Under the pieces are notes generated by a model, which saw nothing but the letters and a program-made list of their open reading frames with translations, did no database searches and had not been told where the DNA came from. A stretch of 64,000 bases of DNA from a virus (Duplodnaviria; Caudoviricetes), in IMG/VR virus record IMGVR_UViG_3300010356_002264, one strand, 5' to 3'. The stretch's first letter is position 1, and each line of letters begins with the position of its first letter. This document shows positions 1 through 64,000 of the stretch, one piece after another. Both the position numbers and the translations under genes were made by a program.

Positions 1-324
1 GTGATGGGGGGCAAGCTGCCCAACTTCGTCGGGATAGGCTCGATGTGTACGCGCCACGTCAACGGGCCGGACGGCATCCTGGCGATCGTGGACGCCCTCG
101 ACCAGATCCTACCTAAGAACACCCAGTTCCACCTCTACGGGGTCAAGGGGGATGCGCTTCCCCACCTCAAGAACAACCCTCGCGTCAGGTCGTGCGACTC
201 GATGGCGTGGGACGACCGCGCGCGCTGGGCCGCGTTCGCGGAGGGACGACCCAGCGCGCGCGTCAAGGAGCGTGTGAACCACATGCTGCACTTCACGGAA
301 GTAAACCTGGCACACATACGATAG
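1..324 (+). CDS. TGT/DpdA-like (DUF7221-type) deazaguanine transglycosylase-like protein, 5'-truncated by window edge
   Basis: Motifs VGIGSMC-R, HLYGVK and SCDSMAW resemble the C-terminal barrel of phage queuine-tRNA-ribosyltransferase-like/DpdA proteins. Confidence 0.65.
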   Translation: MMGGKLPNFVGIGSMCTRHVNGPDGILAIVDALDQILPKNTQFHLYGVKGDALPHLKNNPRVRSCDSMAWDDRARWAAFAEGRPSARVKERVNHMLHFTEVNLAHIR

Positions 325-403
325 ACAGCTCCCGCTCCACCTGGGTATCCTCCCAACGTACGGGGCGCGATGTGTGCCCAGATGAACAAAAGGACCTTAG
401 ATC

Positions 404-769
404 ATGAGTAAGAAGCTATACGTGGGGAACCTCCCCTACGGCGTCGACGACGCCGAACTCGCCCAGACCTTCAGCAGGCACGGTGCGGTCAAGAGCGCCC
501 AGGTCATCCGTGACCGCACGACCGACCAGTCCAAGGGGTTCGGGTTCGTCGAGATGGAGACCGCCGCGGAGGCGCAGGCCGCCATCGACAAGCTGCACGG
601 CACGCAGCTTGGTGGGCGCACCTTGACGGTCAACGAGGCCAAGCCTCGTGAGGACCGTGGCGGCGGCGGAGGCGGTGGCTACGGTGGCGGGGGCGGCTAT
701 GGTGGTCGCGATAGCGGCAATCGCCGTCGCCGCGACGACGATGACGGCAACCGTCGCTCACGCTACTAG
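404..769 (+). CDS. RRM (RNP-1) RNA-binding protein with Gly/Arg-rich tail
   Basis: RNP2 LYVGNL, RNP1 KGFGFVEM, LTVNEA; AAGGA SD upstream. Confidence 0.95.
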   Translation: MSKKLYVGNLPYGVDDAELAQTFSRHGAVKSAQVIRDRTTDQSKGFGFVEMETAAEAQAAIDKLHGTQLGGRTLTVNEAKPREDRGGGGGGGYGGGGGYGGRDSGNRRRRDDDDGNRRSRY

Positions 770-810
770 CTCTCAGCTCCGGTTCGGGCTCACTCTCCGG
801 GTTCCCTCCC

Positions 811-1350
811 ATGCGGGAACCCTCCATCCATCCCGGTGAGGTCCTCCTCACCGACTTCAGCAGCAACACCTACGCCTACAAGTACCGCCTCTCCTTCACG
901 GGAGAGCGGAGCTTCCTGCGCGTCCACAGAACCGATCTCCACATCGGACAGGCAGCCCTGATCTGCGATCTGTCCCTAACCCGGCCCGAGGCCGAGGCCC
1001 TGGGCGCGGCCTTGGACATCTACCTGATGTGCGGGGGGTTGCGTAACAGGTACGAGCTACATCCGAGCCGTGGTGAGTACCCCCTCATACACTCGAACGG
1101 CAACGTGACGCTTGGGAAGTTCGTCACGTTGCCGAGCGGGCGGGTCTACACCTGCAAGTCGCTCGCGACCTACCGCGCCGACCTGGTCGATAGCTTCGGG
1201 CTCGTCGTGGACGAGCCGCAAGGCCACGAGTGCGTGGGTCTTGGCGACCGCGTCGCTGACCTGGCGCTCGACCTTGCGGACGCCACCATGCTGCGAGATG
1301 GGCTGGCGCAGTTCGTCGCGTCCGCTCAGTTAAGCAGCCTTCCCTCCTGA
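811..1350 (+). CDS. hypothetical protein
   Basis: Natural-looking ORF; CAGCTCC motif 37 nt upstream. Confidence 0.65.
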   Translation: MREPSIHPGEVLLTDFSSNTYAYKYRLSFTGERSFLRVHRTDLHIGQAALICDLSLTRPEAEALGAALDIYLMCGGLRNRYELHPSRGEYPLIHSNGNVTLGKFVTLPSGRVYTCKSLATYRADLVDSFGLVVDEPQGHECVGLGDRVADLALDLADATMLRDGLAQFVASAQLSSLPS

Positions 1351-1838
1351 GGAAGCATGGAGCGGAAGGCTCCCTCGACCCTGGTGGGCTGCCAGCGTGT
1401 GATGCGCGGGGTGCAGGACTCTCCACGCTCGATGAGGCCGCTCCATACGGAGACGCCATCCCCGCGGGCCTCGCTGAGCAGCAGCACCCCGTCCTGACAT
1501 CCAGGCACCTCGTCGAGTCGGCCATCCAGGTAGAGGAGCTCGATACGACGCTCCTCGGCGGGGTCGTCCGGGACCTTGGGCATCCAGCACTCGGCCGCGT
1601 GGAACACCGCGAAGGCCCCCTCGAGTTGGTGGCACAGCGCCCGGAGGGCCTCTCGCTGGTCCTCCAGCCGAGGGATGCGGGACAGGTCTGAGGGGACCTC
1701 CGCGTGGACCTGTCCCAAGAGGTCTCGCCACATCACGAAGCCAAACGGCGCAATGCGCCCGTCCCGAGCGAACTTGCTCTCGATGAGGTGCTGTATCCGG
1801 GCGACCGCTTCGTCCCGGTCGAAGGATGTTGGGTACAT
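1326..1838 (-). CDS. hypothetical protein
   Basis: Plausible composition from MYPTSF; CAGCTC motif 38 nt upstream; start uncertain. Confidence 0.6.
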   Translation of the reverse strand: MYPTSFDRDEAVARIQHLIESKFARDGRIAPFGFVMWRDLLGQVHAEVPSDLSRIPRLEDQREALRALCHQLEGAFAVFHAAECWMPKVPDDPAEERRIELLYLDGRLDEVPGCQDGVLLLSEARGDGVSVWSGLIERGESCTPRITRWQPTRVEGAFRSMLPQEGRLLN

Positions 1839-1889
1839 GTCTTGCATAGTGGCCTGATGAACCCTCAAGAGAGCTGAGCGAGGAGGACA

Positions 1890-2423
1890 GTGATGAAGGA
1901 CATCAAGACGTGGGCACGGGACATCGTACGAGACGCGCGTCGGACTGGGTCGACCACCCAGATCGCACGGGCTGCCGTGCAGGGACGCACCGACGTGGCG
2001 GTCGTGCTGCCGAGCAGCAACGCGGCCCTGGACTTCCGCACGCACTACCTGGTGCCCGCGGCCGTCCGGGCTAACCTCGCGGTCGAGCAGCTTCCCAAGA
2101 GCCCAGCCATCAGGATCTTTGGAGACGACGGCACGAACCACTATGTGTACGTGCTGGTGGCCGGACAGGACGTGCAGGGGTTGCCCGCGGTGCCTCTCCT
2201 GTTCGACCCGGCCGTCGTGTACCTGGTCTCGACGTTCGGGCAAGGGGCGTCCCCCGTGGCGTCCCTGCGCGAGATCATCCTGTACGGGACGACCGCGGGG
2301 ACGGCGGGCCTGCTCGGCCTCCTGCTGCGCCCGCACCTGGGGCGCTGGGCGGTCGGGGCTGCCGTGGCGGTCGGGACGCTGGTTCCCGCGCTGCGCGCGC
2401 TACGCCGGCTGCGCCGCCGGTAG
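1890..2423 (+). CDS. hypothetical protein with C-terminal hydrophobic segments
   Basis: AGGAGG SD; two hydrophobic stretches. Confidence 0.6.
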   Translation: MMKDIKTWARDIVRDARRTGSTTQIARAAVQGRTDVAVVLPSSNAALDFRTHYLVPAAVRANLAVEQLPKSPAIRIFGDDGTNHYVYVLVAGQDVQGLPAVPLLFDPAVVYLVSTFGQGASPVASLREIILYGTTAGTAGLLGLLLRPHLGRWAVGAAVAVGTLVPALRALRRLRRR

Positions 2424-2852
2424 CGTGAGAGAGGGGCCTGACCGCGCACTCAGCACGAGCCCCGCGGGAAAGCTGCGCAGCCACTCGGAGTCGTGCCCCA
2501 CGTAGAAGTGTGGGCACGACTCCTTGCCACAGGAGTGCCCCGTCTCGATGACGAGCAGGTGCGGAGGGAGGTTCGACACGAACTCCACGTAGGTTGGGTT
2601 GAACGGGGAGCCGGCGACCTGCCGCACGGTGCTCGCGTCGACGACCTTGATCGTTCCCCCCTCGCACGACACGACGGTCATCTCAGTTCGAGACCCCTCG
2701 CTCCAGCACAGGCTGGTCTGGGGGATGCGATACTCGGCCTGCATCGACAGGAAGCCGTCACGTTTGCGGCACTTGATCCCCACGGTCTGGAGCAGGTCGC
2801 GGAGCACCTTGGTGAGGTGGAACTTCTCGCTGTGGTGGTTCGGGGTCGACAT
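2400..2852 (-). CDS. hypothetical protein
   Basis: ORF with CAGCTCC 36 nt upstream. Confidence 0.65.
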   Translation of the reverse strand: MSTPNHHSEKFHLTKVLRDLLQTVGIKCRKRDGFLSMQAEYRIPQTSLCWSEGSRTEMTVVSCEGGTIKVVDASTVRQVAGSPFNPTYVEFVSNLPPHLLVIETGHSCGKESCPHFYVGHDSEWLRSFPAGLVLSARSGPSLTLPAAQPA

Positions 2853-2874
2853 GACCGTTAGTCGATGAGGTTAG

Positions 2875-3183
2875 CTACTTCGGAGCTGAGTCCCACAAGG
2901 CCGCGATCGCGTCCCGCCCTACCTGGGCCGCCAGGGCGCGCAGCTTGCGGACCTTGTTGGCGTCCTTGCGACGCACCCGCGAGATCCAGCGCTCGAAGTC
3001 GCCCCCGTGCTGGCGGGCGAGGCCGGCGGCCCCGTCCACGATCTCACCGAGCTCGGTGACTCCGAGAAGCAGGGTGTAGCGTCCCTGCCACTCGTAGACC
3101 GAGAAGGGCGCGCGCTCCCAGACGAGGAGGCCCCGCGGGGGTCCCGGTTCGCACCTGCGGTTCGAGGCCGTGTAGTAGCTCAC
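2875..3183 (-). CDS. hypothetical protein
   Basis: GTG start overlaps upstream stop; CAGCTT variant 36 nt upstream. Confidence 0.55.
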   Translation of the reverse strand: MSYYTASNRRCEPGPPRGLLVWERAPFSVYEWQGRYTLLLGVTELGEIVDGAAGLARQHGGDFERWISRVRRKDANKVRKLRALAAQVGRDAIAALWDSAPK

Positions 3184-3437
3184 CGGCGAGCCCTGGGGGC
3201 CGATCCCCGGACGAAGCTGAAGTGGACGACGCGGAGCTCGCGCTCTCCCTCCACCAGCACGGCGACGTGCTGCCCCCCGACGAGATGGTGGTGGGAGTCC
3301 TCGCGGAGGAAGCCCTGAAACGTGGCTGTCTGCTCGATGCGGCGTGGGGGTGACAGGTCCTTCTGGTAGACCTCGACGAGGACCCGCGACCCCACCTGGC
3401 GTCGCTTGAGGTTAGCCCGCAGGCGCGTGAAGTCCAT
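3180..3437 (-). CDS. hypothetical protein (MDFTRLRANL...)
   Basis: GGAGG SD; start overlaps upstream stop. Confidence 0.6.
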   Translation of the reverse strand: MDFTRLRANLKRRQVGSRVLVEVYQKDLSPPRRIEQTATFQGFLREDSHHHLVGGQHVAVLVEGERELRVVHFSFVRGSAPRARR

Positions 3438-4027
3438 CAGTCCTCCACGTGCCGAAGGCCGAAGGACGTCGCGGCGCTGACGAGCGCGCGGAACGCGTGG
3501 TTCTCGGTGGGTCCCGCGTCGTGGATGCCTCGGCGGTGGCGAAGGCGTGCGCGCCAGCAGCCCGACCGGCCCGAGTGGAACCCGCTGGGGTCGAAGTACA
3601 CCTCGACGTCGGCCGTCGTGTAGCTGTCCTCGTGGAGCGTGTGGGGAGACGCGTCGGGCGGCAGGGGCTCGAACGCCGACTCCAGCGGGTCGCAGAGACA
3701 CGAGTGCAGCCTCTCGCTGCACGTCGCGCAGCGGTCGCCTCCGTCCGTGACCAGGCACAGGTAGCTTGAGGGCTGGACCTTTCGGCGCATGAGGGGCAGC
3801 GACGCGCGGCAGAACGGGCAGGCCACCAGGCCCGCCACCTCCCCCATGCACCAGGAGCCCGTCCATAGGTGGGAGGCCAGCATCCCTCCGTTGTGGACGC
3901 GGAACCGAATGTGCGACTCGGCGCGTCCGCAGCAGGTGGGTCGGGGACGCAGCGCCTCGATCTCCTGCCGCCGTCGGTCGAGTAGGTTGCCGCGGAACTC
4001 TCGGATCTGCCTGGGAACGTCGCTCAT
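3437..4027 (-). CDS. Cys-rich hypothetical protein
   Basis: CPFC, CATC and CLC motifs; CAGCTCC 37 nt upstream. Confidence 0.6.
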   Translation of the reverse strand: MSDVPRQIREFRGNLLDRRRQEIEALRPRPTCCGRAESHIRFRVHNGGMLASHLWTGSWCMGEVAGLVACPFCRASLPLMRRKVQPSSYLCLVTDGGDRCATCSERLHSCLCDPLESAFEPLPPDASPHTLHEDSYTTADVEVYFDPSGFHSGRSGCWRARLRHRRGIHDAGPTENHAFRALVSAATSFGLRHVED

Positions 4028-4139
4028 CCCTGATGGGTAGAGCGATGCCGACCGACCGGAGCTGAAGGAGTTTCGTCAACCCACCCGCTGGGCTACGAGA
4101 CGTCAGCTCCATCCCGCCGGAAGGTTCCGACCCTTGGTC

Positions 4140-4484
4140 ATGCAGACCTTCATCCTGCGGGAGGAGCACGTGAAGCTGCTCCGCGCCGCCTCCGTCGACA
4201 CGAACCTGGCCGAGTGGGGAGCCCCCACGATCGACCCGAAGCGCCCCTTCGGCAACGGCGACATCACCGGAGACATGGCCCGCATCCTCGGGATGCCGGA
4301 CCCCTCGGAGCTCGGGAAGACCGACCGGGAGCGGTTCGAGCGTCTGATGCTGAAGCTCTTCCGGGAACTCGGCGACGCCCTCCAGGTGGTGCTGGCGGCC
4401 GGGTCGTTCGCGCCGGGGACCTACGTGCAGGGGCTGGTGGACGGGCGCCACTCGTGGCGGCGCGTCGATCGGCTTACCGACTGA
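4140..4484 (+). CDS. hypothetical phage protein
   Basis: IDPKRPFGNGD motif; CAGCTCC 36 nt upstream. Confidence 0.65.
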   Translation: MQTFILREEHVKLLRAASVDTNLAEWGAPTIDPKRPFGNGDITGDMARILGMPDPSELGKTDRERFERLMLKLFRELGDALQVVLAAGSFAPGTYVQGLVDGRHSWRRVDRLTD

Positions 4485-4512
4485 TAGCCTATATGGCTAT
4501 CAAGCCATCTAG

Positions 4513-5514
4513 CTAGCTCTTTAATTCAGAATAGAACACGCCGTAGCTATATTCGCTTAAATCGACCCATTTGTCCTCGTGAACTTTAACTGAGGTATGT
4601 GGTGCCACACACCATAAGTAACCAGGCCACGGTTGGAGAGCTGCAATGATTAGTTGCGTTTTATTCACAGTAACGTGAAGCGGAACAGTTTGATTGATTA
4701 TGTCAACCCACCCTGTGTAGGGTGCGTTATTGATGTATGTTATTATAGGTAGGGGCAAGGATTCTAACCCCAGGCTCTCCAAATTCATGTGCTTAAAGCG
4801 AGCTGCTGATAGTTCTTTAGCCGTTTTTCGTGGGTCTTCATTGCTCCAATTCTTGGGATAGTCGACCTCAAAAATGGGTACGAGACTATCGACGACGCTC
4901 CACATAATTAAGATTCTTTGCTTCTTGGTAGTCACTTCTTTCCATGACCTATTGTTTATAGATATACGATTGTCAATCGCGGACAACGCGATTCTATGTA
5001 TTATAGACCTCAAACAATCAAACAAGTGTGACTTACACACCTTACCTTCCCAGTCCCTGCACTTTACACTGTAAGTGGTGGATGCGTGACATGCCCCGTT
5101 GTGTTTATCAAGAGAAGTGTTCCTGACACTTACGTAGTCGCATGTAATAGCACGGAACAGCACATACTCGTCCAACAGACTGTTACCATCTCTCTGTATC
5201 ACAGAATATTTTGATCCCGCGGGGGCTTCTGCCAGTACGACTCTTATGTCAGGAGGTACTGATCGAGCCAGTTCAATAGGTTTTTGAATTGACTCGTCTA
5301 ATATCCCCTTAACCTCTACAAAAACGCGGGCACCAGGTAGCCAGAAGTCGGGCAGGTACCACGTCCCGCTCGGTAGCTGGTAGCCCTCCTGCTCGTAGGT
5401 CCACTCGATCCCCTTGGAGTCGAACCACTCGGCCCAGGCGGCTTCCAGCTTGGAGCGGAACTTGACGCCCTTGTAGGTGGTGGGGATGGCGGCGATGCGA
5501 GGTGGGGTGCTCAT
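4513..5514 (-). CDS. PD-(D/E)XK endonuclease-like protein with low-GC C-terminal extension
   Basis: YKGVKFRSKLEAAWA...YEQEG...YLPDFWLP...FVEVKG. Confidence 0.8.
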   Translation of the reverse strand: MSTPPRIAAIPTTYKGVKFRSKLEAAWAEWFDSKGIEWTYEQEGYQLPSGTWYLPDFWLPGARVFVEVKGILDESIQKPIELARSVPPDIRVVLAEAPAGSKYSVIQRDGNSLLDEYVLFRAITCDYVSVRNTSLDKHNGACHASTTYSVKCRDWEGKVCKSHLFDCLRSIIHRIALSAIDNRISINNRSWKEVTTKKQRILIMWSVVDSLVPIFEVDYPKNWSNEDPRKTAKELSAARFKHMNLESLGLESLPLPIITYINNAPYTGWVDIINQTVPLHVTVNKTQLIIAALQPWPGYLWCVAPHTSVKVHEDKWVDLSEYSYGVFYSELKS

Positions 5515-6503
5515 GGGGTGCGTCCTGCCTGGGGTTCGAGGTGTTCGACTGCGGGGTACCAGGTGCGGCATACCCTCAGAGCTGACGTCTTGAGCCGGTC
5601 GAGCACCCCGAGCAGGTGAGAGGCGGCCTCGCCCGACCGGATCTCCGTCTCCGAGTACCGGAGCGCCGAGTAGCCGAGGGCGTAGAACGCCTGGGCGGTC
5701 TCGGTGTCGTAGTCGATGCACGCCGACGGATCGCGGAAGCGGCAGCTGGGGCCATGGAAGGCTTCACCGTCGCAGAAGATGAGGATCGTCCGTCCATCCT
5801 CCAGGCGCACCTCGATGTCGGCCTCTCGGCAGGTCGTCTCCCCTCGGACTTGGATCGTGCGCCAGCGATTGCGAGCGTGGATGACGATGCCTTCCGCCTC
5901 CATCTGGCTCACTAGCTCGTCTTCCAGGCCGCTGTGGAGCGTAAGGAGGGTCAGAGTCTGATGGATGGTTCGGACCTTCCGCGTGTGCATCATGCGGTCG
6001 AGGATCTCCTTCCCGAACGCATGCTCACCGATGGCCCGCAGCACCGGGTAGGTGACCCCCGCTTGCTGTCGGATGTCGTTGATGCGGTCGCCGGCCTGGA
6101 TGGCGTGAACGACCCTCTGATAGGTGGGGTCCCCTGGCTCCCAGCGAAGCGTCCTCGCAGTCAGCCCGTCTCGCCGCACCATGGGCACCTTGCCCTTTGG
6201 GCTGAGGTGATCAGTCGGCTTGGTGTCGAAGGTCAGGGCCTCGTACTGGCGCTTCCCGAGCTTCCTCCGCAGGTCGTCGCAGGTGGGGCAGCGCTTACGC
6301 CCCTTGAGCGCCTTGTCGCGCACCTCAAAGAGGCTCCCGCACTTCCTGCACCTCGTCGTGAGCCGGTACTCTGCGCGCCAGGCTAGCCACTCGTGTAGGA
6401 GCTTCCGGTGATCGTCGTCGAGGCGCTTGCGGAGGTGCTGTGTGAGGGCGCGGTAGGTGGGCATGGGCTGCCCGCAGACCCGGCAGTCGCCTAAATAGTT
6501 CAT
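5511..6503 (-). CDS. Zn-finger plus Vsr/DUF559-like endonuclease (putative homing endonuclease)
   Basis: N-terminal CRVC..H, CRKC, CPTC; C-terminal EADI...IFCDGEAFHG...GYSALRYSETEI. Confidence 0.7.
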   Translation of the reverse strand: MNYLGDCRVCGQPMPTYRALTQHLRKRLDDDHRKLLHEWLAWRAEYRLTTRCRKCGSLFEVRDKALKGRKRCPTCDDLRRKLGKRQYEALTFDTKPTDHLSPKGKVPMVRRDGLTARTLRWEPGDPTYQRVVHAIQAGDRINDIRQQAGVTYPVLRAIGEHAFGKEILDRMMHTRKVRTIHQTLTLLTLHSGLEDELVSQMEAEGIVIHARNRWRTIQVRGETTCREADIEVRLEDGRTILIFCDGEAFHGPSCRFRDPSACIDYDTETAQAFYALGYSALRYSETEIRSGEAASHLLGVLDRLKTSALRVCRTWYPAVEHLEPQAGRTP

Positions 6504-6520
6504 TCTGCCAGGGTAGCATA

Positions 6521-7933
6521 CTACCGCATTATATTGTTCCAAGGTCTAGATCGGCCGCGGAACTGCTCGCCCTCGGGCTTGGCGGGGTCGTCGGTCACCA
6601 TGGGGACGAAGTGTCGAGGCCCCACGGGGAAGGGGGGACCGGCCCAGCCCTCCTCCTCGTCGTAGGAGATCTCTCCCGTGACGGGCAGGCGCGGCTCGAC
6701 GATGTCGACGTCCCTGGTCTCGGGGTTGGGGAGCAGGACCCCGTAGGTGGGGACGCGGTACCGCACGTCCCCCTCGTCGATGAAGCTGAGCGTGGTGTGC
6801 TGCTGGAGCAGCGCCCCGCGGTTGGTGGGCCGGTGGGTCGGGCCGACGAGGTAGCGCTCCCCCGACTGCTTGACGACGAGGTCCCCCTGGCGCACGAGCG
6901 GGACGGGGCCGAAGAAGATGTCGTAGGTGTGCTCCTTGTGCCGACCCCACGGGGTACGCGCGATGCGCCGCGGGGCGTCGTCCGGCGCGATGACGGTGTC
7001 GTACGGCCCCTCGTAGCCCCCCACCAGGCCGGTCCCGAAGCACCGCAGGCACATCGCCTCGGGCTGCCGCGCGTACTCCAGCGTGCGGGCGTCCCGCGTG
7101 CAGGTGCAGGGGAGCCCGTTGATGCGGCGGTTGAAGATCTTCACCCGCTCGCCGCCCTGCTGGAGGATCCAGCCGTTGCGCCGCACCGCCTCGCGCCACA
7201 CGTAGTCGGTCTCCTCGACGAGGAGCTTCGAGAACGGCTTGCTGTGGTCGAGGTTCGACTCGATGTAGGCGACCGGGTTGTTGGGGTCGATGGCGACCGT
7301 CGAGAGGCGGTACCAGGTCCACGTCTCGGTCGAGGGGCTCGGGGTGAAGCCCCTGGTGGTGTAGTAGCTCGCCTCCACGACGGAGGTGGGGCTGGGGCGC
7401 GGGTAGGTGACGGTCCTGGAGGCCACGGGCTCCAGGTCGTCCGCGAGCCCGAGCTCGATCTCGTGGCCGCGGCCGAACACGCGGTCGATGGGCACCTCGA
7501 CCCCGTCGACCCGCACCGCGACGTCGTGGGGGTTGGAGGAGTAGACGGGGGCCTGGCCGGGCGCGGACTCTCCCGGCACCACGATGACCTCGCGGGTCCG
7601 GAGCACCCAGCGCTCCCCGCTCCCCGACTGGCCGCGCAGCGACCACCCTCCCTCCCAGGGGATCCGCTCGTGCTCCACGCGGTGCAGGCGCGGCCCGTCC
7701 TCGTAGTAGGTCCCCCCGATGGGGAACGGGGTGACGCGGTAGTAGGGGCCGCGGTCGGAGGCGTCCGACCTGTACAGGTGGACCCCCACCACGTAGAACG
7801 CGCTGTTGACCGCCTGGACCCCCGGGTCGTCCCACAGGATGCGGGTCACCCGCGGGTCGGGAGCGGGGAGCGCGAAGGCGTTGAGCGGGCCTGCCGGGCC
7901 ACCCGCGGGCGTGTTCCAGTAGGGGGTCCCCAT
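6521..7933 (-). CDS. putative virion structural (neck/head-completion-like) protein
   Basis: GERVKIFNRR..PCTC...CLRCFGTGLVGGY motif seen in large-phage structural genes. Confidence 0.5.
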   Translation of the reverse strand: MGTPYWNTPAGGPAGPLNAFALPAPDPRVTRILWDDPGVQAVNSAFYVVGVHLYRSDASDRGPYYRVTPFPIGGTYYEDGPRLHRVEHERIPWEGGWSLRGQSGSGERWVLRTREVIVVPGESAPGQAPVYSSNPHDVAVRVDGVEVPIDRVFGRGHEIELGLADDLEPVASRTVTYPRPSPTSVVEASYYTTRGFTPSPSTETWTWYRLSTVAIDPNNPVAYIESNLDHSKPFSKLLVEETDYVWREAVRRNGWILQQGGERVKIFNRRINGLPCTCTRDARTLEYARQPEAMCLRCFGTGLVGGYEGPYDTVIAPDDAPRRIARTPWGRHKEHTYDIFFGPVPLVRQGDLVVKQSGERYLVGPTHRPTNRGALLQQHTTLSFIDEGDVRYRVPTYGVLLPNPETRDVDIVEPRLPVTGEISYDEEEGWAGPPFPVGPRHFVPMVTDDPAKPEGEQFRGRSRPWNNIMR

Positions 7934-7993
7934 ACAAGACGCGGCCCCATAGGGCGGACAGCTCCACCTCGTCGCGCGGGCACGGGGCCTAGC

Positions 7994-8110
7994 GTGCCTG
8001 TCCCGATCATAAGGGTCGAGGAGCCCCTCTTCTTGCTCGACGAGCTCGGCTACCTCCCCGTCCCCGTGCCCCCAGGGGCTGCGGGGTACGTGGACCTGAG
8101 GGGTCACTAG
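7994..8110 (+). CDS. small hypothetical protein (38 aa)
   Basis: GTG start 35 nt after CAGCTCC; its TAG abuts the in-frame ATG of the next gene. Confidence 0.4.
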   Translation: MPVPIIRVEEPLFLLDELGYLPVPVPPGAAGYVDLRGH

Positions 8111-8998
8111 ATGGGTGGCGTCTACCTGCCGACCGACGACCTCGGGTTCACGACCCGGCCGATGTTCGTCTACGTGAGCTCGTCTGACGAGGGCGGGCGC
8201 GAGCACGCGTACACGTTCGGGACGCGCTGCCTGCTGTGCGGGTCCACCCCGAACCTGCTGAGCGCCGGGGCGCTGTACGGCTGGACGCTCCAGCACGTCC
8301 CCGACCTGTCCGGGGTCCCTCGCCTCTCGGTGACGCTACAGTCCAGAGGCGGGGGCCAGGAGGACAGGTGCATGACCTTCTCCGCGGACCTGTTGAGGAG
8401 CCTCACCAGGGACCCGCAGGAGCGGTCCGACGCGTTCCTCGCGCGCGTGCGCCTGCCCGCCCACGGCCGGGTGGGGGAGCGGGAGGCCGCGCGGCGACTG
8501 CGCTGCGGGGACTTCATGCCGGGGCCGATGCTCTGGCGGGAGCGGCTCCGCCTGTGTCGTCCTGTCCAGGTCCCCGACCACCCCACCCACGCGTTCGAGT
8601 GGGCGAGCGAGCCGGAACGCAGCCTGCTCCGCGCGGCCGTCTCGCACCTGTACGAGCTGAGCGTGCTGGCGCGCTACCTACAGAACCGCATGATGGTCCG
8701 CGCCGCCGTGGGGGAGGTTCCGGTCGACGTCACCGACTACGTGCTCATCGAGGCCGTCACCTGCGCGGCGACGGGTCGTGCGCTCTTCTTGCCCGGTCCG
8801 GCGGTCCCGTGGGACCAGGGTGGGCTGGGGGACCTCGGCGTGGACCTGATGACGGATCGTCGTCGGTACGCGCCGACCTACCTCGCGCTGTCCCCGTCCT
8901 CCCTCCGGGCGGCCTTCGCCGAGGTGCAGCAGAACTGCGCCCGCCTGGAGCCGTGGCGATCGATGCGCCTGGACCCCAGCGCGCTGGGAGACGCCTGA
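8111..8998 (+). CDS. hypothetical protein
   Basis: Long ORF with coding-like codon pattern; CLLC motif. Confidence 0.65.
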   Translation: MGGVYLPTDDLGFTTRPMFVYVSSSDEGGREHAYTFGTRCLLCGSTPNLLSAGALYGWTLQHVPDLSGVPRLSVTLQSRGGGQEDRCMTFSADLLRSLTRDPQERSDAFLARVRLPAHGRVGEREAARRLRCGDFMPGPMLWRERLRLCRPVQVPDHPTHAFEWASEPERSLLRAAVSHLYELSVLARYLQNRMMVRAAVGEVPVDVTDYVLIEAVTCAATGRALFLPGPAVPWDQGGLGDLGVDLMTDRRRYAPTYLALSPSSLRAAFAEVQQNCARLEPWRSMRLDPSALGDA

Positions 8999-9001
8999 CC
9001 G

Positions 9002-9523
9002 CTACGACCGGTCGGAGGCCGGAGGGAGAGCGCGGCGCTCCCCCTCCACGAGGAGCTCGGTGCCGAGGTGGTCGGCGGCGCGCTCGACCTGCCGCAGGTC
9101 GATGCGGAGGAGCTCGGCGGGCGCTCGCGCCAGCACCAGGGCCGCGACCCCGAGGATCGTGGCGACCAGGGCCGCCGAGTGCAGGGGGATGAGGCACCCC
9201 AGGATGAGGGTGAACACCGAGGCGGACCCGCAGGTGCGGGCCATCCCGTGGAGCTCCTGGGCGCGCGCCTGGTAGCGCGCGTGCGCGCGCTCCACGGCCG
9301 GCGCGATCACGGCGCGGGACACCTCCGCCCACCGCCTGCGGTCCACCTCGTCGACGTCGGGAGGTGATGCGGCGGTGATCGCCGTGCAGAGCGTCTCCCC
9401 GACCGGGCGATCCTGCGGGGATCGCCTCTTGCTCGGGGTTGTGGGAAGGGGGACCTGTACCGCGAGGACGGCCAGCCGAAACGCATCCCCGTAGGGTGTC
9501 TGTACGCCGGTGGGGGGCATCAT
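9002..9523 (-). CDS. hypothetical membrane protein
   Basis: Two hydrophobic segments; GGGTA motif upstream of start. Confidence 0.55.
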
Positions 9524-9599
9524 CGCCTCAGGATACCCGGATCTGCCTCCGATCCCGACCGCGACCCCTGGGTCGCGGGTGCGGGGCGGCTCGCGCTTA

Positions 9600-13863
<4,264 letters not shown>

Positions 13864-13899
13864 GGGGTTTATCGTCTCCCGATCCTCGGGAGGACTCAC

Positions 13900-14886
13900 A
13901 TGATCTCAGCCTGCATGATCGCTCGTAACGAGGAGGCGGTGCTTCCTCGCGTGCTCGCCAGCCTGGCGGCGGCTCCTGCCATCACCGAGGTCTGCGTGCT
14001 CGACACGGGGTCGACCGACCGCACGAGCGAGGTCGCGCGGGACCTCGGGGCGCGCGTCGAGCGCTGGGACGAGGGGAACGACAAGACGGGGTACCTCGCT
14101 GACTTCGCTGCCGCGCGGAACCGCTCGCTCGCGATGGCCACGAACCCGTGGCTCATGATGGTCGACGCGGACGACGTGCTGAAGGTCGACGACCCGAGCG
14201 CCGACGTCGCCGCGTGGCTCACCTCCGCCCACGCCGAGGGGGTGGTGGCGGCCTACATGACGATCCACGACGGGGGCCACTACAGGTTCCAGCAGATCCG
14301 GTTCATGCGGGCCGGCGTCGTGCAGTACGTGGGGCGCGTCCACGAGTACCCCAAGCCCTCCTACCCCTCCCGTCGGTGGGAGGCGTGGCACGTCGAGCAC
14401 CTGCCCGACAAGCGGGGCAAGGAGGGGTCCGACCCCCGCGTGCTCCGCATCCTCCAGGCGATCCCTCCGCGAGAGCGCACGGTGCGCGACTGGTTCTACC
14501 TCGCCCGGTCCCTCTGGTCGAGCGGCTACCACGGGGCGGGCATCGACGCCTTCAACGAGTACCTGCGCAGGGGTCCTGGCTTCCCCGAGGAGGGGTTGTT
14601 CGCGCGCTACTACCTCGCCGACTGCCACGAGAAGATCGGGGAGCGCGCCAAGGCCAAGGAGGTCATCTGCTCGGCCCTCGCGGTGGACCCGCGGTACGCG
14701 GAGCTCCACTGCTACCTGGGCGACCTCTTCTTCCTCGACGGGCACTTCAAGCAGGCCCGCGTGTGCTACGAGCTGGCCGTCCACATCGGCAAGCCCCCCG
14801 ACGACGCGCTCCTGTTCGTCGACCTCACCAAGTACGGGAACTACCCGCGCAGCATGATCCGCCGCATGTACCCCGACACCCCCTGA
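13900..14886 (+). CDS. GT2 glycosyltransferase with TPR-like C-terminus
   Basis: ISACMIARNEE, LDTGSTD, FAAARN, VDADD, RVHE; helical C-terminal repeats; GGAGG SD. Confidence 0.9.
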   Translation: MISACMIARNEEAVLPRVLASLAAAPAITEVCVLDTGSTDRTSEVARDLGARVERWDEGNDKTGYLADFAAARNRSLAMATNPWLMMVDADDVLKVDDPSADVAAWLTSAHAEGVVAAYMTIHDGGHYRFQQIRFMRAGVVQYVGRVHEYPKPSYPSRRWEAWHVEHLPDKRGKEGSDPRVLRILQAIPPRERTVRDWFYLARSLWSSGYHGAGIDAFNEYLRRGPGFPEEGLFARYYLADCHEKIGERAKAKEVICSALAVDPRYAELHCYLGDLFFLDGHFKQARVCYELAVHIGKPPDDALLFVDLTKYGNYPRSMIRRMYPDTP

Positions 14887-14924
14887 CTCAGCTCCCGTGC
14901 CCCGTGTCTCGTCGACTACGGGGC

Positions 14925-15245
14925 ATGCCCCTCACGGTCGACCCCTCCAAGCCCTCTCCCAAGCTCAACGCCCACGTCGTCACCCTGTTCAAGGTCTCCT
15001 ACCACGACCTGGAGCGCTTCATCCAGGAGGCGACGGGCCGCACCATAAGCGTTCCCGCCGAGATGGAGTGGAGCAACGGGGAGGACCACGAGGTCACCAT
15101 CGACCGGAACGCCGATGACGCCGACGACTACGAGGACTTCCTCGCCGGCCGCCGTACGAACTACGCCCTCTTCGCCATCATGGACGGCCTCGCTCGTGAC
15201 GGCCTGCTCGCGAAGGGCAAGTACCTGATCGAAGTGCTCTGGTAA
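14925..15245 (+). CDS. hypothetical protein (paralog of next gene)
   Basis: CAGCTCC 36 nt upstream; LERFI..TGR motif. Confidence 0.7.
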   Translation: MPLTVDPSKPSPKLNAHVVTLFKVSYHDLERFIQEATGRTISVPAEMEWSNGEDHEVTIDRNADDADDYEDFLAGRRTNYALFAIMDGLARDGLLAKGKYLIEVLW

Positions 15246-15254
15246 GGAGCCCGT

Positions 15255-15581
15255 ATGCCGACCCTCATCCCGGCGCCCAAGAAGCGTCCTCCGTCGCCCT
15301 TCAAGCAGGTCACGGCCTTCCACACGGACACCAGCGCCCTGGAGCGGTTCATCAAGCAGGTCACGGGGCGCAGCTACCCGATATGCGCCTGCGAGCTATG
15401 GGGTGACGACGAGTCGCACGAGTTCACCGTGGACGGCGAGGTCCACGAGTACGACGAGGAGAAGGTCCACGCCCTCATGCACGCCAGGATCCCGAAGGAG
15501 CACAGCCTGCGGTCGATCCTGAACGCCCTCTGCCGTGACGGGCACATTGAGAGGGGCCTGTACGTCGTGCAGGCGATCTAG
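15255..15581 (+). CDS. hypothetical protein (paralog of previous gene)
   Basis: AAGGAG SD; LERFIKQVTGR...L.RDG...G.Y. Confidence 0.7.
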   Translation: MPTLIPAPKKRPPSPFKQVTAFHTDTSALERFIKQVTGRSYPICACELWGDDESHEFTVDGEVHEYDEEKVHALMHARIPKEHSLRSILNALCRDGHIERGLYVVQAI

Positions 15582-16153
15582 TCCGCGCGCTCGGGGAGGC
15601 TCAGGGGAGCGTGTGCGGCCGGCAGGGCTGGAGCGTTCTGCCCCAGGCGCTCCGCGGCCTGGATGAGCCGCCCCATCCCCACCTGGACCTCGGGACGCCC
15701 CAGCGCGCGGAGGAACCCGATGATCCCCAGGCGGGGTGCGGGCGTGGCGACCTCCGTGGCCTCGGGGGCCTCGACCGGCCGGGTTCGACGCTCCACCTCG
15801 GCCGCGTACTTGTCCGCCGACTGGGCGAAGGTCAGGGTCTGGTCGGCGACGCGCCGGAGGTCGGTGACGAGCGTGTGGAGCTCGCCCGACAGCGTCCGCA
15901 CGTCGCCGCGCAGCGCAGCGATCTCGGACGCGGTGGCCACCACGCGGGACGCCGACGCGACCGCCTCCAGTCGCTGGAGGATCTCCGTCAGAACCGCCGA
16001 GTCCCCGTGGCGAGTCAGCAGGGTCTCGAACGTCGTCTTGAGGCGCTCCGTCCCCGAGCGCACCTCCGCGAGGATCGCCTCCGCCCAGGAGGGCGTGTCC
16101 CCGAAGGGAAGTGGAGTGGGAGTGGGTGGAGTGGGAGCGGTTTTCTTCGGCAT
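15578..16153 (-). CDS. helical/coiled-coil protein with DUF1641-like C-terminus
   Basis: GIIGFLRALGRPEVQVGMGRLI resembles the DUF1641 motif. Confidence 0.55.
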   Translation of the reverse strand: MPKKTAPTPPTPTPLPFGDTPSWAEAILAEVRSGTERLKTTFETLLTRHGDSAVLTEILQRLEAVASASRVVATASEIAALRGDVRTLSGELHTLVTDLRRVADQTLTFAQSADKYAAEVERRTRPVEAPEATEVATPAPRLGIIGFLRALGRPEVQVGMGRLIQAAERLGQNAPALPAAHAPLSLPERAD

Positions 16154-16306
16154 GGTCGTCCTGTTGTCGATGGTGAAGCGCCGCCATCTGGCGCACAGAG
16201 GATACATCCTTCAACCATTCTCCTCCATCCCAAGATGCGCGCGCTCCCATGGATCTGTTGCGTCGGTGGTAGACCTGAGTTCGCGGCGGGGTACTCGACG
16301 GGAGCG

Positions 16307-16600
16307 CTACGTCGCGGGGTTCGCAGCACTCCCGAGGAGCACGCGGTTCTCCTCCTTGCCGAGGGGCTGCTTGCAGGGTCGGTAGTACCCGTCTCGCCGG
16401 AGGGAGACGCGCACGCCGGCCGAGGCCCCGAAGCCGCGGAACACGGCCTCCAGGCCGCTGTCCGACACCCAGGTGATCTCGCCCTGGACCTCCTTGGTCC
16501 CCACGAGCTGGGTCGCGGGCATCTTGGTGGTCGCCATGGTGTGGGCCGGGTGGTAGCCCTCCGGAGTCGGAAGGGCGGGCGGGTCTTTGGGCTTGCTCAT
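16307..16600 (-). CDS. hypothetical protein
   Basis: Start overlaps upstream stop. Confidence 0.5.
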   Translation of the reverse strand: MSKPKDPPALPTPEGYHPAHTMATTKMPATQLVGTKEVQGEITWVSDSGLEAVFRGFGASAGVRVSLRRDGYYRPCKQPLGKEENRVLLGSAANPAT

Positions 16601-16710
16601 GGGGCCTGCTCCGATCCCTTGCTCCCCTTCAGCGAGCACATGACCAGGGCCTCCAGCACGGGCATGGCGAGCGTATGGTTGCGTGGGTCCTGCGGGATGT
16701 GTTCTGCCAT
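16597..16710 (-). CDS. small hypothetical protein (37 aa)
   Basis: ATG exactly 36 nt after CAGCTCC; coupled to next gene. Confidence 0.4.
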   Translation of the reverse strand: MAEHIPQDPRNHTLAMPVLEALVMCSLKGSKGSEQAP

Positions 16711-16819
16711 GCGGTGATCCCGAGGTCCCACCGTGGCTCGGAGCTGTGGAGGGGTCAGCTCCGCTCCTCCGGGTCTCGTCGATTGGTTCCCCGCCTGTAG
16801 GGGAGTGATAGGTAAGCCC

Positions 16820-19800
16820 ATGATCCAGATGACACCTGGCGTCGTGCTAGACGTCCTCAAGCTCTCCGTCGCCGTCCACTTCGGGTTCGCGCACCTCGAC
16901 GCGGACAAGCAGCAGAAGACGCGCAGCTACCTGCGCAGCAAGTCCGCGTGGCCGCTGTCGCGCGCGGTGCTCGTCCACGTGGTGCGGGAGCTCCAGCAGG
17001 CCCCGGGCGGGATGGGCCTGGTGGCTGCGATCCGGAACGCGCAGCGCGTGCAGGGGAGCGACTCGGTCACCCACCTGGACGGGATCGGGCGCGTGACGCC
17101 GCGCGTCCTGGCGCTCCTACAGTCTCACGGCGGGGTGCTGGAGGCGCTCGCCGCGGACGAGGCTCCGGCCTACCGACGCCTCGCGCAGGCGGTCAAGTCG
17201 TCTGACCCGCACACGGTCCTGCGGGCGATCGCCCGCATCCCCGGGGCGGACCCCTCCCTCATGTGGATCTCCTCGACGGTTCGTCGAGTCGCCCAGGTGG
17301 TCACCTCCGAGGACCTCACCGCGGAGGAGAAGGCGGCCGTGTCGGCGGAGGAGGCGCGCAAGGCCGTGACCAGCATCCGCCAGGCGCGCCTGGCGGAGTC
17401 GGCCACCGACCCGCTGACCCCCCGCGGGGCCGAGGCGGCCGAGCAGCGGGTCTCCGCGGAGACCTCCGCGCTGGAGGTGTCGAGCCCGGAGCACGCCGCC
17501 GACCCTGGCGTGGCGCGCGCGACGGTCGCGAAGGCCGAGGTGCAGTCGAGCGGTCACGCGACCGAGACGGGGCGCAAGCTCGGCCTGTCCCCCGAGCAGG
17601 AGCACGCGATGGTCGACAAGGGACCCGTGCTCATCGCCGCCGGGGCGGGATCTGGGAAGACCCGCGTCCTGGCGGGCAAGGTGGTCTACCACCTGCGCGA
17701 GCTCCAGGAGCCGGCACGGTCGCTCATCGCGACGTCCTTCACCCGCAAGAGCGCGCGCGAGCTCAAGGAACGCATCCAGGCGTACGGGGGCGCGGACGTG
17801 CTCGATGGGGCTGAGGGCTACGTGGGGACGACCCACTCGGTCTCGATGGCGATGCAGCGGGACTACGGACCTCGTAACCGCCCCGACATCGCGTCCGACG
17901 GGCTCCAGCGATCGACCGTCGAGATCGCCATCAAGCAGGTCCAGATGAACCCGACGAGCGGGTTCTCGTCCCCGCCCAGCACGACGAGACGGTTCTTCGA
18001 CGAGCTCAGCCCGGTGACGGGAGTGGGCCCGCGCGGTGCGGACCGAGGGTCCTCGCGCTTCTGGAAGGAGCCCGCCAACCAGTGGTGGAACCTCGGAGTC
18101 AAGAAGATCGTCGACGAGAAGGGCAACGCCTCGGGCGTGAGGCAGGTGGCCACCGCGATCTCCAAGTGGAAGGGCAACCTCGTGTCCCCGTCGGAGGCGT
18201 GGAGGGACTCAGGCGAGTCCCCGCTCGCCGCCGTCTACGCGGCCTACGAGTGGCTCAAGCGGAACGACACCCCGTGGGCGGGCAAGCAGGACAAGGATGA
18301 CATCCTCACCGAGGGTGTCCGGCTGTTGTCGCGCAACAAGGGGGCTCGTGAGGCGGTACAGCACCGCTTCAAGACGGTCCTCGTCGACGAGGCCCAGGAC
18401 CAGAACCGGGCTCAGAACGTCCTGTTCGGGCTCATCACCGGCACGCACGACCCCGACACGCTGGAGGAGCGCGCGGACGGCCAGATGACCGCGCGAACCT
18501 ACTGCAAGATCGGGGACGACAAGCAGGCGATCTACAGCTTCCGCGGCGCGAACCCGGACGAGTTCATACGGTCGTCCGACCTCGTCGAGACCAACGGCAA
18601 GACGGGGCGGTTCAAGACCCACATGCTCCAGACGAACTACCGGAGCGGGTCGAACATCGTGGAGGCCGCGGGCAAGCTCATCTCCCACAACTCTCGGCAG
18701 GTGCCGATGGTGTGCGTTGCCGACCCCGCGCGGCGGGGCAACGGGTCGATCTACCGGGTCGACGTCGCTGACCACCAGGCGGGGGCGGAGCACGCGGCGG
18801 AGGAGATCCAGAGCCTCGTGCACGGGGAGGGGTCGACCAAGAACTACGGGGACTTCGGGGTCGCGACGCGCACCAACGCCGAGGCGTATGCCTACGTGAT
18901 GGAGCTCATGCGGAGGGGTATCCCGTTCCGCTCGCGCGTAAACCCCCTACGCGACCGCACCGCGCAGGCCCTGATCCGCTGGATGCACCTGGCCCAGCCC
19001 AGCACGGGCGGGGAGGAGCAGAACGACGCGGTACTGCGTGCGCACGAGGTTCCGGGCTTCATGCTGGACGCGGAGTTCGGCCGGCGTATCCAGGCGCTGG
19101 CACGCCAGCAGCGCGAGTCGTCCTACCTCCGGGTCCTCCAGACCTCGTGGAACAGGGTCTACGAGGCGTCGCAGCAGTGGCGCAACGACAAGAACGTCCG
19201 CGCCTACGTCGATGCGATCGAGACCCTGCGAGAGGGGAACTTCTCGCCGGCTGACCTCGTCAACCACGTCCTCGACATGCAGGGCGTGGGGCGTGGGGGC
19301 GGTAGGAGCCTCATCGGGGCCCTCATGGAAGACATCCGCAGCGACGCGGAGGCAATGGCCGAGCTAACCTCCGAGCTCGGTCAGCCCCCCACCGATGACG
19401 ACGTGAGGGCGCTGGCGATCGCTCCCGTGCAGCCGCTCCTGTCCCTGCTCGGGGTCCACGAGGACGTGGGAGGGGCCCTCGCGTTCATCAACAAGCTCCA
19501 GCGGGCGGCCCAGAAGATCGACCACTCGGACGACGAGTCCAAGGAGCCGGCCGTCACCGTGGACACCGTCCACGGATGGAAGGGCCTGGAGACCAAGCAC
19601 CTGTTCGTCCCGATGGCCAAGGGGGTGTTCCCTCACACGCGGTCGATGGAGGACGAGACGGAGCTATCGGAGGAGCGTCGTCTCGCCTACGTGGCGCTCA
19701 CGCGCGGTAAGGACGTCGTGAGCGTCATCACGCCAGGCAAGAGCCACCTCGGCAAGCCCGCGGGGCCGAGCTCCTTCCTCGCCGAGGCGTGTATCGCGCC

Positions 19801-19846
19801 GCTCACCCAGCCGGTCGCGCCAGGCGAGGAGCAGCGGGCCGTCTAG
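16820..19846 (+). CDS. UvrD/Rep/PcrA superfamily 1 helicase with long N-terminal extension
   Basis: AGAGSGKT, TSFTRKSA, VDEAQD, GDDKQAIYSFRGA, NYRS, TVHGWKGLE, EERRLAYVALTR. Confidence 0.93.
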   Translation: MIQMTPGVVLDVLKLSVAVHFGFAHLDADKQQKTRSYLRSKSAWPLSRAVLVHVVRELQQAPGGMGLVAAIRNAQRVQGSDSVTHLDGIGRVTPRVLALLQSHGGVLEALAADEAPAYRRLAQAVKSSDPHTVLRAIARIPGADPSLMWISSTVRRVAQVVTSEDLTAEEKAAVSAEEARKAVTSIRQARLAESATDPLTPRGAEAAEQRVSAETSALEVSSPEHAADPGVARATVAKAEVQSSGHATETGRKLGLSPEQEHAMVDKGPVLIAAGAGSGKTRVLAGKVVYHLRELQEPARSLIATSFTRKSARELKERIQAYGGADVLDGAEGYVGTTHSVSMAMQRDYGPRNRPDIASDGLQRSTVEIAIKQVQMNPTSGFSSPPSTTRRFFDELSPVTGVGPRGADRGSSRFWKEPANQWWNLGVKKIVDEKGNASGVRQVATAISKWKGNLVSPSEAWRDSGESPLAAVYAAYEWLKRNDTPWAGKQDKDDILTEGVRLLSRNKGAREAVQHRFKTVLVDEAQDQNRAQNVLFGLITGTHDPDTLEERADGQMTARTYCKIGDDKQAIYSFRGANPDEFIRSSDLVETNGKTGRFKTHMLQTNYRSGSNIVEAAGKLISHNSRQVPMVCVADPARRGNGSIYRVDVADHQAGAEHAAEEIQSLVHGEGSTKNYGDFGVATRTNAEAYAYVMELMRRGIPFRSRVNPLRDRTAQALIRWMHLAQPSTGGEEQNDAVLRAHEVPGFMLDAEFGRRIQALARQQRESSYLRVLQTSWNRVYEASQQWRNDKNVRAYVDAIETLREGNFSPADLVNHVLDMQGVGRGGGRSLIGALMEDIRSDAEAMAELTSELGQPPTDDDVRALAIAPVQPLLSLLGVHEDVGGALAFINKLQRAAQKIDHSDDESKEPAVTVDTVHGWKGLETKHLFVPMAKGVFPHTRSMEDETELSEERRLAYVALTRGKDVVSVITPGKSHLGKPAGPSSFLAEACIAPLTQPVAPGEEQRAV

Positions 19847-20043
19847 CCCCACTCGCTCACGGTGAACTCGACGTCGAGGGGCGTTGAGCCGCTCTGCTCG
19901 GTCGTCCTCAGGATGAAGCGGTGGTCCGCCTCAGGGTCCGCAAGCATGCGGGTCAATGCGGTGATGAGGTCCCTCGCCTCCTGTGGGGTCACGGTGAGGA
20001 TCTGCTTGCACGCCACGAGCTCGCTGTCGAATCGGGTCGCCAT
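19843..20043 (-). CDS. small hypothetical protein
   Basis: GGAG SD; follows upstream stop directly. Confidence 0.5.
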   Translation of the reverse strand: MATRFDSELVACKQILTVTPQEARDLITALTRMLADPEADHRFILRTTEQSGSTPLDVEFTVSEWG

Positions 20044-20045
20044 GA

Positions 20046-20279
20046 CTAGCTCCGCTTCTCCACAACCCATCCCGTGTCCTTCTTGACGAGGACCGCCACG
20101 GGTTTCCCGCTCTTGTCCCACGCGGTGAAGGCCGCGCGGTCGTGGTCGTCCATCGAGAAGTAACCGCGACACGCAGTCCTGATCCCCGCCTGGGCAAGTA
20201 CCGGGGCAATCTTCTTGGGAATCCCGTTCGTGGGAGTCTGGAAGTCTGGCTGCGGTTTTGAGGTGGGACGCTTTGCCAT
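20046..20279 (-). CDS. small hypothetical protein
   Basis: CAGCTCC 36 nt upstream. Confidence 0.6.
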   Translation of the reverse strand: MAKRPTSKPQPDFQTPTNGIPKKIAPVLAQAGIRTACRGYFSMDDHDRAAFTAWDKSGKPVAVLVKKDTGWVVEKRS

Positions 20280-20337
20280 GGGGATGAGTCGCGAACAAAA
20301 CACGGATTGGAGCTGATGTAGCTGGGTAGGGTGGGGC

Positions 20338-20769
20338 ATGACGACTCCCAACCCCGTGACCCTCACCCCAAAAGACCTCTCCCCCTACCGTGCCTACCTC
20401 AAGGGCCGCATCCTCACCGCGCTCAGCCTGCAAGGCAACGAGCAATGCGACATGAAGGGCGTTCACCTGGCGGTCCAGGCGGACTGCCTGGCGGCCCACC
20501 TGTCGGAGGAAGCCTCGATCGCCCTGACGATCGGGGTCACCCAGTCGTCCTCGGAGCCCGTGCTCTCGAAGGCCATCATCGAGACGATGGTTGCTGCCTG
20601 CATGGAGAAGGCTTCCAAGGAGCCGAAGACGCCCGGCACCAAGCCTCTGACGCCCGCCAGCAAGACTGCGACCGCCCGCGTGGGTGGTCTCCCCGCGGGT
20701 AGCCAGCCGGCCGCCCCGGTGGCGAAGCGTGGCCGCCCAGCGAAGTCCGTGACGACTCCCGCCGTCTAG
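20338..20769 (+). CDS. hypothetical protein with basic AT-hook-like tail
   Basis: KRGRPAK; TAGGGT -10-like element just upstream. Confidence 0.6.
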   Translation: MTTPNPVTLTPKDLSPYRAYLKGRILTALSLQGNEQCDMKGVHLAVQADCLAAHLSEEASIALTIGVTQSSSEPVLSKAIIETMVAACMEKASKEPKTPGTKPLTPASKTATARVGGLPAGSQPAAPVAKRGRPAKSVTTPAV

Positions 20770-20918
20770 TCGACGACCTTGACGGGACGAGCCTCCCGCT
20801 TGTCCAGGGTGCGGCGGTGCTTGCGAGAGTGCAGCTTTGCGTCCGCGCGACGGGTCCTGCGCTCACTCTTCGATCCCGCCTTTCCGTTCCCGTTCGTCTT
20901 TCCCTTCCAGAGTGCCAT
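20766..20918 (-). CDS. 50-aa highly basic peptide
   Basis: Hand translation MALWKGKTNGNGKAGSKSERRTRRADAKLHSRKHRRTLDKREARPVKVVD; AAGGA SD. Confidence 0.55.
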   Translation of the reverse strand: MALWKGKTNGNGKAGSKSERRTRRADAKLHSRKHRRTLDKREARPVKVVD

Positions 20919-20966
20919 CGCCGTATCCTTCGTATCGAGGGTTACTCCCCCGAGCTAACAACTTAG

Positions 20967-21386
20967 CTAGCTGGGGTTTTGCTTGCATGTGATGCGTGCC
21001 AGCCACCAGTCTCCGACCCCAAGGGCCTTCCCGACAGCATCTCCGTGCGTTGTTTTCGGGTGGGGGATGTACTCACTTGAGCAAGAGATGTTTTTGTTGG
21101 GATGCTTTTGGCGCAGGAATGTCTGCATGTCCATCTTCGCAGTGTCTCGGTTGTCGTCGATCGCTTTGTCGCAATCTTTGTTCTCAGCAGGCTGGAACCG
21201 AAACTCAAGCTCGAAGTTGTATTGCCTGACCCCGTCGTCGTCCGTGTAGTTGTACTCGGTGGTGACGTCCGGAGTGCAGGATTTCAGAATCGCCCTGAAC
21301 GCAGGAGTATCAGGGAGATCTGGGCCACATCCGGGTACGACGAAGAGGCATAGGGTTAGAAGCAGGAGTTTTAGAGCGTGTCGCAT
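20967..21386 (-). CDS. putative lipoprotein
   Basis: Signal peptide with lipobox-like VPGC; CAGCTCC 37 nt upstream. Confidence 0.65.
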   Translation of the reverse strand: MRHALKLLLLTLCLFVVPGCGPDLPDTPAFRAILKSCTPDVTTEYNYTDDDGVRQYNFELEFRFQPAENKDCDKAIDDNRDTAKMDMQTFLRQKHPNKNISCSSEYIPHPKTTHGDAVGKALGVGDWWLARITCKQNPS

Positions 21387-21503
21387 GCGTCCTCGGAGTT
21401 TGGTCCTGTTGAACTCGGAGCTGAACGATTGAAACTACCAAGTAGTTTGTGTGGTTCGCGAGGATAGCTCAACCCCAAGCTAAATTTTGGTCGCAGTTGG
21501 CGA

Positions 21504-22028
21504 TCAGCAGGTGCAGTCGCAAAGGAACTCGTTGCAGTCGAGGCAGTGCCCGTCGTCCTCGCCCTCGCCCTCGTCGGGGCAGTCGCACTCGGCAATGAAG
21601 TTCTGACAGCGACGGCAGTGTCCGTCATCCTCGTCCATTCCGTCGTCGTCCGTGTCGAGGCAGCCCTCATGGACCGTCCCGTTGGGCCCCGACACCCCGT
21701 CACCGGGGTTGATGGGGTCGCCGCATTCGGGGCACGACTCATGAAGCCCGTCCTCGACCGACATGCAGTCGAAGTGGACGTATCCACGTTCTCCGCACGT
21801 ACCGTCATCGCCGACCGGCTTGTCGCAGACGACACAGTCTTCGGGCACACACGCCTCGCCGTCCTCGTTGAGCGGGCATTCGCAGTCCTCGACCAGGATG
21901 CCGCACTCGGTGCAGCGGTCATCCTCGTCGATGCCGCGCCCTCCCGAGGGGGCCTTGGGGTCGTAGGAGACGTCCTCGACTCCGGCTTCGTCTAAGCCAA
22001 CTTCTTCGTCGCGGTTCGTTGTGCTCAT
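21504..22028 (-). CDS. Cys/Asp/Glu-rich putative metal-binding protein
   Basis: About 21 Cys in CxxC/CxC clusters; CAGCTCC 36 nt upstream. Confidence 0.7.
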   Translation of the reverse strand: MSTTNRDEEVGLDEAGVEDVSYDPKAPSGGRGIDEDDRCTECGILVEDCECPLNEDGEACVPEDCVVCDKPVGDDGTCGERGYVHFDCMSVEDGLHESCPECGDPINPGDGVSGPNGTVHEGCLDTDDDGMDEDDGHCRRCQNFIAECDCPDEGEGEDDGHCLDCNEFLCDCTC

Positions 22029-22117
22029 GACTGGTAGTCGATTTGGTGGGTGGAAGTGGAGCTGATTATGTGCCAGGTGGGACAGCTCCAAGTTCGGTCT
22101 TTCGGCGACGGACTACC

Positions 22118-22546
22118 ATGAGCGACATCAGACGAGAGCGCGTCGAGAGTCCCACGTTCGGTAAGGGCTGGCTCCTCTGGCCGGGCCCGAACGACGGGAT
22201 GCGGTTCACCTTCGAGGCCGACACGGACGGGAGTACCTTCGCCCTGCCGGTGCGCTTCACGATGGACGTCGAGCAGGGTGTCATCACCACCGACTCGCCC
22301 CGGCGCCACCGGGACGTCGAGCGCGCGGAGGCGCAGGCGGAGGGCGCGCGCATCATGGCCTGCCTGGAGCAGGGCATCGATCTCGACCCGGACGACGAGA
22401 CGAGCCCGAGTCGTGACCCGTACCTCTACGACATGGACGAGAACACGCTCGTCTCCCTCATCTCCCGCGACCCGGACGGGGAGGTGTGGTTCACGCTGCG
22501 CACGGGCGGCGACGAGGTGTTCGGGTTCCGCAGGATAAGTGCTTGA
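22118..22546 (+). CDS. hypothetical protein
   Basis: CAGCTCC 35 nt upstream. Confidence 0.65.
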   Translation: MSDIRRERVESPTFGKGWLLWPGPNDGMRFTFEADTDGSTFALPVRFTMDVEQGVITTDSPRRHRDVERAEAQAEGARIMACLEQGIDLDPDDETSPSRDPYLYDMDENTLVSLISRDPDGEVWFTLRTGGDEVFGFRRISA

Positions 22547-22563
22547 TAGGCCGCACAGAGTAG

Positions 22564-23811
22564 ATGTCGTCTACGAATCGAATCGCGGCCCGCGTTGCCG
22601 CCGCCTACCTCATCGCGAACCCTCGTGTGGCGGCGCTCGTCGGCGACCCCAAGCAGCTCGTGGAGTCGTTCGCGCTCGCGCTCCAGAAGCTGGCCTCCAG
22701 CGAAGACCCCCAGAAGCTCCAGTCGGCGCGCGGCATCCTCGAGCAGGAAGCGAAGCAGCGGAACTCGGTGGACTACCGCACGGTTCACGACGCGCAGGGC
22801 ACCGCGTACAGCGCCTACTACGCCCTGCGCAATCTGCCCCTTCGCGCGTCTGGGTACGCGCTGTTCCTGTCGATCCTCCAGAGCTACACGCTGCCTCCCA
22901 AGCTGCTCAAGCAGGTCGAGATGGCGTCCCGCGAGTACCTCAAGAGCCGACCCCCACCGATCCCGAAGCTCGGGCCCCTTCGCTACCTCGGTGCACTAAC
23001 GGCCTACGAGCAGGTGGTCGCGCTTGGGCGTAAGCACCTGGAGGTCGCGCGGGAGGCCATCGCGCAAGGGAAGGAGCACGGTGCGGAGGGGGAGGGAGCG
23101 ACCAAGGTGCAGGTGGGGCCGATCACGATCATCAACACGGGAGGATTCTCCTCCGACGTGATGCGAGGCGTCGCCGACACCATCCACCAGGTGGTGTCCC
23201 ACATCCAGAAGGCCGGGTTCGGGCAGATCCTCTACGGGGACGTCCACGTGACCAACACCATCAAGTCGAACGCGAACGTCCTGGCCTTCTACCTCGTCCA
23301 GAAGGACGAGATGTTCGTGCGCGCCAACGTCAAGGTGACCACGGGGATGGTCCGCGACGTCATCCACGAGTACGGGCATCGGTACCAGCACAAGTTCCTG
23401 CGCGGAGGGGAGAAGACGCTCACGCAGCTGTACGCGACGATCGACCGCCAGGAGTTTCGACGGCGCATCCAGGGACCCAAGGAATCAGAGAAGCCCACAC
23501 CGGGAGAGGTCGTGGAGCACAAGGGCACGCGCTACGAGGCAATTAAGCTCGCGCCAGGCGGTCAGAAGGTGGAGGCCGTGAACCAGAAGAACAAGAAGCG
23601 CTACCTCATCTCCCTGGACAGCTGGAACCTGCTCAAGAGGGGAGAGAACCGCGACCTCTCCGACCCTGACCACCTCGGGTTCGTGACCGAGTACGCCAAG
23701 CGCAGTCCGGGGGAGAACTTCGCCGAGATGTTCTCGTATTACTGCATCGGGAAGCTCCCGCGCACCCTCGTGCCGATCTTCGAGCAGGCCCTATCGGGGG
23801 CCCTCCTCTAG
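22564..23811 (+). CDS. putative zincin-type metallopeptidase domain protein
   Basis: VIHEYGH (HExxH) plus downstream VTEYAK..PGENFAE. Confidence 0.65.
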   Translation: MSSTNRIAARVAAAYLIANPRVAALVGDPKQLVESFALALQKLASSEDPQKLQSARGILEQEAKQRNSVDYRTVHDAQGTAYSAYYALRNLPLRASGYALFLSILQSYTLPPKLLKQVEMASREYLKSRPPPIPKLGPLRYLGALTAYEQVVALGRKHLEVAREAIAQGKEHGAEGEGATKVQVGPITIINTGGFSSDVMRGVADTIHQVVSHIQKAGFGQILYGDVHVTNTIKSNANVLAFYLVQKDEMFVRANVKVTTGMVRDVIHEYGHRYQHKFLRGGEKTLTQLYATIDRQEFRRRIQGPKESEKPTPGEVVEHKGTRYEAIKLAPGGQKVEAVNQKNKKRYLISLDSWNLLKRGENRDLSDPDHLGFVTEYAKRSPGENFAEMFSYYCIGKLPRTLVPIFEQALSGALL

Positions 23812-24104
23812 GTCTGGTCTTTAGTACAGAGGAACCCCTCGACGACCCGGTCGAGCTCCCGCCGCACCTGCGGGGGGAAGGGGGCTAGGGTTTCCTCGGG
23901 TGTGGCGAGGTACACGAGGACGAACGAGGGCAAGCGGAGCGCCGCTGCGATGCGGTCCAGCGCGGAGAGGCTGGGGTAGCGTCGTCCGCTCTCCAGCAGG
24001 GAGAGGTGGCTCTGCTGGAGGGAGGCGAGTTGCGCGACCTGCCGTTGGGTCATCTGGCGGGCCTCACGCGCTCCGCGGATCGCGGCTCCGAAGTCGAGCT
24101 TCAC
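23808..24104 (-). CDS. XRE-family helix-turn-helix regulator
   Basis: IRGAREARQMTQRQVA...LSLLESGRRYPS. Confidence 0.8.
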   Translation of the reverse strand: MKLDFGAAIRGAREARQMTQRQVAQLASLQQSHLSLLESGRRYPSLSALDRIAAALRLPSFVLVYLATPEETLAPFPPQVRRELDRVVEGFLCTKDQT

Positions 24105-24337
24105 GGGGCGGGGAGCCGCAGGGTCTCCGGCAGCCCCCCCACTTCGTGCAGGCGCAGCAGGCGCAGCAGCGCGTTGGCCGAGTCGCAGTAGCTCTCGGCG
24201 GTCCGCCGCCGGGCCTCGCGCGTCTTGTCGGAGATCCAGCGGCCCTCTGAGGACTTCAGGATCGACAGGGCCCGGCTGCGGAGCTCCTGGAGGTGGTTGC
24301 AGAGGATCACCACGTCCTCGCTGGACAGACTTGTCAT
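24101..24337 (-). CDS. small hypothetical protein
   Basis: CAGCTCC 36 nt upstream; stop overlaps HTH start. Confidence 0.6.
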   Translation of the reverse strand: MTSLSSEDVVILCNHLQELRSRALSILKSSEGRWISDKTREARRRTAESYCDSANALLRLLRLHEVGGLPETLRLPAP

Positions 24338-24562
24338 GACGGTATCGCGCGAGCGTTCCGCGGGGTGGAGCTGAGTGGGCGCGCAGGCACACGCGGCAGG
24401 TGGTCTGCTTCGGGTCCTCGGTGACCTCGTAGATGCGGTCGCCGATGAAGTTCTCCATCTCGGAGTCCGGCAGGCAGCGGGACCGCGTGCCCCACAGGCC
24501 GCAGGCCGTGTGGAGCATGGTGGACGCGGCCGGCGTGAGGAGGTGGACCTTCCCCCCGCGCC

Positions 24563-25243
24563 TCACGCCTGGACCTCCAGCACGACAGGCGGGCGGACCA
24601 GGCGGTACTCGTCGTTGAGGAGCGCGGCGTTGACGTGGGTGGTCCCCTCGACGACCCGCAGGCCCACCTCGTGGTGGTTGTGGCCGAACAGGTGCAGCTT
24701 GGGGCGCACCTGCCGGAGTCGGTCGAGCAGCGCGGGACACCCGCGCCTGCGCTGCACGCCGTCCGGGTCGACCGGCCCGAGGTCCATCAGGCCGACTGGT
24801 GGGACGTGCGTGACCACGACGTCCGTCCCCGCGGGGACGCGCGCCCAGTGGGCCTCGATCTCGTCGAGCATCACCCCGAACGCGCTGTAGCGCCCCTGCC
24901 GGATGTTCCCCTGGTCATCGCGCTTCACCCAGGGAGGGCGCGCGCGCCAGGGGGCCCCGAAGAACCGGAGCCCTGCGACCTCGGCGGTCTGCCCGTTGAG
25001 GTAGGTGACGCCGGGCGGGATGGGCACCTCCCCGGCCTCCAGCGCCCAGTCGTGGTTTCCCCCGATGAGCACGCGGTGCGCGAAGGGTGTGCGGGCGAAC
25101 CAGGCGAGGAAGGAGGCGAGCTCGCCCCGCCTCCCCTTGAGCGTCGAGTCCCCACAGTGGACCAGGACGTCCCCGTCCGGCAGCGGGACCTCCTCGTGGT
25201 GGTTGTGGGTGTCGCTCATCGCGACGATCGTGACGGTGCGCAT
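24563..25243 (-). CDS. calcineurin-like metallophosphoesterase (MPPED/239FB-like)
   Basis: SDTH, HCGD, GNHD, THVPP, FGHNH. Confidence 0.92.
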   Translation of the reverse strand: MRTVTIVAMSDTHNHHEEVPLPDGDVLVHCGDSTLKGRRGELASFLAWFARTPFAHRVLIGGNHDWALEAGEVPIPPGVTYLNGQTAEVAGLRFFGAPWRARPPWVKRDDQGNIRQGRYSAFGVMLDEIEAHWARVPAGTDVVVTHVPPVGLMDLGPVDPDGVQRRRGCPALLDRLRQVRPKLHLFGHNHHEVGLRVVEGTTHVNAALLNDEYRLVRPPVVLEVQA

Positions 25244-25287
25244 GGGTGACTAGGATACGTGGACGGAGATCTGAAGGGAGCTGTGGG

Positions 25288-26427
25288 CTACTGGTCCTCC
25301 TCGACCTCGCACGCCTCCATCGTCGCGCGCCACTCCTCCCACCGACGGCTCATGTCGACCACGTCCTGCGCCCAGATGCGCTTGATGATGTGGACTTCGT
25401 CCTCGGTGATGAGGGTGCTTCCTACCCGATGCTGAAGGTCGAGCAGGCGGTCGAGGATCTCCATGCGGGCCGTGATCGTGAAGGGTCCTGGCATGAGCTC
25501 GTCCTGGGAGAAGGTGACCGTCCCGTCTCGCTTCTCCGCCTGTCGCTTGGTGCGGTCGTGCTGGAGGTCGCGGATGTAGTCGCGGAACTCCCCGAGGTGC
25601 TCGTACTCCTCGAACCCCGCGTCGGCCATCGCCTCCCCGCTCTTGTCCCGCGCGACCACCGTGCAGGTCCAGCAGCCGAAGCGCGAGCTCCCCCCGCACG
25701 CGGGGGCCTCGGAGCGGTCCATGACGACCGGGCACTCGCCGGCCCCTGCGTTTCGGTACAGCGTGATGAGGTTGCGGTGCGACCCACCCCAGGGGACGGG
25801 CCGCTGGAGGAGAGTCGCCCATACCTCGTCGGTGTCGAAGCGCTCGATTGGTCGGAACACCATGCAACTCTTGAGGTTCTGGTGCGGGCTGAGCCGCTGC
25901 CCCTCGACCGTGTGGCGGTCGATCGTCTTGGCGCGGTTCGCCGACTCCGACCTGCGCACTCCGACGAGCAGGACCACCTGCCCGGCTGCCGACACCTGAT
26001 CGCGGACGAACCGCGTCGTCGGGCCGATCTTCATCCGGTCCGTACACCAGCGAAAGCGACGGTTCGGCGGTGGGTAGCCGCGCCCGATCAGGTTGCACCA
26101 GAAGGTCTGGTCGGCGGCCGGCGTGGTGACATGGACCGACATGGGGAGGCGGAGGGACTCCCCGGCTCGTCCAACCTTGTCCAGGGCCGCGCGCGTGTGC
26201 GTGATGAGCAGCGGGCTCTCCACCTGGGTGTCGTTGCACACCACGTGGACGCGACGCTGCCGGTCCGACGGCGCGAGGCTGAGCAACATCTCAACGACCA
26301 GGTGCAGCACGAGCGTCGAGTCCTTCCCCCCGCTGAACGCCACGATCCACGGGTGTTGGTGAGGCTGAAGGTACTCGTCGCGGAGTTCCGCGATGGCGTG
26401 GTCGATCCTATGCTTTGTGAGCAGCAT
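25288..26427 (-). CDS. dndC: DndC-type PAPS-reductase-family sulfurtransferase (orphan)
   Basis: PWIVAFSGGKDST, NDTQVESP, FWCNLIGRGYPPP..FRWCTDRMKI, GVRRSES, ECP...SRFGCWTCTVV, GPFT. Confidence 0.88.
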   Translation of the reverse strand: MLLTKHRIDHAIAELRDEYLQPHQHPWIVAFSGGKDSTLVLHLVVEMLLSLAPSDRQRRVHVVCNDTQVESPLLITHTRAALDKVGRAGESLRLPMSVHVTTPAADQTFWCNLIGRGYPPPNRRFRWCTDRMKIGPTTRFVRDQVSAAGQVVLLVGVRRSESANRAKTIDRHTVEGQRLSPHQNLKSCMVFRPIERFDTDEVWATLLQRPVPWGGSHRNLITLYRNAGAGECPVVMDRSEAPACGGSSRFGCWTCTVVARDKSGEAMADAGFEEYEHLGEFRDYIRDLQHDRTKRQAEKRDGTVTFSQDELMPGPFTITARMEILDRLLDLQHRVGSTLITEDEVHIIKRIWAQDVVDMSRRWEEWRATMEACEVEEDQ

Positions 26428-26464
26428 GCCTGTAAGTCGAAGAGGCACGCTGAATATGAGCTGA

Positions 26465-26914
26465 CTACTTGATCGCCTGGAGGTGGATCTCCAGGCGGGG
26501 GCCGTCGATCGTGGGGGTCGTGTGCTCCCGCAGGACGCGGAAGGCCGCCTGGATCCCGTAGGCGCGCGCGAACCTCTCCCGGTAGATGTTGCCCGCCTCG
26601 TAGTAGAGGAAGCTGCGTCGGTTCCAGAAGGAGACGTGCGTGGGGTCCTGGAAGGCTCCTGGCCCGTCCGTCGTGGGAACGGCGATCTCGACGATCCTGC
26701 CAGGGGCGAGCACGCGCCAGAGCTCGTTCATCGTGTGGATCTTGTCGGGAAGGTGCTCGATGACGTCGTGGGCGCGGACACGCTCGACGGACCCGTCTGG
26801 CCAGGGCCAGGGCTTGGAGAGGTCGGCGACGACGTCGACGCCGTGGCCGGCGACGATGTCGACGTTGACGTAGTCCGCAAGGATGCGGTCACAACATCCG
26901 AGGTTGAGCTTCAT
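26465..26914 (-). CDS. class I SAM-dependent methyltransferase (type 11)
   Basis: KLNLGC, VNVD, HDVIEHL, WRVLAPG, DPTH. Confidence 0.85.
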   Translation of the reverse strand: MKLNLGCCDRILADYVNVDIVAGHGVDVVADLSKPWPWPDGSVERVRAHDVIEHLPDKIHTMNELWRVLAPGRIVEIAVPTTDGPGAFQDPTHVSFWNRRSFLYYEAGNIYRERFARAYGIQAAFRVLREHTTPTIDGPRLEIHLQAIK

Positions 26915-26922
26915 GTTTCATC

Positions 26923-28230
26923 CTACGCAGACAGGAGGCGGCGGGCCTCCTCGATCAGGAGGGCGCGCTTGTTGCGTGTGGGGTCATCCAGCACCCAGGC
27001 ATGCAGCGCGCGCTGGAGCTCCCCGATCCGGGGGCCTGGGGGGATGCCGAGGTCGGAGACGATGTTCGCTCCGCTCAGGTCGAGTTCGCCTGGGCGGAGC
27101 GGGAAGGGCTTGACCTGAGCGTCTTGGATGCGGGTCGCCAGGTGTTTGAACGCGTGCCCGCTCATCCTCTCTTCCTCGATGCGTTGCCCCACCAAAAGCC
27201 ACGTCCTGATGCCCTCCTGGTCGTTCGGGTGAAGGGCGAGGAAGCGGCGCACGGCCCCCATCTCCGGCCCGAGGGTCGGGAGGTCGGCGGTGAGCGCCCA
27301 GGACAGCCCCTCACAGTGCGCGGTCGACAGGCGCAGCGTCTCGTAGAGGTACTGCCCCACGGCTCGACGGTCCATGCCCTGCGCGCGGAAGTGCTCGCGC
27401 AGCGGCCACAGCAGCGCCGTCCACCGATGGCCGACCGGTACGTTGGACACGACGTAGATCCAATCTCCCTGGTTGTCGTCGAGGGTCCTGGCGTGCGGGG
27501 CGAGGTCTGGGAGGATGGTCCCAAGGATGTCGCAACTCTTGGCGAAGAACAGCAGGTCGAGGCCGTGGAACACGAGGCTGGGTTCCCGCTGGATGATCTT
27601 CTGGAGCTCGTCGCGCACGCGCTCGCGGCTCACCTGGCGCAGCACGTCGAGCGCCGACGGGATGGCCCGCCACGTAGCGGCCTCAATCGTGAACCCAAAG
27701 CGCGCCGCGAACCGCACGGCGCGCAGGACGCGCAGGCCGTCCTCCCGAAGGCGCGCGACGGGGTCGCCGACCGCCCTGACCTGACCAAGCCCCAGGTCGC
27801 GCTGGCCCTCGAACGGGTCGACGACCTTGTCCGCCACGGGGTCGTAGGCGATCGCGTTGATCGTGAAGTCGCGACGCCGGAGGTCCTCGACGACGTCGTC
27901 GAGGAACACGACGCTGTCGGGACGTCGACCATCCGAGTAGGTCCCGTCTCCTCGAAACGTGGTGATCTCCACGGGGAGCGAGGAAGCTCCTGGGGTCATG
28001 ACGGTGACCGTCCCGTGCGCGATCCCCGTGGGGATGACGCGCAGGTCGGAGAACACCCCCTGGACCTGTTCAGGCCGGGCCGATGTGGCGAGGTCGAAGT
28101 CCTTGGGGGGATCCCCGCGGAGGCGGTCTCGCACCGCGCCACCGACCAGGTAGGCCGCGTGGCCCGCCTGCTGGAGGCGTCGGCAGAGGTCGACGACCTC
28201 CTGGGGAAACGAGGCGGGCTGTAGGCTCAT
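26923..28230 (-). CDS. cca: CCA-adding tRNA nucleotidyltransferase (class II)
   Basis: VGGAVRD, DFDLAT, EITTFR, RRDFTINA, EDGLRVLRAVRF, SRERVRDE. Confidence 0.92.
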   Translation of the reverse strand: MSLQPASFPQEVVDLCRRLQQAGHAAYLVGGAVRDRLRGDPPKDFDLATSARPEQVQGVFSDLRVIPTGIAHGTVTVMTPGASSLPVEITTFRGDGTYSDGRRPDSVVFLDDVVEDLRRRDFTINAIAYDPVADKVVDPFEGQRDLGLGQVRAVGDPVARLREDGLRVLRAVRFAARFGFTIEAATWRAIPSALDVLRQVSRERVRDELQKIIQREPSLVFHGLDLLFFAKSCDILGTILPDLAPHARTLDDNQGDWIYVVSNVPVGHRWTALLWPLREHFRAQGMDRRAVGQYLYETLRLSTAHCEGLSWALTADLPTLGPEMGAVRRFLALHPNDQEGIRTWLLVGQRIEEERMSGHAFKHLATRIQDAQVKPFPLRPGELDLSGANIVSDLGIPPGPRIGELQRALHAWVLDDPTRNKRALLIEEARRLLSA

Positions 28231-28982
28231 GGGGTCTTCTCGTTGGGTACGGGGTTCGAGGCGTCGAGCACGAGGTAGAAGCTGCGCCCCTCGTACGCCC
28301 CAGGGCGTCGGACGAAGCGCGCGGGGTATCGCTGGCTGCCCCGCACCACGATCACCGTCCCCGTCGCGCCCTCTCCGGGGTCGGGGAACTGCTCGGGGTC
28401 CGGGTAGTAGTGGGTGCTGTGCGCGCCGAGGGCGGTCTTGGCGCGCAGCAGGTCAAGCTCAACCTCCACGTCGAGGCTGCGCAGGTAGTCGAACACGGAC
28501 CGCTCGATGTCCGCGAACCGCTTCATGTTGACGTGGGTGACCTGGTCGGCGCGCACCATCCCGATCGACTGGAGGTAGGCGAGGTAGTCGCGGATGACCG
28601 TGAGCCCCTTGTCGAACGACGTCGGTATGATCTCCGTTTCCTCGCACTGGAGGAGGATCGCGCGGTCACGCCGCGCGTTGAACTCGATCGCGAAGTCGCG
28701 CGGGTTTCGGAACCCCTCGATCACGCAGGCTGCGTTGAGGTCGTGGTGCTCGCGCAGGTATCGCAGGTTGAAGTCCGGGTCGGCCCCCATCACCGTGTTG
28801 TTGAACTGCACGAGCGCGTCGGTGTGCTCCTGACGGCTCGTCGATCCCTGCGGGGGGAAGTTCGCCCGGAACCACTCGGACGCGCTCACCACGGGGAGGC
28901 CGAGCGCCCCCGCCAGGTGGCGCGCGAACGGGGTCTTACCGGAGTTGCTGGACCCGAGGACGAAGAAGCGTGTTGGTTCCAC
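28227..28982 (-). CDS. P-loop nucleotide-kinase-like protein
   Basis: VLGSSNSGKT...VIEGFRNP; start uncertain (ORF extends to 29033). Confidence 0.6.
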   Translation of the reverse strand: MEPTRFFVLGSSNSGKTPFARHLAGALGLPVVSASEWFRANFPPQGSTSRQEHTDALVQFNNTVMGADPDFNLRYLREHHDLNAACVIEGFRNPRDFAIEFNARRDRAILLQCEETEIIPTSFDKGLTVIRDYLAYLQSIGMVRADQVTHVNMKRFADIERSVFDYLRSLDVEVELDLLRAKTALGAHSTHYYPDPEQFPDPGEGATGTVIVVRGSQRYPARFVRRPGAYEGRSFYLVLDASNPVPNEKTP

Positions 28983-28990
28983 AGGGGTCT

Positions 28991-29290
28991 CTAGCGAACG
29001 GGCCAGATGAACGCCTTGAGTTTGGAGATCCACGGGAGATCCTCCTTAGTGACGTACTCGCCCATCGATCGGGCCTCCGCGTGCAGCTTGTCGGCCAGGC
29101 GTCGAAGCTGGTCCTGCGTGTTGCGGGCCGCGCCGATCCGGGAGATGAACTCGTGGTGAAACATGACGGCGCGGGAGACCGCGCCCGCCAGGTGGTCGTG
29201 CTGTCCGCTGCGACGGAGCTCACGCTCCGCCTCCTCGAGGAGGCGGACGTGCTGCTCGTGGTCGAACTTGTCGTTGGGCTCTGTGGTCAT
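28991..29290 (-). CDS. hypothetical protein
   Basis: CAGCTCC 37 nt upstream. Confidence 0.6.
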   Translation of the reverse strand: MTTEPNDKFDHEQHVRLLEEAERELRRSGQHDHLAGAVSRAVMFHHEFISRIGAARNTQDQLRRLADKLHAEARSMGEYVTKEDLPWISKLKAFIWPVR

Positions 29291-29330
29291 GCGGGAGGGT
29301 CGAAGGGATCCCCCCGCGCGGAGCTGATCG

Positions 29331-30176
29331 CTAGAGGGTGAAGCCGGCGAGCTTCTGGATCTCCCGGTCCAGCCGGTCCTTCTTCCGCTGGAGCGTGTCC
29401 TTTAGCCTGGCGATGGTGTCGTCGACGTTCTTGTAGAACTCGACGGCAGCCTTCTCGAAGTCCTCGAAGCGTCGCGGTCCCTGGGGGACGGGAGGACGGC
29501 CGTAGTTGTAGCCGTAGGACGGCACGGGAAGAGGCGCGGGAAGAGGCGCGGACTCGTACGCTGCGCGCAGGTCTTCCTTGAAGTGCTCGAAGCCCGCGCG
29601 TGAGAGGTAGGTGGTCCCGCTGCGGGGAGAGGCCGGCAGGTAGCTCCAGCGCTGAAGCTGCACGAAGTAGGTCTTCGGGAAGTCCTCGGGCTCGCGGGCG
29701 GTCTGCTGGTCGTACTGGCTGCGGGCCTCCAGGCCGTACTGGCCGATGTTCCCGCGGGCAGCCTGCGCGATGACTTGGTCCCGCGACAGGCTGACGTACA
29801 GGTGGCGCTGCGCCTTGCGAGCCTGGCGCGCGGCCTCGTTCTCAACGCCACCGAGGAAGATGTTGACGGAGCGCTCGAACCGTCCCCAGTCGGCGTTGCC
29901 GCTCGCGGCCCAGGCGGCCTTGAGGTCCTCCTTGAAGTGCTCGAAGCCCGCACGGGTGAGGAAGACATCCCCCAGGCGGCTGGGCATCTTCATGACGCGG
30001 AACTTGTGAACGCGCATGAAGTATTCGCCGGGAAAATCCTCCGGCGACCCACCGGGGCAGGTGCTTCTCCGCTTGAGGTACTCAGCGGGGATCAGGGTGG
30101 ACGGTTCACCACGACGGGCAGAGGCGGTCACCACCTCCCGCGTGGTACGCAGGGTCTGGGTCTTTCGTTTCCACAT
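29331..30176 (-). CDS. hypothetical protein with internal duplicated domain
   Basis: Two copies of PEDFP..YF...L.RAGFEHFKEDL.AA; CAGCTC 36 nt upstream. Confidence 0.7.
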   Translation of the reverse strand: MWKRKTQTLRTTREVVTASARRGEPSTLIPAEYLKRRSTCPGGSPEDFPGEYFMRVHKFRVMKMPSRLGDVFLTRAGFEHFKEDLKAAWAASGNADWGRFERSVNIFLGGVENEAARQARKAQRHLYVSLSRDQVIAQAARGNIGQYGLEARSQYDQQTAREPEDFPKTYFVQLQRWSYLPASPRSGTTYLSRAGFEHFKEDLRAAYESAPLPAPLPVPSYGYNYGRPPVPQGPRRFEDFEKAAVEFYKNVDDTIARLKDTLQRKKDRLDREIQKLAGFTL

Positions 30177-30254
30177 GGGGCTCTTTCTCCACCATGATTT
30201 CTAGCAGAGCTGTCTGACAGCTCTCCGCCCCTGTTCCTGATAGACTGCGCGCCC

Positions 30255-30593
30255 ATGGAGCTAGATCCCGTCCTACTAGAAGAGTCCATGCAGGCGCTGC
30301 GCGTGGACAAGAGCCGGCGAAGGCCCCCGCATGTGGACTCCGCGCACGCGGCCGACCGCGCGGTGCTGTTCAACCTCGTGTGTCCCGTCGGTACCATCGT
30401 TCGCTACTTCCCCATATGGGGGCAGTGGGACAAGTCCCAGACCTGTACGGTCTCTCGCAGGGCGTACCTGAGCGCATCCAAGGAGCCCGTGGTGTTTCTC
30501 GACGATGTGTCGGGGTGCGTGAGCGTGTGGAACTGCGAGCCCGTAACCATCCAACCTGCGGGGCAGGCCGAAGAATCGCGGGGGGCGGCATGA
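30255..30593 (+). CDS. hypothetical phage protein
   Basis: FN...PVGT.VRY..P motif; CAGCTC 37 nt upstream. Confidence 0.65.
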   Translation: MELDPVLLEESMQALRVDKSRRRPPHVDSAHAADRAVLFNLVCPVGTIVRYFPIWGQWDKSQTCTVSRRAYLSASKEPVVFLDDVSGCVSVWNCEPVTIQPAGQAEESRGAA

Positions 30594-30922
30594 GCACCGT
30601 ATCTCGCCCCAAGGATCCCACGACAGGACCCGCGTTCGTGGCGCACGCCCGTGTGGCACGAGAGGACCTCCGCCTGGACCGCCCAGAAGTCCAACGGGAC
30701 ATCAAGCACGCCTGGTTCGCGCAGGAACTCGCCGTGCTGCTGGAGCAGGTCGTTGGTGACCCGAAGGATTTTGCGCGACGGGCTGGAGTGCGGGAGGTCG
30801 CCCTTCGTCGACTGCTGCGGGGAGAAGACCTCGACCGTGTGTCCGTCGACACGATGCTCCGCGTCATCATCCAGGGGCGGCTGCACCTCCAGGTGACGAC
30901 CTTCGCGCGCCCCTCGTCCTAG
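30590..30922 (+). CDS. putative HTH-like protein
   Basis: KDFARRAGVREVALRRLLRG. Confidence 0.5.
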   Translation: MSTVSRPKDPTTGPAFVAHARVAREDLRLDRPEVQRDIKHAWFAQELAVLLEQVVGDPKDFARRAGVREVALRRLLRGEDLDRVSVDTMLRVIIQGRLHLQVTTFARPSS

Positions 30923-30957
30923 TCCCTTGAGCGTGCTATCGCACGACCAGGAGTGAG

Positions 30958-31656
30958 ATGCCCGCCACCTACGTCGAGATCAGCCGAGACGAGTTCGAGG
31001 AGTGGCTCAACACGCTCGGCAAGCGCTGGTCACGGGACACGCGCACGGCGGGCATCTACTACGTGCACCTGTCGGATCGTGTTGGGGTGAAGATCTCATC
31101 CTCGATCGGGTCGCGCGACTCCGCGATGGGGCGGGCCAACGCCTCCATCGACATCGTCCTTGCCTCGCTCATCACCCATCGCACGCTGAACCGTGTCGGT
31201 GGGGAGCAGTCGCGCTACCATCGCACCCAGAAGTGGAGAGACAACCTCCGGCGCGGGGTCCTGCACTTCGAGCAGGTCTACTCGGCTGCGCGCGACTTCT
31301 ACGAGAAGATCGCCCCCATCGCGGACCGGGAGAAGTACAAGACAGAACGCCTCCAGATCCTGAGCAGGATTCCCGACGTGTCCGACGACGACGTGCTGGC
31401 TCACATACACAAGCGGCTCGTGCAGGGAGGCGTGCTGGACGACCCCCAGGAAGCAGTGCTGCGGGTCGCCGCGAACCTGAACGATGACCAAGTGAAGTTC
31501 CTTGGCCGGCTCGAGAAGCTCCGCCAGAGGGCGATGCGTGACCCTCAGACCCTTGGGGACATCACGAGCACGCGTCGCACCATCTGGACGGGCAGGACGC
31601 TTGCGCCCGACCTGCGCAAGCGCCTTCACGAGGCGCTCCAGAAGTACGGGGTGTAG
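30958..31656 (+). CDS. hypothetical protein
   Basis: AGGAG SD; coding-like ORF. Confidence 0.7.
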   Translation: MPATYVEISRDEFEEWLNTLGKRWSRDTRTAGIYYVHLSDRVGVKISSSIGSRDSAMGRANASIDIVLASLITHRTLNRVGGEQSRYHRTQKWRDNLRRGVLHFEQVYSAARDFYEKIAPIADREKYKTERLQILSRIPDVSDDDVLAHIHKRLVQGGVLDDPQEAVLRVAANLNDDQVKFLGRLEKLRQRAMRDPQTLGDITSTRRTIWTGRTLAPDLRKRLHEALQKYGV

Positions 31657-31657
31657 T

Positions 31658-32341
31658 GTGGCCTCCTGGTGGGTTGACCGGGTTGGGCGGAACCTCCTGG
31701 AGGTGTTCACGCCAACGAACCTACCGCCCCCTGTGGCGGTGTACTCCACGCCGATACCTCCCGGTACGGGACCAACTGGACCCTCAGGGACCGGAACGTC
31801 GGGTTCAGGGTCATCGTCATCGTCATCCTCGTCGACCGGAGGATGGAGTTGGCCGCTTCCCCTCCCAATCCCACTTCCCTTCCCACTCCCTTGGCCTCCA
31901 GGTTGGCCTCCGCGGCCCGCCTCTCCGGCACCGGCACCGGCACCACCAGCACCACCGCCTCCTCCTCTGCCGCCGCCTCCCCCGCCTCCCCCGCCTCCCC
32001 CACTGCCGCCGCCTTCGGCGTCGTTGTTCGTGGAGGACTCGATCAACCCGGACGACCCAGACCAGGACATGACCCTGCTGCCCATGATGGTCAAGAGTCC
32101 CAACGCGGTGCGAGAGGCTCAGTGGTCGCTGTACGCGCTCAGCCCAAGAGCCCGCGCGAACGTGATCCCCCTGCTGCCGCTAGCGGCCGAGATCGTAGAC
32201 ACTACGATCACCGTGTACAACGCCGGCCGCCCGGACCTGCGTGGTACGGTGAGTGGTATAGAACGCACCGCCCAGACTGCATCGGGCGAGATGATGTCAC
32301 AGCACGACGACGAGGAACCCCCATGGAACGACCTACCTTGA
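31658..32341 (+). CDS. Pro/Ser-rich hypothetical protein
   Basis: Poly-Pro tract with a globular-looking C-terminus. Confidence 0.5.
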   Translation: MASWWVDRVGRNLLEVFTPTNLPPPVAVYSTPIPPGTGPTGPSGTGTSGSGSSSSSSSSTGGWSWPLPLPIPLPFPLPWPPGWPPRPASPAPAPAPPAPPPPPLPPPPPPPPPPPLPPPSASLFVEDSINPDDPDQDMTLLPMMVKSPNAVREAQWSLYALSPRARANVIPLLPLAAEIVDTTITVYNAGRPDLRGTVSGIERTAQTASGEMMSQHDDEEPPWNDLP

Positions 32342-32766
32342 ATCGACCCCCTCACGCGAGGGAGTCCCAGATCCTGTCGAACATGCGCGAGCGGGGACTG
32401 TCGCTTCCGCTCAAGGGCGCGGAGGCGGAGGCTCAGACCCAAGCGACCTCCACCCTCCCTGCGGCGAAGGTCCCGCCCACGACCCCCCTGGGGGTCGTGT
32501 CTGCTTCGTCGAAGCCCGTACCGGCGCGGCCACCCGTACCTTTGGCGCCGGTGGTCGCACCGGCACCGGCACCCGCGCCCGCACCCGCGCCCGCACCCGC
32601 GCCTGTACCGGTGGTTGCGTCTGCACCAGCACCGGTGGCCGCGCCGGTCGCGCCGGTCGTGACGCCCGAGTCGCCTCCGACCAAGGAGGACGTGGAGACG
32701 TCCACCGAGGATGCACCCTCCAAGAAGCCCGTGTCTTCGACCAAGAAGGAGGGGCGTCGTGGATAA
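32323..32766 (+). CDS. Pro/Ala-rich low-complexity protein
   Basis: GAGGA SD; (AP)n tract. Confidence 0.5.
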   Translation: MERPTLNRPPHARESQILSNMRERGLSLPLKGAEAEAQTQATSTLPAAKVPPTTPLGVVSASSKPVPARPPVPLAPVVAPAPAPAPAPAPAPAPVPVVASAPAPVAAPVAPVVTPESPPTKEDVETSTEDAPSKKPVSSTKKEGRRG

Positions 32767-33286
32767 CGGCACGAACCCGTTTGGCGGGGGGAACCCGAGC
32801 GGCCTGTACGTACCTCTCACGGACGACGAGCGCGACGCGATCGACCGCGCCCGCGATCGTGGAGTGCTGGTCAAGGTCCGTGGGCTCGGGGTGTTCCCGG
32901 CAACGACCCTGGTCGTTGGGGACCATCGCGTGTCGGTGGGGTTCGTCGTCAAGACGGACGTGCCCAGGACCCTCTCCGAGTTCTCGCACTCCGTCGAGAC
33001 GGAGGACGGGATCGTGCTCGCCTCTGAGACGATTCCCTGCCTCCAGCAGGGAAGGCCGCTACACCTCCAGCCAGGTGAGGAGGTCGAGATGGAGATCCAC
33101 ATCTCCCTCACGCACCTGGACCCGAAGCTGCTGCGGTGTCTTCGGCCGATGGCCACGGGGCTCACCTCGCGGCGCATCGACCGCGACACCGGGGACTTCA
33201 GCTTCGCGGGCAACATGAAGAACCTGAGCGAGGAGCAGCGCAAGCTCCTCCGCATCCTCATGCCCGACTCCGCAGGAGCGAGGTAG
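32759..33286 (+). CDS. hypothetical protein
   Basis: AAGGAGG SD; NPFGGGNP..LYVP motif. Confidence 0.65.
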   Translation: MDNGTNPFGGGNPSGLYVPLTDDERDAIDRARDRGVLVKVRGLGVFPATTLVVGDHRVSVGFVVKTDVPRTLSEFSHSVETEDGIVLASETIPCLQQGRPLHLQPGEEVEMEIHISLTHLDPKLLRCLRPMATGLTSRRIDRDTGDFSFAGNMKNLSEEQRKLLRILMPDSAGAR

Positions 33287-33290
33287 CCCG

Positions 33291-33818
33291 TTGAGCCTGC
33301 CGAGCCAGATCCTGGACTTCATGCGGGACGAGCCCGCCTCGCGTGGCGAGGCGGCGGTCGTGCGGGTCGGGAACCGTGTGCTCGAGCGGGCGTCGCGGGC
33401 GGCAGACCGCGCGTTCCTGGAGAGCCAGAAGATCGACCTCCAGGCGGGCCTTCCGGCCGGGTCCACGGCGGCACGCGTGGTGGGAGAGGCGGCGCGCTGG
33501 GACTTCCTTCCTGCGTCAGACAAGCGATTCCTGCGGGTCTCGCGCCTTCTGGTGACGCGACGAGGCAAGACCCTCTCGATGCTGCGCGAGAACGGGACAG
33601 GAATGGCGGCGGACACTTTGGTCGCGGAGCTCGCCCGAGAGGTTACGAGGCAGGTGCGCGCAGCCGTCGTGCTATCGCTGCGCGTCACCGCGGACAAGAT
33701 CGGCCGCGCACCGCTCGATGTGGGGCGGAGAGTCATGCGGCTCGCTCGCGAGCACCCGAACCTGCTGCGGGACGCGGACCTCACCTGGGAGGTCCTTTCT
33801 GCGGTTTTGGGGAAGTAG
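33291..33818 (+). CDS. hypothetical protein
   Basis: ORF follows upstream gene directly; GAGG SD. Confidence 0.6.
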   Translation: MSLPSQILDFMRDEPASRGEAAVVRVGNRVLERASRAADRAFLESQKIDLQAGLPAGSTAARVVGEAARWDFLPASDKRFLRVSRLLVTRRGKTLSMLRENGTGMAADTLVAELAREVTRQVRAAVVLSLRVTADKIGRAPLDVGRRVMRLAREHPNLLRDADLTWEVLSAVLGK

Positions 33819-33850
33819 TTCAGCTCCGTCCTGCCCTCTTGCGGGTAGAC

Positions 33851-34190
33851 GCTGGTGGGTCGGGTTCGCGGCGTGGCAACATGACACGCGGCCCTCACAG
33901 TACCTGAGGGAACGGGCGAACAGGACGAGGCAGCGTCCAGGATAGGCAGGGAGACGGCACCGACGTACACGCGGAGCAACAGGGAAGCCGTATCGGGAGT
34001 CCGTCGAGGGTGGTGAATAGCCACCCGGGTGGCGCACCTGAATCGACAGGAAGAGCGGGGCTGGAATCGACCAGTGATGCGGGTTGGGCAGGACCCTGGG
34101 AGCCCAACCGAATAAGGAAAGCCGCTCACAAAACGTACGGCCACCACGAGCCAAGCCGGGGCAGGACCGGCCGAACCCGACCCACTCAGC
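33851..34190 (+). ncRNA. putative ~340 nt structured ncRNA of unknown family upstream of rtcB
   Basis: Terminal stem 33855-33868/34172-34185 (14 bp perfect, plus 4 bp after a bulge) enclosing at least 8 helices; preceded by CAGCTCC (33821) and a -10-like TAGACG; no credible ORF. Confidence 0.7.
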
Positions 34191-34236
34191 TCCAAAATTC
34201 GGCACCCTTTCGACCATCTCCAGAAAGGGATCCATC

Positions 34237-35652
34237 ATGTCGTTCAAGTACCAGGTCGAGCAGGTCGGCCCGAGCAAGTTCGTTCTCCCGCGCGTAGGGA
34301 CCATGCGGTGCGATGTCACGGCGTTCCTGTCGCCCGAGCTCTACGCGGCCTCCGAGGAGGACATGTGGGCGGACGCGGCGAAGTCTGCGTCTACGCCGGG
34401 CGCGATCGGGATGTACCTCCAGCCCGACTGCCACAAGGGGTACGTCCTCCCCGTGGGAGGGGTGCTCGTGACCGACGGTGTGGTGGCGCAGGCGGGCAGC
34501 GGGTACGACATCTCCTGCGGCGTCGTGTACCTCCGGGTACCGAACCTGCACGCGCGGGACGTCGCCGACTGGGCGCTCCGCGAGCGCTGGGTGCGGGCGG
34601 TCTCGGACCGCGTGGCGCTTGGCTACGACAAGGGAGGGAACCGACCGCGCCTCATGCGGTCGCCCTCGGATCGCAAGGTCAGCGAGGTCCTGCGCTACGG
34701 GGCGAAGGCGGTCGGAGGAAACCTCGACCTCTGCGAGCGCCCCTACATCCCCATCGACGACAACCTGTTCGACGAGAAGCTCATCCCCAAGGCGCTCTCG
34801 AAGGCGGCACCGCAGCTTGGGTCCGTCGGCGGGGGAAACCACTTCGTCGAGCTCCAGGTCGAGCGGTCGACCGGCGAGGTGTGGGTGATGGTTCACTGCG
34901 GGTCGCGCGGCTTCGGCTGGCAGGCGGCCGACTACTTCTTCGACCGTGGGGCGGAGCTAAACGACCTCCCGCGCGGGCGCAAGGAGGAGTCGTGCCTGCG
35001 GCTGGACTCGGAGCTTGGTCGCCTGTACTGGCAGTGGCATAACGCGGCGGCGAACTTCGCCGTCGCGAACCGTCACGTCATCGCGGCTGGCGTCGCGGAG
35101 GCGACCGAGGAGGTCCTCGGTGCGCGTCCCGAGCTCTTCTACGAGATCAGCCACAACCTGGTCCAGGAGGAGACCCTCGTGCTTCCTGACGGCACCACGA
35201 AGAAGGGGCTCGTCCACCGCAAGGGCTCGACCCGCGCGTTCCCGGCGGGGCACCCGGACCTGGTGGGGACCAAGTGGGCCAAGACCGGCCACCCGTGCCT
35301 CATCCCTGGGTCGATGCTGACCGGCGCGGCGATCCTGTGGCCGCAGGAGGGGGCGTACCAGTCGGGCTGCTCGGTGAACCACGGGTCGGGGCGCGTGATG
35401 GGCCGCAACGCGGCCAAGCGCGAGCTCGCGGCGCTGCACGACGACATCGACCACGAGATGCGGACGATCCGCCGCGAGGCGGGTGGCGCGGAGGTCGTGG
35501 GGATCGTCGGGAACTGCGAGCGGACCCCGCTCGACGAGTGTGGTCATGTTTATAAGGATTTGGACGTAGTGCTCAAGGTGCTGGAGGACAACGGCATCGC
35601 GCGCCTGGCACACCGTTTGTGGCCTGTGGCCAACTTGAAGGGAAGCGACTAG
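34237..35652 (+). CDS. rtcB: RtcB RNA ligase (3'-phosphate/2',3'-cyclic phosphate to 5'-OH)
   Basis: PDCH.GY..PVGG, GYDISCG, LGSVGGGNHFVE, VHCGSRG, SHN, VHRKG, IPGSM, HGSGR, YKD. Confidence 0.95.
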   Translation: MSFKYQVEQVGPSKFVLPRVGTMRCDVTAFLSPELYAASEEDMWADAAKSASTPGAIGMYLQPDCHKGYVLPVGGVLVTDGVVAQAGSGYDISCGVVYLRVPNLHARDVADWALRERWVRAVSDRVALGYDKGGNRPRLMRSPSDRKVSEVLRYGAKAVGGNLDLCERPYIPIDDNLFDEKLIPKALSKAAPQLGSVGGGNHFVELQVERSTGEVWVMVHCGSRGFGWQAADYFFDRGAELNDLPRGRKEESCLRLDSELGRLYWQWHNAAANFAVANRHVIAAGVAEATEEVLGARPELFYEISHNLVQEETLVLPDGTTKKGLVHRKGSTRAFPAGHPDLVGTKWAKTGHPCLIPGSMLTGAAILWPQEGAYQSGCSVNHGSGRVMGRNAAKRELAALHDDIDHEMRTIRREAGGAEVVGIVGNCERTPLDECGHVYKDLDVVLKVLEDNGIARLAHRLWPVANLKGSD

Positions 35653-36725
35653 CGGTGCTCGCACTCGCCCCGGACGCAGTTCGGGGTGTAGTGCTGGGTC
35701 CAGTGGTCGGGGGAGGTCACCCCGAGGACGCGGCACTTGAGGACGGCGCGCGGGAAGTCGGTGAGGCGGAACGGGCCGAGGGGGCGCACCACGTACCCCT
35801 CGGACGGGTCCTGGCTCCCGGACCGCCGTGCCCCGCGCAGTGCCGCCTGGGTCGTGAGGCCCCGCAGGATGGCCTCGTCGAACGGTCCCCGGTATAGCTC
35901 GGGGATGGGCTGTAGGCCGAGCAGCCGCGCGTAGAGCGCGGTCTCGTCCCACCCGAGCGCCTGGTCTCGGTCCCAGACGGAGAAGACGAAGAAGCGGTCC
36001 GGCGTCCCGTCGTCGGCGCACAGGTCGTGGTACTCGACCGAGTGGAGGGCGTCGACGTTCTCCCCGCACACGCGGAACTCCGGTGGGATGTCGCGCCACA
36101 GGGAGGCGTGGCGCGCGCGCATGCGGGACCGGCTCGGATGACGCGCGTACCCGTCGATCGACCGCGCGTGCAGGTAGTCCGCCTCGGGGCCGAGGGTGGT
36201 GTTCTCGCCGTCGAGCTTCTCCAGCACGACCACCTCCCGCGCCCGGAGCCAGTCGAGGTCCTGCGGACGCACGAACCGGTCGTCGGCGTCCGCGCACGGC
36301 GACCACGGCAGGTGCAGGGTTCGGGGAGGCTTCACCCGCGAGGTGAACTCGTGCCACACGGGCTGGAGGATGCGTCGCACGCTGTCCTCGAAGCCGAGCG
36401 GGCCCAGCGCTCGGCGGCCGTTCGGTAGGTAGGGGTTGCCCCACTTGTCGATGACGGCCTCCGCGTGAAGGTAGTCGGGCACACGCACCGTCTGGATGCG
36501 TGCGGCCTCGCGCACCTGCTCGACCGTCACCTCGGTGCGCTCGCAGCGGAGGTGACAGGGCCCGCACACGGTCGCTCCGTTGTCGAGGTAGTACCCTCCG
36601 TCGGGCCACAGGCGACGGTCTAGGATGTGGTGGGCGTCCTGGCCGGGGTTCCCGCACAGGACGCACCGGCTGCGGTCGCGCGCGAACACCCTCTCGCGAA
36701 AAGCATCTCGGGTGAGGAGGGTCAT
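35649..36725 (-). CDS. HNH domain fused to ATP-dependent RNA ligase (Rnl2-like)
   Basis: N-terminal VFARD..CVLC..DAHHI...C..CH; ligase RTLHLPWS, EKLDGENT, GEN..A.HS, EGYVVR; CAGCTC 36 nt upstream. Confidence 0.85.
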   Translation of the reverse strand: MTLLTRDAFRERVFARDRSRCVLCGNPGQDAHHILDRRLWPDGGYYLDNGATVCGPCHLRCERTEVTVEQVREAARIQTVRVPDYLHAEAVIDKWGNPYLPNGRRALGPLGFEDSVRRILQPVWHEFTSRVKPPRTLHLPWSPCADADDRFVRPQDLDWLRAREVVVLEKLDGENTTLGPEADYLHARSIDGYARHPSRSRMRARHASLWRDIPPEFRVCGENVDALHSVEYHDLCADDGTPDRFFVFSVWDRDQALGWDETALYARLLGLQPIPELYRGPFDEAILRGLTTQAALRGARRSGSQDPSEGYVVRPLGPFRLTDFPRAVLKCRVLGVTSPDHWTQHYTPNCVRGECEHR

Positions 36726-36778
36726 GCGGAAGGGCATCTCGACGCGCTGGAGGGCGAGCTGTCCGGGTAAGACCTCCC

Positions 36779-38440
36779 ATGGCTGACGCCCCAGACCTGA
36801 TCGCACTCGCCCGGAGCCTCGCCCGCATGCGCGAGATCCGCCGAGACAAGAGCTTCATCCTCAAGAAGAGCAGCCTGCTGCGGGACGAAGTCGAGGTCCC
36901 CGGCGTGGGGAAGGTTCCTTTCCAGCTCCGTCCCTACCAGCAGCAGATGGTCTTTCACCTCATCCTCATGCCCAGGTTTGTCGTGGGAGAAGACACCGGC
37001 TGCGGCAAGACGATCGAGGTGATCGGGGCGCTCGCCCACCTGTGGGAGAAGAACCCCACGATGCGGGTCCTCGTTGTGGGCACCAAGAGCCTGGCCTCCC
37101 AGTGGGAAGAGGAGCTCCGGCGATTCTTCCGCGAGGTGAACGTGTTCGTTGCGGCCGGCGAGGTCGAGAAGCGCCGGAAGGTGCGTGAGGCGTTCCTCAA
37201 GTGCGACCGCTACCCGGTGCTCGTCTACACGTACGGGTCGATCGCCAGGGACTTCACGGACCTTCAGGAGTGGAGCGGGCACCTGCTCGTCGCAGACGAG
37301 GCCACGGTCTTCAAGGAGCCCAAGACCCAGATCCACCAGGTCATGGGTCACCTCGGCGCGACCGCGTCGCGCGCCTGGGCGCTGACCGCCACGCTCCTCA
37401 AGAACAACCTCGTCGAGGGGTACGGGATCTTCAGGGTCATCGTGCCGGGCGTCTTTCCGGCCTCGCCGTCGACCTTCATTAAGAGCTACTGCCTCACGCA
37501 GTTGCGCCTGGTGGCGCGCGGCCGGCGCGTGCCCCAGATCATCGGGTACGCGCCCGACCAGATCGAAGCGTACCGGGAAGCGATCGAGCCCTACTACCTG
37601 GGCCGGTCCAAGCGAGACGTGGCCAGCGACCTACCCAAGGTGCTCCCGCCGGTCGAGATCCCCGTGTCGCTGTCGCCAGCGGAGTGGTCCCTCTACCGGG
37701 ACGCGCAGGCGGGGCTCCTTCAGGTGGGGGAGAAGAAGGACGACGGCACGACCCAGACCAAGATGTCCGCGCTGCTGCGCTGCCAGCAGGTCGTCAATCA
37801 CGCTGGCCTGGTCGAGGTCGCCGACGTGCCATCCTCGAAGCTGTCGGTACTCGTGGACCTGCTCACCTCGGGAGACTACGCGGACCAGCAGGTCATCGTC
37901 TACAGCCGGTTCCGCACCCTCATCGTCAACCACATCGAGCCGGCGCTCCGGGCCCAGCACGTCACGGTGACCCGCGTGACGGGCGGGGAGAATGACGCAC
38001 AGCGTGCGCAGGCGCGTGCGGACTTCCAGGAGGGCCGAGCGCGCGTCATCCTCCTCACCTCGGCCGGTGGTGAGGGGATCAACCTCCAGGCCGCGAGCGC
38101 CATCGTGTTCTACGACACCCCCTGGTCGGCCGGCGACTACGTCCAGATCCTTGGCCGCATGGTGCGCATCGGCAGCGCGCACGAGCGCGCCGTCACCCTT
38201 CACCTAGTGGCCAAGCCGCCCGGGGGATCACGGGCGCAGAAGACGATCGACGACTACACCCTCCAGGTGTTGCGCGGGAAGCTGGCGCTCTTCGAGAAGG
38301 TGCTAGACCGCAAGGTATTCGACGATCCGACGGGTCCCGTGGCTCCCGTCGACCCCAGCGCGTCGATGGAGGGAGAGATCGACACGATCTTCGACATGCT
38401 GCGGGGCGAACAGGGTAGGAGCACGCATGAGCAACAGTAA
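36779..38440 (+). CDS. SNF2-family helicase/ATPase
   Basis: LRPYQ, DTGCGKT, DEAT, LTAT, AGGEGINLQAA, DTPWS, GRMVRIG. Confidence 0.9.
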   Translation: MADAPDLIALARSLARMREIRRDKSFILKKSSLLRDEVEVPGVGKVPFQLRPYQQQMVFHLILMPRFVVGEDTGCGKTIEVIGALAHLWEKNPTMRVLVVGTKSLASQWEEELRRFFREVNVFVAAGEVEKRRKVREAFLKCDRYPVLVYTYGSIARDFTDLQEWSGHLLVADEATVFKEPKTQIHQVMGHLGATASRAWALTATLLKNNLVEGYGIFRVIVPGVFPASPSTFIKSYCLTQLRLVARGRRVPQIIGYAPDQIEAYREAIEPYYLGRSKRDVASDLPKVLPPVEIPVSLSPAEWSLYRDAQAGLLQVGEKKDDGTTQTKMSALLRCQQVVNHAGLVEVADVPSSKLSVLVDLLTSGDYADQQVIVYSRFRTLIVNHIEPALRAQHVTVTRVTGGENDAQRAQARADFQEGRARVILLTSAGGEGINLQAASAIVFYDTPWSAGDYVQILGRMVRIGSAHERAVTLHLVAKPPGGSRAQKTIDDYTLQVLRGKLALFEKVLDRKVFDDPTGPVAPVDPSASMEGEIDTIFDMLRGEQGRSTHEQQ

Positions 38441-39398
38441 CGTGCCCACCCGGCTGCCAGGAGACGGCGAGCCTGACTGCCCCAAGTGTCGCGGGAGCGG
38501 GTCCGTGCAGAAGGTCTACACGCCGGCTGAGCTCAAGGCACTCCCGCCCTACATAATCCCATCGACCCACTTCGACACCTGCGTCTGCACCAGGGCGCGG
38601 CGCGAGCGTGAGGCCCTGGAGCGCGTGTGGCGCGGGTACTCGGGCTTCGAGCCCATCGACCGAACGCCGCTCGTCAAGTACGCGCAGCAGGACGTGCTCG
38701 TGAGCGCCTCATCCCCAACGCTACGGACCCACCTGGCCCGCGTCCTGCACCAGGTGCCCAGCCTGCTCCGCTCGACCCGCGTGGTGTCCGACCTCGACCT
38801 GGTGAGCGCGTGGCTCGCGACGGCGGGCCTCGACGTGCTTGACCCGGAGGTCGCGGGCCACACGCGTGACGCGGAGGACGCCTACCTGCGTCTGGTAGAC
38901 CTGGTGGCTCCGCCCTCCCTACTCGTCCTTCGGCTCGGGGTCAAAGCGGCGCGCAACGTCGCCGTTCCCGAGGTCATCCTGGAAGCCCTCCAGTGCCGTG
39001 CGCATCGAGGGCGACCAACCTGGGTCGTCGAGGACCCTTATGTGCCCTTTACCACGGGGGCAATCTTCTGGAGCCCCCAGCTCGTCGCCCACATGGCTCC
39101 GTGGGACCGCGTGGGGATAGACGGGAGTCACGCAGTCGAGGAGTGCGTGGCCTCCCTGGACGGGCTACTCCGAGCGACCGGTCCCGCCGAGCCCGAACCC
39201 CTTCCGCGCGCGCGGCCCGAGAGACAACCCCCCAGGATAGAGGTCATTCCAGCCACGGAGGAGGGGATGCTTCCTGGCGGGATGTCGATCGACAAGAAGG
39301 CACCGAAGAAGGGTGCGGGTAGTAGGAAGTCCTCGTTCGGGGGCGGGAGAAAGCCCTCGTTCGGCGGTGGAAGGATCCGAGAAGTCGATGAAACCTGA
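38427..39398 (+). CDS. Zn-finger protein, possible degenerate DnaC/IstB-like helicase loader
   Basis: CPKC.G.G...CVC; located before the DnaB-like gene; no intact Walker A. Confidence 0.45.
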   Translation: MSNSNVPTRLPGDGEPDCPKCRGSGSVQKVYTPAELKALPPYIIPSTHFDTCVCTRARREREALERVWRGYSGFEPIDRTPLVKYAQQDVLVSASSPTLRTHLARVLHQVPSLLRSTRVVSDLDLVSAWLATAGLDVLDPEVAGHTRDAEDAYLRLVDLVAPPSLLVLRLGVKAARNVAVPEVILEALQCRAHRGRPTWVVEDPYVPFTTGAIFWSPQLVAHMAPWDRVGIDGSHAVEECVASLDGLLRATGPAEPEPLPRARPERQPPRIEVIPATEEGMLPGGMSIDKKAPKKGAGSRKSSFGGGRKPSFGGGRIREVDET

Positions 39399-40926
39399 CC
39401 TCATCCGATCGATCGTGCGCTGTCGGCCCGCCGACCCTGCACCGCTGGTGCTCAAGAACGTCCAGGCCGTGCGTGACGCGCAGGTCGAGTTCCTGCTCCC
39501 TGAGGACGGGGAGATCTGGGTGTTCGTCGACCAGTTCACCCGCGACCATGGACACCCGCCAGAGCTCCAGACGACGACCTCCCACCTGCGGTCGGTCGGG
39601 CAGGTGGGGGCAGCGGACCGCATGGAGGCGGTGTCTGTCGGTCCTCTCAAGACCGAGGGGGACTTCTTCCACGTGCTGGAGCAGGTCTGCGAGGAGCGAC
39701 GCATGCGGCTGCTCGAGCAGGCGATGCGGGACGTGCGGCTCATCGCGACCTCCGGCCTGGAGGTCGGAGAGGGGCGGGACAAGCGCGTCCTGCGGGGCGC
39801 TCAGCAGGCCGCCTCGTACGCAGTCGAGGCGATGCGCGAGGTGGCGACCCCCACGCTGTCCTCCCACCTGTCTGGTGAGATCCTGCGGGACGCCGACGAC
39901 ATCGTGGCCGAGTACGAGAGGACGGAGCGCGACCCCCGAGCGGCCTTCGGCCAGTGGACAGGCATCAAGCAGATGGACGAGTCGCTCGGTGGGGCGCGCG
40001 TCGCGGAGCTCTGGATCCACGCGGCCTACTCGGGGCACCTCAAGACGACCTTCGCGCTCAACTGGGCCTACAACCAGGCGATCTGGTTCCACGACAACGT
40101 CCTGTACTTCTCGCTGGAGATGCCCTACCGGCAGGTCCGTCGGTGGATCGTCGCGATGCACTCGTTCCACTCCAAGTTCGCGGAGGTGCGCACCGAGCTC
40201 GGCATCCAGCAGGAGGGGGGGATCAACGTGGGGCTCGACTACAAGCGCATCCGCGACGCCCAGCTCACCCCGGCGGAGAAGCGGTTCCTCGTGAACCACG
40301 TGGTCCCCGACCTCAAGGACCCCGAAAACGGCTACGGACGGATCATCATCGAGGTGGCCGACCCCGACAAGCCCGACGTCACCGTCGACGGCCTGCGGGG
40401 CCGCGCCGAGACCATCTACCCCAAGACGCCATTCTCCACCATCTACCTCGACCACGCCTCGCTCCTCGGGGTGCGCTCGAAGGTGTCCACCTCCGAGCGA
40501 CTCAACGACGCGCTGCGCGACTGCAAGCGGTTCGCGATGCAGTTCCGCCGCGGCCAGGGGATCCCGCTGGTGGCGCTCTTCCAGATCAACCGCGAGGGGC
40601 TCAAGGAGGCCCACAAGCGCAAGGAGAAGGGGCTGCTCCCCACCTACGAGCTCAACAACCTCTCCTACGCCTCGGAGGCCGAGCGCAGCGCGGACGTCGT
40701 CACCACGAGCTACCTCGACAAGGAGTACGCCGAGCGGAACCGGGCGCTCTTCACGTGCCTCAAGAGCCGCGACAACGCCCCCTTCAACCCCTTCCTCGCC
40801 CAGATCGACTGGCCCTGCCGGCGGATCGGGACCTGCTTCGACAACCCGCTCGACGACGTCTCGACGCGCGTCGACCCCGAGCAGGGGGCGGAGATCACGA
40901 GCGCCCTGGACGCGCTCATCCGATGA
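39388..40926 (+). CDS. DnaB-like replicative helicase
   Basis: TGIKQMD..LGG, AYSGHLKTT, LYFSLEM, IYLDH, LFQINR, AERSAD, KSR. Confidence 0.85.
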   Translation: MKPDLIRSIVRCRPADPAPLVLKNVQAVRDAQVEFLLPEDGEIWVFVDQFTRDHGHPPELQTTTSHLRSVGQVGAADRMEAVSVGPLKTEGDFFHVLEQVCEERRMRLLEQAMRDVRLIATSGLEVGEGRDKRVLRGAQQAASYAVEAMREVATPTLSSHLSGEILRDADDIVAEYERTERDPRAAFGQWTGIKQMDESLGGARVAELWIHAAYSGHLKTTFALNWAYNQAIWFHDNVLYFSLEMPYRQVRRWIVAMHSFHSKFAEVRTELGIQQEGGINVGLDYKRIRDAQLTPAEKRFLVNHVVPDLKDPENGYGRIIIEVADPDKPDVTVDGLRGRAETIYPKTPFSTIYLDHASLLGVRSKVSTSERLNDALRDCKRFAMQFRRGQGIPLVALFQINREGLKEAHKRKEKGLLPTYELNNLSYASEAERSADVVTTSYLDKEYAERNRALFTCLKSRDNAPFNPFLAQIDWPCRRIGTCFDNPLDDVSTRVDPEQGAEITSALDALIR

Positions 40927-41741
40927 GCCTGCGCGAGGAGGTCGCCGAGCGCATGGCGAGGGCGCTCGGGGCCGAGGTGCTCGGCGCGGGGGAGGCGGCC
41001 CGCCGGCCCCCCGGGAGCCTCCGGGCGCTCGTGCTGCGCGGGACTCCCTCTCCCGCCGAGTGGGGCGCGATCGAGGCCGCGCTCCTGCCGGGGGCGCTCG
41101 TCGCGCTTCTCCCTGGCGACCCGGAGGGGGAGGAGGCGATCCTCGCGGAGGAGGTCGGGCTGGAGGTGTGGGACGCGATCCTGGTGGCCGACGACCCGCG
41201 CACCGTCCTCCCCGCCGCCAAGGCGACCCGCACCGAGAAGGAGGCGGGCCTCGCGGGGGTCGTGGCCCCGCGCGCGGGCCACGAGGCCGTCAAGCGGAAG
41301 GAGGGGAGCGCTGGGGTGCGCAACGCGCGCGCCGGCGCCGGCCGCACGGCCAAGGCGGTGCTCAACGACCACCCGACGGTCAAGTCGGTCGGGGCGGTGA
41401 GGGCCGCGATGCGCGTCGCCGGAGCGTACGAGGAGGACGCGGCGGGCCCCGTCCTCGACCTGTTCTCCGGGTCGGGGACGACGGGGGTGGTGTGCGTGGA
41501 GGACGGGATACCGGTCGTCCTCGTCGACAAGCTGCGGCGCTACGCGGACCTCGCCGCGGGGCGCATGCGGGGAGCCGTTGCCCGTTCCCCGCAGGTGCGG
41601 GTGGTGTGTGCCGTAGATCTGGGTATCGCGCCCCCCATGGGAGAGAACCCCCAGGAAGGAGCTCCCCATGCCACGCCCGCTGAACGTCGCCGCAACCCTC
41701 CGCGGCGCAAGCTACGAGTTCCCCCCGACCCCCGACCATGA
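40923..41741 (+). CDS. N4/N6 DNA methyltransferase C-terminal (SAM-binding) half
   Basis: KA...EK.AG, NDHPTVK, VLDLFSGSGTTG; no DPPY. Confidence 0.7.
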   Translation: MSLREEVAERMARALGAEVLGAGEAARRPPGSLRALVLRGTPSPAEWGAIEAALLPGALVALLPGDPEGEEAILAEEVGLEVWDAILVADDPRTVLPAAKATRTEKEAGLAGVVAPRAGHEAVKRKEGSAGVRNARAGAGRTAKAVLNDHPTVKSVGAVRAAMRVAGAYEEDAAGPVLDLFSGSGTTGVVCVEDGIPVVLVDKLRRYADLAAGRMRGAVARSPQVRVVCAVDLGIAPPMGENPQEGAPHATPAERRRNPPRRKLRVPPDPRP

Positions 41742-43005
41742 CCTCCGCTTCATGGGGGGCCGCACGATCCCCCACTTGACCTACACGAACCTCTACCTGG
41801 GCGGACGCGACGCCTGGGTGCCCGACGAGGTGCGGCAGATCGACCAGTCGCTCCTGGCGGCGATGACCGACCCCGGCCTCACCAACGTGATGCGGCAGTA
41901 CTTCAAGAACGCCCCCATCACGACGCAGTTCGCCCCGTCGCGGGTGCTCGACGGGACCCCTCCCGCGACCTTCGGGCAGAAGGACGTCGAGGACCTGGTG
42001 CTCAAGCTGCACCGAGACAGCCAGCTCGCCAGGTTCCACCTGAACCTCGGCTCGACCCTGGTGAACCTCGTCCTGCCGCGCGGGTCCGTCCTCACGCTCG
42101 ACGAGGACGCCTCGGACATCCGGCGCGTCCTCCCGCGCGCGACCGAGCACGAGGAGGCCTCGAGCCTCTACGGGCTCGGGGGCTACCACGGGTCGGTGCA
42201 CCCGCGCCCCGGCGTGACCGTCTACTACGCGGTGAGCGTCTACTCGGAGCGGACCGCGGAGCGCGAGAACGGGATCGTGGCGTTCGACGCCCCGTGGAAG
42301 AACGTCGTCGCGACCCTGTACCACGAGCTGTGCGAGGCCCGAACGGACCCTGATGTTGGGGACGCGATACGCCTCGGTGACGACCCGGCGGCCCAACGGC
42401 TGCTCGGGTGGATCTCCGACCAGGGGGAAGAGGTGGGAGACTTCCCCGTCTTCGAGGCGGGACCCGACCTGTCCAGCGTGATGCGGGAGGTCCCGCTTGT
42501 CTCTGGCACGGGCACTGTGCCCGTGCAGATCATGTACTCGAACGCCCACCACGGTCCGGCCGGGCCGCTGGCGTACCTGTGCGACCTCCAGGCCCCTCGC
42601 GTCAACGTGCAGGTGCTCGCTCCGCCCCCGCCGCCAGAGCGGCTCGTGGTTCCTCCCGATGAGTTCTGGGAGGAGGCTGCGCGTCAGGCCGAGGACCCCG
42701 CTCCCCTGGAGGTCCCGGAGAGCGGACGGACCGAGCCGGTCGCCGAGGCATCTCCGTCGGAGACGAACGAGGGAACGAACGACGTGAAGTCCACCCTGGA
42801 CGCCTTGTCGCACGAGGAGGCCAAGTCGATGCTCGCCACGTGCGAGCAGACGACGCCTGGTGAGTCCCCGCAGAGCGAGCATGGCTCGGGTGTCACCACG
42901 CAACCCATGCTCATCGATCCGGAGGGCGCAGGCGCGCAGGACATCGATCCGGAGGTCGAGCCGGAGGTCGTCTCAGGGCCTGCGGTCTCAGGGGGCCTCG
43001 CGTAG
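41668..43005 (+). CDS. Phi-1/EXORDIUM-like bacterial-type domain protein with acidic tail
   Basis: L.F.GG.., GGYH, HELCEARTDPD, GEEVGD; AAGGAG SD. Confidence 0.55.
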   Translation: MPRPLNVAATLRGASYEFPPTPDHDLRFMGGRTIPHLTYTNLYLGGRDAWVPDEVRQIDQSLLAAMTDPGLTNVMRQYFKNAPITTQFAPSRVLDGTPPATFGQKDVEDLVLKLHRDSQLARFHLNLGSTLVNLVLPRGSVLTLDEDASDIRRVLPRATEHEEASSLYGLGGYHGSVHPRPGVTVYYAVSVYSERTAERENGIVAFDAPWKNVVATLYHELCEARTDPDVGDAIRLGDDPAAQRLLGWISDQGEEVGDFPVFEAGPDLSSVMREVPLVSGTGTVPVQIMYSNAHHGPAGPLAYLCDLQAPRVNVQVLAPPPPPERLVVPPDEFWEEAARQAEDPAPLEVPESGRTEPVAEASPSETNEGTNDVKSTLDALSHEEAKSMLATCEQTTPGESPQSEHGSGVTTQPMLIDPEGAGAQDIDPEVEPEVVSGPAVSGGLA

Positions 43006-43024
43006 GCGTACAGGTAGTCGTGCA

Positions 43025-43666
43025 TCACTTCTCCTCGTTCCACTCAACATAGTCCTCGGGGTCCAGGTCGCCACGGGCAATCGCCTCCTTGACGGCCGCG
43101 TGCGTGTCGGGGTTCGCCCCCACGACGAGGACCACGTGGGGGCTCGCGACGCCGCAGAGCACGGTGGCCAGGCGCTTGTGCGCCGAGTAGCTGCCGTGCA
43201 GCTTCCCAGACACCACGTCGGGGAGCAGGACGATCGAGGGGATCGCGTCGACCATCGCGTCGGCCACGCAGCGCGCGAGCCTCAGGTTGAACGCGTCCCC
43301 GTCGCTGGGATCCACCACGTCGCGTACCTGCGTCCCCGTCAGGGTCTCGAAGATCGAGTGCGAGTCCAGGCTCTTCGACCAGCTCTGGAACCAGGACGCG
43401 GCGCGCAGCGAGTCTCCGTTCGAGGGGCGCAAGGATAGTATGCAGCGCAGGTAGGGTGCGGCACCGCTCGGAACAGGCGCCTGGTAGGTCGTCCCGTTCT
43501 CCGTGAGGCGGGCACGCACGACGGGAGACTGGAGGGGTCCTTTCAGCGAGAGCAGGGCCTTCCGTATGAGGTCCACTCGCTCCGCGCAGTCGGCTCCAGT
43601 CACGAGGGTGAGGGGCTTCAGGTTCAAGCCCTGTCGGGGGAGGCCGTTGGCCGCGAGGAGGATCAT
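43025..43666 (-). CDS. hypothetical protein
   Basis: CAGCTCC 36 nt upstream. Confidence 0.6.
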   Translation of the reverse strand: MILLAANGLPRQGLNLKPLTLVTGADCAERVDLIRKALLSLKGPLQSPVVRARLTENGTTYQAPVPSGAAPYLRCILSLRPSNGDSLRAASWFQSWSKSLDSHSIFETLTGTQVRDVVDPSDGDAFNLRLARCVADAMVDAIPSIVLLPDVVSGKLHGSYSAHKRLATVLCGVASPHVVLVVGANPDTHAAVKEAIARGDLDPEDYVEWNEEK

Positions 43667-43703
43667 GCGTGGGAGTCGGCGACGCCGCTCCCTGCGGAGC
43701 TGA

Positions 43704-43892
43704 CTACTTGGGCGGGGCGGGCGGCGGGGTCGCGGGCACGAACGTGACCCGCTGGTTGAGCGCCTGCGCGCGTTCCTTGCACGCCCCGCAGGGCTTGATG
43801 CCGACCGCGCTCGTCACGCGGGCGATCGCGTTGCCGAGCGGCAGGGGTTGGTTGATGAAGGGAAGAGGGATGCGAAGGGGACGACGCGCCAT
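43704..43892 (-). CDS. small phage protein with GIKPCxxCxxR..LN motif
   Basis: AAGGAGG SD; motif seen in phage hypothetical proteins. Confidence 0.65.
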   Translation of the reverse strand: MARRPLRIPLPFINQPLPLGNAIARVTSAVGIKPCGACKERAQALNQRVTFVPATPPPAPPK

Positions 43893-43978
43893 GGGAACCT
43901 CCTTCAACGACCCTACGCCTTGCGAACGGATCCTCCAGCGTGCGGATCGAGTTCGGACCGCATCGGGTAGCAGAGCCC

Positions 43979-44245
43979 GTGAGCTTCGTCCTCTACCTGA
44001 TACGTAAACCCGCTCCGGTCGTGGAGGCCGCCCGGCTCCATGGTACGGGTGGGATCGACCTGGACGTACTCCGTCCACTCAGCGGCACATGGCCCACCAA
44101 CGTGATGCTCGTCCACCTGTCCAACTGCACCCGAGGAGGGTGTGCGACAGGATGCCCCGTGCGTACCGCGCAGGACGTCCTTGGGGACAACGTGCGGTCC
44201 GTGTCGATCGTCCGCGATCTGCCCGACGAGGAGTCTCCATGGTAG
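43979..44245 (+). CDS. small hypothetical protein
   Basis: GGGTA motif upstream; overlaps next start. Confidence 0.45.
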   Translation: MSFVLYLIRKPAPVVEAARLHGTGGIDLDVLRPLSGTWPTNVMLVHLSNCTRGGCATGCPVRTAQDVLGDNVRSVSIVRDLPDEESPW

Positions 44246-44742
44246 ACGCGCTAGTCATCGTCGGAGACAACATGATTGTCACCCCGACCCTTGGGCCTGC
44301 AACGATGCGGGCGGTCGTGACGGACCCCCCTTACGGGATCAGCTACATGGGAGAGGAGTGGGACGACCCTCGCAAGGGGTCTGACGACACCCTGCACCCA
44401 GGACGGCGGTTCCAGGTGTGGTGCGAGCGCTGGATGCGGGAGTGCCTCCGGCTTCTTCGTCCTGGGGGCCGGATGGCGTGCTTTGCGGCGGCGCGACAGG
44501 TTCACCGAGTCCGTCAGGCCGTGGTGGTCTCGGGGTTCTGTGAGGTAGAGGTCCACGGGTGGCTCTACCTCACGGGACATCCGAAGTTCCTCGACCTACT
44601 ACGGGAGGTCGAACGTCGGTGGGGTCGAGAGGAGGCCGATCGGCTACGTCGGCAACGACACACCGCCCTAAAGCCTGCCTGGGAGCCCGTCATCGTTGGT
44701 CGCAAGCCCCTCGGGCTCGCACACGACCCCGTAGAAGTCTGA
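44239..44742 (+). CDS. N4/N6 DNA methyltransferase N-terminal (catalytic DPPY) half
   Basis: AVVTDPPYGI..M...WD, ECLRLLRPGG, WLY.TG.PK, TALKPAWEPVIVGRKP; no FxGxG. Confidence 0.75.
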   Translation: MVDALVIVGDNMIVTPTLGPATMRAVVTDPPYGISYMGEEWDDPRKGSDDTLHPGRRFQVWCERWMRECLRLLRPGGRMACFAAARQVHRVRQAVVVSGFCEVEVHGWLYLTGHPKFLDLLREVERRWGREEADRLRRQRHTALKPAWEPVIVGRKPLGLAHDPVEV

Positions 44743-45099
44743 CTTGTAGACCACCTGACGGACAAACGGCGGGGACACGGCCGCGATGACTCCGTAGCTT
44801 ATCGCGCCGATCTCCCTTCCCTGCTCCCTCTCCAGGTACGCTTTGAGTCCCTTCCCCTCTGCCTCAAGGGAGGCTGTCCAGACCACGAAGTCGACGCACT
44901 GCTTGGCTAGCGGCGTAACAAGGGCCGTGCGCTCCTCTATCGGCCTGGAGCGAAGTACCAGATGGATCTCCCACCACATACGCTCCTGCCAACCGGAATG
45001 CTCCCTGTACCGTCGAACGAGAGTGTCCAGGGCTGCCGTGAGCGGCTCGGACCTCATCTCCGTGACGATCAGCACCCCACGTGCGGGTAGGTCAACCAT
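44668..45099 (-). CDS. hypothetical protein
   Basis: CAGCTC 36 nt upstream. Confidence 0.5.
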   Translation of the reverse strand: MVDLPARGVLIVTEMRSEPLTAALDTLVRRYREHSGWQERMWWEIHLVLRSRPIEERTALVTPLAKQCVDFVVWTASLEAEGKGLKAYLEREQGREIGAISYGVIAAVSPPFVRQVVYKSDFYGVVCEPEGLATNDDGLPGRL

Positions 45100-45110
45100 G
45101 AGGATAGGAC

Positions 45111-45722
45111 GTGGAATCCCCGACGATCAGAGCTGAAGGCGCGGCAAAGCGTCCTGTGCGCCTCACGCGCAACGATCGCCGACTGCGCCGGCTGCGGCGC
45201 GTCCCCTTGGTCCGCCTGCTCGCTCGCCTCGGCTACGAGGTCGACCCGGACGGTGAGGACATCGAGCAACCCTTTCGATGCAACCTCCACGGGACGGGGC
45301 AGGACCACAAACCATCGGCCCGCACCTACCCAAAGTCCCCCCGGTGGCACTGCTTCGCGTGCTCGCGATCACGGGACATCGTCGACACGTTTCGAGAGCG
45401 CACGGGAGCGACGCTTGAGGGTGCGCTCGACCGGCTCGAAGAGCTGGCGGGCCTGCCCCCGATGTCGTTCGAGGAGCCGGACGAGGAGGCAGCCTCCCCA
45501 AGCTGGGGAGAGGACGACCCAGCCCCCACGGAGGACCCCATCACCATGCTCGACCGTCTCGCAAGGATGATGGCGCGGGCGAGGGCACTCCCCCTATCCA
45601 CGCTCCTGCATGCGTGGGAGCTCATCGACCACGCGCGCCAGGACCCTGAGTTCGCCGACAAGCTGCGCCCGCGCGTAGATGAGCTCAGGGAGAAGTTCGC
45701 GCGGTCTGCCCAGGGAGGGTAG
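45111..45722 (+). CDS. stand-alone CHC2 primase-type zinc-finger protein
   Basis: FRCNLHG..DHKPSA...WHCFAC...DIV; start uncertain. Confidence 0.75.
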   Translation: MESPTIRAEGAAKRPVRLTRNDRRLRRLRRVPLVRLLARLGYEVDPDGEDIEQPFRCNLHGTGQDHKPSARTYPKSPRWHCFACSRSRDIVDTFRERTGATLEGALDRLEELAGLPPMSFEEPDEEAASPSWGEDDPAPTEDPITMLDRLARMMARARALPLSTLLHAWELIDHARQDPEFADKLRPRVDELREKFARSAQGG

Positions 45723-45729
45723 TCAGCAC

Positions 45730-46086
45730 ATGGACATCCTGCACGCCAAGGTCCTCACGGCCCTGTCCCTGTACGACCCCATCCCCGGCACCCAGGTGCG
45801 CGCGGGCTTCCTGCCGGTCGGGGTTCAACAGACCGCGGACGGGTACGACCTCGACGAGGCGTTCCTGTTCGACCCGCTCGTCGAGACTGGATACCTACAA
45901 CGTCGGTACTTCATCGGGAACATGGACGACGAGGGCATGCGATCGTTCGGCCCGGAGATCCCCCCCTCGGAGGTCCACAGGACCGAGGCGGTCGAGGTGG
46001 GTTACTTCGCCACGGACAAGATCCCGCGGTTCGCCGTCGTGTCGGGGTCGAAGATCATCCCCGCCGGCCTATGGTTGTCCCTGTGA
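45730..46086 (+). CDS. hypothetical protein
   Basis: GGAGG SD. Confidence 0.6.
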   Translation: MDILHAKVLTALSLYDPIPGTQVRAGFLPVGVQQTADGYDLDEAFLFDPLVETGYLQRRYFIGNMDDEGMRSFGPEIPPSEVHRTEAVEVGYFATDKIPRFAVVSGSKIIPAGLWLSL

Positions 46087-46532
46087 TCCGTCCGCTCCTT
46101 CGGCTCGCGGCACGGAACCGTCACGGGGACGAAGTCCTGCTGGCGCGTCCGCTGCCGGGATCTATCGACCCCTGGGGTGATCTGGCGGTCCTGCGCGACA
46201 CTCCGTGGGGTCCGCTCATCCCGGAGGTGAGCGGGGAGGTGATGAGCCTCGCCGTTCATGGCTACCTCGAGCCGCTGCGCGCCGCCGGCCTGCGAGACCC
46301 GCGAGCCTGCCTGCGTGCGCTCGACCCTCCCGTCATGCGCTGTGCGCAGCAGTACTCATGCGTCGCACACAACCCCCGACACTGTCTCCCCTGCCTGAAG
46401 GTTCCCGACTGCTACGATCCTCCCGGGCTCTCCGAGGGGGCCAATCTGGCCGCGCGGGATGTCACCCTGTGCTGGCGGGAAGGGCGCTACGTGGTGGTCG
46501 TCGTCGGGGAGGAGTTCGTTCCGGGGCAGTAG
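46083..46532 (+). CDS. Cys-rich hypothetical protein
   Basis: Start overlaps upstream stop; Cys cluster. Confidence 0.55.
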   Translation: MIRPLLRLAARNRHGDEVLLARPLPGSIDPWGDLAVLRDTPWGPLIPEVSGEVMSLAVHGYLEPLRAAGLRDPRACLRALDPPVMRCAQQYSCVAHNPRHCLPCLKVPDCYDPPGLSEGANLAARDVTLCWREGRYVVVVVGEEFVPGQ

Positions 46533-47163
46533 GCCCCGTACTGCTCGATGATCTTGTGGAGACGCGCGTCGAGTTCGGATCGAATCGAATCGTGAGCCTT
46601 CCAGCCTCCCGCTCCATGCGAAGCAGGAGGTCGATCTCCTGAGCACGAGCTTCGGGAGTCACCTGGACGTACAGGCGCGCGGCCTTCGTCTCGTCAGCGC
46701 TGGGTAGCGCCCAGGACATCAGGCCCGCCAGGTAGGCGCGGTCGGTCCCAGACATCTCTCCGGGCGCGATCACGCAGCGGGCAGCTCTCTGGATCCAGTC
46801 GAGCACCACGCTGGTCACCTCGGTCAACCGCCCGATCCAGAAAGTTCCCTGCGGGACGTGGTGGCTCCCCGCAGGAACCGCAGGCAGGGGAGGTCCGTGA
46901 GGGACCCCACGAATGTAGTCCGCGAAGCGGTCTCCCAACCAGCCGGCGACGAAATCTTCCGGTACGTCGTGGATGGGAACTTCTGGGCACAGGAGAACCG
47001 CGTGCCCATCCTCCACGAGGGCCTGCACATCCTCCTCGTGGAGGACATGGTTGCGGGGCAGCCCGTGGGTGTGCAGGACCCCCCGCGAGTTGCGCGTGAT
47101 GAACGCGACCCGCCCGAAAGACTTGGGGTTTGGACGGTCCAGCAGTGCGACGACCTGGCTCAT
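46462..47163 (-). CDS. hypothetical protein
   Basis: CAGCTCC 36 nt upstream. Confidence 0.6.
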   Translation of the reverse strand: MSQVVALLDRPNPKSFGRVAFITRNSRGVLHTHGLPRNHVLHEEDVQALVEDGHAVLLCPEVPIHDVPEDFVAGWLGDRFADYIRGVPHGPPLPAVPAGSHHVPQGTFWIGRLTEVTSVVLDWIQRAARCVIAPGEMSGTDRAYLAGLMSWALPSADETKAARLYVQVTPEARAQEIDLLLRMEREAGRLTIRFDPNSTRVSTRSSSSTGPTAPERTPPRRRPPRSALPASTG

Positions 47164-47185
47164 ACCTCATGCTACTTCTGGACCG

Positions 47186-47199
47186 CAGCTCCGGAGCTG
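47186..47199. promoter_or_regulatory. palindromic double CAGCTCC element serving divergent genes
   Basis: CAGCTCCGGAGCTG; each half lies 36 nt from a start codon (47222 on +, 47163 on -). Confidence 0.75.
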
Positions 47200-47221
47200 A
47201 CTGGTCGGGGTAGAACCTCGT

Positions 47222-47800
47222 ATGGACGGTCTCTCCCCTCTTGCAGAACGTGCGCTCGCCCACATAAAGTCCACCCACACCAGCGTCGGGCACCTGATGG
47301 TGTACCGCAACTTCCAGCCCTACCCGGAAGTGCAGACGCAGTTCCTGCCTGTGATGGACGAGCTCACCGCGGCGGGCTACCTCACCCGTACGGTCTACCT
47401 GGTGGACCGCACGCGACCCGGTACGTTCGGCGAAGACTACGCGAACGTCACGCTGTCGGACGACGAGGCGGCGGAGGCGATCGCGTGTCAGCGGGACCGC
47501 AAGCCGTTCGTCAACCCCGACACGGGAGACGAGCGAGTACCAGGTCCCGAGGACATCTTCATGTTCTACTGCACGACCGCCAAGGTTCCCGTCCTCCCGC
47601 CGCCGCCGGACCCTAGGGGGGTCGAGATCCATGCTCGACTGTTGCGGGAGCGGAAGCAGGTACTGGCGGCGATCCGCGCGGAGGGAGACCCACTCGTCTA
47701 CCACGAGGCGCGACTTGCGGGTCGGGCCGAGGCGTTCAAGGAGGCCGCGGAGATCGTCGCGGCGGCCTACGGGTTCAAGCCGCCTGTCGAGCCGGCTTGA
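47222..47800 (+). CDS. hypothetical protein
   Basis: CAGCTCC 36 nt upstream. Confidence 0.65.
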   Translation: MDGLSPLAERALAHIKSTHTSVGHLMVYRNFQPYPEVQTQFLPVMDELTAAGYLTRTVYLVDRTRPGTFGEDYANVTLSDDEAAEAIACQRDRKPFVNPDTGDERVPGPEDIFMFYCTTAKVPVLPPPPDPRGVEIHARLLRERKQVLAAIRAEGDPLVYHEARLAGRAEAFKEAAEIVAAAYGFKPPVEPA

Positions 47801-48341
47801 ACTGGGCTAGCTCGCCCGCACCGGGGCGCTTCCACCCGACGATCTGCCCGCTGTCCACGTCGATGTCCATCTCGACGTAGTCGTCGTCCCCCGCGTGGCA
47901 GCAGGACAACGCGTAGCCGTCGTACTCTCCGATCACGCGGTCTTCCGCGTCGTACAGCGTGGCCAGGAACAGGTCGGAGCACTTTCCCTGGATGTTGATC
48001 CAGCGCGTGTTCTCGTTGCGGGGCACTCGTAGGTGGCCCTCTCGCTGACGGAACTTGTAGAGGTCCACAGGGTCGGGGCGCTTCCACCCGACGATCCGAC
48101 CCGTCTGGACGTCGATGTCAAACTCCAGGTAGTCGTTGTCGCCCTGGCAGAAGATCGAGGGCACTGAGCCCTCACGAGACCCTATCGCGCGCCCCTGCTC
48201 GTCGAGCAGTTGGCCGAAGAACAGGCCCGTCACCTTCGCCGACATGTGCAGCGTCTTGGGGGTGGGCTTCCGAGCCCGCCGCGCGCGCTTGGGGGTGTCG
48301 GACAGAGTGCCGGTCGTGGCCGTGGTGATTGTTCTTGGCAT
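47775..48341 (-). CDS. hypothetical protein with tandem duplicated domain
   Basis: Two copies of K...LF...L.D....IG...G...DY.E.DIDV..G.IVGWKRP; CAGCTC 36 nt upstream. Confidence 0.7.
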   Translation of the reverse strand: MPRTITTATTGTLSDTPKRARRARKPTPKTLHMSAKVTGLFFGQLLDEQGRAIGSREGSVPSIFCQGDNDYLEFDIDVQTGRIVGWKRPDPVDLYKFRQREGHLRVPRNENTRWINIQGKCSDLFLATLYDAEDRVIGEYDGYALSCCHAGDDDYVEMDIDVDSGQIVGWKRPGAGELAQFKPARQAA

Positions 48342-48417
48342 ATGTTCTCGTCGAGACTCCGACGAGAAATAGAGCTGACAATCGACGCAAAGGATGGCTT
48401 TTCGGGTAGTAGACCGC

Positions 48418-51156
48418 ATGAGCCTAGCCGACCTGTTTGATACGAATCCGAACCAACCGATCGCCGTGGTCCCCGCGTGGGCCAAGGAGTGCGAGTTCAT
48501 CCTCCTGACCGCTGAGACGCTGCCCGCCTTCGTCGACGAGTGCATCGCGAGCGGGGAGTACGGGCTCGACTCCGAGACGACGGGCCTCGACAAGCGGGTG
48601 CGCAACGGCCGCACGATGGACAAGATCGTCGGGCTGTCGTTGTCTCCGGACGGCAAGCGCGCGGGTTACGTGCCGATCCGACACCAGGAGGGGTCCGAGC
48701 ACAACGTGCCCTGGAGCGTGGTGTCCAGGGAGCTCCACCGTCTCCAGGTGGCGATGGAGCAGAAGCAAACCACGTGCGACTTCTTCAACGGGGCATTCGA
48801 CGGAGAGATGTTGGAGTTCTGCGGCGACGAGCAGCCCTGGAACCCGATGGAAGACGTGGCCACCTGGCGAGACGGGCTCATGCTCGCCTACCTCTCCAAC
48901 CCGGCGCGGAAGAAGATCGGCCTCAAGACCCTCGCCAAGGAGGACCTCAAGCTGGAGGTGATCGACCTGGTGAGCCTCTTCCCGCCGGGCACCACGCAGA
49001 TCGACTTCTCGCTCCTGAACCCCGCACGTCTGGACGTGCTCGCCTACGGGTGCATCGACGCGATCCTGCATCGCCGGATCGCTCGTCACTTCGAGCCCAA
49101 GGCTCGACAGCCCGCCGAGGGGCATCCGCAGTACCGGCAGGACGCGGTCATTCGCATCGAGCAGCTATGCCTGCTGGCGACCCGCTGGATGGTGCGCAAC
49201 CGCGTGGGGATCGACCGCCAGCGTGCCCGGGAGCTCATCGAGCTTGGACAGCGGGAGTGGGTGGAGGCCGTGCGGTCCTTCTACGAGGAGGCGAGCACGA
49301 TCCTCGGGCGCAACGTCGCGCCAGGGGCTTTCCGGCTGCTCTTCGAGAACTTCAAGCCCGACGTCAGCAAGACCTTCGACGAGATGCTGGCGGAGCGCAG
49401 GAACCTCGCGGCCAACCTGTATGGACCCGACCCGACCGAGCTCATCGTCAAGGGGACGCAGGAGTTCCCGGCGGTGTGCGAGATGACCTCCCCCGCGCAG
49501 CTTGGCGACCTGCTCACCGAGCTGGGCGTGCCTGGCCTGCGGATGACCGAGAAGGAGACCCAGGTCGACACCAGCAAGGAGGAGATCGAGCGGATCGCCG
49601 AGGAGTACGGCGACAAGTTCCCGTTCGTCAAGAAGGTCCGCAAGGCACGGCAGGCCGCCGCCGCGCTCACCAACTGGCTCCTGCCTCTCTACGACGAGTG
49701 CGACGAGGATGAGACGGCCGCCTTCCCGTTCAAGCAGTACGGGACGGAGACGGGACGTTTTGCCTCGCCTCAGGACAAGAACCTGCCCAAGGGCTGGCCG
49801 AAGATGAACTTCCAGAACATCTCGACGCCCCGCAAGGACCGGCCCGAGTGCATGAACCGCACGCGCGAGTGCATCCGGGCGCGCAACCCCGAGGGGGTCA
49901 CGCCCGCGAAGCGTCGCTACATCGTGAGCGTCGACATGTCGGGCGTCGAGCTCCGCATCGTGACCAACCTGTCGCGCGAGCCCAAGTGGGTCGAGGCGTT
50001 CTTCACCTGCGCAGAGTGCGGGATGCAGTTCTCTCGCGGAGATGGAGTCGAAACCCCCGACCCCCCTCCACCGCGCTGCCCCAAGTGCGGGTCCGACCGC
50101 ATTGGGGACCTCCACGCCTCCACGGCGATTGAGGTGCTCGGAGCCCGCCAGAGCGACGCCGACTGGAAGGACAAGCGAGGCAAGGGCAAGATCCTGAACT
50201 TCGCCCTCTGCTACGGGGGCGGGGGGGACGCGGCGGCCCGCGCGATGGGGACCGCAGACAAGAACGAGGGCTGGCGGATCAAGAAGAAGTTCGACGAGAA
50301 GTACTCGGGCCTGCGCGCCTGGTGGGACTACGTCCGCGACCTAGCTCGCCAGGTGGGTGGAGTTTTCTCCGCGCTGGGTCGCTGGATCCCCACGCCGGGC
50401 ATCCACGACAAGAACGGCTACATCCGGTCGACCGCTGAACGCAACGCCCTCAACGGGCCGGTCCAGGCGACCTCGGCCGACCTCACCAAGCTCGCGATGG
50501 GCCTGGTGTACAAGGACTTCAGGCGTCGCGGGTGGCTAGAACGCGCGCCGCTCATCGCCTGCATGCACGACGAGCTCGTGTTCGAGATGGAGGCCGAGAT
50601 CATGGAGGAGGCGATCGACGTGATCGTCGACCTCATGGCTCGCAACGGCATCGTGGTGAAGCTCAAGTGGCTCGTCCCCCTCACCTGCGACATGGAGATC
50701 GGCACGAACTGGTCGGTCCCCTGGAACCTCACCGAGATGCGCGCGGGAGAGGTCCGGTTCGTTGGCGACAAGAAGTACAAGAAGCGCGAGGACGCCGAGA
50801 AGGACGGGCACCGGTGGGAGGACCTCCCGAGCTTCCCCGAGTGCCTGCGGCCGTTCTTCAAGCGCCAGACGCTGGGGTACGAGGTCAAGGGGCACGAAGA
50901 GAAGTCTGCGCCTCCCAAGTCGGTCCAGGTGGCCTGCCTCGTGCTGGAGGTTCCAGCGCTCTCGGAGATTTGGGCCGAGCGGGTGGCCTCCATGATCGTC
51001 GCGTGTACAGGCAGCGGGGACGTCCTCCTGCGCGTCGAGTCGGGGGGCGTCACGCTGGGGATCCTGGACGCCCAGGACGCCCCGATCAAGACGAGCCGCG
51101 AAGTCGCTGAACGCACCGCACGCGCCTACGGGATGACCCTACGGAACCAGGAGTAA
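48418..51156 (+). CDS. polA: family A DNA polymerase with 3'-5' exonuclease
   Basis: Exo motifs LDSETTG, FNGAFD, YGCID; TETGRFAS, NFQNI, motif A DMSGVELR, motif B RGKGKILNFALCYG, NGPVQAT.AD, motif C MHDEL. Confidence 0.95.
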   Translation: MSLADLFDTNPNQPIAVVPAWAKECEFILLTAETLPAFVDECIASGEYGLDSETTGLDKRVRNGRTMDKIVGLSLSPDGKRAGYVPIRHQEGSEHNVPWSVVSRELHRLQVAMEQKQTTCDFFNGAFDGEMLEFCGDEQPWNPMEDVATWRDGLMLAYLSNPARKKIGLKTLAKEDLKLEVIDLVSLFPPGTTQIDFSLLNPARLDVLAYGCIDAILHRRIARHFEPKARQPAEGHPQYRQDAVIRIEQLCLLATRWMVRNRVGIDRQRARELIELGQREWVEAVRSFYEEASTILGRNVAPGAFRLLFENFKPDVSKTFDEMLAERRNLAANLYGPDPTELIVKGTQEFPAVCEMTSPAQLGDLLTELGVPGLRMTEKETQVDTSKEEIERIAEEYGDKFPFVKKVRKARQAAAALTNWLLPLYDECDEDETAAFPFKQYGTETGRFASPQDKNLPKGWPKMNFQNISTPRKDRPECMNRTRECIRARNPEGVTPAKRRYIVSVDMSGVELRIVTNLSREPKWVEAFFTCAECGMQFSRGDGVETPDPPPPRCPKCGSDRIGDLHASTAIEVLGARQSDADWKDKRGKGKILNFALCYGGGGDAAARAMGTADKNEGWRIKKKFDEKYSGLRAWWDYVRDLARQVGGVFSALGRWIPTPGIHDKNGYIRSTAERNALNGPVQATSADLTKLAMGLVYKDFRRRGWLERAPLIACMHDELVFEMEAEIMEEAIDVIVDLMARNGIVVKLKWLVPLTCDMEIGTNWSVPWNLTEMRAGEVRFVGDKKYKKREDAEKDGHRWEDLPSFPECLRPFFKRQTLGYEVKGHEEKSAPPKSVQVACLVLEVPALSEIWAERVASMIVACTGSGDVLLRVESGGVTLGILDAQDAPIKTSREVAERTARAYGMTLRNQE

Positions 51157-51208
51157 CCGGGAACATCGAGGGCTGCACGCGTTTTTGCTCGCGTGCTACG
51201 AACCAGAC

Positions 51209-52123
51209 ATGACAGGACGTCAAAGGCCGATTCCTCTGTGTGGGGGGATCGTCAACATATCGACCATCCCTCAACGAAGTCCCTTCCGATATCCAGGGGG
51301 GAAAACTTGGCTGATTCCGCGCATCCGGCAATGGCTACGCTATCGTCGGCCGTCCGTGTTGGTCGAGCCCTTCACAGGAGGCGGGATCGTGGGTCTTACG
51401 GCCGTCTTCGAGGGTCTCGTAGACCACACAATCTTTGCCGAGATTGATGATGAGGTAGCGGCAGTGTGGTCAACGATACTAGAGGGAGGATCTGAGTGGC
51501 TGGCGGGCCGCATCTTGTCTTTTGACCTGAACATAGACAACGTGCGTGACCTCCTCCTGCGCACTCCTTGTGACACAGCTGAGAAAGCATTTCAGACCAT
51601 CGTTCGTAATCGGACCCACCATGGAGGCATCCTGGCTCCAGGGTCCTCGCTCACCAAACGGGGAGAGAATGGGAAGGGTTTAGGGCAGCGTTGGTATGCG
51701 AAAACGCTAGCCCAACGCGTCAGGGCAATCGGAAGTCAGCGCCACCGGTTTACCTTCCTACACGGAGATGGCATTGAGGTGATGAAGTCGCACGCGACGG
51801 ACCCCCAAACCGCCTTCTTCATCGACCCGCCCTACACCGCAGGAACGACGGAGGATGGAAGCAAGAGGGCTGGATCTCGACTGTACCGACATCACGAGGT
51901 GGACCATAAGCACCTTTTTGCGGTGGCTTGTAACTCCGTGGGAGACGTTCTTCTGACGTACGACGACACCCCAGAGATTCGAGAGATCGCGAACCTACAT
52001 ACGTTCGTAGTGAAACGCGTAGCCATGCAAAACACCCACAACACGAAACTGTCGGAGCTCCTAATAGGCCGAGACCTGTCTTGGTTCCGTCCCAGCTTGA
52101 CGCAACAGGAGTTTTTTTCGTGA
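51209..52123 (+). CDS. Dam-family (D12 class) DNA adenine methyltransferase
   Basis: SPFRYPGGKT, VEPFTGGG, FIDPPY; lower GC than neighbours. Confidence 0.9.
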   Translation: MTGRQRPIPLCGGIVNISTIPQRSPFRYPGGKTWLIPRIRQWLRYRRPSVLVEPFTGGGIVGLTAVFEGLVDHTIFAEIDDEVAAVWSTILEGGSEWLAGRILSFDLNIDNVRDLLLRTPCDTAEKAFQTIVRNRTHHGGILAPGSSLTKRGENGKGLGQRWYAKTLAQRVRAIGSQRHRFTFLHGDGIEVMKSHATDPQTAFFIDPPYTAGTTEDGSKRAGSRLYRHHEVDHKHLFAVACNSVGDVLLTYDDTPEIREIANLHTFVVKRVAMQNTHNTKLSELLIGRDLSWFRPSLTQQEFFS

Positions 52124-52686
52124 GCGAAATCAGGAAGACGATCGAGCGGGTCGCCTGCGACCTACACACCGACGACAACGCCGCGACGGCCGATCCCTTG
52201 TTCTGCGTGTTCCAGAAGCAGCGCGTATACGGGGTGTCGAGCGACTACACCGACGACTTCGTCTGGGTCATCCCCGACGGGGAGGGCACGGAGGCCGACC
52301 TCGAAGAAGCGGCTCACCTGGAGAAGATCGGGAGGGAGGCGGCGGAGGCCCTCGGGTGGCGGCGCGTCGGCTACAAGGAGTTCGACGCGTTCGTGACGGC
52401 GTGCCTCACGCGCGCGGGCGCCGAGGCGTGCATCGCCCGCGACGGACACAACCTGCGGCAGCCCTTCGTCTACGTGACCAGCCTGTACCGCAACGAGGAG
52501 ATGATCTCGGTGCGGAAGCACCTCATGACGCTGAAGCCCGTCCCCCCACCGCCTCCGAAGTACGCCCCGAACACGTGCAACCGCCACGACGACTGCGCAG
52601 CCGCGGACGAGAAGGCCCAGGCGAAGGGTTGCCTCTTCGCAGTCCACTGCCGCGACGAGGATTGTGAGGACTGCTTCGGGCAGTAG
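52120..52686 (+). CDS. hypothetical phage protein
   Basis: TADPLFCVFQK...FVTACLT...GHNL..P.VYV.S.YRN.EM. Confidence 0.7.
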   Translation: MSEIRKTIERVACDLHTDDNAATADPLFCVFQKQRVYGVSSDYTDDFVWVIPDGEGTEADLEEAAHLEKIGREAAEALGWRRVGYKEFDAFVTACLTRAGAEACIARDGHNLRQPFVYVTSLYRNEEMISVRKHLMTLKPVPPPPPKYAPNTCNRHDDCAAADEKAQAKGCLFAVHCRDEDCEDCFGQ

Positions 52687-53355
52687 CTAGCGGCCCTTCT
52701 TGGCGGGAGCCTGGGGCGTGGTCCTGGGCTTCCCCGCGGGGGGCTTCTTGGCCGCGGGCTTCCCCGCGGGGGGCTTCTTGGGGGCGGACTTCCGCGTGGC
52801 GGGCTTGGCCTGAGCGAGGCCCGCGTGGCTCACCGCTACGCTCATCTCGCCGAGCTCGATCGCGGCGTCCACCTTCTTCCACTGGGCGATGAGGAGACCC
52901 CACTCGGACGAGGCGGTCGCCAGGACGCCACGGAACCGCTTGCCCTCGGGGGAGTTGAGGATGCGGCGCAGCTCGACGAGGTCAGCCTCCGTGGCGGGAA
53001 CGGGGACCTTCCCGCGGCAGGACACGCGACCGTGCGCGATGGCGGACCGGGCGACGTGCTCGTCCACCTCCTGCCCGTAGGCGCTCGTGTCGGCCGCGTG
53101 CCTGATGACGGCCTGGGCGAACTTCCCGACGGGGAGGTTCGAGTCCGGGTCGGGGTCGCGGGGCTTGGGCTCCGGGGGGCGGTGCAGGTTCGGGTTCGTG
53201 CGCGCCACCTGCACGTCCTCACGGGCGACCTGCATCGCTCGCGCCACGATGCTCGCTCGCTTGTCCCCGCTGAGTCCTGGGTACAGCGCGTGCACCCAGG
53301 CGTCGAGGGACGTGCGCGCGTTGTTCTCGTGAGACTTGTTGGTCAGTTCGCTCAT
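52687..53355 (-). CDS. hypothetical protein with basic KKPPAGKP tail
   Basis: Lys/Pro/Ala histone-like tail. Confidence 0.6.
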   Translation of the reverse strand: MSELTNKSHENNARTSLDAWVHALYPGLSGDKRASIVARAMQVAREDVQVARTNPNLHRPPEPKPRDPDPDSNLPVGKFAQAVIRHAADTSAYGQEVDEHVARSAIAHGRVSCRGKVPVPATEADLVELRRILNSPEGKRFRGVLATASSEWGLLIAQWKKVDAAIELGEMSVAVSHAGLAQAKPATRKSAPKKPPAGKPAAKKPPAGKPRTTPQAPAKKGR

Positions 53356-53396
53356 GCCGGCATGATACCCCGATATAATCACCACACCCCAAGCAG

Positions 53397-53942
53397 ATGC
53401 CTGACCTACTACAGACCTGCCTCGACGACATGCGACCCCAGGCCCCGGACATCACCCCGGACCTGCTGGCGCGCTTCTACTGCGTGCGGTGCAAGAACCT
53501 CGAGTGCGACCGGTCTGGCTGGCGCAGCGACCCGCTGAGCGAGCGGGTGCGCACCCAGGCCGAGCGCCTGCTGAACCCCAGGCAGGCGGACCCGAAGTCC
53601 TCGCGGTACGCGCCCATCGTCCAGCACGACTTCGTCGACAAGCGCGAGGAGGCGGAGGCGTGGTCGCGCTCGCGACCGTCCCCTCCCAACTTCCTGGAGG
53701 CGTCCGAGACTCCGGCCGGAGTGCCCCTGGCGACCCCGGCGCGACGTCCCGTGCTGCGAGCGGTGCCCATGCAGTCGGTGTGGGAGGTGGGCTCCCCCAC
53801 CCCGACGTCGGCAGGGCCGGTCCGCGACCCCTGGGACCCACGGAGCGGGCGCACGGTCGCGCCGCGCGCCACGCTCAAGTTCCGCGAGGACGGGACGATC
53901 GACCTCGGTACGGGCGGGGACAAGGGAGGCGAGACACCATGA
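53397..53942 (+). CDS. hypothetical protein
   Basis: C..C...C motif; coupled to next gene. Confidence 0.6.
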   Translation: MPDLLQTCLDDMRPQAPDITPDLLARFYCVRCKNLECDRSGWRSDPLSERVRTQAERLLNPRQADPKSSRYAPIVQHDFVDKREEAEAWSRSRPSPPNFLEASETPAGVPLATPARRPVLRAVPMQSVWEVGSPTPTSAGPVRDPWDPRSGRTVAPRATLKFREDGTIDLGTGGDKGGETP

Positions 53943-54949
53943 GCGCCATCGTCGTCCGCAGCCACGCCCTGGAGATCGCGCGGGCGCGCGTCGACTGCGT
54001 GCGCGCGGACGGGACCCCCATGCGAAACCCGCTCCTCTCCGCGATGGAGGCGGAGCGGGCAAGCGTGGACCGGCTCGCCACCGCGGACCCCTCCACGCGT
54101 GCGCTCGCGGCGGAGCGCGCCGCGCAGGGGGACCTGCGGGGGGCGGGGGACCTCGGCGTCGACGCTAGGCTCATCTCGGGGGCCCGGGAGCAGCGCCTGC
54201 TCCCGGGCGTGGTCGAGGAGATGCCCGCGTACTTCGAGCACCGGACCACCCGGGCGCTCGCGCCCCCGGACGCTTCCCGGCAGGAGCGGGCGGTCGTCGC
54301 GGTGGGCGTGGGGATGATGTCGAGCGTGGCGCGCGCCGGCGCCGTCCGCCCCCTGTTCGACCTGGTGGCCGAGGCGGTGCGCGCGCGCACCGGCGTGCGC
54401 GTCGAGCCGAGGGAGGCGCGGTCCGGTCAGGCCGCTCCCTGGCGAAGCTGGACGATCCACCTGTGGGGGGCCGACGCGGCGAGCGGCCAGTTCGGCTACC
54501 TGAGGACGGCCGCCGCCGTCCTGGCGGCGAAGGTCGCTCCCGACCTCACGGGCTACCCGCTCGACGAGCCCGCGTGGCTGGAGGTGCGCGACGTGGAGGA
54601 CCTGGGGGGCCGAGAGTTCGGCTGGGCGGCGCGGGTGGGCGCGTGGCGAGAGGCGCAGGCGCTCGCCGCGGGGGACGGGCTGGATCCCGCGCCCCTCTCG
54701 ATCGTCCCTGATCCGCCCCCGGAGCGCGCCCCGGATGACCTGCCGGCCTACCACACCCTCCTCATCGAGGGGGGGCAGGAGGTGCACGTCCTCTGCCCCG
54801 GTGGCCCTCCGATCCACCACCGAGGGGGTGAGGCTCAGACGGTTCGGTCCATCATCGCGCACACCGACGAGCTTGACCGCCTGTGCGGCTACCTGCGGGA
54901 GCTCGGGTGCCTGGTGCAGGTCGACCCGGCGGAGTGCGATCTTGCATGA
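53939..54949 (+). CDS. hypothetical protein
   Basis: GGAGG SD; ATGA overlap. Confidence 0.6.
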   Translation: MSAIVVRSHALEIARARVDCVRADGTPMRNPLLSAMEAERASVDRLATADPSTRALAAERAAQGDLRGAGDLGVDARLISGAREQRLLPGVVEEMPAYFEHRTTRALAPPDASRQERAVVAVGVGMMSSVARAGAVRPLFDLVAEAVRARTGVRVEPREARSGQAAPWRSWTIHLWGADAASGQFGYLRTAAAVLAAKVAPDLTGYPLDEPAWLEVRDVEDLGGREFGWAARVGAWREAQALAAGDGLDPAPLSIVPDPPPERAPDDLPAYHTLLIEGGQEVHVLCPGGPPIHHRGGEAQTVRSIIAHTDELDRLCGYLRELGCLVQVDPAECDLA

Positions 54950-55728
54950 TCGCTCTTTGGGACAAGAACACGTCAGGAGGCACGATGTTCCCCCAGAGAT
55001 CCCTCAGCGCCGCGGACGAGACCTACGACTTCGCCGAGTGGGCGCTCAACGTCCGCCCCACCCCCGTGTCCAGCCACGACGTGCGCCGCTGGGCTGAGTC
55101 CAAGCTGCGCCTGAAGACGCGACCCCCCGTGGTCAAGCGCCCGGGCTCCCGGTTCCAGGTGGGGGATGAGGTGCGGGTTGACGCCAACAAGCACAAGGAC
55201 CTCACGACGGTCATGCCCTACGTCAGCGTGGACTCCGAGGTCGGAGAGGTCACCAAGGTCAACGGCCCCGACGTGACGGTGAAGTTCCAGGGCGGCAAGG
55301 AGGTCCTGCTCCAGAACGCCAACGTCGCGACGGGGTCGGGGCTGTTCCGGTACTCGGAGCCGGAGGTCGTCGAGGGGTCGCCGCGCTTCGAGATGGTCTA
55401 CACCGCGGACCCGACGGCGACCACGTCCAGCGACCAGAGGCTCGTCGTGGAGCTCTACGTCCAGCGGGGCGCGGAGCGCGGCGACATGAAGCGCCACGTC
55501 TCCTACTACAGCGGCTACGCCTACTTCGGGCGCGAGACCCAGGGGGGTGGGTGGCTGCTCGTCGCGGGTCCGCACCAGCGTGCCGACCCGAGCGGCCGGC
55601 AGCAGATCCGCAGCTTCAACCCCGCCAAGGGCAAGGTCCACTACCTGGGCCTCATGGGACATCGCCCTACGGGATGGAAGCAGGACCTCGCGGACTTCCG
55701 GGAAGGTCAGCAGGCCGCGGCCGTGTGA
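54946..55728 (+). CDS. hypothetical protein (possible KOW/SH3-like domain)
   Basis: RFQVGDEVRV...VGEVTKV. Confidence 0.65.
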   Translation: MIALWDKNTSGGTMFPQRSLSAADETYDFAEWALNVRPTPVSSHDVRRWAESKLRLKTRPPVVKRPGSRFQVGDEVRVDANKHKDLTTVMPYVSVDSEVGEVTKVNGPDVTVKFQGGKEVLLQNANVATGSGLFRYSEPEVVEGSPRFEMVYTADPTATTSSDQRLVVELYVQRGAERGDMKRHVSYYSGYAYFGRETQGGGWLLVAGPHQRADPSGRQQIRSFNPAKGKVHYLGLMGHRPTGWKQDLADFREGQQAAAV

Positions 55729-55844
55729 TCCGCGACGGGAAACTCCCGCACCGAGGAATCGTAGATTTTTTCCTTGACGTTGCCCCTCGTTGGTCAGCTC
55801 CAAGTCCGATGTCTACCTCCACTGGAGGGAGGAGGTACCACTAC

Positions 55845-56327
55845 ATGCGACCACGAAAGACTTCTCCCTTGTTGACCCACTTCGCCCTCGGAGCCCTGCT
55901 CCTTGGGATCGCGGGGTGCGGTCTTGGCAGCGAGGGGGGTGGCGAGTATCCGTTCGTCACCCTCAAGGTGGCGGCGCTCAGCCTGGAGACGCGCTACGTC
56001 AACGTGACGGGAGACGCGGACTGTCGGCCCGGCCCCTACCCTGTCACCTACCGCTGGGGAGCTGCGGCGCTGGAGGGGTGCTTCAAGATCCCGGCCCAGT
56101 GCTTCGTGGGCGCACCGAGCTACTCGGTCTCCCTCCTGGGGATCAACGACAGCGGGGTCGTCATCCAGACGGGGACCGGCACGGTCAAGGGGACCACCGA
56201 CATCCTGCGCCCCCCGGCCGGACCGGCCCAGACGGTCGTGCTCCTCATGACCCCCCGAACCCCTCCCGCCAAGCTGAACGGCTTCCGCCCGAACGAGGCG
56301 TGGCCGGAGATGACCCCATGTCAGTAG
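55845..56327 (+). CDS. putative lipoprotein
   Basis: Signal peptide with IAGC lipobox; GGAGG SD. Confidence 0.65.
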   Translation: MRPRKTSPLLTHFALGALLLGIAGCGLGSEGGGEYPFVTLKVAALSLETRYVNVTGDADCRPGPYPVTYRWGAAALEGCFKIPAQCFVGAPSYSVSLLGINDSGVVIQTGTGTVKGTTDILRPPAGPAQTVVLLMTPRTPPAKLNGFRPNEAWPEMTPCQ

Positions 56328-56527
56328 CCCGGATGATCGAGGTGGTCAGCGGCGCGCTGCTCCTGGCGATCCCCCTCACCCTCGCCGTGTGGTGGAACGG
56401 TGCGGTCGTGAAGCCCCGCGACCGCCTCCTTGAGTGCGGTCCTGACAAGGCGTGTCGCGCCGAAGCGCTGCGCGACTTCACCGCCCATCATGTGGTGGCC
56501 GCGAGGCTCAACCAGCTATCGCGCTAG
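56318..56527 (+). CDS. small membrane protein
   Basis: Single hydrophobic segment. Confidence 0.45.
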   Translation: MSVARMIEVVSGALLLAIPLTLAVWWNGAVVKPRDRLLECGPDKACRAEALRDFTAHHVVAARLNQLSR

Positions 56528-56563
56528 CAGCTCCGATCCGTCCGTCGACATCGACCCTCCGGC

Positions 56564-56923
56564 ATGTCCGCCCCCAACTTCCGTCTGCGCCTGTCGGACC
56601 GAGCGCAGTCCGTCCTGGAGATATTCGTGCTGGACTCGGCGATCCCCGACGAGGAGTTCCCGCGGCTGCGAGCCTGCGCGGACCTCGCTCACGGGGTCCT
56701 CGTCGTTCCTCGCGCCCAGGTGGACGAGGTGCTCCGCGAGCTAACGGAGCTCGCCAACGCGGAGGACGATCGAGCCAACCCTCGGGACGAGCCGGACCCG
56801 GAGCGGCGGGCGCACGCGCGCTACGGGCGGGACGCCATCACCGCGGTCGGGTCCCGGCTGCTGCGGGAGGCGTACCCTCGTCCTCCGGCGTTCGGGGGGG
56901 ACGGGTCGCCTGGTAGAGCTTGA
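56564..56923 (+). CDS. hypothetical protein
   Basis: CAGCTCC 36 nt upstream. Confidence 0.6.
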   Translation: MSAPNFRLRLSDRAQSVLEIFVLDSAIPDEEFPRLRACADLAHGVLVVPRAQVDEVLRELTELANAEDDRANPRDEPDPERRAHARYGRDAITAVGSRLLREAYPRPPAFGGDGSPGRA

Positions 56924-57560
56924 AGTTGTCCAGGGTGATCTTGCGTATGTCCGCCCGGGTACGGAACGTGGACGCGAGGCTCCCGTGTTCGACGACGGTG
57001 TCGTGCCACACCCCGAGCCGTAGCCCCGTCGCGCGCACCCGGTCCGAGTAGTCGTTGTCGTCGTAGCCGTACCCGACGAACCGCTCGTCCAGGGGTCCCA
57101 CGCGGGCGTACACCTCGCGCGGGATGAGGACGCACACGAACATGAGGGCGGTCGGCTCCTCCCGCAGGCCCGCGGCCCCTGGGTACCAGCGCTGGCGGTC
57201 GTTCCCCACGACCCCCTTGACGGCGGGGGAGCACAGGCCGAGCTCGGGGCGCTGGCGGACGGCCTCGACCATCGTGGTGAGGCCGCGCGGGGTCTGGAGG
57301 AGGGCGTCGTCGTTGAGGAGCACCACGTCGCTGTCGGCCGCCGCGATCCCGAGGTTCGCGTTGCGCGCGAACACGAAGGGCTTCGCCCCCTGCACCCAGC
57401 AGAGACCGGGGAGGGCAGGCTCGGCCTCGGAGCGAGCCCCGTCGTCCACGACCACCACGTGGTCAGGGGGCAGGTCGGGCTCCATCGCCTGGAGGGCGCG
57501 GACGCAGGGCACGAGGTTGCTCGCGCGCGCGGAGAGGATCACTACCTTGTAGGACGTCAT
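56838..57560 (-). CDS. GT2 glycosyltransferase
   Basis: VVVVDDG, FARNANLGI, LLNDD, VGPLDERF.GYG.DD.DY. Confidence 0.88.
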   Translation of the reverse strand: MTSYKVVILSARASNLVPCVRALQAMEPDLPPDHVVVVDDGARSEAEPALPGLCWVQGAKPFVFARNANLGIAAADSDVVLLNDDALLQTPRGLTTMVEAVRQRPELGLCSPAVKGVVGNDRQRWYPGAAGLREEPTALMFVCVLIPREVYARVGPLDERFVGYGYDDNDYSDRVRATGLRLGVWHDTVVEHGSLASTFRTRADIRKITLDNFKLYQATRPPRTPEDEGTPPAAAGTRPR

Positions 57561-57591
57561 GGGGGCAGCCTCCCAGGTTTGCGCTACGTCA

Positions 57592-58605
57592 TCAAGCCCG
57601 CGCCTGGAGGGCGCTGGTGATCGTCTGGTCGCGGTGCAGGTAGAGGTTGTTCGCCCCCGCGTCCTCCGCGCACGACACGGCCGAGCGCCTGTGGGTTCCC
57701 ACGACGGCCTGGCCCAGGTGTCCCGTCGCGACGGCGCAGGAGATCGCCTTGACGACGAGGAGGAAGGCGCGCTCGCCCAGCAGGGCGTCCACGCAGTCGA
57801 CGAGGAGCAGGTCCCCCCCACGGTGCAGCGCGACGAGCAGGTGCGCGACGAGGTGCGCCTGGTCCCCGCGGGGGAGGCGGCCGTCGCAGGGAGCCCCGAC
57901 GACTCGGAGCAGGTCGCGAGCGGACTCCTGCTGCACGACCTCCCGCATCGCGACCTCGTCGACAGGGGTGCGGGCGCTCCCGACGTCCACGAGGGTCGTG
58001 CCCGAAGGCTGCGCGTAGGTCGTACCAGGCCAGACCCAGCCCTCCTGGGCGTGCACCATCTGGACGGGCTGGAGCGTCCGGGTGACCTCGTAGGTCACCT
58101 GCACGGCTCCCGCGCAGGGTCCCCGAACATGGGGGGTGACCGAGGACACGACGGCGATCGTGTCGGTTCGGGCCTCGACGCGCGCGGCCGACACGCGACC
58201 TCCGGACCGCTCCGCGCGCCAGAGCGCGCCCCCGAGCGGGTCCCGCAGGAAGTCCAGGAGGGACAGGGCCGTCGTCACGCCCCCTCCCGGGTCGGCCCAC
58301 ACGACCGAGAACCGGGTCAGGTCGCGCAGCTCGCACGCCCGCCGCCCCATCCAGGGCTCGGCCCGCGCGTAGAGGATGGGCTCGGGGACGAGAGGGACCG
58401 AGGGGACCACGGGGCGCGCGAGCGCCGCGTGCAGGCGCAGCAGCGTGTCGTAGCGCGGGGTCCCTCGCCCGTGCAGGAGGTTGTAGAGGGCGGAGTACGA
58501 GACCCCGACCCTGGCGCAGTAGCGGTGCAGGGACTCGCCAGCCCCGAGGGCCGCGCGCACGGGACGGAGGATCTGCTCGACGACCTCGGGGAGGGACGAG
58601 TTCAT
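57592..58605 (-). CDS. HTH plus degenerate P-loop protein
   Basis: N-terminal HTH (VSYSALYNLLHG..TP); ADPGGGVT; CAGCTCC 36 nt upstream. Confidence 0.55.
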   Translation of the reverse strand: MNSSLPEVVEQILRPVRAALGAGESLHRYCARVGVSYSALYNLLHGRGTPRYDTLLRLHAALARPVVPSVPLVPEPILYARAEPWMGRRACELRDLTRFSVVWADPGGGVTTALSLLDFLRDPLGGALWRAERSGGRVSAARVEARTDTIAVVSSVTPHVRGPCAGAVQVTYEVTRTLQPVQMVHAQEGWVWPGTTYAQPSGTTLVDVGSARTPVDEVAMREVVQQESARDLLRVVGAPCDGRLPRGDQAHLVAHLLVALHRGGDLLLVDCVDALLGERAFLLVVKAISCAVATGHLGQAVVGTHRRSAVSCAEDAGANNLYLHRDQTITSALQARA

Positions 58606-58678
58606 GGCGCAAGGACGCGGGGTGGAGGCGGGGCGGAGCTGTCAGCTCTGCTTCGAGGACCTGCTCCGACCAGCAGTC

Positions 58679-59506
58679 ATGCCCACGAACACCCTCTTCG
58701 CTCCCGAAGACTACCCGTTTGGTACGACCCCGCTGCGGGCCACCGCGAGGTCCGTGCTCGATACCCTGGCGCGCGCGGTGCGCGCCTTCCCAGCCTTCGA
58801 GGCGGGAGACTGCGACCCGGTCGCGCTGACCGCCTCCTCGGTGCGTGACCTCAAGCCCGACCAGCTAGAGAGCCTTCGCCAGTTCATGAAGGACAGCGGC
58901 CTCTGCACGCTGTCCATCTCCGTACGACCCGGCAAGCCGCAGGACTCCATCCGACTTCTCCCCGACGGGGCGAACTTCCCCGCGCTGCGCGCCTGCTGGC
59001 TGGCGGGCAACGTGGACGGCCTGGTCCGGTGGCTCGCCCCCCTGCTGAAGACGGAGCAGAACGTCCCGCTCACCGACCAGGGACGCGTGCTGGCCGCGAT
59101 GCTCGGCAGACGGGTCGACCACACGCTCGGCGGAGGCTCCACGCCAGGCAACGGGAACCCCACCCTGGAGAACGTGGCGCGCGTGCTGCGCGCTCGCGCC
59201 CAAGGGGAGCACCTGCCCGCCAAGAAGCGCACCGGTGAGATCCCGGCCCGCGAGGCGTACCTCGTGCTGGCCCAGGAGCTCGGAGTCTCCCCCATGCGTG
59301 CCGGCGCGGTCCTGGCCCATATGCTGCGCGCGGGACGCCTTCCCGGGCTCGTGGGCGTGGAGGGGTCCCCCGCGGCGAACACGGCGTACGCGGTGCAGAA
59401 GGTGATCGCGACCCTTGAGGACGGTTCGTGGAGCGCGGGGCGGTACGTGCTCGACTACCTGGGCAAGTACACCTCGGTGCGCCTCGAAGCCACCCCGAGC
59501 ACGTAG
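58679..59506 (+). CDS. hypothetical protein
   Basis: CAGCTC 36 nt upstream. Confidence 0.65.
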   Translation: MPTNTLFAPEDYPFGTTPLRATARSVLDTLARAVRAFPAFEAGDCDPVALTASSVRDLKPDQLESLRQFMKDSGLCTLSISVRPGKPQDSIRLLPDGANFPALRACWLAGNVDGLVRWLAPLLKTEQNVPLTDQGRVLAAMLGRRVDHTLGGGSTPGNGNPTLENVARVLRARAQGEHLPAKKRTGEIPAREAYLVLAQELGVSPMRAGAVLAHMLRAGRLPGLVGVEGSPAANTAYAVQKVIATLEDGSWSAGRYVLDYLGKYTSVRLEATPST

Positions 59507-59515
59507 GGAGATCGC

Positions 59516-60520
59516 ATGTCCAACTCACATGGAGGCGGCCTGCGCGTCGTGCTGGTCGCCCTCACCGTCAACCTCCTCATCGCGGCCTTCAAGTTCGTCG
59601 CCGCGTTCCTCAGCGGGTCGGCCGCGATGCTCGCCGAGGCGGTCCACTCGCTCGCCGACACCACCAACCAGGTGCTCCTGATCGTGGGGATGCGGCGGTC
59701 GAGTCGACCGCCGGACGCCCTGCACCCGTTCGGTCACGGGACCGAGACCTACTTCTGGGCGTTCATCGTCGCGGGCTGCATATTCCTCGTAGGTGGCACC
59801 GTGAGCATGTGGGAAGGCGTGGAGAAGCTGTGGCAGGTCCACAAGGGGACCTTCCATCCACACGGCGATGTCAGGTGGGCGCTTGGGACCCTTGGGGTGT
59901 CGTTCGCCCTGGAGTCTCTGTCCCTGCGCGCCGCGTGGCGCGAGTTCACCCAGATGCGAGGGTCTCGGACGATACGGCAGGCACTGCGCGACGTGCGGGA
60001 CACCACCGTCCTCACGGTCCTGCTGGAGGACCTGGCGGCCCTGCTGGGCCTCGCGGTGGCGTTCCTTGGTGTGGTACTGACGCTCCTGACGGGCAATCCG
60101 CTTTGGGACGCGCTGGCCTCCGTCCTGGTCGGCGTCACGCTCTGCGGGGTAGCCTTCCTGCTGGGGCGAGACTCGATGAGTCTGCTCCTAGGGGAGGCTG
60201 TCCCCGAGGAGGAGCACGCTCGCATCTTGGAGATCGTCAAGGAACACCCTCGGGTCCTCGCGGTGGTCCACGCACGAACCATGCACATCGGGCCGCGCGA
60301 CGTGCTGCTTGCCATCAAGCTACAGTTCGACCGCACCTTGACGATGGACCTGCTGGAACAGTGCATCAACGATCTGGAGCGTAATCTCCGTGCCGCCCTG
60401 CCCCACCTGCGCCGCATCTACGTGGAGCCGGGGTTCGATGAGCATCAGTCGTCGAACTCCGACTTGACCACGAGCGCACCCTCGGGCACATCGGGCACGG
60501 GAGCCTCTGGCCGCGCGTAG
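59516..60520 (+). CDS. cation diffusion facilitator (CDF) metal transporter
   Basis: SGSAAMLAEAVHSLADT.NQ, HPFGHG, LEDLAAL, several TM helices, C-terminal RTMHIGP. Confidence 0.92.
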   Translation: MSNSHGGGLRVVLVALTVNLLIAAFKFVAAFLSGSAAMLAEAVHSLADTTNQVLLIVGMRRSSRPPDALHPFGHGTETYFWAFIVAGCIFLVGGTVSMWEGVEKLWQVHKGTFHPHGDVRWALGTLGVSFALESLSLRAAWREFTQMRGSRTIRQALRDVRDTTVLTVLLEDLAALLGLAVAFLGVVLTLLTGNPLWDALASVLVGVTLCGVAFLLGRDSMSLLLGEAVPEEEHARILEIVKEHPRVLAVVHARTMHIGPRDVLLAIKLQFDRTLTMDLLEQCINDLERNLRAALPHLRRIYVEPGFDEHQSSNSDLTTSAPSGTSGTGASGRA

Positions 60521-60807
60521 TACCCTCGACGTGCTCGGCGACTCGCCTTGTGGCGTAGGGCGATCGCATCCATGCCTGTTGCGGGGGGGCGCGACCGCAC
60601 GTCCGCCAGGGCCTTCGCCTGGCAGGGAGAGAGCCCACGCTCGGCCTCGTCGTCGTCGTCGGCTTCCCTCCACACCGACCCCTCAACGGGGACGACCTGG
60701 CCGCTGGCGAGCATGGCGGTCTCCCCTCCGTCAACAGACACTGCGAAACGCCCCCGTCCGTTAGACAGGAACACCACCTGGGACTCGTACTGGACCTCGA
60801 TCGCCAT
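60445..60807 (-). CDS. hypothetical protein
   Basis: GAGGT SD; overlaps CDF 3' end. Confidence 0.45.
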   Translation of the reverse strand: MAIEVQYESQVVFLSNGRGRFAVSVDGGETAMLASGQVVPVEGSVWREADDDDEAERGLSPCQAKALADVRSRPPATGMDAIALRHKASRRARRGYYARPEAPVPDVPEGALVVKSEFDD

Positions 60808-60845
60808 TGTTACCTCTCGCTGTCTACCCTGCGGGTAAGCTCGGC

Positions 60846-61394
60846 ATGAGCAAAGCCAAGGATCTGGGCCGCTACCTCTCCTACGTTCTTCGTCATAACC
60901 CCGGCGAACTCGGACTGACTCTCGATGCGGGAGGTTGGACGAGCTCGACCGTCCTGCTCGCAGCGCTCCAAGCAGGACGCCCCAACACGACGATGAACGA
61001 CCTTCGTGAGGTCGTCCTCAAGGACAGCAAAGGCCGCTTCTCCTTCTCACCAGATGAGACCCTGTTCCGCGCGAATCAGGGGCACTCGGTCGACGTAGAC
61101 CTCAAGCTCACCAAGCATATTCCCCCGGCTACCCTCTACCACGGGACTTCCTCGGACCTCATCCCTACCCTCCTCGTCGAGGGCCTGCGGAAGATGCAGC
61201 GGCACCACGTTCACCTCTCAGCGGACCTCGCGACGGCGCTCCAGGTCGCGCGCCGTCGCCCGCGGCCGGTGGTCTTGGTGGTGCGGGCAGACCGGATGAG
61301 CGAAGACGGGATCGCGTTCTACCTGTCCGCGAACGACGTGTGGTTGGTCGACGCGGTGGCCCCCACCTACCTGTCCGTAACCCCCCAGCATTAG
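60846..61394 (+). CDS. kptA: RNA 2'-phosphotransferase KptA/Tpt1
   Basis: LSYVLRH.P, D.KGRF, RANQGHS, LYHGT, MQRHHVHLS, S.NDVWL. Confidence 0.95.
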   Translation: MSKAKDLGRYLSYVLRHNPGELGLTLDAGGWTSSTVLLAALQAGRPNTTMNDLREVVLKDSKGRFSFSPDETLFRANQGHSVDVDLKLTKHIPPATLYHGTSSDLIPTLLVEGLRKMQRHHVHLSADLATALQVARRRPRPVVLVVRADRMSEDGIAFYLSANDVWLVDAVAPTYLSVTPQH

Positions 61395-61484
61395 CTTTGT
61401 CATCCACCAGCACACGTGATCCGCTATAGATCCCAATCTCGACCGAGATAACCTCAAACTCGCTGGGCCCTCTACTGTTCATTC

Positions 61485-62135
61485 ATGCACACAACTTGTG
61501 GTGGATCTCGTGGATCAATAGGGCCGATTGGACTAACAGGGCCGGCTGGAAGTACAGGTCCTACGGGACCGCGAGGAGCTACTGGTGATATGGGGCCAAG
61601 GGGATCCACTGGACCAGTGGGTCCAACAGGTCCTGTTGGACCCACTGGCGCTGACAGCAGTGTTCCCGGCCCCACCGGCCCCACCGGTGCTACAGGGGAT
61701 GTGGGACCCACCGGCCCTACAGGGCCTTCTGATCCTGGCGGAGCTTTCGAGTCCTCCTTCGGTCATATCATCGCCCTGCAAGGCGACGGACCATTTATTG
61801 GGATGGGGATCAATGGACAATCTGGGGGGTCTAGCCTTGGAGGACTCGACGGAAGACGCCTAAACAACGCGCGCACGTTTAGCCGCATCGAAGCCAGTAT
61901 TGACGGAGAGTTTCCGTTGGCTCCAGGGCAGGCGATGGCTATCACGCTCGCTATGAGTACCAACAACGGATTCTTCTACACGGTTATCACGCAGGTTACG
62001 ATCCTAGCAGGCACATCTCATATCGCGGGGACCTTCGGCCCAACCGTTTTTCCTGCGGGATCCGAGCACGTGATAGCCGCCATCCTCACCGGACCCGGCG
62101 TGTATAATGGTCCGTTGAAAGTCACTATCTCCTGA
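61485..62135 (+). CDS. short collagen-like protein with same C-terminal domain type as 9609 and 10942
   Basis: GPT repeats; MSTNNG..Y...TI.AG motif; lower GC. Confidence 0.8.
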
Positions 62136-62153
62136 CCTAAGCCGGAGGAACCC

Positions 62154-62696
62154 ATGAAGTGTCCCGCCCTGCTCACCCTGCTCACCCTGATCGCCTGTGA
62201 TCCGGTGGGGAATCCCACTCCCCCCGACGCGGGGGGTTTGCCGGCCAACTGCCAGCGAATCGATCCCAGCACCGACCTGTACCTCGGATGCACAGGCACC
62301 TTCTTGAAGGGGCAAGTGGCCAAGCTGTGCCCCCAAGGTTATGTGGTGATGTTCCGGGACATGCCATCCAGCCTGAGGACGATCTGCGACCTGACGCTGT
62401 CCACGACGAAGCCCGACGTGTTCTACGCGGTGGACGTGGGGAGCTGGAGCGACCCTGCCTCACCGTTCAGCAAGACGGCCTGCGCAGCCTCTGCGACCTA
62501 CAGCATGCCTGGTCTGATGGGGTGTGGGACTGCACAGAACGCTACGGCTTTCACGGGGCAAGGTGCCACGGCCTGCCAGAACTGGCCCCACGCGGTCGTG
62601 TGCCCAAAAAGTTCCGGATGGAACTGCCCGGACGGCATCCTGCAAACGGCAACGAACTCGAACCCCGCGCATGGGGTTGTCTGTACGCGTCTATAG
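62154..62696 (+). CDS. Cys-rich putative lipoprotein
   Basis: LIAC lipobox; multiple Cys; GGAGG SD. Confidence 0.65.
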   Translation: MKCPALLTLLTLIACDPVGNPTPPDAGGLPANCQRIDPSTDLYLGCTGTFLKGQVAKLCPQGYVVMFRDMPSSLRTICDLTLSTTKPDVFYAVDVGSWSDPASPFSKTACAASATYSMPGLMGCGTAQNATAFTGQGATACQNWPHAVVCPKSSGWNCPDGILQTATNSNPAHGVVCTRL

Positions 62697-62758
62697 GCGC
62701 GACGACCTGCGCCTAAACCCACCCTATCCGACCTACCTACTGGCGGGTAGAGTGGGGC

Positions 62759-63724
62759 ATGACTCAAGAATCGCCCTCCCCCATCATCTCGGTTGGTTAT
62801 GACCCTCACGCGCTGGCGTGCATAAGCCCGTACTTCCCGGAGGTGTTTCACTTCCCGCTGCCCGGCTGGCCCGCGTTGACGGCCGATGACGGATATGCGA
62901 GCTACGCACTCAAGATCGCGGAGGCGCAGGAGGCGCTCCTGCCCGCAAACTGCGGGGTGCGCGTAGGCCCCAACTTGGAGGGAGCGGACCTTCGCCTGGC
63001 GGCCGTGCTCCTCGTGATCCGCGCGAACGGGGGTCCGAACGCCCTGACCCCTGCGCTGCGTGATCGAGCCGCTGAGATCGCACCACGGCTTGCCACGGTC
63101 ACACGGGTTGCGGAGCGTCCGTGGACGTTGGGGTCTCGGACGTCGGGGGTCGCCGACACCGACCTCGACCTTCCCGAGGTCACAGCGTTCAGGTATCACC
63201 CGAGCACGCAGGCGGCCCTGGCGCTGCTCACCAACCAGTGGGCGCAGTTCCTGCTTGCCGTTCTCGACGATCAAGAACACGACAAGATCCCCCTGGGGAT
63301 CGAGGGGGAGGCAGCGCGCGCACTGCTGATCGACAAGCTCCCCGAGTGTCGTGCGGCGTCCCTCACGGTCCCTCCTGACGACTTCCGCCGGCTTGGCCAT
63401 CACGTGGCGACCTACATGTACGTGGACACCCGGTGGAGTCCCGTCATCGTGCTGGACCGGGCCCATGAAATCCACTTCCACCCGGGCTTCCTGCACACGG
63501 ACCTCTCGGTGCCGCTCGACGGGTCGCTCGCCGCCCTCACGCCCCTCGCTCGCCGCCTGTCGGACCGTGAGCGTCAGATTGGGTCGACTGCGGCCTGGCG
63601 CGCGGTAGCGAACCCACGCTGCGTGTTCCGCAACCAGCCCGAGGCAACCCCGTCGATGTCGGTCGATGAGCTTGGGTCGATCGTCGAGTCGTTCATCGGC
63701 GAGAAGATGTCCCCCACCACCTAG
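62759..63724 (+). CDS. hypothetical protein
   Basis: Long ORF; TAGAGT -10-like element just upstream. Confidence 0.6.
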   Translation: MTQESPSPIISVGYDPHALACISPYFPEVFHFPLPGWPALTADDGYASYALKIAEAQEALLPANCGVRVGPNLEGADLRLAAVLLVIRANGGPNALTPALRDRAAEIAPRLATVTRVAERPWTLGSRTSGVADTDLDLPEVTAFRYHPSTQAALALLTNQWAQFLLAVLDDQEHDKIPLGIEGEAARALLIDKLPECRAASLTVPPDDFRRLGHHVATYMYVDTRWSPVIVLDRAHEIHFHPGFLHTDLSVPLDGSLAALTPLARRLSDRERQIGSTAAWRAVANPRCVFRNQPEATPSMSVDELGSIVESFIGEKMSPTT

Positions 63725-63762
63725 ATCAGCTCCCTCCGCCTCGCGTCCCTCCCCTTTCGTCC

Positions 63763-63984
63763 GTGAGAGACAACGATCTCCTCAAACTGGCGAGTGACAC
63801 GCAAGTCACGACCCTACTCGCCGCCGTCAGACAACTCCACAAAGCGGGACGCCTTCGAGCGGCGCTCACCCAGGATCAATGGGTGAGCGCACTGGCGCTT
63901 ACTTCCGCCGTGGAGGAGGAGGCTGCTCGACGGAGGGCTTTGAAGCCGGCCCAGCGAAGAGCCGGGCCGGCAAAAGCGGGTTAG
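63763..63984 (+). CDS. small hypothetical protein
   Basis: GTG 36 nt after CAGCTCC. Confidence 0.5.
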   Translation: MRDNDLLKLASDTQVTTLLAAVRQLHKAGRLRAALTQDQWVSALALTSAVEEEAARRRALKPAQRRAGPAKAG

Positions 63985-64000
63985 CGGAACCGGTCGTCCT

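Follow-up and report, generated by a model that had tools for sequence, protein, structure and literature searches.

Several lines of evidence support the presence of a real, conserved, structured non-coding RNA directly upstream of the rtcB gene of a giant phage-like element from activated sludge. The RNA gene is predicted at positions 33857-34185 (plus strand) of the window, by which we mean the whole 64,000-nt stretch of DNA that was analyzed; its product of ~330 nt is closed by a stem and comprises roughly 13 helices. It is very probably a genuine independent RNA gene. Our preferred reading, which we rate just short of probable, is a stand-alone, stable, trans-acting RNA that serves a phage tRNA-repair module, represents a previously undescribed family, and travels as an optional promoter-plus-RNA cassette. 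A role in RNA repair or anti-ribotoxin defense is quite possible; we infer the stability of the RNA, its action in trans, and its tie to RNA repair.

The locus is the phage-like RNA-repair neighborhood that a first-pass annotation of the sequence had described. The rtcB gene (34237-35652, plus strand) encodes an RNA 3'-phosphate/5'-OH ligase (Pfam RtcB, E = 3e-81), and convergent with it on the minus strand (35649-36806) lies a second RNA ligase, an HNH-domain-RNA ligase fusion of the PF09414 family (Pfam RNA_ligase, E = 4e-23; PHROG RNA ligase, E = 8.5e-87; HNH matches over residues 27-103). The HNH-Rnl2 fusion type has been described in jumbo phages (PMC7824862). On the other side of the RNA is a 175-aa gene (33291-33818, plus strand) with no Pfam or PHROG match, whose homologues (P0002-P0005) are 71-75% identical and are found in relatives with and without the RNA. 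The two genes upstream of the RNA belong to no known family, yielded no lead in Pfam, PHROG, or Atlas, and can be present where the RNA is not. The repair-related genes of the element encode RtcB, RNA ligase, a CCA-adding enzyme, and a phosphoesterase, and a kinase-like candidate has a weak, sub-threshold P-loop match (AAA_33/AAA_17). Contig C242 carries 43 tRNAs as well as the RNA, which is ~125 kb away from the tRNA array, and a tmRNA is present on C103. The Terminase_6N and HK97-capsid Pfam models found no match on the motif-rich contigs, the one marginal Terminase_6N match being on C247, so the assignment of the element to a phage is indirect.

The RNA folds better than expected from its composition. 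The predicted energy of 33855-34187 is -147.2 kcal/mol, compared with -126.3 +/- 4.9 in dinucleotide shuffles (z = -4.26), none of 100 shuffles matched it, and the opposite strand reached a z score of only -2.21. The helices listed in the first-pass annotation all lie where it had placed them and are all part of the minimum-free-energy fold, including the hairpins at 33871-89, 33892-910, 33923-38, 34008-26, and 34155-71 and the twin AAUCGA hairpins at 34037-50 and 34061-74; the GAGCGG/CCGCUC helix surrounds an 8-bp hairpin at 34082-34109. The terminal stem had been drawn as 33851-33868 paired with 34172-34190. It is present in the fold; its outermost part (33851-56) is not kept in relative L050 and is probably upstream of the transcription start. 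A proposed long-range GCCGUAU/GUACGGC pairing fared worse: two of its pairs are broken in L037 and L050, and it competes with a helix (34028-33/34140-45) that shows two compensatory changes. Because this pairing was not confirmed, the suggested echo of group II intron domain V is unsupported. The region had also been said to lack a credible open reading frame, and indeed no frame is open across all three RNA homologues, between which indels of 1, 2, 3, and 5 nt are not restricted to multiples of three.

The fold is organized into three domains closed by stem P1, which pairs 33855-33868 with 34172-34185 in 14 perfect bp in the window and has one mismatch each, plus G-U pairs, in L037 and L050. 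The 5' domain (33869-33952) consists of hairpins P2, P3, and P5 joined by the invariant linkers AACGGGCGAACA and GAUAGNCAGGGA and is near-invariant, with a mean column identity of 97%. The central domain, P6 with hairpin P7 (33953-34026), is the most divergent stretch of the RNA; P7 is GNRA-capped in relatives, and contig X19 has 18 nt in place of 33948-34023 that still form a GCAA-capped hairpin. The 3' domain (34028-34171) is built of P8 (34028-33/34140-45) around P9, P10, P11, and P12, followed by P13, and holds the twin AAUCGA loops and the invariant segments UAAGGAAAG and CAAAACGUA. Together with the linkers, AAUCGA, and a GGCAGGA loop, these make up the invariant unpaired segments and loops of the RNA. 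The first of the two AAUCGA loops varies among relatives (AACUGA and GACUGA), and hairpins with an AAUCGA loop show no enrichment in the rest of the element.

Sequence comparison indicates that compensatory changes have maintained the fold. In a three-sequence alignment with 93 consensus pairs, 96% of the cells are paired, and 12 pairs have changed on both sides with pairing kept, compared with 4.4 +/- 1.7 in shuffles (0 of 500 reached 12) and no more than 3 in slid controls. A fourth variant, contig X19, adds a further 5 compensatory pairs, and one P12 pair takes three different Watson-Crick types once X19 is included. Most compensatory changes are in the 3' domain. With three assembled homologues and one contig variant as the full set, all from one narrow phage lineage, this covariation is drawn from about three lineages.

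Homologues of the RNA, ~82-85% identical to the window, were detected only in one RNA-Seq contig and in three close relatives from sludge and wastewater assemblies (L037/L038 and L050). The RNA is present in a single copy in 7.2 Mb. Searches were made with the sequence and with two models, R1 (3' domain) and R2 (5' domain). Nothing matched the RNA among 50,697 phage records (BLASTN "distant"), and nothing beyond the copy of the window itself was found by BLAST in 41 related genomes or by R1 in 150 genomes of the order. Nhmmer, R1, and R2 revealed no homologue at 24 RtcB loci drawn from collections of genomes and viruses or in the IMG/VR records of L002-L004. Weak matches on C83 and C5 (25 and 21 bits) show numerous broken pairs and were taken as chance. 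Four exact or gapped RNA patterns were absent from viral_contigs, and all seven matches of a 19-mer in JGI metagenomes were judged to be chance. Rfam 15 gave no match to the window, to 1 kb, or to 361 nt at the gathering threshold or at E<=10, in agreement with the earlier suggestion of novelty, and a full-text literature search found no described RNA of comparable kind upstream of a phage rtcB.

Some close relatives lack the RNA. In L039-42 (RtcB ~92% identical), L051, and L052, rtcB directly follows the upstream gene. RtcB identities are 92%, 82%, and 74% in RNA-less relatives and 94% and 99% in RNA carriers. Because equally close relatives do without it, the RNA is an optional cassette, recently gained or lost, and its position beside rtcB reflects one evolutionary event. 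One lineage with a recently gained or lost cassette makes this adjacency weak evidence of a functional tie. Relatives carrying P0002, P0003, and P0010 have a gap of 420-430 nt on gene maps (gene calls only). Judged by gene calls only as well, one relative has a LAGLIDADG gene before rtcB, preceded by a 419-nt stretch free of genes in which the RNA may lie. A MITE or transposon was ruled out by the single copy in 7.2 Mb and by the nature of the flanking 8-mer repeat, which is a promoter box and is not adjacent to the inverted repeat.

This box belongs to a bipartite promoter type of the element, TCAGCTCC-N17-(-10 box). TCAGCTCC occurs 17 times in the window versus 3.6 expected and 111 times on five contigs, with an ATG exactly 29 nt after the box in 53 of the 111 cases. 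As the first-pass annotation had noticed, one copy stands just before the RNA (33820-33827, plus strand). It is conserved in L037 and L050 and lies 37 nt ahead of the predicted start in all three homologues; 17 nt past it is the -10-like box GTAGAC (33845-33850), which reads GTAGAA in L037 and GTATAC in L050. By the spacing rule of these boxes, transcription of the RNA would start near 33857. We also observed that GTAGAC is a variant that deviates from the CGAC consensus of the element. The closing stem of the RNA ends exactly where the -35 box of the promoter of rtcB itself begins (34186-34214, plus strand; TCAGCTCC at 34186-93, 17 nt, CGAC at 34211-14). This promoter is complete and matches the consensus, predicts an rtcB start near 34223, and is arranged identically in the RNA-less L039 and L051, at an equal distance from the ATG with or without the RNA. 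No terminator was found after the RNA, and read-through into rtcB is likely.

Contigs from libraries labeled as metatranscriptomic or RNA-Seq in two studies are confined to 33870-34180, although these libraries are possibly DNA: the labels are marked "probably DNA" or "a guess", and the contigs are unreliable for ends or abundance. The deepest measure 171 nt at 71x and 262 nt at 176x, and the sole rtcB contig has 4.4x. Uncovered flanks in RNA-labeled runs prove nothing, and one DNA run connects the RNA with the gene upstream of it. None of the outcomes that the first-pass annotation had named as refuting its proposal came about: Rfam gave no match, covariation is seen, the fold beats its shuffled controls, and the RNA-labeled contigs stay within the RNA.

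Large, intricately folded RNAs of bacteria and phages are rare and have repeatedly been found to have unusual biochemistry. The genomic slot of the RNA is that of Y RNAs in cellular rsr-yrlA-rtcB loci. Bacterial and phage Y RNAs (YrlA, RF02553) of rsr-yrlA-rtcBA loci have been reported (Chen et al. 2014, PMC4201824; Hughes et al. 2020, PMC7790460), and the RNA described here resembles them in being non-coding, in having its 5' and 3' ends in a long stem, and in lying beside rtcB in an RNA-repair neighborhood, while being three times larger. Polyangiaceae relatives of the RtcB (59% identical) carry a true YrlA upstream of rtcB, and the YrlA model, which scores 60-70 bits in L013, L016, and L017, misses the RNA at E<=10 in both 1 kb and 361 nt. 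That the RNA is a divergent, enlarged YrlA working with the Ro60 (Rsr) of the host has support from its paired ends, its rtcB-side position, and an Rsr with weak YrlA-like matches in the host bin, yet we consider it very improbable. P1 is a stem of the two ends, as in YrlA, but has no conserved bulge, the RNA has no bulged Ro-binding helix, neither motif of the tRNA-like domain of YrlA (T-arm GGUUCGAAUCC, D-arm GUAGCUCA...GAGC) is in the sequence, ARAGORN and the tRNA model found nothing in the window, and Ro60/Rsr (TROVE) is absent from C242 and present only on the host contig C179. The RNA may work like a Y RNA without being a member of that family.

The comparison with ROOL (~580 nt) and GOLLD (~800 nt; Weinberg et al. 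2017, PMC5737381), which are spread over several phyla and are reported to form cages (Kretsch et al., bioRxiv 10.1101/2024.12.08.627333), leads to a similar result. Like them, the RNA is large, multi-junction, phage-borne, encoded in a genome with many tRNAs, and apparently an independent gene rather than an obvious leader. A homo-oligomerizing "ornate" RNA, assembling through loop-loop contacts as RNA only, would fit this phage and tRNA context, which ROOL and GOLLD share (PMC5737381), as well as the multi-domain architecture and the 4-nt palindromes in several loops (CAUG/AUAU, GUAC, and UCGA twice). We nevertheless give it a slim chance, as the ROOL (RF03087) and GOLLD (RF02032) models do not match at E<=10 in sequence or structure, the RNA is about half the size and confined to three close relatives, the palindromes are not clearly more numerous than expected by chance, and conservation does not extend to the first AAUCGA loop. 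Phage T4 encodes two further stable RNAs, species 1 and 2 (RNA C/D), of 120-140 nt, which are partly tRNA-like and lie inside tRNA clusters, and comparable small stable RNAs are found in the tRNA regions of other phages. They share with the RNA here an origin among translation and RNA-repair genes; in contrast, the latter is not tRNA-like and lies far from the tRNA array. In keeping with the earlier failure to recognize tmRNA, RNase P, SRP, or 6S RNA by eye, a tmRNA was dismissed (ARAGORN found none in the window, and that of the element is on C103), as were RNase P RNA, group I and II introns, known self-cleaving ribozymes, 6S, and SRP, none of which matched in Rfam at E<=10. The site lies between genes, and both neighbors are intact where relatives lack the RNA, so no exons are present.

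Three other explanations have to be weighed. In a cis-acting leader, transcripts from the upstream promoter would cross the structured domain, which would sense a ligand, an RNA such as damaged tRNA, or a protein, and so set the translation or stability of rtcB. The RNA indeed shares its strand with rtcB and immediately precedes it, no terminator intervening, and has the stem-closed, multi-helix, aptamer-like architecture of riboswitches and T-boxes; moreover, a conserved hairpin in the predicted fold (CCCUUUC/GAAAGGG, 34205-34229, plus strand) would hide the ribosome-binding site of rtcB only in transcripts begun upstream of the rtcB promoter. Such a leader is unlikely, given the complete promoter between the domain and the start codon, spaced as in RNA-less relatives, and the optional nature of the domain among near-identical rtcB genes. 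The 14-bp, G+C-rich P1 has no competing pairing with an expression platform that could switch, ~330 nt with 13 helices is much larger than most leaders, the RNA-library contigs never bridge into rtcB, and in one relative (gene calls only) a homing-endonuclease gene separates rtcB from the gap that possibly holds the RNA.

The two adjoining RNA ligases and the proximity of both ends in P1 also invite the idea that the RNA is a ligase substrate, processed by itself or by an enzyme and joined by RtcB or the Rnl ligase into a circular or re-ligated RNA. A metatranscriptome-labeled contig matching 33870-34083, in which 16 unrelated letters replace the 5' strand of P1, could be cited in its favor, but these letters agree with neither terminus of the RNA, and back-joined contigs were not reported. 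Known families of self-cleaving ribozymes gave no match, and a long blunt duplex is not the geometry sealed by RtcB or Rnl2, which leaves this idea improbable. A CsrB/RsmZ-like sponge sequestering a GGA-binding regulator is hardly credible. Several GGA motifs are conserved, including those in the invariant loop GGCAGGA (7 nt) and in UAAGGAAAG, but they are few and mostly outside repeated hairpin loops, the fold is intricately nested rather than a string of similar hairpins, and a 94.7%-complete bin, phage contigs included, which may not be that of the true host, contains no CsrA gene (PF02599).

Our preferred reading, the trans-acting cassette RNA, would work as follows. Transcription would begin near 33857 from the promoter type of the element, and P1 (12-14 bp) would join both ends of the RNA, closing a core whose 5' domain is near-invariant, whose central domain is dispensable, and whose 3' domain has five helices; the gene would stop at the -35 box of the independent rtcB promoter. 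Acting in trans, the RNA may then bind proteins as a scaffold or decoy where RNA-cutting defenses of the host meet the phage tRNA-repair kit, which would comprise RtcB, the HNH-RNA ligase fusion, the CCA-adding enzyme, the weak kinase-like P-loop candidate, the phosphoesterase, and 43 or more tRNAs. Candidate contact surfaces are the invariant segments AACGGGCGAACA, GAUAGNCAGGGA, UAAGGAAAG, CAAAACGUA, AAUCGA, and GGCAGGA. A bolder version, which we regard as doubtful, is a new class of phage "repair-module RNAs": protein-free or protein-assisted scaffolds or decoys that would replace the Y RNA in a giant phage and either hand broken tRNAs over to RtcB and the Rnl ligase or titrate an anticodon nuclease of the host, with oligomers held by loop-loop links being possible.

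The presence/absence contrast between near-identical phages, the clean covariation, and the defined borders make the RNA directly testable. At a recurring promoter box, the locus documents how a giant phage exchanges cassettes made of a promoter and a gene. The RNA adds another structured RNA, unrelated to Y RNAs, to the slot just upstream of rtcB and sharpens the question of which RNA partners RtcB repair systems use. If the proposal is true, the occurrence of unrelated RNAs upstream of rtcB, YrlA in Polyangiaceae and the RNA described here, would point to a general, hitherto undescribed requirement of RtcB-based repair for an RNA partner.

The gap between a 175-aa gene (33291 to 33818) and rtcB (34237 to 35652; Pfam RtcB, 3e-81), both on the + strand, contains a predicted structured RNA of ~330 nt (33857 to 34185, + strand), and every helix listed in the first-pass annotation lies in this gap. 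The segment 33855 to 34187 has a folding energy of −147.2 kcal/mol versus −126.3 ± 4.9 kcal/mol for dinucleotide shuffles (z = −4.26, with 0 of 100 shuffles folding as well); the opposite strand gives z = −2.21. Searches with the upstream protein and RtcB led to homologues in the rtcB-bearing loci L037 and L038, from a single Logan sample pair, and L050, from an ENA assembly; these are ~82 to 85% identical to the window across the RNA. RNAalifold on the homologue alignment yielded 93 pairs in 16 helices, with 96% of cells paired. Twelve pairs are altered on both sides with pairing kept, compared with 4.4 ± 1.7 in 500 column shuffles, none of which reached 12, and with at most three two-sided changes when the partners were slid by one to three columns. 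A fourth variant, carried on a contig from a wastewater run labelled RNA-Seq, adds five compensatory pairs in P11 and P12 of the 3′ domain; five of the eight P12 pairs covary, one of them being G-C, C-G, and U-A across three lineages. The observation in the first-pass annotation is thus confirmed: the RNA is real and its structure conserved. No reading frame is open throughout all three homologues, among which indels of 1, 2, 3, and 5 nt occur.

The fourth variant has 18 nt in place of the central 76 nt and still forms a GCAA-capped hairpin; the GNRA-type cap is GCAA in L037 and GAAA in L050. The central domain is therefore dispensable, with the GNRA-type hairpin kept. The terminal stem proposed earlier (33851 to 33868 with 34172 to 34190) is present and contains P1 (33855 to 33868 with 34172 to 34185), but the outer 4 to 6 bp of the proposed stem, which probably lie upstream of the transcription start, are not kept in L050. 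A long-range GCCGUAU/GUACGGC pairing, likened earlier to group II intron domain V, does not survive the comparison: two of its pairs are lost in relatives, and it competes with P8 (34028 to 34033 with 34140 to 34145), which carries two compensatory changes.

A search of 361 nt against Rfam 15 gave no match, even with the threshold relaxed to E ≤ 10; Y RNA, ROOL, GOLLD, tmRNA, RNase P, introns, and known ribozymes are therefore unsupported. ARAGORN reported nothing in the window. A MITE was ruled out, the RNA being single-copy. Covariance models of the 5′ and 3′ domains, run on 30 loci, the metagenome bin G000, three IMG/VR records, and 150 genomes of the order, recovered no additional member, and pattern searches in IMG/VR and JGI metagenomes found no further copy. 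The RNA is a new family, restricted to a narrow phage lineage.

Positions 19505 to 64000 of the window are the end of C242, a 194,784-bp contig of the 7.2-Mb bin. The region is phage-like because of its gene content (CCA-adding enzyme, PAPS-reductase/DndC-like protein, DnaB-type helicase, family A DNA polymerase, and SNF2 helicase), the 43 tRNA genes arrayed on C242 (G000:C242:38974-53000) and the tmRNA on C103 (13260 to 13618; tag ANDNSVRLAA), a contig that also has five tRNAs, and the IMG/VR contigs of 255 to 408 kb among the closest RtcB relatives. Since the Terminase_6N and HK97-capsid Pfam models had no match on the motif-rich contigs of the bin, a giant phage is probable, not proven. DNA of the element was found in activated-sludge and wastewater runs.

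The motif in question, the 8-mer TCAGCTCC, has 17 copies in the window versus 3.6 expected and is concentrated on five bin contigs (C242, C37, C103, C98, and C177); it also shows which contigs belong to the element. The consensus from 111 aligned copies, TCAGCTCC-N17-CGAC-N8-ATG, reads as a bipartite promoter, and because 53 of the 111 have the ATG exactly 29 nt downstream of the box and a Shine-Dalgarno sequence is absent, the mRNAs would be mostly leaderless. One copy (33820 to 33827, + strand) precedes the RNA, placing a predicted start near 33857; its −10 box is a variant (GTAGAC in the window, GTAGAA and GTATAC in relatives). A second, fully consensus copy (box 34186 to 34193, CGAC 34211 to 34214, + strand) starts a single base beyond the P1 3′ strand and predicts an rtcB mRNA start near 34223, right at the ribosome-binding site.

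In relatives without the RNA, the stop codon of the upstream gene is followed by a single TCAGCTCC-N17-CGAC and then rtcB, so promoter box and RNA (33820 to 34185, 366 bp) form an optional cassette; its recent gain or loss apparently took place through exchange between copies of the box. RtcB identity is ~92% (N-terminal part) in L039 to L042, 82% in L051, and 74% in L052, all RNA-less, and 94% and 98.9% in the RNA-bearing L050 and L037. The locus is mosaic, since the RNAs of the window and L037 are only 82% identical versus 98.9% for the RtcB proteins. L037, L050, and two other gene maps have an extra gene of 134 to 146 aa, of no known family, ahead of the cassette. Gene maps also show homing-type endonuclease genes gained or lost around rtcB: a NUMOD4/HNH_3 gene follows it in one relative, and in another a LAGLIDADG gene precedes it, itself preceded by a 419-nt gene-free gap that, going by the gene map alone, may hold the RNA. 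The nearby SNF2 helicase gene has a LAGLIDADG-containing intein in one contig.

Contigs of four public runs were mapped onto 33400 to 34700, including libraries labelled metatranscriptomic in one study and RNA-Seq in another, both marked as possibly DNA. Within this interval, RNA-labelled contigs lie only at 33870 to 34083, 33873 to 34035, 33874 to 33956 (running on as a diverged variant), 33881 to 33969, and 33911 to 34180; their union, 33870 to 34180, fits the predicted 33857 to 34185. Two short ones have high coverage (71× for 171 nt, 176× for 262 nt), the sole rtcB contig has 4.4×, and in a DNA run a contig spans the upstream gene into the RNA. As the libraries may be DNA and contigs do not reveal transcript ends, this is only a hint of expression. 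A contig of the public run X6 (record 3) matches 33870 to 34083 with one change and has 16 unrelated letters replacing the P1 5′ strand; no origin for these was found in the bin or loci.

The neighbours named in the first-pass annotation, rtcB and a second RNA ligase, are both present, the latter as an HNH-RNA ligase fusion (35649 to 36806, convergent with rtcB) of a type already described in jumbo phages (PMC7824862). A possible tRNA-end-healing set lies nearby on the − strand (24563 to 29033), comprising a metallophosphoesterase (24563 to 25243), the CCA-adding enzyme (26923 to 28230), and a 268-aa protein (28227 to 29033) whose sole match, to a kinase-like P-loop, is weak. The PAPS-reductase/DndC-like gene (25288 to 26448) is situated among these genes.

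The position before rtcB is repeatedly occupied by structured RNAs. Polyangiaceae RtcB relatives (59% identical) have YrlA-type Y RNAs there, on MAG contigs L013 (698 to 851), L016 (2106 to 2267), and L017 (1975 to 2130 and 2367 to 2499); only the L013 copy reaches the Rfam gathering score, the others being divergent members. A host-like contig of the bin (G000:C179:10994-13263) carries in succession a fragment of the RtcB N terminus, two YrlA-like matches of weak score (38 and 30 bits), and an open frame of 608 aa for TROVE/Ro60 (Rsr). Planctomycetota contigs (RtcB 70 to 71% identical) carry a repeated ~115- to 120-nt block, unrelated to the RNA, upstream of rtcB (L005, 2200 to 2560; L006, 1 to 430; L024, 2650 to 3000), and the Polyangiaceae contig L010 has a cobalamin riboswitch (5989 to 6168, 84 bits) downstream of it.

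The main rival is a cis-acting leader of rtcB. No terminator was found after the RNA, and a hairpin, CCCUUUC/GAAAGGG (34205 to 34229), would silence rtcB translation by masking the ribosome-binding site, but only in read-through transcripts begun upstream of the rtcB promoter. Against a leader stand rtcB's own promoter, the unswitchable P1, and the optional occurrence of the RNA among relatives. An analogous CCUAUC/GGUAGG pairing precedes rtcB in the RNA-less L039 (1200 to 1232), and the hairpin may insulate rtcB translation from read-through rather than regulate it. No CsrA was found in the bin, which makes a CsrA sponge unlikely. The neighbouring ligases may circularise the RNA, and it may form ROOL-like oligomers, to which only small palindromes in four of its loops point. 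Recurrent structured RNAs before rtcB, together with the surrounding tRNA-repair kit, lead us to favour a trans-acting role, in which the RNA would serve as a scaffold or decoy in RNA repair or anti-ribotoxin conflict.
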